DNA of 64,000 nt from Alphaproteobacteria bacterium (GTDB lineage: Bacteria > Pseudomonadota > Alphaproteobacteria > MPNO01 > UBA830): the NCBI GenBank assembly GCA_965243135.1, contig OZ251539.1:2176001-2240000 (forward strand), read 5' to 3'. A program made the position numbers and the translations under genes. Numbering within the stretch: position 1 is the stretch's first letter; each line of letters starts with the position of its first letter. Below are positions 1-64,000 of this stretch, piece by piece. The notes beneath the pieces were generated by a model. It saw nothing but the letters and a program-made list of their open reading frames with translations, did no database searches and was not told the DNA's origin.

Positions 1-935
1 AGCCCCATCTTGGCAAGCTCGTCCTTGATCTCGTTGAGCGACTTGCGCCCGAAATTCGGCGTCCGCATCATGTCGTTCTCGGTCTTCTGCACGAGATCGC
101 CGATATAGATGATGTTGTCGTTCTTGAGGCAGTTCGCCGAACGAACCGAGAGCTCCATCTCCTCCACCTTCCGCAGAAGGTGCCGGTTGAGCGCGGCCTC
201 GTCCGTCTCGGGCGTGCGCTCGACGGCTTCCGGCTCCTGGGAGCTGCCGAACAGCTTCAACTGGTCCTGGAGGATGCGGGCGGCCTTCGCGACCGCGTTT
301 TCCGGCGTGACGGTGCCGTCCGTCTCGATCTCCATGATCAGCTTGTCGAGGTCCGTGCGTTGCCCGACGCGGGCGTCGTCGATCCGGTAGGCCACCCGGC
401 GAACGGGGCTGAACAAGGCATCGACGGGCAACAGCCCGATCGGCGCGTCCTCCTCCCGGCCCTCGTCCGCCTGCACGTAGCCCTTGCCGCTCTCCACCGT
501 GATTTCCATCGAGATCTTGGCGCCCTTGTCGAGCGTGCAGATGACCACGTCCGGATCGATGATTTCTATGTCGTGGGGCGCCTGGATCATGCCGGCGGTG
601 ACCGAGCCCGATTCGTTCGCGGAAAGCATCATGCGTCCGCGGCCCTCGCCGTGCTTGCGCAGCGCAAGCGACTTGAGGTTCAGGACGATATCCGTCACGT
701 CCTCGCGGACGCCGTCGATCGAGGAGAATTCGTGAAGCACGCCGTCGATCTGAACGGCGGTGACGGCCGCGCCTTCGAGCGACGACAGCAGCACGCGGCG
801 CAGCGCGTTGCCGAGCGTCATGCCGAACCCGCTCTCGAGCGGCTCCGCGGTGATCGTCGCCCGCCGCGTCGGCTCCTCGCTCGACTGAACGACGAGAGAC
901 GCCGGTAGTTCCTGCCAGTTCTTTGTGCTGACCAT
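1..935 (-). CDS. rpoA: RNA polymerase alpha subunit (3' end runs off window)
   Basis: ATG at 935; [10 protein letters not shown]...[24 protein letters not shown]; C-terminal [13 protein letters not shown]...[11 protein letters not shown]; follows rpsK. Confidence 0.97.
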
Positions 936-988
936 AGTTCCTCTGTCCTCGCGCGGCAAAGTCCGCAAAACGTTTCGTCGGCGCGTCC

Positions 989-1381
989 TCAGACGCGGCG
1001 CCGCTTCCTGGGCCTGCACCCGTTATGCGGTATGGGAGTCACGTCGCGTATGGCGGTGATCGTGAAGCCGATGGCCTGGAGCGCCCGAAGGGCGGACTCC
1101 CGGCCCGATCCGGGTCCCTTGACCTCCACCGCGAGCGTCTTCATTCCGTGCTCCTGCGCTTTCCGGCCCACGTCCTCGCCCGCCATCTGGGCCGCGTAGG
1201 GCGTCGATTTGCGCGACCCCTTGAAGCCCTGCGAACCCGCGGACGACCAGGCGATCACGTTGCCCTGCGCATCGGAGATCGTGATCATCGTGTTGTTGAA
1301 AGTCGCGCTCACGTGCGCCACGCCGGAAGTAATGTTCTTCCTCTCGCGCCTGCGGACGCGAGCCTGCGTCTGTCTCGCCAT
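989..1381 (-). CDS. rpsK: 30S ribosomal protein S11
   Basis: [12 protein letters not shown]...RKSTPYAAQ...[12 protein letters not shown]; start reassigned to ATG 1381. Confidence 0.97.
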
Positions 1382-1395
1382 GAATTCTCTCCGGG

Positions 1396-1758
1396 CTACT
1401 TCTTGCCGGCGATCGGCCGCGCCTTGCCCTTGCGGGTGCGCGCATTGGTATGCGTGCGCTGGCCGCGCACCGGCAGGCCGCGGCGATGGCGCAGTCCCCG
1501 ATAGCAACCGAGGTCCATCAGTCGCTTGATGTTCATCGCCGTCTCGCGGCGAAGATCTCCTTCTATCACGCAATCGCGGTCGATGACTTCGCGAAGCCTC
1601 GCGATTTCGGCGTCGCCGAGGTCGTTCGCGCGAACGTCGCCGGCGACGTTGGCGCGCTCGCAAATCCGGGCGGCCGTCGCCCGGCCGATGCCGTAGATGT
1701 AGGTAAGCGCGACCGCGACCGGTCGATTGGGCAGGTTCACCCCCGATATGCGCGCCAC
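1396..1758 (-). CDS. rpsM: 30S ribosomal protein S13
   Basis: ARISGVNLP...IYGIG...[28 protein letters not shown]. Confidence 0.98.
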
Positions 1759-1812
1759 GACGCAATCTCCCCGTCTGTCAGAATTTCCGAAAAAAGGCGA
1801 CCAGCCGACGGC

Positions 1813-1840
1813 AATATAGCGAACGCGCGGCGCTTGTCAA
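1813..1840 (-). promoter_or_regulatory. sigma70-type promoter for rpsM-rpsK-rpoA
   Basis: TTGACA (1840-1835), 16-bp spacer, TATATT (1818-1813), upstream of rpsM. Confidence 0.65.
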
Positions 1841-2493
1841 GCATCGACTTTCTCCAGCGCGGCTTCGATCTGCCGGGTCACCTCGTCGATTCCGGCCATG
1901 CCGTCCACCGAGACGAGCGTTCCGCGGCCGCGGTAATACGGCAGCAACGGCGCGGTTCGCTCGTGATACGCCGCCAGCCGGGCGGTCACCGTCCGTTCGT
2001 TGTCGTCTTCGCGCCGCAGGAATTCCGTCCCGCCGCAGGCGTCGCAAACCCCGGCCTTCGCCGGGGGCTGGAACTTGTCGTGGTATCCCGCGCCGCACGC
2101 GGCGCAGCTGTAGCGCCCGGCGATCCGTTCGACCATCGCGTCGTCGTCCACCTCCATCTCGACGACGCGGTCGAGACCGGCGCCCGCCTCCCCGAGCATG
2201 GCGTCCAGCGCCTCCGCCTGCGCCACGGTGCGCGGAAACCCGTCGAGAACGAACCCGCGGGCGCAGTCGGGCCGCCGGATGCGCTGCCGGATCATGTCGA
2301 TCATCACGTCGTCCGGCACGAGATCGCCGCGCTCCATGATCGCCTTCACGCGCGCGCCGATGCCGTCGCCCGCGGCGACGGCGCCGCGGAGCATGTCGCC
2401 CGTCGAAAGCTGGATCAGCCCGCGGCGCTCCTCCAGCCGCTTCGCCTGCGTGCCCTTGCCGGCGCCGGGCGGACCGAGAATGATCAACTTCAT
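1837..2493 (-). CDS. adk: adenylate kinase
   Basis: MKLIILGPPGAGKGTQA, LSTGDMLR, GFVLDGFPRT, Zn-lid CxxC..CxxC; ATGA overlap with secY stop. Confidence 0.97.
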   Translation of the reverse strand: MKLIILGPPGAGKGTQAKRLEERRGLIQLSTGDMLRGAVAAGDGIGARVKAIMERGDLVPDDVMIDMIRQRIRRPDCARGFVLDGFPRTVAQAEALDAMLGEAGAGLDRVVEMEVDDDAMVERIAGRYSCAACGAGYHDKFQPPAKAGVCDACGGTEFLRREDDNERTVTARLAAYHERTAPLLPYYRGRGTLVSVDGMAGIDEVTRQIEAALEKVDA

Positions 2494-3833
2494 CCGCGCC
2501 GTCCCCGCAACCGGGACTTGCGGACGAGGCCCTCGTACTGATGGGCGATCAGGTGCGACTGCACCTGCGCGACGGTGTCCATGGTGACGGTGACCACGAT
2601 GAGCAGGCTCGTTCCCCCGAAATAAAACGGCACGGCGTACTGCGAGATCAGGATCTCCGGCATGATGCTGATCGCCGTCAGGTACGCCGCCCCCACCACG
2701 GTCAGGCGGGTCAGGACGTGATCCAGATATTCCGCCGTGTTCCGACCCGGCCGTATGCCGGGAATGAAGCCGCCGTACTTTCGAAGGTTGTCGGCCGTTT
2801 CCGTCGGGTTGAAGACGACCGACGTGTAGAAAAAGGCGAAGAACACGATCAGCGCGGCGTAGATCAGCAGATAGCCCGGCTGCCCGCGCCCCAGGAAGGC
2901 GGTGACGGCGCCCAGCCATTCCGGCCCCGCGTTGGCCGAAAAGCTCGCGACGGTGATGGGAAGCAGCAGCAGGGAGCTCGCGAATATCGGCGGGATGACG
3001 CCGGCCGTGTTCACCTTGAGCGGGATGTGCGAACTCTCGCCGCCGAACATCTTGTTGCCCTGCTGGCGCTTCGGATACTGCACGACGACGCGGCGCTGCG
3101 CGCGCTCGACGAAGACGATGAACGTGATCACGGCGACCGCGAACACCAGCAGGAACAGGATCACCACCGCCGACAGGGCGCCGGTGCGGCCGAGTTCGAG
3201 CGTGCCCGCCAAGGCCGCCGGAAGGTTGGCGACGATGCCGGCGAAGATGATGAGCGAAATTCCGTTGCCCACGCCGCGCGCCGTGATCTGCTCGCCGAGC
3301 CACATCAGGAAGATGGTGCCGCCGACCAGCGTGATGACCGTGGTCGCCCGGAAGAAGGCGCCGGGATCCGCGACCGCGGACCCTTGCGAACCGGTCATGC
3401 CCTCCAGCCCGACCGCGATGCCGTAAGCCTGGAGCGCGGCGAGCAGCACCGTCCCGTAGCGGGTGTACTGGTTGAGTTTCTTGCGGCCGACCTCGCCCTC
3501 CTTCTTGAGCGCCTCGAAATGAGGGTGGATGGCCTGCAGCAGCTGCATGATGATCGCCGCCGAAATGTACGGCATGATGTTGAGCGCGAAAATCGTCATG
3601 CGGCCGAACGCGCCGCCGGCGAACATGTCGAACATGCCGAGGATTCCGCCGGCCTGCTGCCGGAAGATGTCCTCCAGAATGGTCGGATCGATGCCGGGCA
3701 GCGGAATCCAGGTGCCGAGCCGGTAGACGATCAGCGCGCCCAGCGTGAACCAGATGCGCTTCTTGAGCTCGGTCGCCTTCGCCAGGTTGGAGAAGCTGAT
3801 CTGGGAAGCGAGTTGTTCGGCGGCGGACGCCAT
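2490..3833 (-). CDS. secY: preprotein translocase SecY
   Basis: IFALNIMPYISAAII, WLGEQIT.RGVGNGISLIIF, FIPGIRPG, GGTSLLIVV. Confidence 0.98.
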   Translation of the reverse strand: MASAAEQLASQISFSNLAKATELKKRIWFTLGALIVYRLGTWIPLPGIDPTILEDIFRQQAGGILGMFDMFAGGAFGRMTIFALNIMPYISAAIIMQLLQAIHPHFEALKKEGEVGRKKLNQYTRYGTVLLAALQAYGIAVGLEGMTGSQGSAVADPGAFFRATTVITLVGGTIFLMWLGEQITARGVGNGISLIIFAGIVANLPAALAGTLELGRTGALSAVVILFLLVFAVAVITFIVFVERAQRRVVVQYPKRQQGNKMFGGESSHIPLKVNTAGVIPPIFASSLLLLPITVASFSANAGPEWLGAVTAFLGRGQPGYLLIYAALIVFFAFFYTSVVFNPTETADNLRKYGGFIPGIRPGRNTAEYLDHVLTRLTVVGAAYLTAISIMPEILISQYAVPFYFGGTSLLIVVTVTMDTVAQVQSHLIAHQYEGLVRKSRLRGRRG

Positions 3834-3836
3834 GGA

Positions 3837-4319
3837 TCAGTCTCCGGCGGCGTTCTCTTGCGGCTTCGCCGTCGCGACCGTGCCGCCAGCCTTTTCGATC
3901 GCCGCGACCGCGGACCGCGAGGCGCCGGTCACTTCGACCGCCAGGGAGACCCCGATCTCGCCTTTCGCCAGCAGCCGCACTCCGTCCCGAACCGACTTGA
4001 TCACGCCGGCCTCGACCAGAGCGCTTTCGGTCACCGGAGCGCTCGCGTCCAGCCGTCCCGCGTCCACCGCCTGCTGAAGGCGGCCGACGTTGACCACGCG
4101 GTACTTCTTCCGGAAGACGTTGTTGAAGCCGCCTTTCGGCAAGCGGCGATGCAGCGGCATCTGACCGCCCTCGAAGCCCAGCAGCGAAACGCCGCTCCGC
4201 GACTTCTGGCCCTTGTGCCCGCGCGACGCGGTCTTGCCGGTGCCGGATCCGATCCCGCGGCCGACGCGCTTGCGCTGCGCGCGCGCGCCCCGATTGTCGG
4301 AAAGTTCGTTCAGTTGCAT
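3837..4319 (-). CDS. rplO: 50S ribosomal protein L15
   Basis: [27 protein letters not shown]...GFEGGQMPL; ATG 4319. Confidence 0.97.
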
Positions 4320-4348
4320 TCGGAGACTCCCGCGCCGCGGCGCCTTGT

Positions 4349-4543
4349 TCACTCTCGCCCGTCTTCGACGCGGACGAGATGCTTGACCTTTTCGATCATG
4401 CCCCTGATCGCCGGGGTGTCCTCGAGCGTCCGCGTTCGGTTGAGCTTGTCGAGCCCGAGGCCGGCAAGCGTGGCCCGCTGGTCCTTCGGCCGCCCGATCG
4501 GGCTGCGGATCTGCGTGACCCGCACCGTCTTCCCGTCCGACAT
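4349..4543 (-). CDS. rpmD: 50S ribosomal protein L30
   Basis: [23 protein letters not shown]...[11 protein letters not shown]. Confidence 0.97.
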
Positions 4544-4546
4544 TCG

Positions 4547-5086
4547 CTACGCCTCCGCCTTCTCTTCCTCGCGCCGGCCGAAGATCTCGGAGACCTTGCG
4601 GCCGCGGCGGCTCGCGACGTTCCGCGGCGACTGCAGGACCCGCAGCGCCTGGAAAGTCGCCTTGACCATGTTGTGGGGGTTCTGCGTGCCGATCGACTTG
4701 GCCACGATGTCCTTGACGCCCAGCGACTCGAAGACCGCGCGCATGGGACCGCCCGCGATGATGCCCGTGCCCGGCGGCGCGGACCGCAGCACCACCTTGC
4801 CGGCGCCGTATCGTCCGCGAATGTCGTGATGCAGCGTCCGTCCCTCGCGCAGAGGCACGCGGATCATGTTGCGCTTGGCTTTCTCGGTGCCCTTGCGGAT
4901 CGCCTCGGGCACCTCGCGCGCCTTGCCGGATCCGAAACCCACGCGCCCCTTCTGGTCGCCGACCACGACGAGCGCCGCGAAGCCGAACCGGCGTCCGCCC
5001 TTCACCACTTTCGCGACGCGGTTGATGCTGACCAGTTTGTCGGTCAGGTCGCTCTGTTCGTCCCGCTCGTCCCGCCTGCGCGCCAT
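4547..5086 (-). CDS. rpsE: 30S ribosomal protein S5
   Basis: [24 protein letters not shown]...GTGIIAGG. Confidence 0.98.
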
Positions 5087-5097
5087 CCGTCGCTCCC

Positions 5098-5448
5098 CTA
5101 GAAAATCAGCCCGCCTTCGCGCGCCGCCTCGGCCAGCGCCTTGACGCGGCCGTGATACAGATACGGGCCGCGATCGAACACGACCTCCGTCACCCCCTTT
5201 TCGACCGCCCGCTGGGCGACGAGGCGGCCGACCGCCGCCGCCGCTTCGCGATTGGCCCCGCCTTCCAGACTCTTTTCGAGATTGGACGCGAACGCAACCG
5301 TCTCGCCCTTCGAATCGTCGATGACCTGAGCGTAGATGTAGCGGTTCGACCTGAATACCGAAAGCCGCAACCGGCCGCTCGCGTTGCGCGCGATGCGCCG
5401 CCGCACCCGGGCGCCGCGCCGGGCCTTCAGCTCGTGTTCCCTTGCCAT
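5098..5448 (-). CDS. rplR: 50S ribosomal protein L18
   Basis: [18 protein letters not shown]...[18 protein letters not shown]. Confidence 0.97.
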
Positions 5449-5449
5449 C

Positions 5450-5983
5450 CTACTTCTTCTTGCCTTCCTTGCGCAGCACGAACTCGTCCAGATAACGGAC
5501 TCCCTTGCCCTTGTACGGCTCCGGCTTGCGAAAACCGCGGATCTCGGCTGCGACCTGTCCGACCTTCTGGCGGTCGGCGCCCGTGACCACGACCTCCGTC
5601 TGGCTCGGCGCGTCGATGCCGATCCCTTCCGGCGCCGGGTAAAGGATTTCGTGGCTGTAGCCGAGCTGCAGCGCGAGGGTCCCGCCGCGCATCTGCGCCC
5701 GGTACCCGACGCCGACCAGTTGAAGCCGCCGCTCGAATCCCCGGGACACGCCCACGACGAGGTTGTCGACGAGGCTGCGCGTGGTGCCCCACATGGTGCG
5801 CGAGCGCTTGGACTCGCCGATCGGCCTGACCTTCAGGAGGTTGTCCTCGCGCGTCACGTTCACCGCCTCGTCATGGTCCATCGACAACTCGCCCAGCCGT
5901 CCCTTGGCGGTGATCGTCCGTCCTTCGATCCGGACGTCGACTCCCTCGGGTATCTCGACGGGCGCCAGCCCCACTCGCGACAT
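5450..5983 (-). CDS. rplF: 50S ribosomal protein L6
   Basis: MSRVG...GVGYRA...[13 protein letters not shown]. Confidence 0.98.
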
Positions 5984-6001
5984 GGCTATTCTCCCGGTCC
6001 G

Positions 6002-6400
6002 CTAGAAGACATCGCAGATGACCTCGCCGCCGACGTTGGCGGCGCGCGCCTCGCTGTCCGACATGACCCCGCTGGGCGTCGACAGGATGGAAATCCCGAG
6101 CCCGTTATAGACCCGCGGCAGATCGCGGATCTTCGAATACACCCTGCGGCCCGGCTTCGAGACGCGCTGAATGTGACGGATGACCGGCGCGCCTTCGTGG
6201 TACTTGAGCTCGATCCGCACCTGGTTGATTCCCGGCCTGATCTGCTCGGTCTGGTAGCCGCGGATATAGCCTTCGCGCTTCAGGACGTCGAGGACGTTGA
6301 CGCGGAGTTTCGAACTCGGCGACGTCACGGCCGACTTGCTGGCCCGCTGGCCGTTGCGAATGCGGGTCAGGAGATCGCCGATGGGATCCGTCATGCTCAT
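6002..6400 (-). CDS. rpsH: 30S ribosomal protein S8
   Basis: [14 protein letters not shown]...SKPGRRVY...[13 protein letters not shown]. Confidence 0.98.
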
Positions 6401-6407
6401 CGCCGCC

Positions 6408-6713
6408 TCACCAGCTCGATTTCACCATCCCCGGAATCTGTCCGGAGGACGCCAGTTCCCGCAGCGCGATGCGGGACATCTTGAACTTCCGGTAGACGCC
6501 CCTCGGCCGTCCGGTGATCCCGCAGCGGTTGCGCAAGCGCACCGCCGCCGAGTTCCGCGGCAGTTCGGACAGCTTCAGGCGAGCCTGAAAGCGCTCCTCC
6601 ATGGGCCGGTCGCGATCGTTGGCGATTTCCTTCAGCCGCTGGCGCTTGGCGCGAAGCCTGGCCGCCATGCGGCGGCGCTTGCCGTCCCGCTCGATGACGC
6701 TTTTCTTGGCCAT
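6408..6713 (-). CDS. rpsN: 30S ribosomal protein S14 (101-aa, non-Zn form)
   Basis: MAKKS...[14 protein letters not shown]...[11 protein letters not shown]. Confidence 0.97.
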
Positions 6714-6720
6714 GCAATCC

Positions 6721-7266
6721 TCACTGTTCCGTGAACGGAAAATTGAAACCCTTAAGCAGCGCGCGCGCCGGCTCGTCCGAGTCGGCGGTCGTGCACACGA
6801 CGATGTCCATCCCCCGGAACTCGTCGACAGAGTCGTAGTCGATCTCGGGGAAGACGATCTGTTCGCGGATGCCCATCGCGTAGTTGCCGCGGCCGTCGAA
6901 GCTGTTCGGAGAAAGCCCGCGGAAATCGCGGACCCGCGGCAGCGCGACGTTGACGAGCCGGTCGACGAACTCGTACATGCGTTCGCGGCGCAAGGTCGCC
7001 TTGACGCCGATCGGCATTCCCTGGCGCAGCTTGAACGTCGCGACGGACCGCCGGGCGCGGATGACGATCGGCTTCTGGCCGGCGATGGCGGCCATGTCGC
7101 GCGCCGCGTTGTCGACCTTCTTGGAATCGCCCACGGCGCCGCCGACCCCCATGTTCAGCACGACCTTGTCCAGACGCGGCACCCGCATCGGGTTCTCGTA
7201 GCCGAACCGCTCCTGCAGCGCGCCGCGCAGCTCGGTTTCGTAAACCTGTCGCAATCGGGCCGTCAT
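6721..7266 (-). CDS. rplE: 50S ribosomal protein L5
   Basis: [14 protein letters not shown]...GQKP...LPRVRDFRG...FDGRGNY. Confidence 0.98.
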
Positions 7267-7276
7267 CGCGCGCTCC

Positions 7277-7591
7277 TCAATCGATTATCTCGCCCGAGCG
7301 CTTGGAGAACCTGACCTTGCGGCCGTCCTCGAGCGTGCGAAATCCGACCCGCGCGGGCGCGCCATCGGCCGGATCGACGAGCGACACGTTGGACAGGTGA
7401 ATCGGCATTTCCTTCTCCACGATGCCGCCCTGCTGCGTCTGGGTCTGCCGCTGATGCCGCTTCGCCACGTGGACCCCCTGCACGAGCGCACGCTCTTCCG
7501 CCGGCATCACCTTCAGCACGTTGCCCGTCTTCCCCTTGTCGCGTCCGGCGATCACGACGACCGTGTCGCCCTTCCTGATTCGCGCCGCCAT
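7277..7591 (-). CDS. rplX: 50S ribosomal protein L24
   Basis: [17 protein letters not shown] (KOW), EMPIHLSNV; ATG 7591. Confidence 0.97.
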
Positions 7592-7593
7592 CT

Positions 7594-7962
7594 CTATATG
7601 ACCTCGGGCGCGAGCGAGACGATCTTCATGTATCGCCTGGCTCGCAATTCGCGCGTGACCGGCCCGAAGATGCGCGTTCCGATCGGCTCGTTCGCGTTGT
7701 TCAGCAGCACCGCCGCGTTGCGGTCGAACCTGATCGAGGTCCCGTCCTCGCGATGGATTTCCTTGGCCGTGCGAACGATGACGGCGCGGTGCACGTCGCC
7801 CTTCTTCACGCGTCCGCGCGGTATCGACTCCTTGACCGTCACCACGATCACGTCGCCGACCGTCGCCCAGCGGCGCTTCGAACCGCCCAGGACCCGGATG
7901 CACTGGACGCGCCGGGCGCCGGAATTGTCCGCGACGTCGAGACTGGATTCGGGGATGATCAT
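7594..7962 (-). CDS. rplN: 50S ribosomal protein L14
   Basis: VADNSGAR...[13 protein letters not shown]...KIVSLAPEV; ATG 7962. Confidence 0.98.
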
Positions 7963-8204
7963 CGGTCGGCCCCCTCCCCGAAGACCACCTCCCACGTCTT
8001 CGCCTTCGACACGGGAGCGCACTCGCGGATGCGGACCGATTCGCCCTGCCTGCACCTGTTCTCGGGATCGTGGGCCGCGAATTTCTTCGACCGCTGCACG
8101 ATCTTCTTGTACAGCGGATGCCGGACCTGGCGGTCGACCCGGACGATCACGGTCTTGTCCGGCTTGTCGGAAACCACGGTTCCCCGGAGTACGCGTCTGG
8201 GCAT
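7959..8204 (-). CDS. rpsQ: 30S ribosomal protein S17
   Basis: [14 protein letters not shown]...HPLYKK...AHD...[11 protein letters not shown]. Confidence 0.97.
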
Positions 8205-8212
8205 GTCGTCTC

Positions 8213-8416
8213 CTATGACCCGGCCGCGAGGCGGCGTTCGTTGATGATCGTGCTTATGCGCGCGATGTCGCGCCGCACGCGGCGCACCCTCGCGGTCGAT
8301 TCGAGTTGCCCGGAGGCCCTCTGGAAGCGCAGATTGAGCCGCTCGCGCTTCAGGGCCTGCAGTTCGTCCATCAGCTCGTCGTCGGTCTTTTGGCGCAGGT
8401 CGGCGGCGATCGTCAT
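8213..8416 (-). CDS. rpmC: 50S ribosomal protein L29
   Basis: [12 protein letters not shown]...[11 protein letters not shown]. Confidence 0.96.
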
Positions 8417-8420
8417 CGTC

Positions 8421-8837
8421 TCAGCTCCCCGCCAGGCGCGCCACGACCCGCGTCCGGATCGGCAGCTTCGCGGCGGCGAGTTCCAGCGCGATCTGCGCCA
8501 CCTCTTCCGTGACGCCGTCGATCTCGAACATGATCCGGCCCGGCTTGACGCGCGCCGCCCAGTATTCCGGCGTCCCCTTGCCCTTGCCCTGCCGCACCTC
8601 CGCCGGTTTCTGGGAGACCGGCACGTCGGGAAAGATGCGTATCCACACCCGCCCCGAACGCCGCATGTGGCGGGTGATGGCGCGGCGCGAGGCTTCGATC
8701 TGGCGCGCGGTCACGCGGCCCGGCGCGAGCGCCTTGAGGCCGAACGAGCCGAAGTTCAGCGTCGTCGCGCCCTTGGCCTTGCCCCTGATCCGCCCCTTGT
8801 GCGCCTTGCGGAACCTGGTTTTCTTCGGTGCCAGCAT
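8421..8837 (-). CDS. rplP: 50S ribosomal protein L16
   Basis: [15 protein letters not shown]...QIEASRRA...[12 protein letters not shown]. Confidence 0.98.
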
Positions 8838-8849
8838 CCTTCCGAATCC

Positions 8850-9530
8850 CTAGCGGCTCACCTGCTGTTCCTGCGACCGCCGATCCTGGGCCATGGGGTC
8901 GTGCGAGAGGATCTCGCCCTTGAAGACCCAAACCTTCACGCCGCACGTTCCGTAGGTGGTGTGGGCGGTGGCGATTCCGTAATCGACGTCGGCGCGGAGC
9001 GTATGCAGCGGAACGCGGCCTTCCCGATACCACTCGGTGCGGGCGATCTCGGCCCCGCCCAGGCGTCCCGCGCAATTGATGCGGATGCCGTCGGCGCCGA
9101 GGCGGATGGCCGACTGCACGGCGCGCTTCATGGCGCGGCGGAACGTGACGCGGCGCTCGAGCTGCTGGGCGATGTTCTCGGCGACCAGCTTGGCGTCGAC
9201 TTCCGGTTTCCTGATCTCGACGATGTTGAGGTGAATTTCGCTTCGGGTCAGCTCCGAGACGTCGCGGCGGAGCTTCTCGATGTCGGCGCCCTTCTTGCCG
9301 ATCACGACGCCGGGCCGCGCCGAATGGATGGTCACGCGGGCCTTCTTGGCCGGCCGCTCGATGACCACCTTGCTGATGCCCGCCTGCGACAGCCGGCCGA
9401 GGAGGAACTCGCGCAGCTTGATGTCCTCGTGCAGGAGGTCGGCGTACTGGCCGTCGTTGGCGAACCAGCGCGAATCCCAGGTTCTGTTGATGCCGAGGCG
9501 CAGCCCGACCGGATTGACCTTCTGTCCCAT
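8850..9530 (-). CDS. rpsC: 30S ribosomal protein S3
   Basis: [13 protein letters not shown]...[12 protein letters not shown]...[10 protein letters not shown]. Confidence 0.98.
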
Positions 9531-9910
9531 CACGCTTCCTCCCAGACTTCGCTCACCACGATCGTGAGGTTGCTGAACGGTTTGCGGATCCGGCCGACCC
9601 GGCCGCGGGCGCGGGCGCGAAGCCGCTTGATCACCAGCGACCGGCCGACGGTCGCCTCGGAAACGACGAGGCGGTCGACGTCGAGTTCGTGGTTGTTCTC
9701 CGCGTTGGCGATCGCCGCCTGCAGAACCTCCCGGACCGTGCCGGCGATGCGCTTGCGGGAGAAGCTCAGCTCGGCCAGCGCGGTTTCGACCGGCATCCCG
9801 CGGATCGACCGGGCCACGAGATTGAGCTTGCGCGGGCTGACCCGGACGTTCTTCAGAAAGGCCCGGGCCTGATGATCCTGGAGGCGGCGCATCCGCGAGA
9901 CCTTGCCCAT
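9530..9910 (-). CDS. rplV: 50S ribosomal protein L22
   Basis: [17 protein letters not shown]...AIANAENNH...RARGR. Confidence 0.97.
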
Positions 9911-9911
9911 G

Positions 9912-10190
9912 TCAGCCTCTTCTCGCCTTCTTGTCGGCGGCGTGGCCGTAATAGGTGCGGGTCGGCGCGAACTCGCCGAACTTGTGCCCGACCATGTTCT
10001 CCGTCACCAGAACGGGAATGTGCTTGCGGCCGTTGTGCACGCCGAAGGTCAGGCCGACGAACTGCGGCAGGATGACCGACCGCCGCGACCACGTCCGGAT
10101 GATGTCCTTGCGGCCGGACGCGCGCACCTTGTCCGCCTTCTTCAGAAGGTAGCCGTCGACGAACGGGCCTTTCCAGACTGAACGGGCCAC
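9912..10190 (-). CDS. rpsS: 30S ribosomal protein S19
   Basis: [10 protein letters not shown]...TWSRRS...[13 protein letters not shown]. Confidence 0.98.
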
Positions 10191-10205
10191 TGCCCCTCTC
10201 CTCGC

Positions 10206-11036
10206 TTACTTCTTCTTCCGCCGCCGGCGCATGATCAACGCGTCGGACGGCTTTTTCCGGCGCGTGCGCGCGCCCTTGGTCGGCTTGCCCCAAGGCGAGA
10301 CCGGGTGGCGGCCGCCGGAGCTGCGCCCTTCGCCGCCGCCGTGCGGATGGTCGACCGGGTTCATGGCGACGCCGCGGACCTTGGGCCTCTTGCCAAGCCA
10401 GCGGTTGCGGCCGGCCTTGGCGAGATTGACGTTCTGGTTGTCCGGATTGGACACCGCGCCGACCGTCGCCATGCAGCGGGCGGGGACCATTCGGAGTTCG
10501 CCCGAGGCGAGGCGCAACTGCGCGAATCCGGAGTCCTTGCCGATCAGCTGCACGTAGGTGCCCGCCGCGCGCGCGATCTGCCCGCCGCGGCCGGGCTTCA
10601 TCTCGACGTTGTGAACGATGGTGCCGACCGGCATGTTCTCCATCGGCATCGCGTTGCCCGGCTTGATGTCGGCGCGGTCCGCCGCGATCACGACGTCGCC
10701 TTCCTTCAGCCGCTGCGGCGCGAGAATGTAGGCCTGCTCCCCGTCCTCGTAGTCGACGAGCGCGATGAAGGCGGACCGGTTCGGATCGTATTCCAGCCGC
10801 CGAACGGCGCCGGGAACCCCGAACTTCGAGCGCCTGAAGTCGATCTTCCGGTACAGCCGCTTGTGGCCGCCGCCGCGGCGACGCTGGGTGATGCGCCCCT
10901 TGTTGTTGCGGCCGCCGCTCTTGCCCTGCCCCTCGGTCAGAGCCTTCACCGGCTTGCCCTTCCACAACCCGGACCGATCGACGAGCACCAGGCCGCGCGT
11001 GGCCGGGGTCGTCGGCTTGTACTGTTTCAGCGCCAT
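10206..11036 (-). CDS. rplB: 50S ribosomal protein L2
   Basis: [10 protein letters not shown]...EYDPNRSA...[17 protein letters not shown]. Confidence 0.99.
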
Positions 11037-11359
11037 CAGATTCCCGTCGTCACGTCGAGCGAATGGCCTTCCTCGAGCGTGACGATCGCCTTCTTGTAGT
11101 CGGACCGACGGCCGGGACGGCCGCGAAAACGCTTGACCTTGCCGTTCTGGCGGATGGTGTTCACCGCTTTCACCTTGACCTTGAACAGTTCCTCGACGGC
11201 GGCCCGTATGACCGGCTTGGTCGCCGAAAGCGGAACCCGGAAGGTGACCTGGTTGAATTCCGAGCCGAGCGTGGCCTTTTCGGTGATGACCGGCGACAGA
11301 ACGACGTCGCAGGCGGACATCGGCGAAATCCTGACCGAACGATGGTACTTCCAGCTCAC
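11036..11359 (-). CDS. rplW: 50S ribosomal protein L23
   Basis: PVITEKAT...[14 protein letters not shown]...KKAIVTL; GTG start overlapping rplD stop (start uncertain). Confidence 0.95.
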
Positions 11360-11976
11360 GACAGGCGCTCCTGCAGGTAGGCGGCCGCGTCCTTCGTGAG
11401 GACCAGCATGTTGCGCCGCAGAATGTCGTAGACGTTGACGCCCTGCTGCGGCATCACGTCGATGCCCGGCAGGTTCGCGGCGGCGCGCGCGAAATTGGCA
11501 TCCACTTCCGGGCCGGTGACGATCAGCGCGTTCCGCCAGCCGAGAGCGGCGAACTTCTCCGCGAGGTCCCGCGTCTTCGCTTCGGGCAGCGCGGCGGAGT
11601 CCAGGATGACGAGCCGGTCGTCGGCGCGCTTCCCCGACAGCGCCGACCGGAGCGCGAGCCGCCTGACCTTTTTGGGGAGCTTGTGGCCGTGGTCGCGAAC
11701 GACGGGACCGAACGACACTCCGCCGCCGCGGAACTGCGTCGCCCGCGTCGATCCCGCGCGGGCGCGTCCGGTTCCCTTCTGCCGGTAGGGCTTGGCGGTG
11801 GTGCCCCTGACTTCGCTGACGGTCTTGACCTTGTGCGTTCCGGCGCGGCGCTTCGCGAGCTGCCACCTCACCGCGCGCGCGACGAGGTCGGTCCTCACGT
11901 CGGCGCCGAAGACGGCGTCCGCAAGCTCGACGGAGCCGGCGGTTTCGTTGTCGAGCGTGAGCACGTCGAATTTCAT
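11356..11976 (-). CDS. rplD: 50S ribosomal protein L4
   Basis: [13 protein letters not shown]...[15 protein letters not shown]...FGPV. Confidence 0.98.
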
Positions 11977-11980
11977 GGCG

Positions 11981-12709
11981 TCACGCCCCTTCCGCCGCGG
12001 CCGCCTCGGCGGGCGGCTCGTCCGCCGCGCCCGACGGCGCCCTGACGGACCCCGGGAAGGGAACGCCTTCGGGAAGCGGGCGCTTGCGCGCGTCGGTCAC
12101 CTCCACCCAGGTCCCGTCGTGGCCGGGCACGCCGCCTTTGACCATGATCAGGCCGCGTTCGGGATCGGTCCGGACGACGAGCAGGTTCTGCACGGTGACT
12201 CGCCGCGCGCCCATGTGGCCGGCCATCTTCTTTCCCTTGAAGACCTTGCCGGGGTCCTGGGAGTTGCCGGTGGAGCCGTGGCTCCTGTGGCTGATCGAGA
12301 CGCCGTGCGTGGCTTCGAGGCCGCCGAAATTATGCCGCTTCATGCCGCCCGCGAAGCCCTTGCCGATCGACGTGGCCGCCACGTCCACGAACTGGCCGTC
12401 GACGAAGTGGTCCGCGACGATTTCCGCCCCGACTTCGAGCACGGCGTCGTCGGCCACCCTGAACTCGGCGAGCCGGCGCTTCGGCTCGACGTTCGCGCGC
12501 GCGAAATGCCCGCGCATCGGCTTCGAGACGTTCTTCGGCTTCGCGGCGCCGGCGCCGACCTGGAGGGCCCTGTAGCCGTGCTTTTCAGGGGTCTTCACGT
12601 CGACCACCTGGCAGGAATCGACCTGCAGCACGGTAACCGGCACGTGCCGGCCGTCTTCGGTGAAGACGCGGGTCATTCCGACCTTCCGCGCCAGGAGTCC
12701 CGAACGCAT
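11981..12709 (-). CDS. rplC: 50S ribosomal protein L3
   Basis: KVGMTRVF...[13 protein letters not shown]...HRSHGSTG...KKMAGHMG. Confidence 0.98.
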
Positions 12710-12718
12710 CGCCCGCTC

Positions 12719-13027
12719 CTACAGCTTGATCTCGACGTCGACGCCGGCCGCGAGATCCAGCTTCATCAACGCGTCGACCGTCTGCGGGGTCGGGTCGACG
12801 ATGTCGAGGAGCCGCTTGTGCGTCCGGATCTCGAACTGTTCGCGCGACTTCTTGTCGACGTGCGGCGAGCGCAGCACGGTGTATTTCTCGATCCTGGTCG
12901 GCAGCGGGATGGGGCCGCGCACCTCCGCTCCGGTCCGCTTGGCGGTGTCGACGATCTCGCCCGTCGACGCGTCGAGGACGCGGTGGTCGAAGGCCTTGAG
13001 CCTTATGCGGATGTTCTGGCTGTCCAT
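12719..13027 (-). CDS. rpsJ: 30S ribosomal protein S10
   Basis: [14 protein letters not shown]...GPIPLPT...[14 protein letters not shown]. Confidence 0.99.
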
Positions 13028-13034
13028 GGCTTCG

Positions 13035-14225
<1,191 letters not shown>

Positions 14226-14239
14226 AAGTCGCCTTCCCC

Positions 14240-16309
<2,070 letters not shown>

Positions 16310-16332
16310 GGCCGGAAGTCCCGTCTTTCCCT

Positions 16333-16815
<483 letters not shown>

Positions 16816-17187
16816 CTATTTCGGCCGCTTGGCGCCGTATTTGGAGCGGCGCTGGCGGCGGTCCGACACCCCCTGGGTGTCGAGCGCGCCGCGGATGATG
16901 TGGTAGCGGACGCCGGGAAGATCCTTGACGCGGCCGCCGCGGATCATCACCACGGAGTGCTCCTGCAGGTTGTGTCCCTCGCCCGGAATGTAGCTGGTCA
17001 CCTCGAACCCGTTCGTCAGCCTCACGCGCGCCACCTTGCGCAGCGCCGAGTTCGGCTTCTTGGGAGTCGTGGTGTAGACCCGCGTACAAGCGCCGCGCTT
17101 CTGCGGACACTTTTCCATGGCCGGCACCTTGTTGCGCGAGACCTTGGCCTTGCGCGGCTTGCGTATCAATTGGTTGATCGTCGGCAC
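16816..17187 (-). CDS. rpsL: 30S ribosomal protein S12
   Basis: PTINQL...[11 protein letters not shown]...[12 protein letters not shown]. Confidence 0.99.
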
Positions 17188-17327
17188 GCTGTCCGTTCCC
17201 CAATGCGCGGGCGTTCAAGCCGGCGTCGCCGCCGTTGCCAGCCAGGCCGGCTTACAACCCACGCTGTTTTCTGATCCTGCTTTCTTCCGTCCGGCGCCGC
17301 CGCGCGCCCGGCCCGGTCGAGGGGCGC

Positions 17328-17356
17328 AATATAGCGACGCGATTCCGCCCCGTCAA
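17328..17356 (-). promoter_or_regulatory. sigma70-type promoter for str operon
   Basis: TTGACG (17356-17351), 17-bp spacer, TATATT (17333-17328), between rpoC and rpsL. Confidence 0.65.
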
Positions 17357-17385
17357 CACGTTTTCTCCGTTTTCTCGCGCGGGCG

Positions 17386-21543
<4,158 letters not shown>

Positions 21544-21585
21544 CGACCGTCTCCTTCCGGTCCGGCGCGCCGGACCGCGGGTTCG

Positions 21586-26079
<4,494 letters not shown>

Positions 26080-26115
26080 GGAGACCTCTCGCGAATTGGG
26101 TAACGGAAAGCGCGG

Positions 26116-26493
26116 CTACTTGACCTCGACGGTCGCGCCGACCTCTTCCAGCTTGGCCTTGATCTGTTCCGCCTCGTCCTTGCCGACGGCTTCCTTGACC
26201 GTCCGCGGCGCGCCTTCGACCAGTTCCTTGGCTTCCTTGAGCCCGAGGCCGGTGACGGCGCGCACTTCCTTGATGACGTTGATCTTCTTTTCGCCGAAGG
26301 ACGCGAGGACGACGTCGAACTCGACCTGCTCCTCGACTTGCTCGGCGGCCGCTTCGGCGCCGCCGGCCGCGGCGACGGCGACCGGCGCGGCCGCGGACAC
26401 GCCCCACTTCTCCTCGAGCATCCTGGAAAGCTCGGCGGCTTCCAGTACGGTCAGGGCGGACAGGTCCTCTACGATCTGTTGCAGTTCAGCCAT
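26116..26493 (-). CDS. rplL: 50S ribosomal protein L7/L12
   Basis: LTVLEAAEL...[10 protein letters not shown]...[15 protein letters not shown]. Confidence 0.98.
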
Positions 26494-26540
26494 TTCACGT
26501 TTCTCCTGGATTGGTCGTGGTGTTCAGCGTTCGGCATGGG

Positions 26541-27071
26541 CTACCGCTGCGCGGCGCCTTCTTTCTCCTGCCCTGCATAGGCCGCGAGCGCGCGGGCGAG
26601 CTGTCCGCCGGGGGCCTGCACGGCCGCGGCGATGCGGGCGGCCGGCGTGCGGATCGTGCCGACGATTCGCGCCCGCAACTCGTCGAGCGACGGCAACCTG
26701 GCGAGCGCGGCGACCTCGGCCGCGTCGAGCGCGCGGTTGTCGAGTCCGCCGCCGAGGATGACGAACTTGCGGTTGTCCTCCGAGAACCGGACGGCCGCGC
26801 GCGCGGCGGCGACCGGATCGTCCGAACAGGCGATCGCGGTCTGGCCGGCGAACAGCCCGCTCAGGGCCTCGAAGCCGGTGCCCTCCAGCGCGCGGCGGGT
26901 GAGCCGGTTCTTGGTCACCCTGAAGCTGGCGCCCTCCTCGCGCATCCGGCGGCGCAGTTCCGTAGACTCCGCGACCGTGAGGCCCTTCGGGCAGGTGACG
27001 ACGACGAGCGTCGCCGCCGACAGCGCATCGCGCAGCGACGCGACGACCTCTTCCTTGCGTGTCCGATCCAC
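26541..27071 (-). CDS. rplJ: 50S ribosomal protein L10
   Basis: GLTVAE..ELRR...VTKNRL...LARLPSLDELRA. Confidence 0.96.
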   Translation of the reverse strand: MDRTRKEEVVASLRDALSAATLVVVTCPKGLTVAESTELRRRMREEGASFRVTKNRLTRRALEGTGFEALSGLFAGQTAIACSDDPVAAARAAVRFSEDNRKFVILGGGLDNRALDAAEVAALARLPSLDELRARIVGTIRTPAARIAAAVQAPGGQLARALAAYAGQEKEGAAQR

Positions 27072-27138
27072 TCGGAACGTCTCCTTCGCGTGGGGGCGGG
27101 CGCCTCGGGCGCCGCTCTCCCGGTTCAGGTCCGGCCGG

Positions 27139-27831
27139 TCAGCCTTGCGCGGCGCGCTCGAGCAGCGGCGCCACCTCGAGTCCGACTCCCGGGCCCATGG
27201 TCGAGGAAAGCGAAACCTTCCTGACGTACGAGCCCTTGGCGCCCGAAGGCTTGGCCTTGTTCACCGCGTCGACCAGGGCGCAGACGTTCTCCGCGATGTG
27301 CGACTCGGGGAAGCTGACCTTGCCGACCCCGGCATGAACGATGCCCGCCTTTTCCACCCGGAACTGGACCTGGCCGCCCTTGGCGTCGCGCACGGCCTTC
27401 CCGACGTCCTGGGTGACGGTGCCGAGCTTCGGGTTGGGCATCAGGCCGCGCGGGCCGAGCACCTTTCCGAGCTTGCCGACCACGGGCATCATGTCGGGCG
27501 TCGCGATGCATCTGTGGAAATCGATGTCGCCGCCGCGGATGGTTTCCGCGAGATCCTCGGCCCCGACGACGTCCGCGCCCGCCTCGCGCGCCTGGTCGGC
27601 CTGCTCGCCGCGGGCGAAGACGGCCACGCGGGTTTCCTTTCCGGTTCCCCGGGGCAGCGAAACCATGCCTCTGACCATCTGGTCGGCGTGGCGCGGGTCG
27701 ACGCCCAGGTTCATGGAAATCTCGACGGTCTCGTCGAATTTCGCGCGGGCGTTTTCCTTCACCAGCTTGACCGCGTCGTCGAGCGCGTGCAACGCGCCGC
27801 CGTCCTTCGGCGTCGATTTCTTCTTCGCCAT
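27139..27831 (-). CDS. rplA: 50S ribosomal protein L1
   Basis: AKFDETVE...[14 protein letters not shown]...[15 protein letters not shown]...SSTMGPG. Confidence 0.98.
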
Positions 27832-27835
27832 CGCC

Positions 27836-28264
27836 TCACTCCTGCACCTGGATGCCCATGGACCGCGCCGAACCCGACAGGATGCGCACCGCCGCGTCGG
27901 CGTCGTTGGCGTTGAGATCCGGCATCTTGGTTTCCGCGATCTCGCGCAGCTGCGCGACCGTCACCGCGCCCGCCACCTGCGCGCCGGGCATTTGCGCGCC
28001 CTTGGGCACGCGGGCCGCCTTCTTGATGAACCAGGACGCGGGCGGCGTCTTCGTCTCGAAGGAGAACGACTTGTCGGCGTAGACCGTGATCAAGGTCGGT
28101 ATCGGCACGCCGGGCTCCTGGTTCTGGGTGTGGGCGTTGAACGTCTTGCAGAACTCCATGATGTTGACCTGGGCCTGGCCGAGCGCGGGACCGATCGGCG
28201 GCGACGGGGTCGCCTGTCCGGCCGGTATCTGCAGTTTGATGTAGCCTTGGATTCTTTTCGCCAT
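27836..28264 (-). CDS. rplK: 50S ribosomal protein L11
   Basis: [21 protein letters not shown]...KTPPAS...GSARSMG; ATG 28264. Confidence 0.98.
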
Positions 28265-28329
28265 CGCCGCGTTCCGCCTGCGCTGTTTCGCGCCGCCATG
28301 CGGCGCCTCGATCGCCCCCGCGAGGGGGT

Positions 28330-28881
28330 TCAGAGCTTTTCGACCTGCCCGTACTCGAGTTCGACCGGGGTCGCCCGGCCGAAGATCGACACCGACACCT
28401 TCAGCCGCGCCCGCTCTTCGTCGACGTCCTCGACCATCGCGTTGAACGACGTGAAGGGGCCGTCCGACACCCGCACCTGTTCGCCGACGTCGAAGGTGAT
28501 GGACGGCTTCGGCCGTTCGACGCCTTCCTTCACCTGGTGCATGATGCGCTGCACCTCGGCGTCGGACATCGGAACCGGGTTGTTGCCGGCGCCGAGAAAT
28601 CCGGACACCTTGGGCGTGTCCTTCACGAGGTGCCACGCCTCGTCGTTCATCGCGCTGCCGCTTTCGTTCAGTTCGATCTTGGCCAGCACGTAGCCCGGAA
28701 AGAACTTGCGTTCCGCGTTCACCTTCGCGCCGCGCCGCAGCTGCACGACCTCTTCCATGGGCACGAGGACCTCCTGGATGACGTCGTCCAGCCCCATCTG
28801 GCCCGACTGGTCGCGAATCGACTGCGCCACCTTGTTCTCGAAGCCGGAATAGACGTGGATCACGTACCACTTCGCCGCCAT
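28330..28881 (-). CDS. nusG: transcription termination/antitermination factor NusG
   Basis: [11 protein letters not shown]...FFPGYVL...[12 protein letters not shown]. Confidence 0.98.
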
Positions 28882-28882
28882 C

Positions 28883-29080
28883 CTAGCCTCCGAGACCCAA
28901 GATCGCCTTGACGCCCACCGACAGCACCTGGTCGACCAGGAGGAAGAACACGGCGGAGATCGCGACGAAGATGAAGACCATCACGGTCGTCACCAGCGTT
29001 TCGCGGCGCGACGGCCAGGTGACCTTCGCCACCTCGCGCCGCACCTGCTGCACGAATTCGCCCGGGTTCGTCTTCGCCAT
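28883..29080 (-). CDS. secE: preprotein translocase SecE
   Basis: FVQQVRREVAKVTWPSRRET plus one TM helix; ATG 29080. Confidence 0.96.
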   Translation of the reverse strand: MAKTNPGEFVQQVRREVAKVTWPSRRETLVTTVMVFIFVAISAVFFLLVDQVLSVGVKAILGLGG

Positions 29081-29104
29081 GGCTTTCTTTCCTGCGCTGC
29101 CGCA

Positions 29105-29180
29105 TGGCAGGAGTGGAGGGGCTCGAACCCCCAACCCCCGGTTTTGGAGACCGGTGCTCTGCCAGTTGAGCTACACTCCT
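29105..29180 (-). tRNA. tRNA-Trp(CCA)
   Basis: AGGAGTGTAGCTCAACTGGCAGAGCACCGGTCTCCAAAACCGG...GGTTCGAGCCC...CTGCCA; 76 nt, encoded CCA end. Confidence 0.97.
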
Positions 29181-29190
29181 AGCGTCGCGG

Positions 29191-30381
<1,191 letters not shown>

Positions 30382-30426
30382 TTCCGTACCCTTGTGCAGT
30401 CAGTCGCGCGAAGCCGCGCCGAGGTC

Positions 30427-30500
30427 TGGAGCGGGTGAAGGGAATCGAACCCTCGTCGTAAGCTTGGAAGGCTTCTGCTCTACCATTGAGCTACACCCGC
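30427..30500 (-). tRNA. tRNA-Gly(TCC)
   Basis: GCGGGTGTAGCTCAATGGTAGAGCAGAAGCCTTCCAAGCTT...GGTTCGATTCCC...CTCCA; 74 nt. Confidence 0.97.
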
Positions 30501-30558
30501 TTCTTCATGGCCGCGTCCTCCCGACGCTTCCGGCCGTCCCGTTCCGTCCGCTGGCATC

Positions 30559-30643
30559 TGGTGGAGGGAGTTGGATTCGAACCAACGTAGGCAAAGCCAA
30601 CGGATTTACAGTCCGCCCCCTTTAACCGCTCGGGCATCCCTCC
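30559..30643 (-). tRNA. tRNA-Tyr(GTA)
   Basis: GGAGGGATGCCCGAGCGGTTAAAGGGGGCGGACTGTAAATCCG, long variable arm, GGTTCGAATCC...ACCA; 85 nt. Confidence 0.97.
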
Positions 30644-30652
30644 GCGAAACCC

Positions 30653-30682
30653 AGAATAGCCGATCCGGCACCCGTTCGTCAA
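30653..30682 (-). promoter_or_regulatory. putative sigma70 promoter for tRNA-Tyr-Gly-tuf
   Basis: TTGACG (30682-30677), 18-bp spacer, TATTCT (30658-30653). Confidence 0.5.
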
Positions 30683-30783
30683 CGCCGAAAAACGCGCAAC
30701 CGACTCTGGCCCCCGTCGCGCGTCGGCTCCGGGGGTCGCGGCCGGTTTGCCCGTTCATTTCGGGGAATATAGAGTGTCCCGCG

Positions 30784-31530
30784 ATGCGGGGCAAGCGAAA
30801 AATCAGAGGCGGCGCGCAGCGGTCGCGATCGCCGGAAAACGGCCCCGCATGGCTCTTCGGCAGGCACGCGGTCGCGGCGGCGCTGGCGAATCCGGCGCGG
30901 CGGCGGCGGCGGCTCCTCGCGACCGCCGAGGGGGCCGCGCGACTCCCGGCCGCGGACGCGGAAATCGTCGAGCGCCCGGTCCTCGAAGCCGCGCTGCCGG
31001 CGGGGGCCGTGCATCAGGGCGTGGCGCTGCTGGCCGACCCGCTGCCGGAGGTTCGTCTCGCCGACGTCGCGGCGCGGTCGCCTGAGCGAGCCGCGATGGT
31101 GGCGCTCGACCAGGTTACCGATCCGCGCAACGTCGGCGCGGTGCTGCGGTCGGCCGGCGCCTTCGGGGCGTCCGCCGTGATCGTCGCCGACCGCCATGCG
31201 CCGGAGGCGACGGGAACGTTGGCCAAGGCGGCGTCCGGCGCGCTGGAAACGGTGCCGCTGGCGCGGGCGGGAAATTTGGCGCGGGCGTTGCGAACGCTGA
31301 AGGAGGCGGGCTTCTGGATCGTCGGGCTGGACGCCGAAGCCCCGCAGGATCTGGCCGATCCGCCGGCGCGCTGCGCGCTGGTTCTCGGCGCGGAAGGAAC
31401 CGGCTTGCGGCGGCTGACGCGCGAAACCTGCGACCTGACGGCGCGCGTCGCCGGCGCGGGAGGAAGCCTCAACGTCTCGGCGACCGCTGCGGTCGCGCTT
31501 TACGAGTGGTCGACGCGAGGCGGGCGGTAA
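30784..31530 (+). CDS. rlmB: SpoU/TrmH-family 23S rRNA Gm2251 methyltransferase
   Basis: WLFGRHAV..AL.NP, HQGVAL, LDQVTDPRNVGAVLRSA, LVLGAEG.GL, SLNVS; usual neighbour of tRNA-Tyr in alphaproteobacteria. Confidence 0.9.
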   Translation: MRGKRKIRGGAQRSRSPENGPAWLFGRHAVAAALANPARRRRRLLATAEGAARLPAADAEIVERPVLEAALPAGAVHQGVALLADPLPEVRLADVAARSPERAAMVALDQVTDPRNVGAVLRSAGAFGASAVIVADRHAPEATGTLAKAASGALETVPLARAGNLARALRTLKEAGFWIVGLDAEAPQDLADPPARCALVLGAEGTGLRRLTRETCDLTARVAGAGGSLNVSATAAVALYEWSTRGGR

Positions 31531-31689
31531 CGAAGAACGACCGGGCGGCGACTGCGCGGCTCCGGTCAAGCTCCGGGGCGGCAGCCAGGTTCCGGGACGA
31601 ACCGCTTGCGCAGTTCGGGCGCGTCAGAGCGTTTCCGAAGCCTTCCCTGGCCTGTTCTCCGCATCTTTCGCTTCAGGCGGCCCACACCG

Positions 31690-31925
31690 CCGCCTCGACC
31701 TTCGATCCGGTCGACATTCGCCGTCGGCGACGGACCTGTTCGTGGCCGCGCCGGAGGAGCTGCTCGATCACGTCCGAGGCTGGGCTCTGGATAACGATCC
31801 CGAACGCGGTTTCCGCCCGCCGCGCCCTTGAGCGCGACCTGCTCGTCGTCCTCGACGAGATGCCGCGGCTCGCCGACCCCGACTCGTTCGCGCTGCGGAA
31901 GCGGGCTGCCGCCGACGCCTGAAAC
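31690..31925 (+). pseudogene. fragment of VirD4/TraG-like coupling protein
   Basis: Frameshifted STFDPVDI..TDLFVAAPEELLDHVRGW / LWITIPNAV..RDLLVVLDEMPRL (Walker-B-like), joined by deletion to LADPDSFALRKRAA tail. Confidence 0.5.
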
Positions 31926-31948
31926 TGCGGCGGGACAGGAGCCAAGCC

Positions 31949-32180
31949 CTGCCTGTCCCCCACAAATCGATACTGGACTTCTGGGAGCCGATTCGCTACG
32001 GTGCCCTGCATGGAGTTCCGGAATCAAGTCAGTCTTCGGAGCGACGGCTGCGGGAGGTGAGTGGGGTCAGTCGCAACCAATTAGCTGTTGCGCGGCGTTC
32101 GGGTTCCGGGACGCCCGCGGTCGCTTGCAACGCATGACCTGCCTGAAGGCTTTGGCCGTTCTGGAGGCGGAAGGGCACAT
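31949..32180 (+). mobile_element. remnant left end of IS4 (IS50-like)/DUF4338-type element
   Basis: CTGCCTGTCCCCCACAAAT resembles the IS50 outside end; followed by broken ORF ..CAAFGFRDARGRLQRMTCLKALAVLEAEGH, similar to the DUF4338 N-terminus at 63150-63290. Confidence 0.4.
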
Positions 32181-32429
32181 GCCGACGGCGCTCGGCCCGC
32201 TTCGAAGGCCGGCACCTGAAACGCCGGCGCCGGACGTCCCTCGGAACGCGTCGACCCGGCGTCGGAAACTCGGGAACGGAATCGCCGGACAGAGGTTCGT
32301 CAGCTGCGTTCCGCGCCGGGTCCCGGGCGCTTCTTGCGCACGTTTCCCGGTTCTCAAGGAGACGCTCTCCACCTGGCTCCGGCGGACGGGCGCAACCGGC
32401 AAGGCTGTCGCCGGCCCGCAGGCGGCCGA
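32181..32429. repeat. dispersed ~230-bp repeat, copy 1 (downstream part of VirD4-tail module)
   Basis: GGCCCGCTTCGAAGGCCGG..CCTGAAACG..GGACGTCCCTCGGAACGC...CTGGCTCCGGCGGACGGGCG recurs at ~34476-34700 and ~36385-36591. Confidence 0.92.
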
Positions 32430-32564
32430 GCGCCCTCGCGCCGGTCGTTGCGAGGCCGAGCCGCAGCATGCGCGCCGGGGCGTTTTCGGCAAGCGACGCG
32501 ACTGCGGCGGCGGAACGACGACCGCGCTTTCAGGAGGGGGACCTCCGCGAAACGACCGCGCGGC

Positions 32565-32712
32565 AACGCCGCCGCGCGCCCGGAGGGACGGCCGCCGGGG
32601 AACAAGTCACGCGACGCTCCCTTGAAACGCCGCCGCGCGCCCGGAGGGACGTCGGTCCGCGCCCACGCCAGCGCCTGCCCAGCGGCAACGCCGCCGCGCG
32701 CCTGGAGGGACG
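32565..32712. repeat. three 26-bp direct repeats at exact 61-bp period with unique 35-bp spacers (CRISPR-like)
   Basis: AACGCCGCCGCGCGCC(C/T)GGAGGGACG at 32565, 32626 and 32687; degenerate copy near 32514-32542. Confidence 0.8.
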
Positions 32713-32750
32713 GCTAGAATCGCGCCACGTCCGGAGGTTTGAAATTAGGG

Positions 32751-32780
32751 TTAACTTCCCCCCCCCCCCCCGGCTATACT
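32751..32780 (+). promoter_or_regulatory. putative promoter with C14 tract in the spacer
   Basis: TTAACT (32751-56), 18-bp spacer containing C14 (32758-32771), TATACT (32775-80), upstream of ATG 32813. Confidence 0.55.
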
Positions 32781-32812
32781 CATCTCCGAAACTTCAGGAA
32801 AGGGTATTCGTT

Positions 32813-33199
32813 ATGACAGACGCGGCAATGCCCAGCCCGGACCGCATGCTCGACGCGTACCGGAAGGTGATCCCCTTCGCGCAGGCCTATCGCGAGGACG
32901 CGGAGTTCCGCTCCCGGGTGGACGAGGATCCGAAGTCCGTCATGACCGAGCATTACTTCGACGTGCCGCCCGGCGTGGAAGTGCGCATTACGGAAGACAC
33001 GGACGACACCTTCCACTTCGTCCTGCCGCCCGACCCGAACGTCGCCCTGTCGGACGAAGCGCTCGGCATGGTCGCCGGCGGCAAGTCGGCGAGCACGATC
33101 GGAAGCGCCGGCTCCGCCAGTACGGTAAGCACCGTATGCACCACCGCGAGCTGCGCGGCAAGCGCCAGCTCCCTGGGCTCCGCGGGCACCTCGGGATAA
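32813..33199 (+). CDS. NHLP-leader (proteusin-type) RiPP precursor 1
   Basis: DAEFRSRVDEDPKSV...PPGVEVRITEDTDDTFHFVLPPDP..LSDEALGMVAGG, then core KSASTIGSAGSASTVSTVCTTASCAASASSLGSAGTSG. Confidence 0.88.
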   Translation: MTDAAMPSPDRMLDAYRKVIPFAQAYREDAEFRSRVDEDPKSVMTEHYFDVPPGVEVRITEDTDDTFHFVLPPDPNVALSDEALGMVAGGKSASTIGSAGSASTVSTVCTTASCAASASSLGSAGTSG

Positions 33200-33261
33200 G
33201 CCGGGAGCCTCGGCGGCCGACCGCTCGACTCGTTGTCCGCAATCAAGAGGAGGATCATACC

Positions 33262-33657
33262 GTGGAATTCACTGACATGACGCCCGAGGCAGTGCGGATG
33301 TACCAATCCAACTTCGCCTCGTTCAGATCGTTGTCCGATCGCTACTGGGAGGACGAGACCCTGCGCGGGCGGATCGACGCCGGGGACGTGAGAGACTTGC
33401 TCCCCGACCTCGGGATCGAGGTCTCTTCCGGCACCGACGTCCGAATCGTGGCCGACAGCGCCGATACGCGCTACCTCGTCCTGCCGCCCGACCCGAACGT
33501 CCCCCTGTCGGACGAGACGCTCGGCATGGTCGCCGGCGGCGGCAAGACCGCCAGCTCCGCCGGAACGGTCGGGACGGCGAGCACCATGGCCTGCTCGTCC
33601 GTGCCGTCTTCGGCCAGTTCCGCCGGCACGGCGGGATCGGTCGGCACCGCCTCATAA
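33262..33657 (+). CDS. NHLP-leader RiPP precursor 2
   Basis: RBS AGGAGG, GTG start; RYWEDETLRGRI...DVRIVADSADTRYLVLPPDP..LSDETLGMVAGG, then core GKTASSAGTVGTASTMACSSVPSSASSAGTAGSVGTAS. Confidence 0.88.
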   Translation: MEFTDMTPEAVRMYQSNFASFRSLSDRYWEDETLRGRIDAGDVRDLLPDLGIEVSSGTDVRIVADSADTRYLVLPPDPNVPLSDETLGMVAGGGKTASSAGTVGTASTMACSSVPSSASSAGTAGSVGTAS

Positions 33658-33671
33658 GCAGGAACTTGATC

Positions 33672-34031
33672 ATGGAAATTCATGCGAGCGACTACTTGAC
33701 GAAAGGAACCTACCTGAAGGACGTTCTCGATCCGGGATTTCGAGAACAGATGCAGGAGGCTCCAAACGAGGCCTTGACGTCATGGGGCATAGATCTCCCC
33801 CCCGACGTCGATGTCCGCGTTCATGTGAACACGGACGACACCTTTTATCTGGCATTCCCCCCGGACCCGAACGTCGCCCTGTCGGACGAGGCGCTGGGCA
33901 TGGTCGCTGGCGGCAAGACGGCGAGCACGATCGGAAGCGCCGGTTCCGCCAGTACGTTGGGATCCATACCCAGCACCGCCAGCACCGGGGGAAGCGCGTC
34001 GTCGATGGCATCTTTGGCCTGCGCGAGTTAA
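33672..34031 (+). CDS. NHLP-leader RiPP precursor 3
   Basis: DPGFREQMQEAPNEAL..WGIDLPPDVDVRVHVNTDDTFYLAFPPDP..LSDEALGMVAGG, then core KTASTIGSAGSASTLGSIPSTASTGGSASSMASLACAS. Confidence 0.88.
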   Translation: MEIHASDYLTKGTYLKDVLDPGFREQMQEAPNEALTSWGIDLPPDVDVRVHVNTDDTFYLAFPPDPNVALSDEALGMVAGGKTASTIGSAGSASTLGSIPSTASTGGSASSMASLACAS

Positions 34032-34120
34032 GCGCAGGATCTGCCTCCTCCTTTCTCCAGGCGCCGCTCAGCGGGCGGCTCCTGGGCGCTCGGGCGTCGG
34101 GAAAAGAGCGCGGCGGTTTA

Positions 34121-34700
34121 ACGAGCAGTACGTCGTCGCGACCGCGAAGGACATGCCGCGGGACGCGCTCCACCTCCGCCACGCGCGCTACCGGGCGCGG
34201 CCGGATTCGCGGCGGCTCGCCGACCCCAACCCGTTCGCGCTGCGGAAGCGGGCTGCTGCCGGCGGCGCTCGGCCCGCTTCCAGCAATCCCCGCTAAGGCG
34301 GCCGCATGTCTGGAAGGTGCGCCGAGAAGGCGAAATTACCAATGGACAAGCCGCCGCGACATAAGAAAATCCTTCATTCGATGGCAAATCGCGCCGAATT
34401 ATCCAGAAAAATCTACGAAAAATTTTTCTGAAACCCCATATTTTCCAAGGATTAGAGCCTTAGCGGGAATTGCTGGCCCGCTTCGAAGGCCGGCGCCTGA
34501 AACGTCGGCGCCGGACGTCCCTCGGAACGCGTCGACCCGGCGTCGGAAACTCAGGAACGGAATCGCCGGGCGGAGGTTCGCGAGCTGCGTTCCGCGCCGG
34601 GTCCCGGGCGCTTCTTGCACGCGTTTCCCGGTTCTCGAGGAGACGCTCTCCGCCTGGCTCCGGCGGACGGGCGAAGCTGGCAAGGCTGTCGCCGGGCTGC
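34121..34700. repeat. VirD4-tail + downstream repeat module, copy 2 (interrupted by MITE)
   Basis: Encodes EQYVVATAKDMPRDALHLRHARY.ARPDSRRLADPNPFALRKRAA, then the 230-bp repeat. Confidence 0.9.
34281..34475. mobile_element. 195-bp MITE related to the IS at 42485-44133
   Basis: TIRs CAGCAATCCCCGCTAAGG / CCTTAGCGGGAATTGCTG; 9-bp TSD GCCCGCTTC (34272-80, 34476-84); the other repeat copies show the empty site. Confidence 0.92.
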
Positions 34701-34731
34701 AGCGGCCTGCGCTCTGCGCGTTGGCCCGCAG

Positions 34732-34846
34732 GCGGCCGACCGCTCGACTCGTTGTCCGCAAGGAGGATCGTACCATGGAATATACCGACATGACGCCCGA
34801 GGCAGTGCGGAAGTACCAATCGCCTCGTTCAGATCGTTGTCCGATC
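34732..34846 (+). pseudogene. truncated duplicate of NHLP precursor 2 5' region
   Basis: Matches ~33213-33340 including the RBS; ATG 34775 MEYTDMTPEAVRKYQS, then a 7-bp deletion and loss of homology. Confidence 0.85.
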
Positions 34847-35064
34847 ACTGCCGGGGCCGGTCCGAACCGCGCAGCCGGACGGCGAAGCGTTGAGCCATGC
34901 CTCCGCCCCCGTGCCCCCTCCCGCCCCGAAGCGGCGGAGGCTGCGACGCCGCCCAGCGGCCTCGCCTTCGCAAGCGGAGTCTCTGCACTTGCAGGTGGCC
35001 GACCCCGCACCGCCCATGGTATGATGCCAAGCGCACCGCCCCCGGCCCCTGGAGGACTTGCACC

Positions 35065-35529
35065 GTGACCCCGCACGACCTGATACAGACCGCCCGCCGC
35101 CTGACAGAATCCGGCGCGGTGCAGCCCACGCAAGCCGACCTGCGCCGCGCCGTGAGCACGGCGTACTACGCGCTGTTCCATTGCCTGGCTGGCGCCGCCG
35201 CCGACCTGCTCACCGGCAGCGGCAGCCATAGCCCGGAATGGCACCAAGTGTACCGTGCGCTCGAGCACGGAAAGGCCAAGCGCGCGTGTCGGCAGCAAGG
35301 GGCGATGCGCACCTTTCCAACGCAAATCCACAGCTTCGCCAAGGCGTTCGCCGACTTGCAGGGCGCACGGCACGAAGCGGACTACACGCTTGAAGGCCAG
35401 TATCTCAAGCCGAACGTTCTTGCGATAATCAATACAGCCGAGGACGCAATCAACAAGTTCGAGCAAGCCGACATCCGGTACCGGCGCAGCTTCGCTATTC
35501 ACGTGCTGTTCAAGCGGCGCCAGCCATAG
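35065..35529 (+). CDS. HEPN-domain protein
   Basis: GTG start with GGAGG RBS; LRRAVSTAYYALFH and LQGARHEADY motifs. Confidence 0.8.
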   Translation: MTPHDLIQTARRLTESGAVQPTQADLRRAVSTAYYALFHCLAGAAADLLTGSGSHSPEWHQVYRALEHGKAKRACRQQGAMRTFPTQIHSFAKAFADLQGARHEADYTLEGQYLKPNVLAIINTAEDAINKFEQADIRYRRSFAIHVLFKRRQP

Positions 35530-35539
35530 GAGGTCCGAA

Positions 35540-35836
35540 ATGGATGAACAACAGCTACGCGAGATTGCCGAGGCAGCCTTTAAGCGCCAGTTCGGCGACA
35601 TCGAAATCGTCGGAATCAACATCCGGCAGAGGCTCGACCACGACGACGATCCCGTCGTGGACGTGGACATCATCTACGACGACGAGGAAGGGCAGGTGGC
35701 CGGCCGCGGCTACTTGGGTGTCATGTCGGAAGTCGTCGACAAGACGTGGTACGAGGGGAAGGACGATCTCGGCTATCCTTTGGTCCACCTCCTCCTCAGG
35801 TCCGGCATCGAGCAGGACGACCCGACGACGGTCTGA
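35540..35836 (+). CDS. small acidic partner of HEPN protein (possible degenerate MNT-like antitoxin)
   Basis: AGGAGG RBS, 98 aa, DHDDDPVVDVDIIYD; directly downstream of the HEPN gene. Confidence 0.65.
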   Translation: MDEQQLREIAEAAFKRQFGDIEIVGINIRQRLDHDDDPVVDVDIIYDDEEGQVAGRGYLGVMSEVVDKTWYEGKDDLGYPLVHLLLRSGIEQDDPTTV

Positions 35837-36190
35837 CGCCGTGGCGCTCGTTGCCGGCCATCAACGAAGCGGCGCGTTGCGAGCAGGACGCGACAGGTTG
35901 ACGGGATGCTGCGCGGCATGACGGGTTCGGTTCGAGGCAGTCCGGGCGGTGGCTACCCGCGGGAGAGGAGCGGCAGCGACAGTCCGGTCGCGGCCTCCGG
36001 CGGAGCGTTGAGCCATGCCCGACGCTGGCGCATCCGTGACGCCCTCCCGCGCCGCGGGTGTGGGGGTGAGGCCGGGCGTTCACGGCGAGCGGCGGGGTGT
36101 CGGGGCGGCGGAGGATAGCACCGTGCGTAGCGTCCCCGCGTCCGTGCCCCCTCCCGCAACGGGGTCGGCGCAAGGCAGCGATGATGTCGA

Positions 36191-36591
36191 CCGTGAAGGA
36201 ACGGCTGGTGACGCCGGACGACCTCATGACCATGGGACCCGCGAGCAATACGTCGTCGCAACCGCGAAGGACATGCCGCGGAACGCGATCCACCTCCGCC
36301 ACGCGCGCTAACTGGGCGCGGCCGGATTCGTGGCGGCTCGCCGACCCCAACCCGTTCGCGCTGTGGAAGCGGGCTGCTGTCGGCGCTCGGCCCGCTTCGA
36401 AGGCCGGTGCCTGAAACGTCGGCGCCGGACGTCCCTCGGAACGCCTTGACCCGGCGTCGGAAACTCGGGAACGGAATCGCCGGGCAGAGGTTTGCGAGCT
36501 GCGTTCCGCGCCGGGTTCCGGGCGCTTCTTGCACGCGCTTCCCGGTTCTCGAGGAGACGCTCTCCACCTGGCTCCGGCGGACGGGCGAAGC
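36191..36591. repeat. VirD4-tail + downstream repeat module, copy 3 (uninterrupted)
   Basis: VKERLVTPDDLMTMGP/EQYVVATAKDMPRNAIHLRHAR/WARPDSWRLADPNPFALWKRAA..KAGA stop, then the repeat. Confidence 0.9.
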
Positions 36592-36609
36592 CGCCGGAAC
36601 GCCGCCAGG

Positions 36610-36790
36610 GGTCGTCCGCCTCCTCCTCGACCGCGATGCCACGGGCCGGCGCGCGGCGATCACGCTCGAAGCCCGGGCGCTCGCCCAAGACCCGCCGCCG
36701 TCGTCCTCGCCCCCGAGGACGGCGACTTCAACGACGACCTCGCCATGGCCGCAGGCGCGCGGCTCGCCCCGTTCCTCGGTCCGGCCCCGG
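36610..36790 (+). pseudogene. Toprim-domain C-terminal fragment (conjugative-element primase-like)
   Basis: VRLLLDRDATGRRAAITLEARA.. / VVLAPEDGDFNDDL resembles the Toprim_3 D.D..G..AA...P..GDFND pattern. Confidence 0.5.
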
Positions 36791-36871
36791 CGCCGTTACC
36801 TGCGCCGCGGTCCAGATGATTCAGCGCAACCCCACCGGCACCCGGAGGACTTTTGCCGTGAACCCGCATGA

Positions 36872-38247
36872 TGTCAAGAACATTTTGAACTGACCGGATT
36901 ATGTACCAAATTAATTGACCGCTTCCGTTGTGGTGGTTGGGCCTGTGGGGAAGTGGTCAGGCGCGAAGCGGCTGTTCACTTATCCACAGGCCTCCAGAGG
37001 ATCGCGTCGAAGCGGGTCACGCGGCCTGCCGGGTTGCGGTTTCGAACGGAGCCCCGTCGGCCCGGTAGAGGGCAAGGCGTCTGGGGCCGTGGAAGACGGC
37101 AAGGGTGTGGTCGGGGTATTCGTGGACCCGGACCCTGGCCTTGACGTAGTGGTGACGGTGGCGATCGGCCGGGATTTGCAGAGTGCGTCCCTTGTACCGC
37201 ACCGTGTTGTCGTTCGAGACGATCCGCTCCTCGTGGACGCAGAGGATGTCGTCCAGGCCGCCGGCGAAGGGCACGAAGGCCGACCCCTCGACCTCGGGCG
37301 GGGTCGCGAAGCGCCGGTTGTGGTCCGGCAGGTAGACCTCCTTGAGGAAGCGGTTGGCCTCGGCCATGTCGGCGATGCCGGCGAGCCTGAGTTCCTGGGG
37401 CAGGCGCTTCTGCAGGGTGCCGAACATCCGCTCCGAGCGCCCCCGGGCCTCGGGCGAGTAGGCGGCGACGTGCTCGACGCCGAGCTGGCGAAGGGCGCGC
37501 CCGACTTGGGTCGGGTTGTCCTTGTCGACCTTGCCGCCGGCTTCGGGCGTGTGGAAGTAGTGGCTGCCGCGGTCGGTGTAGAACGAGCAGAACAGCCCGC
37601 GCACGCCGACCACCTCGCGAAGCGCCTGGAAAGTCGACATGGTGCCTTCCTCGGCGACGAAGAAGGCCGAGTAAATCTCGCTGGTGGCGTCGTCCATGGT
37701 GACGATCAGGTCCCACTGCCGACCGGACACCCACTCGTGGCGCGAGCCGTCCTGGTGCAGCGCCGGGCAGCGCACGCCGCGGGCGCTTGCGCCGATGGGC
37801 GCCGCGGCGCGGCGCGGCCCGCGTGCGGCCATGGGCCTGCAAGGTCAGCCGGACCCAGTTGTAGCTGCGCCGGACGCCATGGCAGGCGACCAGCTTCTCG
37901 TGAAAGTGCCTGGCGTTGAAGTCCCAGTACCGGGTGTCGAACAATTCCAGAACCTGCGCCACCTCGTCTACGTCGGCCCGGCGCGCCGAGACCCGGCCCA
38001 AGCGGCGGTCGTACAACCCCTCCGCGCCCTCCGCCTCGTCGCGCCAGCGCCGGAAGGTGCGTTCCGAAACGCCCAGTATCTCCGCCGCCTCGCCTTGGCT
38101 CAGCACACGGGTGCGACCGTATACCTCTTCGAACTTCATCAGTCCCTGTCGTTGTTCCGTCCGCCGCCACCTCCTTTGGTCTGGAAGCCTTCTAAATCCG
38201 GACAGATCATTTGGTACATGGACCGGACATATCATCTGTTACTGACA
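36872..38247 (-). mobile_element. IS1202-family (IS481-related) insertion sequence, transposase frameshifted
   Basis: Ends TGTCAAG.../...CTGACA sharing ATGTACCAAAT; 18-bp TSD TGCCGTGAACCCGCATGA (36854-71, 38248-65). Confidence 0.88.
37017..38170 (-). pseudogene. IS1202-family DDE transposase (frameshift near 37770)
   Basis: HTH EAAEILGVSERTFRRW; LHQDGSRHEW, MDDATSE, YTDRGSHY, SPEARGRSERMFGTLQKRL. Confidence 0.88.
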
Positions 38248-38621
38248 TGCCGTGAACCCGCATGACTTGATGGAAGCCGTCTTCCGCCTTATGGTATCAT
38301 CGTGGAATGCGCCATGGCCACTACCACCTTCAACCTGCTCGAAACGGCTGGAGTCGAGACTCGGCAAGCCGAAACCGTAGTTTCGGAAATGCGTGGCCGG
38401 CGCCCGTCATTCCCGCGGCGAGCGCGCCTTCCGGATTCAGGGCGCTGGCATCGTCGCCGCCGCGCTTCGGTTCCTGCCGACCATGCGCCCGGAGTACGGC
38501 TTCTCCCCAGGGAAGCGGGACGTCGCGGCGAGAGGGCGGGAGCGGCGACTCACGCCGACGATAGCGTAAAGACTCCCCCGTTTTCCACACCACCGGACAC
38601 CACCAGACAGGTAGCGGAGCG

Positions 38622-38915
38622 ATGAAACAGAAGATTCTGGAACGGGCGCGCAGCACCGTGGAAGGCTTCCTGCACCGGCAGTCCACCGCGCTCACGGTGC
38701 TTTCCGTGGACCCGGAAGTGGATGGCTACGGCGACGATCTCCTCTTGATACGCTTCACCTATGACGACGGAAACGACGCCGAGGGGCTTCCCGACTCCCC
38801 GGCGATGCGTGAGTTGATAGATCGCTTGTGCACCGAACTCCAGGATGCGGACATCGAGGCGTCTCCCGTCGTCTCGTTCACCGCCGAATCGGAGGTCGGG
38901 AACGAGCCGGAGTAG
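38622..38915 (+). CDS. small acidic partner protein upstream of second HEPN gene
   Basis: 97 aa, DGYGDDLLLIRFTYD resembles 35540-35836; GGAG RBS. Confidence 0.65.
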   Translation: MKQKILERARSTVEGFLHRQSTALTVLSVDPEVDGYGDDLLLIRFTYDDGNDAEGLPDSPAMRELIDRLCTELQDADIEASPVVSFTAESEVGNEPE

Positions 38916-38921
38916 CGCATC

Positions 38922-39343
38922 ATGGAACCGGAGCACCTCTTGCGGATGGCCTCCGACCTTGTGGAGGCCACCACCGGTCGACCGCGGCGGGCGGATTTGT
39001 GCCGCGCCGTCAGCGCCGCGTACTACGCTTTGTTCCACTGTCTGGCGCGCAGCTGCGCGGACAGTTTGGCAGGCCAAGCCGGCACGGTCGGCAACCGTGG
39101 CGGCGCGTGTACCGGGCGCTGGAGCACAGGCAGGCCAGGACGCGTTGCGAGAACGTGCCGTCCTCGTTTCCCGAAGGCGTGCGGCAATTCGGGCAGACGT
39201 TCGCAGCGCTGCAGGGCAGACGCCACCTGGCGGACTACGACCCGGACTACCCGTTCAGCAAATCCAACGTGATCACGGACGTCAACAACGTGCGAACATC
39301 GACCGATCAGCCGTCACGGATCGGACCACGCCGTGCGCCTTGA
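38922..39343 (+). pseudogene. HEPN-domain protein, frameshifted near 39095
   Basis: MEPEHLL..LCRAVSAAYYALFHCLA continues in another frame as WRRVYRALEH..LQGRRHLADYDP; paralog of 35065-35529. Confidence 0.82.
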
Positions 39344-39420
39344 CGGTTCGCCACAAGGACCTATCTTGACCGTACGGTGCCGTTATCGGCCGCCGTGCCA
39401 ATGGACGAAAGGGAAATACG

Positions 39421-39795
39421 TTGTTGATCGACATCGATTCGGGCAGACCAATCGAGAGAATTCCCTTTCGCGACATATTCAACCTCATAAAAAAGAGATT
39501 GAGCGAGGAAGAATTCAGCCAAGTAGTGGGCGGAATCAACGAACGGATCGACAAGGCCGGCGGCGAAATCGCCACCGCCGGTTGGCTGCCGGGCTCCGAC
39601 TGGTCGGGCACGCCCTTCTGGTGCCTCTACACGAAAGCAGCCATGAAGAACACGGATCTCGCGGCAAAAATGTTTGGCCTCATGGTCTGGTTCACGGTCA
39701 TGGAACGCCCCGAACGCTGGGGGTCGGGCCGATACAAGGTGAACGACCACGACATCGGCAGTCGCACGTACTTTATCCTTGGGTCTCATCGATGA
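39421..39795 (+). CDS. hypothetical protein (124 aa)
   Basis: TTG start with purine-rich RBS; protein-like composition (AGWLPGSDWSGTPF, KMFGLMVW, SRTYF). Confidence 0.7.
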   Translation: MLIDIDSGRPIERIPFRDIFNLIKKRLSEEEFSQVVGGINERIDKAGGEIATAGWLPGSDWSGTPFWCLYTKAAMKNTDLAAKMFGLMVWFTVMERPERWGSGRYKVNDHDIGSRTYFILGSHR

Positions 39796-40337
39796 ACACC
39801 AATGGCGCGGCTTGCGAAGCGAAAGGAAAATGGCATGTCCAATGAATGCCGTCCGGTACACGAGATGACGGTCACGATTAAATCGGACGAAACCGGAAAC
39901 TGTCTCGAATACACCCGCTTTTCCGAAGACCCGAGAACCATGTCGCGTGAGAAGGGTTTGGGGTTCTACCCGCGTCGTAAATGTTTCTCCGCTGTGCTTA
40001 CAGCTCACATGTCCATTACCCGCGGGAAGTGTCAGTGACAGACGACATGTCCCGTCCATGCACCAAACCCTCACGGTCGCGCCTGCTCACCCCGTAGCAT
40101 GTAACTTCGGGCATGGTTCACCCGGCCTCGCGCCGTTCGCCGGCATAACCGTTCCGCGTTCGGGCGACACGGGGCAGCTCTCAGCGTCACGCTCCCGAAC
40201 TCTTGAACGGCGCACTCCGCCGCAAAAAAAATCTTCGATTCGCGGAACGGTTTTGCGCGGCCGGCAGCTCGGGGTGAGTCACAACAAGAAGGCTCCCTGA
40301 TGGCGTCGTCGCAGTCACGGGTCGGCGAAACGGTGTC

Positions 40338-40503
40338 CCGTCAAGGAACGGCTCGTGACATCCGATGCGACGCTCGGCCCCGACGAGCAGTATGTCGCCG
40401 CGACTGTGAAAGATTTGCTGCGGGACGCTACTCTCCGCCATGAGCGATATTGGGCGCTGCCGGATTCACGACGACTCGCCGATCCCAACCCGTTCGCGCT
40501 GCT
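40338..40503. repeat. VirD4-tail module, copy 4 (most diverged)
   Basis: VKERLVTSD.TLGPDEQYVAATVKDLLRDA.LRHERYWALPDSRRLADPNPFAL. Confidence 0.8.
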
Positions 40504-40633
40504 TTCCGGATGCGTCGCTAACGCGGCGCGGGATTGCCCCGGCATCTTGACTCGCCGACCGGCCCTCCAGACAATGCCCTCGTGCTGCCGATAGCCTGCA
40601 TTGCGCTCAAGAGTTGATAGGGGAACCCAAAAA

Positions 40634-41329
40634 ATGGACAACGATCCTAAATGGAAAATATATGAGCGTGCCGTCGCCTGGTTTACGATGGAAAACGCGA
40701 GTATAAATTCCTCCATCACCCCAAATGCGTTTCTTGTCGGCTCGATCAGCGGAACCAAGAGACAGATAGACATTCTCATTCAGCTTGATTGGCAAGATCG
40801 TGAAACCACGCGTCGTATCATTATCGACACCAAGCTGAGGAAACGAAAGCTCGACATAGGGGACGTTGAGCAATTCGAGGGATTGATGAAAGATGTAGAA
40901 GCGCATCATGGAAAACTAGTTTGTACCAACGGATGGACGGCGGCAGCAGAAGAACGCGCAGGAAAAAACATCGATCTTGAAATCATATCGTTCGAAGAAG
41001 TCCTGTCAGATTCACATTCGATTATCTTGTGTCCACACTGCGAAAGTCGCCCCCACGGGGGAGTAGTGTTTTTTTGGGAACCACCGCTTCCATTTATATT
41101 TTTCGGTCTAGAAGTTGCGACGCTAGTTTTTCTTGGAAAGTGCGATGGATGTCGCAGATTTGCCGTCTCGTGTGGCGGATGCGGGGAAATCCTTATCGTC
41201 GACAATTCGCGAGAATTCACTTGTGGGTGCGAATACATTTATTATGCTGACGAAAAAGACGGCGAACGGATGCTTTGGGTTAAATCTCCGATGGGCGAGA
41301 TACCAATCGATGACTGTCCACTAACGTGA
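40634..41329 (+). CDS. Mrr-like PD-(D/E)xK restriction endonuclease with C-terminal Cys-rich domain
   Basis: WKIYE..V, RQIDIL...IIIDTK, DIGDVEQF, GWTAAA; CPHC, CDGC, CGGC, CGC; visibly AT-richer than flanks; ATG 40634. Confidence 0.8.
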   Translation: MDNDPKWKIYERAVAWFTMENASINSSITPNAFLVGSISGTKRQIDILIQLDWQDRETTRRIIIDTKLRKRKLDIGDVEQFEGLMKDVEAHHGKLVCTNGWTAAAEERAGKNIDLEIISFEEVLSDSHSIILCPHCESRPHGGVVFFWEPPLPFIFFGLEVATLVFLGKCDGCRRFAVSCGGCGEILIVDNSREFTCGCEYIYYADEKDGERMLWVKSPMGEIPIDDCPLT

Positions 41330-41353
41330 ACTTAATATTTCCCCGGGTATCCG

Positions 41354-42475
41354 CTAACCGTCTCTCACGTCATCGGCTCGATCAAACCAGGACTGGTCGT
41401 CTCTGACGGTTTCTCTCAGATCCGGGCGGCTGAGGTAGCCGGCCAACCTGCGAAAGTACCTTGTCATGGCCTTCAGATCGTTGAGGTCGCTTGCAGCGAT
41501 TTCAATCACTTCGCATCCCGTGTTGTTTCTCAAAAAATCGCGGATCAAGCGGTCGCGTTCCGCAGTCTCCGGGTTTCCATGCAGGTGTCGGCTTAGTCCG
41601 TCAAGATAAATGCAGACTCCCTCGTCTTCCTCGTCGCCAGGGTAGAATACGTCGGGCGTCGTCGTGCCGATCGCCCGGTCAAGACGGATCTGACGGCCGC
41701 GCACGCCTTCTTCGAAACCGGCCGCCAGAAGAAGCTGACGGAGCGTTCGTTCCGCCTGGTTCACGGGATACGACCCTTCCCGCGGTTCCTCGGAAGGCTG
41801 CCTGGACGGGATATCGTGCGATAATTCGAGAGCCGCCCCATAAGCCTCAAGCCGCAGGAGCGCCTCCCCCCGGTTCAAATGCTTGTGATAGTAGGCGTTG
41901 CGGAAGGTCTGGAGACAATCCACGCACGAACTCTCGCAAACGGAAGGGCAATCCTCCACCACTTCCCGCGCGACGTTGACCACCTCGCCGAAACGTTCCA
42001 CGATCTGGGAGAGAAGGCCCGATCCTCCGGGCATCGGATCCCAGAGCAGGGCGTCGACCTCGTCGCGCTCCACGTACCCGACAACCAGGATCTGCAGATC
42101 GTCCATGTGCATGTCGAGAACCCGGGCCGCGGCGAAGCGAAGCGCCTCGAGCACGCTGAAAGCTACCGTCTGGTTTTCGCATGCCGGCAGCGACAGGACA
42201 TCCGCGACCACGTCTGCATAAAAACCGACCGGTGCGCATCTCTTTCCGCAACGCTCCTCGTGAGAGGCGACGAACCGGTCGTATTGGACACCCGAAGCAA
42301 GCGGAGAGACGCTCTGGCCGCACACCGTGCACAGGGGGTATCCAAGACGGGCGAAACTCCCGATAGCGGAAGTTGCGCCGACATTGACCAACCGCAGGCG
42401 AACGCCGCGTCTGAGATGCAGGCTTTGTCCTCCCCAGTCGAAGGCGGTCCCCCCGTTGTGCTGGCCGCGCTCCAG
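41354..42475 (-). pseudogene. C-terminal part of IS-split helicase: DUF1998 + very-short-patch/DUF559-like nuclease
   Basis: LWDPMPGGSGLL, C..SC.DCL..FRN (DUF1998); TPDVFY..IYLDG..H...DRLIR; in frame with 44134-48411 once the IS is removed. Confidence 0.88.
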
Positions 42476-42484
42476 ACCGTGAAC

Positions 42485-44133
42485 CAGAAATTCCCGCTAA
42501 GGTGGCCGCCCTTTGCGAAAGGCGCGTCGAGATAGCGTCGTTACCGAGGGACCAGCCGCCGCGACGCACCTTCCCCGCTTCGGCTTGGTGCCGACTTAGC
42601 CTTGACCATCCTGTTTCCCCTGAAAAACTTGCTTTAGCACATTCGGTCACGGTGCCAGGTCAGGAGGTGTCGTAGGGAATTCCCTCTGCTTTCCGGTATC
42701 CAAACGCGATCATTCGGTAGAGTGTTTCCCAGTCCTTCAAGAAGTATTCGAGAAACAATCCCCGCGCCTTTTCCCAGAAGTAAATGGGCCGCTTGGCCTT
42801 CGTTTGCGCCTGTTGGAACAGTTTGCAACATCGCTGTTGAATCTGGTCAATCAGGAACGCCAGCATCATCAGGAACGCAAAGACCGTCGACAGATTCTTG
42901 TTACCGTGACCGAAGTTGTGCTCAAAGCAGTAGCCTTGGTTCTTCAGGGTGTTGAAAGTTTCGTTCTCGATCTTCCAGCGCGCCCGCCCGGTGCGCATCA
43001 ACTCCATCAGGTTCCCTTCGTCAATTGGCAGATCCGTGACCCAGGAGAAACGTTGTTTCTTGCCGTTTGGGAGCTTCTCCCAGTATTCGAGAAAGTTCAC
43101 TTTGAGGTCGAAGTGCGTATCGTTCAGAGGCACTCCGTTAAGATACCGGAATTCGTGCCGTATGTTGTCACCGTCCGTGAACTCCCGGCGCTCCACGGAC
43201 GGCGCGTTGTTGACCCACTCGAACAGGAACTTGTGGTCGCCGGGCTTCGCCCCCAGTATGAAACGCATGTCTAACTCCTTGAGAAGATTGGCATGCGGTC
43301 CGTTCGAGGCCAGCCCATCTTCCAACACAACCAGCTTCAGGTGCGGGTGTTCGCGACGCACATCTTTCAGAAGCCGTTTCGCTGCGTTGCGTTCGCAATC
43401 GTTCTTTTTTGCGCCGTCTTCCTTCAGGATCGGTTCCGGTGCAAACGGAAAAACCTCCTTTTGTTCCGGATGCACCAGAACGGCTCCCAACATCTGGTGG
43501 TAGTAGGTAATCGTACCGTCGCGGTGGTGTTTCTCGCAGCAATTTTTACAGTGCACCTTGTCCGACGAGAAGTATCCCGTTCCATCGATCGAAAGAGCGT
43601 AATGCCCGTTCAGACAAGTGTATTCTTCCAATCCCTTGCCTCGTTGCAAAACCTGGAACATCTTCGTGAAACAACGCCGCAATTGCCGCGGACAGACTTC
43701 GTCAAGCCGTTCGCGCATCGCAGTGTCCGACGGCACGCGCTTGACGCCGTATAAGGTCGCGAGGTTGTGCCGAACCACTTCGTCGGCGTGCGCGGCCTCG
43801 TCGAATTGCAGAAGCGACGCATACTTCATACCGAACACCGCTAGACCCGACATCAGACAGTCCGTCTGGTTCAGCCCCCTGCTCGCGATCGGATCTTCGA
43901 TACGGTCGAAACAAGCTCGCACTTCCTTCAGCAATCCCGGAGCGCTGAGCGTCTTGCGCATGCCTGGCATTCTGGCCATTTTGGTTACAATCCCGCCTCG
44001 CCTTCGGACCACTTTCCAGAGAAAAATGCTCCGCTCGAAGGCAAATAGCCCCGAATCACCTCGAAAAGTCCACGAAAGACTTTTTTCCGGCCCCATATTT
44101 TTCAAGGGTTTCGAGCCTTAGCGGGAATTGCTG
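42485..44133 (-). mobile_element. ISNCY (ISMae2-group-like) insertion sequence, 1649 bp
   Basis: TIRs CAGAAATTCCCGCTAAGG / CCTTAGCGGGAATTGCTG (17/18 match); 9-bp TSD ACCGTGAAC (42476-84, 44134-42). Confidence 0.93.
42660..43979 (-). CDS. DDE transposase (intact)
   Basis: SIDGTGYFSS, KNDCERNAAKR, LEDGL, GRARWKIENETFNTLKNQGY.FEHNFGHG; ATG 43979. Confidence 0.93.
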   Translation of the reverse strand: MARMPGMRKTLSAPGLLKEVRACFDRIEDPIASRGLNQTDCLMSGLAVFGMKYASLLQFDEAAHADEVVRHNLATLYGVKRVPSDTAMRERLDEVCPRQLRRCFTKMFQVLQRGKGLEEYTCLNGHYALSIDGTGYFSSDKVHCKNCCEKHHRDGTITYYHQMLGAVLVHPEQKEVFPFAPEPILKEDGAKKNDCERNAAKRLLKDVRREHPHLKLVVLEDGLASNGPHANLLKELDMRFILGAKPGDHKFLFEWVNNAPSVERREFTDGDNIRHEFRYLNGVPLNDTHFDLKVNFLEYWEKLPNGKKQRFSWVTDLPIDEGNLMELMRTGRARWKIENETFNTLKNQGYCFEHNFGHGNKNLSTVFAFLMMLAFLIDQIQQRCCKLFQQAQTKAKRPIYFWEKARGLFLEYFLKDWETLYRMIAFGYRKAEGIPYDTS

Positions 44134-47100
44134 ACCGTGAACGGCCACTCCGAGCTGAAAGCGGAGTTCCTCCTCGTCGGAAATATGCGACCGATGGACC
44201 AGATCCACGTCGCAGACCGAAATGGTTCTCAAACGGCCGGCGCTCAATCCGGAGAGCTCCGTTCCGGCCTCGGTCTCCTTTACCGCCTGCCTTTCGGTCG
44301 ATACCTCGAAGACCGGCATGTCGACCCGTTCCTCGTCGACATTCAGATGGAAACGCCGCGGGACGAACCGGTGACCGTTCGCGTAAACGAGATTGCCCGG
44401 CACGTATTCCCGCAGCGCCAGACTCGGCGGCCGCGGCAACGCGAATTCCCCCACTCCGCTTTGCCAAAACGGGATCTCGGCCGTACCGAGGACCGAACCG
44501 ATCTCAAGCCCGTAACCGGGAAGGAATCCTTCCGCGGCGAGAACTCCAAAGGTGTAGGCATCCTCGTAGCCTTCGGCCTCGTGCCGCATGCGCCGCCTTG
44601 TCTCCTTGAGGCGTTTGACGAGGCGGTCGCAACGCCGGAACAGGGCATCGTCCTCGGGTTCAAGAGCGCCGCGCTTCTCGCGCAGAACGTTCAGCCGCCG
44701 GATCTGGGTCATGGCCCACGCCAGTCGCCGGCGCAATCGGGCGATTACGTTTTCGAGTTGGTCCACCATTCCGGCGACGTGGCCGCGCAACGCTTCCGGA
44801 CTCGTCACTTCCGCGTCGGCATCCGGCCAGTTGCGGGAAAACGCCTTCTCCATGTACGCGACAAGATCTTCGAGATCATGCTCGATCAATTTCCGCAGGG
44901 GCGATAAATCGAACGGCTCGGAACGGACGGCTTCGCCTTCGAACAGGTAGGCGCTTACCCGCGGCGGCAGGGCCTGGCCCAGCGCGGCCTCGATTCGCTC
45001 CCCGTCCGGGCGCGAGGGATCGTGCGCCCGTTGGTAAAGCCTGGTGATCGTTGCGGCGTGAACATGCTTGGCGACCATCAATTCGTTTCGCAGGTTGAAC
45101 GCGGGCGGGTCGACGCGGCCGGCCAGCATCTTGAGGGGCTCCGCGAAGTACGCGCGATCATGGGAAACGGAACGGCAATAGGCCAGGTCCACGGCCATGC
45201 GGTGACGCCGCCCGGCCCGTCCGGCCCGCTGCCAATAGTTGGCCGGGAGCGGGGGCACGTTGCGCATGAGCACCGCGTCGAGTTTGCCGATGTCCACGCC
45301 CAGTTCGAGCGTCGGCGTACAGACGAAGGCGTTGACGGCGTCCGATTCTCCCTTGAACAGGTTTTCGAGGCGTTCTCGCTCCTCGTTAGGGACCATCGCC
45401 GTGTGCTCCTCGGGGCGGAGCATCGAATAACCCTCGTCCAGAACCTGCAGGTCGTAGTTGTCCGGATCTTCCGGGACGAACTCGATTTCGCCTTCGCAGC
45501 GCCATGCGGGGCATTTCCGAAGGGGCGTTCGACGGACTGTGCGGCGCCGGCAACTCCTGCAACGCCAAACGCCCTGATTGCCGCGCAGGCGGAGCCGGTC
45601 CGCATCCACTTGGTAAACCCGGCTGACGCCCGACAGAGCTCTGCCCTTGGCTCCCTTGAGCCGAACGGGCTTGAGCACGCCGAACTCCGCGAGACAGCCG
45701 AACAACTCCTCAAGGAACTTTTCGGCGTTCTCCGGCAGTACGCCCCACTTCCTCGCCATCTGCCGGATCGTCGTATCGCCCCGGTCGCTGAACCACTGGG
45801 TCACGAGTTGAGGCTTTTCGTCGCGCTCGCGACGCAGCTTGGTCCCCGTGGGGTTGCCGAAGCGAGGCAGGTACCCCTGCTGTATCTCGAGGTCGCCTTC
45901 CAACCAATACCTGGAGAAAATCTCCTGTTCCGGGTCGTGCAGGACGCGCTTGCGGCGGAGGTAATCGAGCAGGCTGGCCACTCCTTCGCGGAATTCCTCG
46001 GGAGCGAGAGCCAATCGATCCGCCGTCGCCCGGGATAACGCGGCGGTCAGGCCCTCGTATTCGACCTTCATGCGCCCCCAGGGCTCGAGCCCCACCGGCT
46101 GACGGGCGGACTGGGTTACTTCGCGCAGCACCTGAATGCGCAGGAATTTTCGGCGTTCCTGCCCGTGCCTTCCGCCCCCGCCTTCCTTGCGGACGACCTG
46201 CCATACTTCGGGCACGAGCGCGCGCGACAGCGTTTCGTCCCGCTCCAGAACGTCGTCCATGTACAGGGCGAGGTCACCGACGGAAACCGGACCATCCTTC
46301 ATTCCCTCGGCCATCAGGGAACGCAAGCGGTAGCGGCGGGCGTGGTCCTTCATCCACCCCGCCTGGAAAGCGGCATCCTGCCGGTTGTCGCAAAAGACCA
46401 GCAGCCGGGGCCGTTCGGAGTGGTGCACCATGTCCTGGGCGAGAATGTGCACGTCGGCCACGTGAGTTGCGCGAACCGGCCGGGCCGGCTCCCGGTACCG
46501 CCCGTTGATCCTCCTTCCGGTCGCCCCGCATGAAAGACAACTTGAGAGGAAGCCCGGGTTGTCCTTGTTTTGCCGCACCGCGAACAATTCGACGCTTTCG
46601 CCCGTCCGTCCGCATCCGCGGCACCGGGTCACGGCGTCGGGATGAGCCGTTCCGCAGTGACGGCAAAAGTAAAGGGGGCTGGTGCGGGCGTGCCGGTCGA
46701 TGTCCTCGTCGGCGCTGCCCCCGACGATCCTGTCCGTCAGGACGACGCGGCGGCCGCCATGGGTTTCCTCCAGGGGCTTCCAGTAGGTCGCCTCGCCGAT
46801 CGCCTCGCCGCCGCCCGGCGCCTTGCCGTTGAATTCGAAGTCCTTGAGGAAGGCGACGAAATAGTGCTGACCGCAGGTGGTGCACGTCGTCACCGGAAAA
46901 TGCGCGTGCGCGTTCTCTTCGGCGGCCGCCTCGTCTTCCGCGGCCAGCCACAGCCTGGGGCCGTTGCCCTCCTCGGGAAAGCTCGCCACCGCTCCGCCGA
47001 TGCCCCTCACGAAGCCGTGCAGCACCGGACGAAGAAGCGGCCTGCCCGCCGCGCTCGCCGCCGCTCCGAGAGTCAGCCAGCAGAGGATCTCGGCTTCGTC

Positions 47101-48411
47101 CACGGACCGGCCGATAACGGGCTCGAGTTCCGGGGGCAGCTCGTTCAGCGCGCGCGGAGAAGCCAGCGCCTCGTTGAGCCGATAGACAAGTTCGTTGCCG
47201 GACAAGGCGGCGTACAGCGCGTCCTGCCAATTGCCGGCCGGAAGCGGCGCGCCGGACAGGTCTTCGAGCGCGCCGCCGACGGCCGTTCCCGGATCGGTCT
47301 CGTCGTCCACGGCGCGGACGCAACGGGCGAGGAGTTCGGCCGGGTCGAGCGCCGGAGCCGGCGGCAGAGAGCGGTCTTCCGTCCAGATCTCGGGTTCGTA
47401 GGACTCGTTCACCGTAACGACTTCGTCCTTCGGGACGCCGAAGAACCGCGCCGCGAAATCCCGCGCGGCGTCGGGACTGGACCGGTCCGCGATGGTCGCC
47501 GATGTCGCGACGCAGACCGTTTCGTTCGCCCCGCAAAAGGTTCTCAGCCGGCGGATCAGGCAGGCCGTCTCGGCCCCCTGGGCGCCGGTGAACGTGTGAG
47601 CTTCGTCGAAGACGAGGAAATCGAGGCGGGCGTCGGCGAACAGGCCGATATCCTGCTGCCGGGTCAGCAACAACTCCAGTTGCTTGACGTTGGTCAGGAG
47701 GACGCGGGGCTGCCGGCCCGGCGCGCGCATGATCTCGCGGGAGCAGACCTCCTCCGGCGGATAGACGGTTTCGCTGCGTTTTTCTTTCCTCACCCTGGCG
47801 AGCTCGGCCTCGTAATCGGCCTGCGACGCCCCGGCAGGCAGGCGGATGCCGGCCACCTGTCTCTCCTTTTCCGGCGTCTTGCCCACGTACATCCCGAACG
47901 GAATGCCCGTTCCGGCGAGAAGGGAGCGCAAACGGCCGAGCTGATCCTCGGCCAGGGCGTTCATCGGGTAGACGATCACCGCGCTGACGCCCGGAGCGGT
48001 TTCCCCGTCGCGCAAATCGAGGCACTTGCTGATGATCGGGTAGAGAAAGGACTCGGTCTTGCCCGAACCCGTTCCGGTGGACACCAGCGTCGTTTTTCCG
48101 GAGCGGATGGCCCGGACCGCCTCCTCCTGATGGCCGTACAGTCGGGAGATTTCCGCCGGAATTCGCTGGCGCATATGAGGATGGAATACTCCGTCGCGAA
48201 CCAGTTCGTCGATGGCGGCGCCGAGACGGAAGGAACGCGAGAGGCTGACATAGGGGCCCTTGAGCAGAGGCGAGTCGCGGGTCGAATCGAGGGAGAGCAG
48301 GCGATGCATCTGAGTGCGCATGTCCTCGTCGACGAAGGGGTAGGCCGTCAGCTGGTATCGCAGAAAACTGCGGACGACTTTTTCCGTAAAAACGACGGGG
48401 TTCAGGGCCAT
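44134..48411 (-). pseudogene. N-terminal part of large YprA/COG1205-type DEAD/DEAH helicase (IS-interrupted)
   Basis: LYGHQEEA, TGTGSGKT, YPMNALAEDQ, DEAH, ATSAT, TPTLELGVDIG, NYWQRAGRAGRR, several CxxC pairs. Confidence 0.92.
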
Positions 48412-49821
48412 GGGCGTTCCTAATCGAAAAGCGTTTTCCCGGCGCCCGTTCGGAAGGCTGGAGAGAAAGCTGCTTCTGCCGGAGCCGTCAGAGGATCTTT
48501 CTCACGCCCCGAGGTCATTGCGAGCAACTGCGCGTAGCCTTCCTCGCCCAACAGATTGCGGGCGTGCAAACGGCACTCCCTCCAGGACTCCTCGGGGTCC
48601 TGGCCGAGCTGCCAGTCGAAAAAGCGCGGACCGAGGCTATCTCCGACCTTCCGGACTTCCCTCGCGCGTTCGTCGCGGCCGAGACCGTAATCCGCCAGGC
48701 GCAGGGATTCGGGAAGCATCCAGCCGTCGCCGTCGTTTTGCCCGCAGAATGCGGCGATACCCTCGTCGACGTCTCCACGTTCGGAAATCTTCCCTTGGAG
48801 ATCGTCGAACGCTACGAGCGTCAGAACGGTGTGGCGCAGCTCGGGAGGCTGGTCCTTGTTGACTCGCCAGAATCCCTTCGCCGCCAATTCGTCGGCCTTC
48901 GACAGCCTGTCCGCTTCGCCGACGGGCAAGTCGCAATCCCGGAGAATGTAACGCAGATCCTCGACGGAAAGTCCGAAAAGCACCGCAACGATGGCGTCCA
49001 GCATGCAATTCAGCCTCAGTCTCTCGTGCGGCGTCGAAGCCCATTGCTCCCTCCAGGCGGAATCCCGCTCCCGCAGATAGATCCAGAGCGGCGAGAACAC
49101 CTCGTGATTCGCCGACATCCGGGCGACCAATCGCGTCAGAATTAACCTGGTTTCCGCCGTGAGCGTTCGCGAATCGAGCAACGGAAACTCCTCGACAACG
49201 GCATAGTTGAGATGAAGGTCTCCGATGCGCAACCGCGCCACGAAATCGAGGACGAACGAGCCCAGCTGGGCTTGAAGGGGCAAGACGTCGGGCATGTGGC
49301 CCGGCGCCAGGCACGGGGCGGCATGGACCGCCGGCGTCGGCGGAGTGAGTGCGCTGACCATCGTTCGCCGGTTAACCGCCTTCGAGATGTCCTTGAAAAG
49401 CAGTCGCGCCAACCAGGGCGGGCGGTCTTCGGTTCGGTCCCGGAAATCGAGTTCGCTCATCAAGTATTCCGGCTCTATGGTCTTCTTCGACGGATCGATC
49501 GGCTTCCATACTGCGCTCCGTCCCTTGCCCCGAACCCATCCCGAGCTGGAGAAATCGAACAGGCTGAACACCTTGGCGCCGTACACGGGCACCGCCGTTC
49601 CTTCGATCGCTTCTTCATCGATCCAGTGCTCGCCGTCTCGCGAGAAAACGATTCCTTCGGCATTATTCGCGCGTCCGGCGGGCATCGTGCCGGACAAAGC
49701 CTTCCAATTGCCCTTGATCCAGCGGTTGTACTCGTCGGGACGGTATCCCTCCTCCTCCCATTTTGGTCGCGGAGGGAAAAGTTTCGAGTCGCCAGTGGTA
49801 TCGAACTCCCTCGTATAACTT

Positions 49822-50063
49822 CAGACCTCCTGACATCGCGTAAATTCAATTTGCCAGCAGGGGGCCCTCGAACGCCAGTTTCAGCCCGGTGCCGAGGTAG
49901 GCATGGCCTTCGCGAGTGACCATGGCACAAAGTTCCCGAAGCGCCGTGTTGAAGCGGGATTGGGACACGGCGCTCTCCAGAAAGTGGTACATTCTAATTT
50001 ACGACGAACTGGGGAAAAATCAAGCAAAATCTTCCAGTTACGCATACCATGTCAGGAGGTCTG
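49822..50063. mobile_element. 242-bp MITE inside the methylase gene
   Basis: Perfect 15-bp TIR CAGACCTCCTGACAT / ATGTCAGGAGGTCTG; 5-bp TSD AACTT (49817-21, 50064-68); removal restores frame WNVSYTREFD. Confidence 0.92.
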
Positions 50064-52261
50064 AACTTACGTTCCAGCTTCCGGGACCATTTTCGCCGAG
50101 GAGCGCGGAATTTCCGTAGATCTTTTCGAGCAATTCCAGATCCCACGAGGACTCGATCTCCAGGATGGACTGCGAACGCGGAGAAAGGCGGTCTATCTGA
50201 TCCCGGGCGTAATCGGCGGCGCAAAGTTCCGGCCGCTCCCAATCCTCGAGGCGACGCCGCATGAACGCCGTCCGAACGGTTTGCGTCTTTCCGCCTTTTT
50301 CGGCGATGACTGCATTAAATTTCATAGCTCTGTGGATGTCGAAAATACCGTCGCGATTCTCGAAGCCGAATATCCATTCCCACTTCCAACGATTAAGGAA
50401 AAGCTGGCGAAGATCGCCGGTGCCATGGTCGGAGTAGAGGCCCGAGGGCACGATGAATCCGATGCGCCCTCCGTCCTTCAGCAAGGCATGCGCTTGCTCG
50501 AGGAACAGCTTGTACCGGTTGAGGTCGGCGGACCCTTGGTGCCGGAAGGGGCGTCCACCGCGAACGTAGCCCGCGCTCTTCGAACGGCTGCGCCGCCAGT
50601 GCGCATGCAATTCCCCGTTCCGAAGGCCCTTCACGATCGTAAAGCGCCTGTCGCTTTTCGCGTTCATGGAGGGGTCGCCGAAGGCGCTGTCGCGGTGCTT
50701 CACGAAGTTGGACAACGCACGAAAACCGGCGTTGTACGTCAACCATTCCCTTTCGATCACTTCGTCTTTTTTGAAATAGAGAGTTTGATACCGCAGCGCC
50801 TCCTGCTTGCCGTAGGAGGGATATAGCGGGTCTCTGTTCGAGAAGAATTCCCTGGAATACGGTTTCGCGGTATCCCACGGCGGATTGCCGAGCATGGCGT
50901 CGAAGCCGCTTTTTCCGTCCCGGAAAACGTCTGGGAACTCGATCTCCCAATGAAAAAATCGCTCGCGGGACGCTACCCGGGCGGCAATCTCCCAAGTCGC
51001 CTCCGGCGGATCGGCGAGCGTCGACGGAAGCGGCGCGGCGGCGAGTTCGTCAGCGGGCCAGAACCAGCAGGCGCACCAAAGGTCCATCGCCTTCGAGAGC
51101 GTGCGGTAGGCGTCGGAATCGAGGATGTCGTCGTGATATGCCCGGGCGCGCTCGTCCGTACGGTGGACGGGCAGGGCGTGAAGGTGGGTCAGCGTGTCGA
51201 GCGCGTTGTCGTGAACGGAAATCGCTTTTTCCTGCAGGTCTTCCGAAAACAGCGTGGGGCCCGACAGGAAGACTGCGAGATCGGGCGTCAGCTTGTCTTT
51301 CACGAACGCCTTTATGGCCCTGGCGCGCACATCTTTCTCGAAATGGACCCCGTTCGAATGGGTCTTGTCGCCGCCCTCCCGGTTTTTCCAGGCCATGACC
51401 GGATAGTGCTGAAACTGGTCGAACCACGCGCCGACGAGGCTGTTGCCGCACTTGATCTTGTGATCGAGGAAAGAAAATGGCAGCGCGCGATCCATGGTCT
51501 CGACCCAAAGCGCCAGCTTGCAAAGCTCGACGGCCAGCGGATCGAGATCGACGCCGTAGAGGCAACGCTCGACCACGTGCCTGCGGAGCACGGCCTTCAG
51601 CCGCGGTTCGAAGAGATCGTCGTCCGGCGGACAAGGCAGCAGTTCCTCGCAAAGGCCTTCGCCGACGTCGCCGGTCAACGGCCCGACAACGGAACTGTCT
51701 CCGCGGGGAGCGATCCTTCCATGGTGGTGGAGCGATGCGTACAGGGCTTCGGTCAGAAACCGCAACGCCGCCAGGGGGAACGAGCCGGAACCGCACGCCG
51801 GGTCGCAGATCTTCAAATCGAGGATTTCTTCCGGGAGCCTCGGAATCCACTCGTCGGTCGCGGCCGCCCCGGCGGCTACCGGTTCGTAAGCCAGCGGCAG
51901 AAGAGTGCGCTGCACGGTGGGAACCGCGAGGCCGGGCCGGGTATAGAACGAGCCGCTGCCCTTGCGCGTTCCGCCCCAGCGCACCAGATACCACTCGCCG
52001 GGCAAAACGACGCGAACGATCAGCTGACGGGCTTTTCGGAAAACGGTTTCTTCATACTGCAAACGCTTCTCGGGGGTCATCTTTCCGCGCGGTTTCCGGA
52101 CGAGGCCGCCGGCCCCGACTGCGCGAACGGCCCAGGCTTCGGCTCGCAGGCGGGCGTTGTGCCGCTCGTCGCCTTCCGGGATTTCCGCACTCTCGTTCGA
52201 CTCTTCCTCTGCTTCTCCTTCTACATCTTCCTCCTCGACCTGCGGTTCACCAAACGCCCTA

Positions 52262-52277
52262 CCCCCCCCCCCCCCCC
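52262..52277 (-). repeat. G16 homopolymer in methylase coding strand
   Basis: 16 C on + strand; G14 or G17 would restore the reading frame. Confidence 0.9.
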
Positions 52278-53683
52278 GTCATCGCTGGTATCCTTCAGGG
52301 CCTTCAACAGGTTGTTGAGCGCCGAATCGTCCATCTCCTCCAGCCGGCTGAGCGGCAGCGCGGGATGGTTCCCGACCGCGAGGAAAATGATCGGGTTGCC
52401 GGGCGGCGCGGTCCGCAACTCGAAATCGAGCAAGCCCTCGTAAAGGATGCCGATGTACTCGCTGGAGAGGTCGGAAAAATCCACCGGCGCCGGAATCCAG
52501 GTGCGCGACCAGCCTTGGCGAACCTTTATCCGCGTCCGCGTGATCCGCTCCAGAATGCGATGGACCTCGGCGTCGGCCATCACCTCCCGGTCGAAGCAGG
52601 CGGTCTCGAAAACCGAAAGCGCGCGGGAGAGCCCGTCGGAGGAATCGGGTTCGCCCGAGGCGAAAAGCGCGCCGCCGTAGGCTGGAACGGGCAAGTCCGG
52701 ATGGTGCGACCCGTCGCGAATCAGACGAAAGAGGGCGAGCACCCGCGGCCAGGCGCTCCACGACCGGGCGAGGCGGTTTCCGCCGCGAGCCGCGGTCTTT
52801 TCGAGGGACTCCAGCAAGCCGGTCAGGCCGTAGCCGCTGTGATAGAGGTCGTTGTCCCGCGGCAGCAAATCGCGCGATTCGGCAAAGAGCACGATCACCA
52901 TCCGCATGACGACGCGCACGGCGGCCCGATAGATCTCGGCCGGGTCGGCGCAGCGTTCTTTCAGGGCTTGTCCGTGGCTCCGCACGAGCGCCTCGACGGC
53001 TTCCCGGACGCGCTCGCCCAAGACCTGCGAGAGTTCCGCCTGTCCCTTGCGGCTGTCGAGAATCGCCTGGAGCAACGGGGCCGGGCCGTCGCTGCCGACC
53101 GGGATCCACGCGCCGGGGGACAGCAGAGTGCGCAGGGCCGCGACCTGGTCCGACAGCTTCCCCTCTTCGAACCACAGGTCCGCGTCCCATTCGCACCAGG
53201 CATCGAAATCGAGGCCGGCGAAAACGAGGCGCCACTGCCGGCCGTTGGTGACGACGGCCAGCTTCTCGCGCCCGCCCCGCAACCACTGGAGAACGCGGCT
53301 CGTCGCCCTGCGGCCGCGGCCGACGCCCACGCGTTTCTCGCGGTCGAGAAAGACGGGCAGAACGCCGCCCCGGTCGCCGGTCCACAGATGGTCGGGTTTG
53401 ATCCTCCCGCCGGCAACGGCGGCGCGGCCCTGCTCGGCGGGGACGCCGCTTCCCCGCCGCCAGCCGCTTGCAGTAAATCCGCAGACTCTCTCGAGCGCGA
53501 ACGCGACGAATTCCGGCGTTGACGCGCGGTCGTCGAGCATCACGGCGCTTCGCCGGCGCAATTCGCTCTCGACGGCCGGCGGCAGGGCGTCCGGCGCGAA
53601 ACGCGCGATCTCCTGAAGCCTTTGAGGATCGAGAAGCAGGCCCCCGTGGCGCAGCCGTTCCCAACCTGGCAATTCCGTCCGGT

Positions 53684-56600
53684 TCAAGGCGCTTCTCCGG
53701 CAAGGCGGAATTCCACGACGACCGGAAAGACCTGCGCCTCGCCCGTCATCGAAAAGCGATTGGGCAGAACGCGGGCCAGAATTCGCTCGCGCTCCTTTTC
53801 GAGTTGTCCGCGCACCTCCTCGAAATTGCGTCGCCGCCGGGCGCGTTCCGCCTCCTTTTCCTCTATGGAACGGTCGATGCGTCCCAGGCGGTTCGCCTCG
53901 TCGAAGAGAGTTCCTTGGCGCTTCTCCTCCTTCAGCCTCTCGATCTCGCGTTCGAGTCTGGCGAGGGTGGTTTCCGCGATCAACGCCGAGACCTCGCCCT
54001 GACGGCTGCGGTAACGCTCGTCCTCCTCGCGCCGCGCGCGGTCTCCGTCGCGCTCCAATTGAGTTCGCAGGCCGGCGGTCAGCGATGCCGCATGCCGGCG
54101 AACGAAAGCTTTGAGCTCGGGTTCCACTTCGCAGAAAATTTCCTGGGCCCGCCGCTGCGGTTCCTCGCCCCGGGCAGGCTGCGCTCCGCGGAGTTCGCGG
54201 GCAGGGCAGTGCGGGAGGGGACCGCCGAGCGCGCCTCCGGTGACCGGAAAGCGTATCGTTCTCACCCAGTGGTGATAGGTTTCGCGCAGATCGTTGACGG
54301 CCAGTTCCTCCAGACTGAGAAGCACGGCGGCATCGACGCCCGCCGGCAGTTCTCCGATGCTTACCGTCCAGCGGGATACTTCGTCGCCGGTTCCCGGAAA
54401 CCGGCGGCGGCTGAGCGAAACGAGTGCTTTCTGCAGCATCGGGTGGGACAAGTGGATCAGGCGCGTGTCGGGACGCGGCGCGAAAATCTTCCGCCTGCCG
54501 GCATCTTCAAGAAAAGGTTCCACGCCGAAAGCCAGCCGTACCACCGGCCCCTTGCTCCTCCCGTCGCCCGTAGTCGCGCGCAGCGAGTCGTCGATAACGT
54601 CGCTCCATTCCGGCAGGCCGGGATTGACGATCCGGCAGGTGCCGTCATGGTCCGAGCGGTCGAGTTGCGGCCGGCCTGCGCGTATCGCCATCGCGGCTTC
54701 GAGGGTGTCGCGTACGGCGGCGGGGTCGAGATCCACCTCGGCGGCGACGTTGCGCAGATCCCGGATGCCCGCCTCCGCGCTTGCCGCATCGGTCGCAACG
54801 GCGGAATCGGCGTCGAGCGCGGCCCGACCGCGGGCCAGTTCGACGCTCCGCTCGAGATGGTGCTGGACCTGAACGAGTTCCTCGCCTTCGACCAGACGCC
54901 GATGCGCCGCTTCGTCGAACAGCTCGTTGACCGACCCCAGATCCTCGCGGATTTCGTCGGACTTGCGGATGACGTGCGCCAGAAACTGGAGATCCTGATC
55001 CTGGTCGCTGACGAAATGGTGAATCGTCACGTCGCGCGCCTGGCCGTGGCGGTCCAGCCGCCCGTTCCGCTGCTCCAGCCTGGACGGGTTCCAGGGACAG
55101 TCGTAGTGAAGCATGTACCGTGCGGTGCGCTGAAGGTTGAGGCCCTCGGCCGCCGCGTCCGTGGCGACGAGTATCCGCACCTCGCGGGAGGGATCGTTGA
55201 AGGCGGCCTTCACGAGGTCGCGCTGGAATTCGTCCATGCCGCCGAAGAGCGTGAGGATTCGTTCCTCCTGGTAGCGCTCGCGGAGGCGCCGCACTATGTA
55301 GTCGAGCGTCGTCTTGTACTCCGTGAAGACGACAAGCCGTTCGTCGTCGCGCCAGCCGCCGCCTCGCCGGAGCAACTTTTCCACGAGGCCGCACAAGGCG
55401 TCGAACCGGGCGTCTTCCGCCGGGTCGCGGTCTTCCGCGAGGCCCAGCCGGTCCACCGCGAGGTCGATCTCGTCGATCTCCCGCGCAAGCTCCGTTCCGA
55501 ACGACTTGAGCCATGCGCCGACCACGGTCGAGGCCGTGGACTCGCGCAACTGGGTCTCGCGGTCGTCGGGGATTTCCTGGTGCAGGGCGCGCGCTGCGGC
55601 TACCACTTCGCTGTCCGCCGCAGGCTGGGTCTGCTCCAGACCGTCCTTGCACCTGCGCCACGACTCGGCGAACGCAACGGGGCAACTGAGCAGCCGCTTG
55701 CCGAGAACTTCGATCGCGAAACTGCCCGACCGCCGCCGCGCATTCTCTCCGCGGGCGATCTGCGACCGCACCCCGGTCCGGAAAGCGGCGAACGCCCGGC
55801 TCACCGACGCTTCGGCAGGGGACAGACTCAGCTCGACCGCCCGCGGCGGCATGCGCGTGCAGAATTTGGGCGGATCGGTGCGGTCGTTGATCTCGCTCTT
55901 GAGGCGCCGGAGAACCACCTGCTTGATGCGCTCTTTCTGCGCGGGATTCAGTTCGCCGGTCTGGCTGAATCGCAGCGGATCCAGAATCTCCAGAAGCCCC
56001 GTGAAGGAACGCGTATGGCCGTTGTGCGGGGTGGCGCTGAGAAAGATGCGATGCTCGAATTGCGGAGCGACGAGGCGCAGCATGCGGCAAAGATCGCTGT
56101 CGTCGCCGAACGGCGAGGGCATGAGGTTGTGGCACTCGTCGACGATCAGGAGATCCCAGGGCAGATGCGGCGACCCCTCCGGCGTTCGGCAGGCGGCGAG
56201 GAATTGTTCGAGGACGTCGTCCTGCCGCAGGTAATGATAGGAGGAGATGATGCGGCTGTACGATCGCCAGGGATTGGCGTCGAGACCGAGCCGCTTTCGC
56301 AGCTTGTCGGTCTCGGAACGGTCGACGAGGTTGAAGTGAAGAGAGAACTTGTCCCACAGCTCGTCCCGCTGCCATTGCAGGCGCAGCGAAGCCGGCGTCA
56401 GCACCAGCACCCGCTGGATCCGCCGGCGGATCAGAAGTTCGCTCAGGATCAGACCGGCCTCGACGGTCTTCCCCAGGCCGACGTCGTCGGCGATGAGCAG
56501 GTTGACGCGCGGCATGCGCAACGCCTTGAGCAACGGCACGAGCTGGTAATCCTCGACCTGGATGGCCCCGTGGAACGGGCTCGACACCGGCAACCGGTCG

Positions 56601-56905
56601 ACCGGTCCTTCGCCGTCGAGGTACGGCATGGTCGCCGTCCATCGCGTCGCGCGCAAGAGCGCGTTGAAGTCGTCGGCCGGCATCGGATTATCCGCCACTT
56701 GCGGCAACGCGTTCGGTTTCAGAACGGAAGTACGGGCTTCCAGTTCCCAGACAAGCGTCTCGTCCCGAGGCAGATGATCGTCCTTGTATTCCACCTGGAC
56801 GAGGTGCAGGCGGCCCGAATCGCCATCGAACGGCTCCACGCTCGCGATAATGCCGCGGCGATTTCTGACCGTCGCCACGGCGCCGACGAACGGATTATCG
56901 GTCAC
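53684..56905 (-). CDS. drmD: SNF2-family helicase (DISARM DrmD-like), intact
   Basis: EDYQLVPL, LLIADDVGLGKTVEAG, DECH, LSATPHNG, ATDAAAEGLNLQ, PWNPSRLEQRNGRLDRHGQ; TTGA overlap with methylase start. Confidence 0.85.
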   Translation of the reverse strand: MTDNPFVGAVATVRNRRGIIASVEPFDGDSGRLHLVQVEYKDDHLPRDETLVWELEARTSVLKPNALPQVADNPMPADDFNALLRATRWTATMPYLDGEGPVDRLPVSSPFHGAIQVEDYQLVPLLKALRMPRVNLLIADDVGLGKTVEAGLILSELLIRRRIQRVLVLTPASLRLQWQRDELWDKFSLHFNLVDRSETDKLRKRLGLDANPWRSYSRIISSYHYLRQDDVLEQFLAACRTPEGSPHLPWDLLIVDECHNLMPSPFGDDSDLCRMLRLVAPQFEHRIFLSATPHNGHTRSFTGLLEILDPLRFSQTGELNPAQKERIKQVVLRRLKSEINDRTDPPKFCTRMPPRAVELSLSPAEASVSRAFAAFRTGVRSQIARGENARRRSGSFAIEVLGKRLLSCPVAFAESWRRCKDGLEQTQPAADSEVVAAARALHQEIPDDRETQLRESTASTVVGAWLKSFGTELAREIDEIDLAVDRLGLAEDRDPAEDARFDALCGLVEKLLRRGGGWRDDERLVVFTEYKTTLDYIVRRLRERYQEERILTLFGGMDEFQRDLVKAAFNDPSREVRILVATDAAAEGLNLQRTARYMLHYDCPWNPSRLEQRNGRLDRHGQARDVTIHHFVSDQDQDLQFLAHVIRKSDEIREDLGSVNELFDEAAHRRLVEGEELVQVQHHLERSVELARGRAALDADSAVATDAASAEAGIRDLRNVAAEVDLDPAAVRDTLEAAMAIRAGRPQLDRSDHDGTCRIVNPGLPEWSDVIDDSLRATTGDGRSKGPVVRLAFGVEPFLEDAGRRKIFAPRPDTRLIHLSHPMLQKALVSLSRRRFPGTGDEVSRWTVSIGELPAGVDAAVLLSLEELAVNDLRETYHHWVRTIRFPVTGGALGGPLPHCPARELRGAQPARGEEPQRRAQEIFCEVEPELKAFVRRHAASLTAGLRTQLERDGDRARREEDERYRSRQGEVSALIAETTLARLEREIERLKEEKRQGTLFDEANRLGRIDRSIEEKEAERARRRRNFEEVRGQLEKERERILARVLPNRFSMTGEAQVFPVVVEFRLAGEAP

Positions 56906-57077
56906 GGTGCCGGTTCTTCATGCTTCCATAGCCTTGCGAATCTGCAAAACGGCCCCTCCACGGTTGCAGGATAGTCGCGGCAGGCAAGCGTTCAAGGGGG
57001 GCAAAATGCCGAACCTGTGCACGTTATCCCGCGCCGCATTCCTTGCAGGCGCTCCGAACGGCGCGCATCGCGGCCGT

Positions 57078-58710
57078 TCAGGTGACCCTCGTCGGCAGAT
57101 GCTCCGGCAGTCCCCCCACGATTACTTCCTCGTCCTCGTCGTCCCAGAAGAAGTACAGGCGGAAGCCGTAACGCGAATTCCGTGCGCTGCTGCCCTTCAG
57201 GTGTCGATCCAGCTCTCGTTTCTTTCCCTTGTGCGTGAGGAAATAACTGTCCCCGTGTTCGCCGGACCTGTCCCCCGAGAATGTTCGTTGCTCCTGAATT
57301 CCTTCCGTCGCCAGCGCTTCCAGGTAGGCCTCCCTGAGTTCGTTGCCTCCTTCGCGGCGCATCGGCACGTAGTGATCTCGCAGAATGAGCAGTGCGCGGT
57401 ACGCCAGCGGCGCGTCTTTGAATGGGGATTTCTTCGCCCCCCGCTCGGCTGCTTGACGCTGCCCGCGAGGTGCCTGGTCGACCACTGCTGCAAATCTTCG
57501 AAAGTGTCCGGAATTTCGTCTTCGACCCGCTCGCCATGCGCCTTCCGGCCCTCCAGATACGCGATTCGCGATTTCAGACCCCAGTTTTCTTCCCTTGCCG
57601 CTTGTAGCTCCACGCGCAATTGGCGCGACTCGCTGTCGACGGTTTCGAACAGATACTCCTGCTTTTCCCGGTTGAGATCGTCGATTTCCGCCTGATACAA
57701 TGCGAGAAGATCCTGTTCGGACTTCACGGTTGCGGCTTCCGCCTGCTTTCGCAGCTTCTGGGCGGCTTTCTTGACCTCGACATAGGGCGGAAGCTGACGT
57801 CTCCAATCCTGCCGGTCGACGGTTCCGCGGAGGCAGTTCGTAACGAGAAAATTCGCGAATTCCGACGGCCCCCCAGGCCAGTCCGATATCCGGGCGCCGA
57901 GCGCAAGCGGATGTTCATGACGCCGCGCGCTGTCCGGGTCGAAACCCGGCCTGTAGGTCCGAACGGCCTGCCGGAAAACTGAAAGCTCCTTTCCGACCGG
58001 TCAGAGCGTAAGTGCCTGTTGCCGTGACGACGACGACATGCGCAGCGCCGACCGTCCGCTACGGACTCCGCCGGAATCAGGGCGGTGCCGGGATTTTCGT
58101 TGTTTTCGGCGGTCGTGATGGCGACGACATCCTGTCGGCGGTCAGGGCTCCGCATCAGGTCGAGAAGCCGGACCGCCTCTTCCGACGTGTCGATCAACCA
58201 TGGCTCCCGGCGGCCTGCCGTCGACGACGCCGCCGAAGTTGTCCACGACTTGTTTCACGAACCCCGGAATGGTCGGAAGATATTTCGGATTTCTTTCCAT
58301 CCGCGCTACGCAGGTGACGCGCACGCCGAACTTGATCGCGTCGTCCCGTTTGGCGATCGCGGTTTCCGTGACCCAGGAACGCTCGGCGACGCTTTTGTCG
58401 GCAGCGTCCAGCCGCGCCGCCCAATCATCTTCGAGAAATGTCGCTTCCGTTCGTTGCGAACCGACATCCGCGAGTTCGAAGCTGTCGCCCCGCCACGCCT
58501 CCGGCGGCAAGCCGGCACGGTTCTTCATCCACAGCAACACCTCCTGGCGTATTCCGTCGAACGCCTTGTCGAGATCGCCAGCGTGAATCTCCATCGTCAC
58601 TTGGCTGACGGGTTCGACCCGCGATCGTTGCAATCGTGGAAGCATCGGCGCCAACTGGGCGGCGAGAGACCCGTTTGTCTGTCGAACTGGTCCTTTTTTC
58701 GCAGCATATC
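57078..58710 (-). pseudogene. multi-frameshifted ~530-aa protein with coiled coil and C-terminal RelE-like nuclease motif
   Basis: Pieces in ORFs 58142-59692, 57724-58197, 57197-57727 and 57078-57806 read as one protein ending HLKG..RLYFFWD..VIVG.LPEHL. Confidence 0.6.
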
Positions 58711-58869
58711 CGCTGCCCGAGTCTGCACCGATAGTCATTGCGCCGGGCGTCCACGCAGCCGCAGGCGTGCAAGAGGAGTTCCGGCCAGGCGCCCCTCGCC
58801 TGCGAACGTTGGTCCAGCGGGAGCCTTCAGGCGTTGGGCGGCGGCGTAACCGATACCGGCTCAGGCGGC

Positions 58870-60600
58870 TTTTCCATGATCGACGAACGCGGCCACGAGG
58901 CATTCGGCCATGCGGCGTGTCGCCCGTCCGCTGTCGTGGTTGAAGCGGCCCCTTGCCAGCCATGTCGTCGACAGGGACAACGAGAGTCCTCCAACGCCGC
59001 GCAGGCCACGGCGCTCGGGCCGGGATCCAATCGCTGCGCTCCACGCTGTCGCCATTCTCGCCAGCAGAGAACATGGTCCTTCCGCTCCCGCGTTTCGGGC
59101 GTTTCCGGTTTTTGCTTCGACTTCGGACAAATTTTCCACATTTCTGCAAGCTGTTCCAGCGAAGAGGCGTCTGCGCCGTGCCATTCTTGTCGGCTGCCGT
59201 CCGCTCGGCACCCCGCTCCGGCCGCCTGTCGGCAGGCGGAGGACTGCGAAACGAAAACGGATATCGGGTTGCCCCGGCGCCGCGCGGCAAACCCGGGGCG
59301 AGCCGGGCCGTGACGCGGACGATTTGCGAAAAAAGAAAATGGAAATCCGCAACTTCCGACGGAAGGTTCCGAACTGGCCGACCTGATACTGCGATGCTCC
59401 TCGTGCATGGCGAGCAGGCGATGGACGGGATATTCAGCGTCCAGACATGGCAGGACTTCAGTTGTCGCGGAAAGCGTTTCTGGCTTGCGGGACCGGACGA
59501 GGATTGCGACGCTCGCCCGCGAGCCCCGCAGCGCGGCGCGTCGAACCTGTATTTCCCCGTTGTCGAGTCCGCCCTCAGCATTCCGCCGTGAACGGGCCGG
59601 ATCCAGCAAGCCCTTGGAACCTGCTGGATGTCGAAGCTCAGGCAGAGGAACAGCCAACCATCGTTCGCGCTCTGGCCAGAACGGACCTGCAATCGGCGCT
59701 GGCCGAGCTGAATCTGAACGTCAACGATCTGAACCGAGAGATCGGGAACCGGCTTGAAATCTACGGCGACGACGCGACTCTGGATATACGCGGCGAGGGG
59801 TATCGCCAGCTGTCCTCAGGCATGGCCGCGCCCGAAGCCGAGGACTTCGAGGTTCGAAACGTAACGATTCCCGAACGGCTCCGCCCGTTCTTCGCTCGCG
59901 TAGGGCGCGTCGCAAGATTGCGCGAAGTGCGGGCATTGCATGGCTTTACAAGAACCTCCGGATGCCGAAGACGGTCCCGGAGTCTCTCCGCTTTCAGCCG
60001 ATCCCGGGGAATGGCTCCCGGCGCTCGAGGTTCGTGGCAAGGGGAAATTTCTTGCCTCAACCAGAAATCCCTGCGGTTTTGGGAAAAACGGGATTGCGTG
60101 ATTGGAGCGCGTCCGCAGAATCGACGATGCATGGAAGCGCGGATGGAGGGAGCGCCACGGGGAGAGCAGGCCTTTCCGGAACGTCATGCCCCGCTTCCTC
60201 ATGGCCCACACGTTTTCCCGCGCGCTCATGAGGCAACTCACGCTTGAAAGCGGTTACTCGACGGCCGCGGGAGCGCCTGCATGTGGGACAAGACCAGGAA
60301 GGAATGGCTGGCGTGCCGGTCTACACCGCGATTTCCGGTTCGGACGGAACGCTCGGCGGATTGCAGCGGCAGGGAAAACCTTGGCCCGAGAAACGTGCGG
60401 TCGTGGCCGGGCGACGGAATGACCCTCTGCGTATCGAGGGGGCCGCCGCCGACAGGCTTTCTCTGGCGGTGCGCCATGTCTTTGCGATGGGTGCCTGAAA
60501 CGGTCTGCGAGGAATAGCCGGTTTCTCGATCTGTCGACGCTCGCAGGGCTGCCCGACAATCCTGAAGCAAGGTTCTTTTCCGCTGGCCTTTCAAGCTTGA
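58870..60600 (+). pseudogene. heavily degraded DrmB-like DUF1998 gene
   Basis: MIDERGH, QRGASNLYFPVVESALSIPP, LREVRALHGFTR, WLPALEVRG, HTFSRALMRQLTLESGYST, YTA.SGSDGTLGGL, PETVCEE..RFLD across shifting frames. Confidence 0.8.
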
Positions 60601-60672
60601 AATGCGACAGTTGGCGCACGGCATGGCGGCGACCGCTTTCGCGCCGTCGCTGTAGGCGGTTCCTGCCGTCCG

Positions 60673-61851
60673 TTATGCGATTTTCGGCCAATCGAGCTTG
60701 TCGAGTTCGGGTTGCGGTATCTTTCCGTGCGTTCTGAATGCCTTTTGAAGCCGTTTTTCAAGCCAGCGCAGTCCACGGGTGGATAGCCATACGGCTGGCT
60801 GCTGCCTGTAGGCAAGTCGCGGGTTGGTGTTGCCGTCGCCGCGAGCCGCATTGCGCTGCGTCGAAGCGAACGAATCGGAATCGAGGTTTTTCATCAGTCG
60901 CTTCAGGGAGACGCAGTTCTTCAGAGTGCCCGCGAGGAATTCGGCGTGATGAACGCGGATATACGCAGGAAAGTCCTTTTTCCATCTGCGCTTGCTGATT
61001 TCTTCCTGCGTTGCGGTGTCCCGGTCGTGATCGTGCGCCATCGCAATGGCGCGTCCGTAGATTCGTATGTCGTGTGCGGAGCCTTTCGTAAATGCGCCGA
61101 TGAAAACGACATCGCCGTCTTTGACTTTCCGCGGCCGCTTGTTTTTCGGATAGCAGACGGCCCAATGGGTTCCCGAATCTTCAAGCAGATCGAAAATCGG
61201 GACGGTCAGCGAGAACCGGGAACGGCTCGTGCCCACGAACTTCACGAAAGCTCGGGCGGGGTTCGCCTGGCCGCCAAGCACCGGTCCCGCTTGGCCGCGG
61301 CTCAACGGTATCCCATGGTCTGGGAGGTCGTTTCCTGAGCCGGGCCGTCCGCGAGCCATGCGATGGCGCTCGACTTCCTCGCTCCAGTCATCGATTTTCT
61401 TGATCGTGAGATCGCGGCCTCCGGCTTGCGCGACATCGCTCCACAACTTCTCGAAATACGCCCCGCACGCGGCGACGATGCCGGAATCCTTAGTGATCAG
61501 GCCGAACTCGCGATTGCGCGTGAGCGCGGCTTCGGTCAGGTTCGCGGAGGTGACTATGCCTTTGTTCCCGCCGAACAGGTAAAGCTTGGCATGCAGATTC
61601 CGTACTCCCCTTACGGCGGCGCCTCGCTTAAGCAGTTCGCGCAAGGCATCAAGGTCGCTGACTCCTTCGAAAAAATCGGAGAGACTGAAGCGGGTGACGA
61701 CCCGAATCGATTTCTGGTTGGATGGAAAGAGACGCTTGACGGTCGATGACTTGATGAATGGGCAAACGATGCGGATTTCCCTGCGATTTCGTTTGAAGGC
61801 GGTGCGCAATTCGCGCTCCCATCCTTTGTCCACCAGACGGTTCGTGTTCAT
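60673..61851 (-). CDS. phospholipase D (HKD)-family nuclease with extra C-terminal domain
   Basis: ATG 61851 with GGAG RBS; IVCPFIK, LHAKLYLF...TSANLT..N.EFG; 392 aa. Confidence 0.85.
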   Translation of the reverse strand: MNTNRLVDKGWERELRTAFKRNRREIRIVCPFIKSSTVKRLFPSNQKSIRVVTRFSLSDFFEGVSDLDALRELLKRGAAVRGVRNLHAKLYLFGGNKGIVTSANLTEAALTRNREFGLITKDSGIVAACGAYFEKLWSDVAQAGGRDLTIKKIDDWSEEVERHRMARGRPGSGNDLPDHGIPLSRGQAGPVLGGQANPARAFVKFVGTSRSRFSLTVPIFDLLEDSGTHWAVCYPKNKRPRKVKDGDVVFIGAFTKGSAHDIRIYGRAIAMAHDHDRDTATQEEISKRRWKKDFPAYIRVHHAEFLAGTLKNCVSLKRLMKNLDSDSFASTQRNAARGDGNTNPRLAYRQQPAVWLSTRGLRWLEKRLQKAFRTHGKIPQPELDKLDWPKIA

Positions 61852-62468
61852 TTCATCGCTCCATGAACGGATTTTCTGCGTATCGGTGCGGCGCAAGCGC
61901 ATTCGCGAGCACGCGGCCCTCGCCGGCACGGCCTCGGAGATCGACAGCCGGTCCAGTACGCGGCTAACCTCTTTGCACGCGCTCTCCCGGTCGCTCGGCA
62001 TTCTGGCCTCCGCCTCTGCGGCCGCTTCGAAATGCGCCGCCACCCGCTCGACCTGATCGGCGTCGCGTTCCCAAGCCGCATAACGCTTGTTCAGGACCGC
62101 ATCGAGTTGTTCCGCGGATACCGTCCGGGCGATCCACCGGACTTTTCCTTTGGAGATTTCCATGTGCGTGCCTGGGTTGCGGAGACTGTTCATCAACCCC
62201 GATTTCGGAACGCCTTCGGGTTCTCCGCCGCGACCCAGGCTTTCCGTCGCCGAGCGGCCTGAGCCTCCTGCTGCCCCTTGCCGCTGCCGTGCCGCTTGCG
62301 CTCGACGGCGATAACCCGCTTGTTCCCTCGGCGTCATGGCGTTCGCCTCCTGTGCGCTCTCCGCCTCGGCGTTGCATGCCTCGCGCAGTTGTTCGGAACG
62401 CCTCACGTTCGCGCTGCATTCGGGAGTCTTGGTGATTCCACGTAAGCGTTCGGTCGTGGGGTGACGGT

Positions 62469-63325
62469 CTATTTGTTGAGGCTCTTCCTCCAGTCCCGCC
62501 GCAGGGGCTTCAGCCAGATGTCCTTGACCGGGAGAGCACGTTCTTTCCGGGTATCGAGCTTGCCGCGGCCCTGCGTTTTGCCGACCTTGATCCAGTTGGC
62601 GGCCCGGTAGCAACTTCCTTCGAAGCGCAGCGCCTCGCAGAAGGTCTCGAGCAGGACCGGACGCAATGCGTAGCGGCGCTCCCAGTCGTCCGGCAGCCGT
62701 CGTTCGATCAGAGCGAGGGGACGCGAGATTTTTGATCCGAACCCAGGGCAAGATCAAGAACCGGGCATTGTTGACTGCCAGCGGCAGATTGCGGCGGCGG
62801 GTCTCGGGGTTCCACGAGTTCGTCCCTGGGCGCGATCTTCCAGGCCGCGGCGCCGAAGCCGAGGACGGCGAGGGGTTCGCCGCCAGCTGCCCGGACCAAG
62901 TATCGCATTTGCGCGCCGGGCAGCGTGGAGTAGCCAAGATAGTGGTAGCGAGCGACGAACTCGTTCCAGAGGCGGCCTTCGCCCGCGTTCCGGACAGGCT
63001 CCACGGCGACGGGCTGGACATCGGCGAGACGTTCGGGGACCAGGAACAGGGGCCTGTCGGTCGCGGGGCCGGGCACGATCGGACGGCGTACGGTCGGCGT
63101 TTGCCTTGGCGGCGGCAGGACGATCACGCCGTCGCGATGCATGCGCAACATGGCCACCCGCGCGCTCATATCCTTCAGGCCGCCGTCGGGCTTGCGCCAG
63201 TCGAGGAGCCGGCAGACCTCCCGCGACAGCGCCCTGCGGCTGAGGCTGCCCCTCAGGGAGCGGATCATGTCGATCTCGTCCTCGGAGAAGTCGCGCCCGC
63301 AGTAGCGGCAAGGGCCGCCGCTCAC
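62469..63325 (-). pseudogene. DUF4338 (DruA-like) protein, frameshifted
   Basis: YCGRDF, VCRLLDWRKPDG.LK, WNEFVARYHYLG, GAQMRYL, NNARFLILPWV, LLETF, GSCYRAANW..VG.TQGRG. Confidence 0.8.
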
Positions 63326-64000
63326 GGTCCCTGGGGGAGAGCGGGATGCCAGGAACGCAGACGCTCCTCGCCGGCGCCCCACGGCAGCCAGTCAGCAGGA
63401 CCTTCGGGCGGCGGACCGCGATGACGGGCGCAAGCATAATCGAGCAGCCAGCTGTACGGCGAGATGCCGGCCATCTCGAGCGTGCCGAAGATGGAATAGA
63501 GCATGCCCGCCAACCGCGCTCCGTCCACGCTTTGCGACCCGAACGAAAGCTTCCGGCTGAGGCCGCGCAACCCGCGTTCGGCGGGGTTGTTGTCCATGGG
63601 AACGGCCGCGTTGTCCACGAAGGTTGTCAGACCGTCGCGGTGGCGCAGCAGGGAGTCCAGAGGGCCGCGTTGCGCCGCGCTCTCCGGGAGCGCGTCCCGC
63701 GCCTTTTTCGCCGCCGCGAAGAACGCTTCGGCGAACCTCGCGAGCCGCCGCTGGGCGGCGGCGTTGCCCGGGCGCGCCAGACGCCTGGCGTTGAGACGGT
63801 ACAATGCGTGACGAAGCCACTTTTGGGCGAACTGCGCGAGGTTCGGGTAGCCGGTCTCGAGGTTGACGAAGTCGCGCCTGGCATGGACCCAACAATATGA
63901 AAGGACGATGCACCCTTCCATGACGCGTGCCAGCTTCCGATAGGCGGAGTAGCGGTCGCAGACCAGGTGAGCCGCCTGTTCGGGCGAGCCGAGCCCTCTG
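63322..64000 (-). CDS. IS66 TnpC transposase, C-terminal part (small internal deletions likely)
   Basis: CDRYSAY, CWVHARRDF, VPMDNNPAERGLR, SFGSQS. Confidence 0.85.
   Translation of the reverse strand, partial: RGLGSPEQAAHLVCDRYSAYRKLARVMEGCIVLSYCWVHARRDFVNLETGYPNLAQFAQKWLRHALYRLNARRLARPGNAAAQRRLARFAEAFFAAAKKARDALPESAAQRGPLDSLLRHRDGLTTFVDNAAVPMDNNPAERGLRGLSRKLSFGSQSVDGARLAGMLYSIFGTLEMAGISPYSWLLDYACARHRGPPPEGPADWLPWGAGEERLRSWHPALPQGP

What the first reader, a model, noticed from the sequence alone, without database searches (positions are those of the whole stretch)
32813..34031. Stand-alone trio of NHLP/proteusin-type RiPP precursors with no maturation genes in the window
Seen: three tandem 119-131-aa ORFs with nitrile-hydratase-like leaders ending LSDExLGMVAGG, each followed by a core of exactly 38 aa made almost entirely of S/T/A/G with 1-2 Cys. 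No YcaO, radical SAM, LanM, halogenase or C39-peptidase transporter is recognisable in the ~30 kb on either side. Known: NHLP leaders with a GG cleavage site mark proteusins and azol(in)e-containing RiPPs, which normally cluster with their enzymes. Inference: a mobile precursor-only cassette matured in trans, yielding probably uncharacterised, heavily modified peptides. This is the best natural-product candidate in the window.
Basis: partly seen in the sequence, partly recalled or inferred. Interest (0 to 1): 0.78.

Follow-up and report, generated by a model that had tools for sequence, protein, structure and literature searches.

The report
Spare copy of peptide-antibiotic precursor genes
Three small genes for precursors of heavily modified peptides are an intact spare copy of the three genes that head the matching enzyme cluster 1.57 million bases away in the same genome, a known arrangement for this kind of peptide.

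Summary
Three tandem ORFs (128, 131 and 119 aa) carry nitrile-hydratase-like (NHLP) leaders ending in VAGG. Each has a 38-aa core rich in Ser, Thr, Ala and Gly. No maturation gene lies in the window.

The trio is not an orphan. It is a 92%-identical duplicate, from promoter to 3' flank, of three precursor genes at 3.781 Mb. Those genes sit directly upstream of a fused YcaO cyclodehydratase, a SagB-type dehydrogenase, a DUF4135 (LanM-type) dehydratase without a recognisable zinc cyclase, a PoyD-like radical-SAM enzyme and an NHLP-specific C39-peptidase export system. This is the published "dehydrazole" proteusin architecture.

The window copy looks functional:
- The reading frames are intact and of identical length.
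- dN/dS is 0.28-0.68.
- It carries fewer derived amino-acid changes than the cluster copy (9 against 21).
- It keeps a 12-nt promoter box that occurs 12 times in the genome, 11 of them upstream of NHLP genes.

Related sponge-associated genomes show the same plan of one enzyme set and many remote precursor arrays. Maturation in trans is therefore well supported. "Mobile cassette" is not supported.

The verdict is a new member of a known kind. The unexpected part is the shared promoter box followed by a poly-C tract of variable length.

The parts
32560..32714 (+). 61-nt tandem repeat, 2.5 copies, just upstream of the promoter box. The cluster copy has about one unit.
   Evidence: TRF; the alignment shows a gap of about 120 nt in the cluster copy.
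32741..32752 (+). Conserved 12-nt box GAAATTAGGGTT shared by the NHLP precursor promoters of this genome and of relatives.
   Evidence: 12 exact copies in the genome against a mean of 0.09 (maximum 2) for 300 letter permutations. 11 of the 12 lie 89-172 nt upstream of an NHLP leader match. The box also lies upstream of precursors in loci L005, L006, L007, L013, L014, L016, L017, L022 and L024.
32751..32780 (+). Sigma-70-like promoter TTAACT-18 nt-TATACT. Its spacer is a run of 14 C (32758-32771).
   Evidence: 2 promoter-like sites found against 0.2 expected. The cluster copy has 13 C and a 16-nt spacer.
32813..33199 (+). Precursor A, 128 aa. Leader 32813-33082, 38-aa core 33083-33196.
33262..33657 (+). 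Precursor B, 131 aa, GTG start 7 nt after a GGAGGA ribosome-binding site. Leader 33262-33540, core 33541-33654.
33672..34031 (+). Precursor C, 119 aa. Leader 33672-33914, core 33915-34028.
32442..34122 (+). Full extent of the segmental duplication shared with genome 3781203-3782783. It runs from the promoter region to about 90 nt past the stop of C, and in the cluster copy it ends about 70-85 nt before the YcaO start codon.
   Evidence: blastn: 32695-34122 matches 3781345-3782783 at 92.1% over 1441 nt, and 32442-32591 matches 3781203-3781363 at 85.8%. Alignment.
34731..34855 (+). Truncated fourth copy: the A-B intergenic region plus the first 16 or so codons of a B-type precursor.
   Evidence: 84% identity to 33212-33349; translation visible.
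32180..32427 (.). Local repeat present three times in the window (also at 34475-34707 and 36375-36593). Twice it directly precedes NHLP sequence.
   Evidence: 3 hits in the genome, all in the window.
34280..34475 (.). MITE-like dispersed repeat directly downstream of the trio.
   Evidence: 62 blastn hits in the genome, 16 of them covering at least 70% of its length.
36872..38235 (-). IS copy with a helix-turn-helix transposase-like ORF, bounding the repeat tract.
   Evidence: 44 blastn hits, 6 near full length; Pfam HTH_28/HTH_29/HTH_23.

Best explanation
The trio is a complete, lineage-specific duplicate of the transcription unit that heads the genome's single dehydrazole-type proteusin cluster.

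Inferred mechanism:
1. The three precursors are transcribed from the shared box-plus-poly-C promoter.
2. Their NHLP leaders are bound by the fused leader-binding/YcaO cyclodehydratase encoded at 3.783 Mb, or by its 96.5%-identical twin at 3.811 Mb.
3. Some Cys, Ser and Thr residues of the core are cyclised to azolines and oxidised to azoles by the SagB-type dehydrogenase.
4. The DUF4135 enzyme then dehydrates Ser residues. The PoyD-like radical-SAM enzyme and the hydroxylase-like enzymes may add further changes.
5. The C39-peptidase ABC exporter cuts after the GG motif, and the peptide leaves through the HlyD and outer-membrane partners.

Shown here: the identity of the genes, the duplication, the enzyme inventory, the promoter box and the pattern of sequence constraint. 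Inferred: expression, recognition in trans, and every chemical step.
For: - A paralogous trio lies directly upstream of the YcaO gene and is 92.1% identical over 1441 nt.
- Enzymes by family search: TIGR03604 276.9 bits (cut-off 219) plus TIGR03882; SagB TIGR03605 155.4 bits (cut-off 78.4); DUF4135 221.7 bits; rSAM_PoyD 315.7 bits (cut-off 325, just below); NHLM HlyD 267.9, ABC1 1020.7 and ABC2 843.3 bits, all three above their cut-offs.
- There is a single copy each of the dehydrogenase, DUF4135, the 233-aa protein and the rSAM enzyme, and two YcaO genes.
- Leader identity between the window and cluster copies is 82 of 90 (A), 90 of 93 (B) and 67 of 81 (C). ORF lengths are identical and there are no stops or frameshifts. 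dN/dS is 0.28, 0.32 and 0.68.
- Polarised against the L005 and L006 orthologues, 9 amino-acid changes are derived in the window copies and 21 in the cluster copies, with 9 unresolved. For gene C the split is 3 against 16.
- The promoter box is retained.
- The same layout recurs in relatives. All 5 related genomes checked hold one DUF4135 gene beside a YcaO gene. Of 21 related loci, 13 hold NHLP arrays with no modification-enzyme homologue within 10 kb on either side.
- The published class combines the same parts (PMC10676384: abstract and sections 6, 7 and 12 read).
Against: - There are no expression data.
- The window promoter spacer is 18 nt against 16 nt in the cluster copy, so the window promoter could be weaker or off.
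- The trio sits among repeats, IS copies and a truncated sibling copy.
- Gene C has a dN/dS of 0.68. The dN/dS values rest on only 7-22 changed codons per gene.
- Two of the three leaders score below the curated TIGR03793 cut-off.
- Only one conserved Cys is present in the C-terminal domain of the DUF4135 protein. Its fold match to a LanM was weak (E 0.01, model pLDDT 60.5), so the class assignment of that enzyme is incomplete.
Confidence: 0.75

Rival explanations
1. Relic cassette: a by-product of recombination in a repeat-rich region that is no longer expressed or used and is on its way to decay.
For: The neighbourhood is a mosaic of dispersed repeats and IS copies and holds a truncated fourth copy. 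The promoter spacer is 2 nt longer than in the cluster copy.
Against: All three frames are intact with unchanged lengths, and dN/dS is below 1. There are fewer derived amino-acid changes than in the cluster-linked copy, 9 against 21. The promoter box, the -10-like hexamer and the ribosome-binding sites are retained.
Confidence: 0.13
2. The trio feeds a different pathway, such as a lanthipeptide (prochlorosin-like) or thiopeptide-like route, and not the YcaO/DUF4135 cluster.
For: The cores give weak sub-threshold matches to the thiocillin-family model: 16.5 bits for A and 21.5 bits for C, against a cut-off of 25. NHLP and Nif11 leaders also serve LanM systems (PMC2887384, passages read).
Against: No LanB-type dehydratase (PF04738) and no LanC-like domain (PF05147) was found in the genome. 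Neither search had a positive control that matched. The only DUF4135 gene sits in the YcaO cluster. The leaders are near-identical to those encoded beside that cluster.
Confidence: 0.05
3. An autonomous mobile precursor cassette that moves between genomes.
For: The trio lies beyond the tRNA-Gly, tRNA-Tyr and SpoU genes, at the edge of a variable region with IS copies and a defence island.
Against: The duplicated segment has no transposase or integrase. It has exactly two copies in the genome. No copy above 72% identity was found in the 20 relatives searched. The order A-B-C at the enzyme cluster is conserved in relatives, which makes the cluster copy the source.
Confidence: 0.04

Closest known systems
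Dehydrazoles (carnazolamide, the cca cluster of Chryseobacterium carnipullorum; Pei, Zhu and Nair 2023, PMC10676384)
   Same: An NHLP-leader precursor with a Ser/Thr/Cys-rich core, a YcaO, an azoline dehydrogenase, a DUF4135 dehydratase whose C-terminal domain lacks the zinc site, and a PoyD-like radical-SAM enzyme. The paper notes related clusters mainly in Proteobacteria and Actinobacteria, some with two YcaO genes and several precursors (sections 6 and 12 read).
   Different: Here the cores hold only 1-2 Cys but 17-18 Ser/Thr. Leader removal is by a C39-ABC exporter at a GG site, not by an S8 protease at an Ala run. No SAM methyltransferase homologue was looked for. Extra genes are present: a 233-aa protein with a 2OG-oxygenase-like lead and Asp/Asn-hydroxylase-like proteins. 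The precursors are spread over about a dozen remote loci.
Prochlorosins (ProcA precursors with a single ProcM enzyme in marine picocyanobacteria)
   Same: One promiscuous enzyme set serves many precursor genes, most of them dispersed far from the enzyme gene. Leaders are conserved and cores diverse. (Abstract of PMC10783134 seen in a search listing; Haft 2010 passages read; the rest is recalled.)
   Different: Prochlorosins use Nif11-type leaders and a full LanM with a zinc cyclase that makes lanthionine rings. Here the leaders are NHLP-type and the chemistry is azole formation plus dehydration without a recognisable cyclase.
srp proteusins of sponge microbiomes (Nguyen et al. 2021, as described in bioRxiv 10.1101/2023.06.09.544420, passages read)
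   Same: NHLP-type precursors of sponge-associated bacteria, YcaO-dependent azol(in)e formation, and many precursor genes per community.
   Different: srp cores are short and conserved (LCCCW) and end in a brominated Trp made by a halogenase. The cores here have no Trp, and no halogenase was seen in the cluster.
Nostatin A (PMC11583998, abstract read)
   Same: A proteusin that combines oxazole/thiazole rings with dehydroalanine/dehydrobutyrine residues.
   Different: It comes from a cyanobacterium and also carries a sactionine bond and a modified proline. No comparison of its cluster was made here.

Membership tests
NHLP leader peptide family (TIGR03793) | Leader homologous to the nitrile hydratase alpha subunit and scoring with the family model | tested here: met
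   52.9, 35.3 and 47.4 bits against a cut-off of 50.9 (only A passes; E values 2.5e-14 to 7.9e-9). NHase_alpha 29.5, 25.2 and 23.1 bits against 27.2.
NHLP leader peptide family (TIGR03793) | Double-glycine cleavage motif at the end of a leader of about 80-90 aa | tested here: met
   All three leaders end in GMVAGG at residues 90, 93 and 81.
NHLP leader peptide family (TIGR03793) | Co-occurrence with the NHLP-specific export system (TIGR03794, TIGR03796, TIGR03797) | tested here: met
   Present in the genome at 3.794-3.801 Mb, all three above their cut-offs. Not present in the window.
Dehydrazole-type proteusins | YcaO cyclodehydratase plus azoline dehydrogenase encoded with the precursor | tested here: met
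   Met for the paralogous trio at 3.781 Mb. For the window trio the link is by paralogy only.
Dehydrazole-type proteusins | DUF4135 dehydratase fused to a cyclase-like domain that lacks the zinc ligands | tested here: inconclusive
   DUF4135 scores 221.7 bits. The LanM model is matched only over positions 78-704 of 932. No LANC_like match was found. The C-terminal 305 aa hold one Cys conserved in 7 of 7 homologues. The fold model is poor (pLDDT 60.5) and its best PDB match is LicM2 at E 0.01.
Dehydrazole-type proteusins | Product with azoles and with dehydroalanines that precede azoles | not testable with these tools
   Needs co-expression and mass spectrometry or NMR.
Proteusins in the strict sense (polytheonamide type) | PoyD-type radical-SAM epimerase acting on the precursor | tested here: inconclusive
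   TIGR04517 scores 315.7 bits, below the 325 cut-off. The gene is in the 3.79 Mb cluster. Its activity was not tested.
Class II lanthipeptides (prochlorosin-like) | LanM with a zinc-dependent LanC-type cyclase domain | tested here: not met
   No PF05147 match in the genome (the control genomes also gave no match, so absence is not proven). The LanM model score of 255.7 bits is below its 304 cut-off and lacks the C-terminal part.
Thiopeptides (thiocillin family, NF033482) | Precursor above the family cut-off and LanB-type dehydratases in the genome | tested here: not met
   16.5 and 21.5 bits against a cut-off of 25. No PF04738 match in the genome (no positive control matched).

The most novel reading that the evidence does not exclude
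The NHLP precursor loci of this symbiont and its relatives may form a regulon driven by a shared GAAATTAGGGTT box. The promoter spacer after the box is a hypermutable poly-C tract: 11-16 C at different loci, 12 against 16 C between orthologues with near-identical flanks, and 14 against 13 C between the two trio copies. Slipped-strand changes in tract length would switch individual precursor arrays on or off. One enzyme set would then produce a stochastically varying, population-level library of modified peptides. That would be phase variation applied to natural-product diversity, and the remote trio would be one independently switchable unit of it.
Probability: 0.2. Interest if true: 0.75.

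Novelty: new member of a known kind. Interest (0 to 1): 0.45.

Why it matters
For natural-product work, the locus adds three distinct cores to a family of about 12 Ser/Thr-rich NHLP precursors. One dehydrazole-type enzyme set in a sponge-associated alphaproteobacterium probably serves them all, which gives a ready substrate panel for a class known so far from one reconstituted example.

For genome mining, it is a clear case in which a cluster-centred search would miss most of the substrates, while a 12-nt promoter box finds them: 11 of 12 genomic copies mark NHLP genes.

The poly-C promoter spacers raise a testable idea about stochastic control of RiPP repertoires. Two literature searches found nothing on this (10 papers hold the motif, the 9 listed are unrelated; 0 papers).

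Tried and rejected
- RNA evidence: no RNA holder was listed for the stretch, so expression is untested.
- Read laying used short assembled contigs only. None spanned the whole stretch, so conservation of the right-hand junction in other samples could not be judged. One contig of a separate study joins the local repeat to the trio's upstream region with 64 nt skipped.
- A terminator after gene C: no canonical site was found, and the 3' flank folds no better than shuffled sequence (z -0.92).
- Rfam: no match in 31500-35000 at E up to 1.
- Structure of the conserved 233-aa cluster protein: the model was too poor to search (pLDDT 44.7). The ESM Atlas gave only a lead to WelO5 / 2OG-Fe(II) oxygenase-like clusters (0.94-0.97).
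- One literature search with loose terms returned only irrelevant papers.
- A complex prediction of YcaO with a window leader was considered and not run. The window and cluster leaders are 83-97% identical, so a pass would not have discriminated between the readings.
- Supplements of PMC10676384 (cluster diagrams and precursor lists) could not be seen. They may already list relatives of this cluster.

Full report
**1. The observation**

A lies at 32813-33199 (128 aa), B at 33262-33657 (131 aa, GTG start behind a GGAGGA ribosome-binding site) and C at 33672-34031 (119 aa).

The NHLP leader model TIGR03793 matches all three at E values of 2.5e-14 to 7.9e-9. Only A (52.9 bits) clears the curated cut-off of 50.9; C scores 47.4 and B 35.3. 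Pfam's nitrile hydratase alpha model gives the same picture.

Each leader ends in GMVAGG and each core is exactly 38 aa. Ser, Thr, Ala and Gly make up 30-31 of the 38 residues, with 2, 1 and 1 Cys.

**2. The window holds no maturation genes**

- Positions 1-30.4 kb carry the ribosomal-protein, rpoBC and tuf operons (read from the translations), followed by tRNA-Trp, tRNA-Gly and tRNA-Tyr and a SpoU methyltransferase.
- Positions 31.6-38.2 kb are a mosaic of dispersed repeats and an IS copy.
- Positions 40-63 kb form a defence island with DrmD, DrmC, DrmMI-like and DruE-like proteins.
- Genome-wide searches place YcaO and DUF4135 only near 3.78-3.81 Mb.
- None of the 13 cluster proteins has a tblastn match in the window.

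**3. What the trio is**

The genome is one contig of 6.10 Mb, 98.8% complete. It has 22 matches to the NHLP leader model. Two of them lie in one ORF that continues through the Cys-rich active-site region and that I read as the true nitrile hydratase alpha subunit.

A second trio lies at 3781462-3782684, directly upstream of a 778-aa YcaO fusion. The window segment 32695-34122 matches 3781345-3782783 at 92.1% over 1441 nt, and a further upstream piece matches at 85.8%. The duplication runs from the promoter region to about 90 nt past the stop of C. In the cluster copy it stops about 70-85 nt before the YcaO start codon. It is thus one whole transcription unit and nothing else.

**4. The cluster downstream of the paralogous trio**

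- A fused leader-binding/YcaO cyclodehydratase: TIGR03882 plus TIGR03604, 276.9 bits against a cut-off of 219.
- A SagB-type dehydrogenase: 155.4 bits against 78.4.
- An 849-aa DUF4135 protein that matches the LanM model only over positions 78-704 of 932.
- A conserved 233-aa protein of no known family.
- A PoyD-like radical-SAM enzyme: 315.7 bits against 325.
- A further NHLP precursor.
- An Asp/Asn-hydroxylase-like protein.
- The NHLP-specific HlyD, C39-ABC and ABC export proteins, all above their cut-offs.
- An outer-membrane efflux protein.
- NlpC/P60 proteins.

A second YcaO gene, 96.5% identical to the first, lies 26 kb further on. The dehydrogenase, DUF4135, radical-SAM and 233-aa genes are single-copy.

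**5. Comparison with what is known**

Pei, Zhu and Nair (PMC10676384; abstract and sections 6, 7 and 12 read) defined the dehydrazoles as NHLP-led peptides made by three kinds of enzyme: a YcaO, a dehydrogenase, and a DUF4135 dehydratase fused to a cyclase-like domain without zinc ligands. A radical-SAM epimerase is often present too. In their system the YcaO and dehydrogenase act first. [quoted passage not shown]

The parts list here is the same. For the dehydratase I could show three things:
- Pfam finds no LanC-like domain.
- The C-terminal 305 residues hold a single Cys conserved in 7 of 7 homologues.
- A low-confidence model (pLDDT 60.5) finds a LanM (LicM2) as its best structural match, at only E 0.01.

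Membership on that feature is therefore likely but not settled.

Haft and colleagues already noted in 2010 that NHLP precursors form large paralogous families. They also noted that these can lie far from their modification and export genes (PMC2887384, passages read). A remote precursor set is therefore expected for this family.

**6. Is the window copy alive?**

- All three frames are intact and have the same lengths as the cluster copies.
- dN/dS is 0.28 (A), 0.32 (B) and 0.68 (C), on 20, 14 and 33 changed codons respectively. The Cys positions are unchanged.
- Using the L005 and L006 orthologues to polarise the differences, 9 amino-acid changes are derived in the window copies and 21 in the cluster copies, with 9 unresolved. 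For gene C the split is 3 against 16, so the window copy keeps the ancestral leader and core while the cluster-linked copy has diverged. This is the opposite of what a decaying spare copy would show.
- The caveats are the small counts, outgroups only about 79% identical, and the assumed orthology of gene C.

**7. A shared promoter**

Fifty-nine bases upstream of the start of A lies the 12-mer GAAATTAGGGTT (32741-32752). It occurs 12 times in the genome, against a mean of 0.09 and a maximum of 2 for 300 permutations of its letters. Eleven of the 12 copies lie 89-172 nt upstream of an NHLP leader match on the same strand. Eleven of the 16 NHLP transcription units have the exact box, and two more have it with 2 mismatches.

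The same box stands upstream of NHLP genes in 9 of the 21 related loci.

In the window the box overlaps a sigma-70-like promoter, TTAACT-18 nt-TATACT. That the remote trio keeps this box is the best evidence available here that it is regulated together with the cluster.

**8. The poly-C spacer**

After the box comes a C-rich stretch that is a pure C run at five loci:
- 14 C in the window.
- 13 C in the cluster copy.
- 16, 12 and 11 C at three other NHLP loci.

Coding-strand C runs of 9 or more lie within 400 nt upstream of 5 of the 16 NHLP units. About 0.03 would be expected from the genome-wide density of 62 such runs (the expectation is my own arithmetic). The two trio copies are not independent of each other.

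The orthologous promoters at genome 4921332 and L016:8143 have near-identical flanks but 12 and 16 C. One assembled contig in one run carries an extra C in the window tract, at depth 18.4 of 118.8. This is weak evidence, because homopolymers are error-prone.

Long C/G runs are frequent elsewhere in this genome too, with 50 of length 11 or more. Several of those precede secreted proteins.

I read the tracts as candidate phase-variable promoter spacers, but nothing here shows switching.

**9. Relatives**

A scan of species-representative genomes found 21 related loci. Their titles name uncultured Alphaproteobacteria (most), one Gammaproteobacterium, a Candidatus Porisulfidus and a Vicinamibacterales bacterium.

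By enzyme content:
- Four loci carry YcaO, dehydrogenase, DUF4135 and the 233-aa gene beside arrays of 4-5 precursors.
- One carries YcaO, radical-SAM, dehydrogenase and DUF4135.
- One carries DUF4135 with two radical-SAM genes.
- Two carry the radical-SAM gene only.
- Thirteen carry 1-4 NHLP genes with no modification-enzyme homologue within 10 kb on either side.

All 5 of these genomes that I searched whole have one DUF4135 gene next to a YcaO gene. One enzyme set with many remote arrays is thus the rule in this group.

None of the 20 relatives searched holds a close copy of the window trio; the best match is 72% identical over about 300 nt. The duplication is therefore specific to this lineage.

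The DNA itself is found in runs labelled as sponge metagenomes.

**10. Mobility**

The duplicated 1.7 kb carries no mobility gene. Its right end abuts an internal point of a dispersed repeat. A 230-nt local repeat occurs three times in the window and twice precedes NHLP sequence. A truncated B-type copy lies at 34731-34855.

This is the signature of repeated recombination in a plastic, repeat-laden region next to tRNA genes. It is not the signature of a self-mobile cassette.

**11. Verdict**

Maturation in trans is well supported by the genome. The system is a new member of the dehydrazole-type proteusins, with precursors dispersed as in the prochlorosins. The box-plus-poly-C promoter is the one feature I could not find described.

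Noticed in passing
Genome-wide; window examples at 32758-32771 and about 52262-52277 (genome 2228262): There are 50 C or G homopolymer runs of 11 nt or more in the 6.1-Mb genome. Several lie just upstream of paralogous secreted proteins of about 450-500 aa. Six belong to one dispersed repeat whose copies carry 12-18 C. This looks like a genome-wide set of length-variable tracts.
   Followed up: partly
window 40601-63021: A defence island on the minus strand holds DrmD (651 bits), DrmC (414 bits), a DruE-like helicase and a separate ORF that matches the DruE C-terminal part. It also holds a type IIG / DrmMI-like methyltransferase whose model is covered by three consecutive ORFs (52224-53687, 50041-52080 and 48423-49697), so that gene may be split or frameshifted.
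   Followed up: partly
window 34897-35836 and 38622-39272: Two similar pairs of small ORFs (210+98 aa and 97+116 aa) with no Pfam family flank the IS copy. Their function is unknown.
   Followed up: no
L005:10874, L006:10878, L007:11350: In relatives, long homopolymer runs also lie inside precursor genes. There are 19 C against 13 C at the 5' end of the third precursor of two closely related genomes, and 14 G within a leader. The 19-C copy has no long in-frame start, so translation-level switching or an assembly error is possible.
   Followed up: no
genome 4921332-4921490 and L016:8143-8300: The second leader type (...LQDEAL.AVAGG) has a 5' untranslated region of about 90 nt that is nearly identical between genomes and contains short hairpin-like repeats. 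It may be a conserved leader RNA.
   Followed up: no
L001:13140-13841 (genome 3789140-3789841): A 233-aa protein is conserved directly after the DUF4135 gene in 5 of 5 closest clusters but has no Pfam or NCBIfam family. The ESM Atlas points to WelO5 / 2OG-Fe(II) oxygenase-like clusters (0.94-0.97). It has a conserved H-x-D motif and later conserved His residues.
   Followed up: partly
genome 182930 and 270978: The twelfth exact promoter box, and a one-mismatch copy with 11 C, precede secreted proteins and not NHLP genes. The box may therefore control more than the precursors.
   Followed up: partly
genome 114437-121261 and 141034-142322: A second NHLP-type export system (C39-ABC 44% identical) lies beside a different NHLP precursor. 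A further precursor lies next to a 95%-identical NlpC/P60 paralogue. Both precursors carry the promoter box.
   Followed up: no
window 30000-30381 and about 13844-14225: The 5' part of tuf is present twice in the window at 98.4% identity. This is the usual pair of tuf genes.
   Followed up: no
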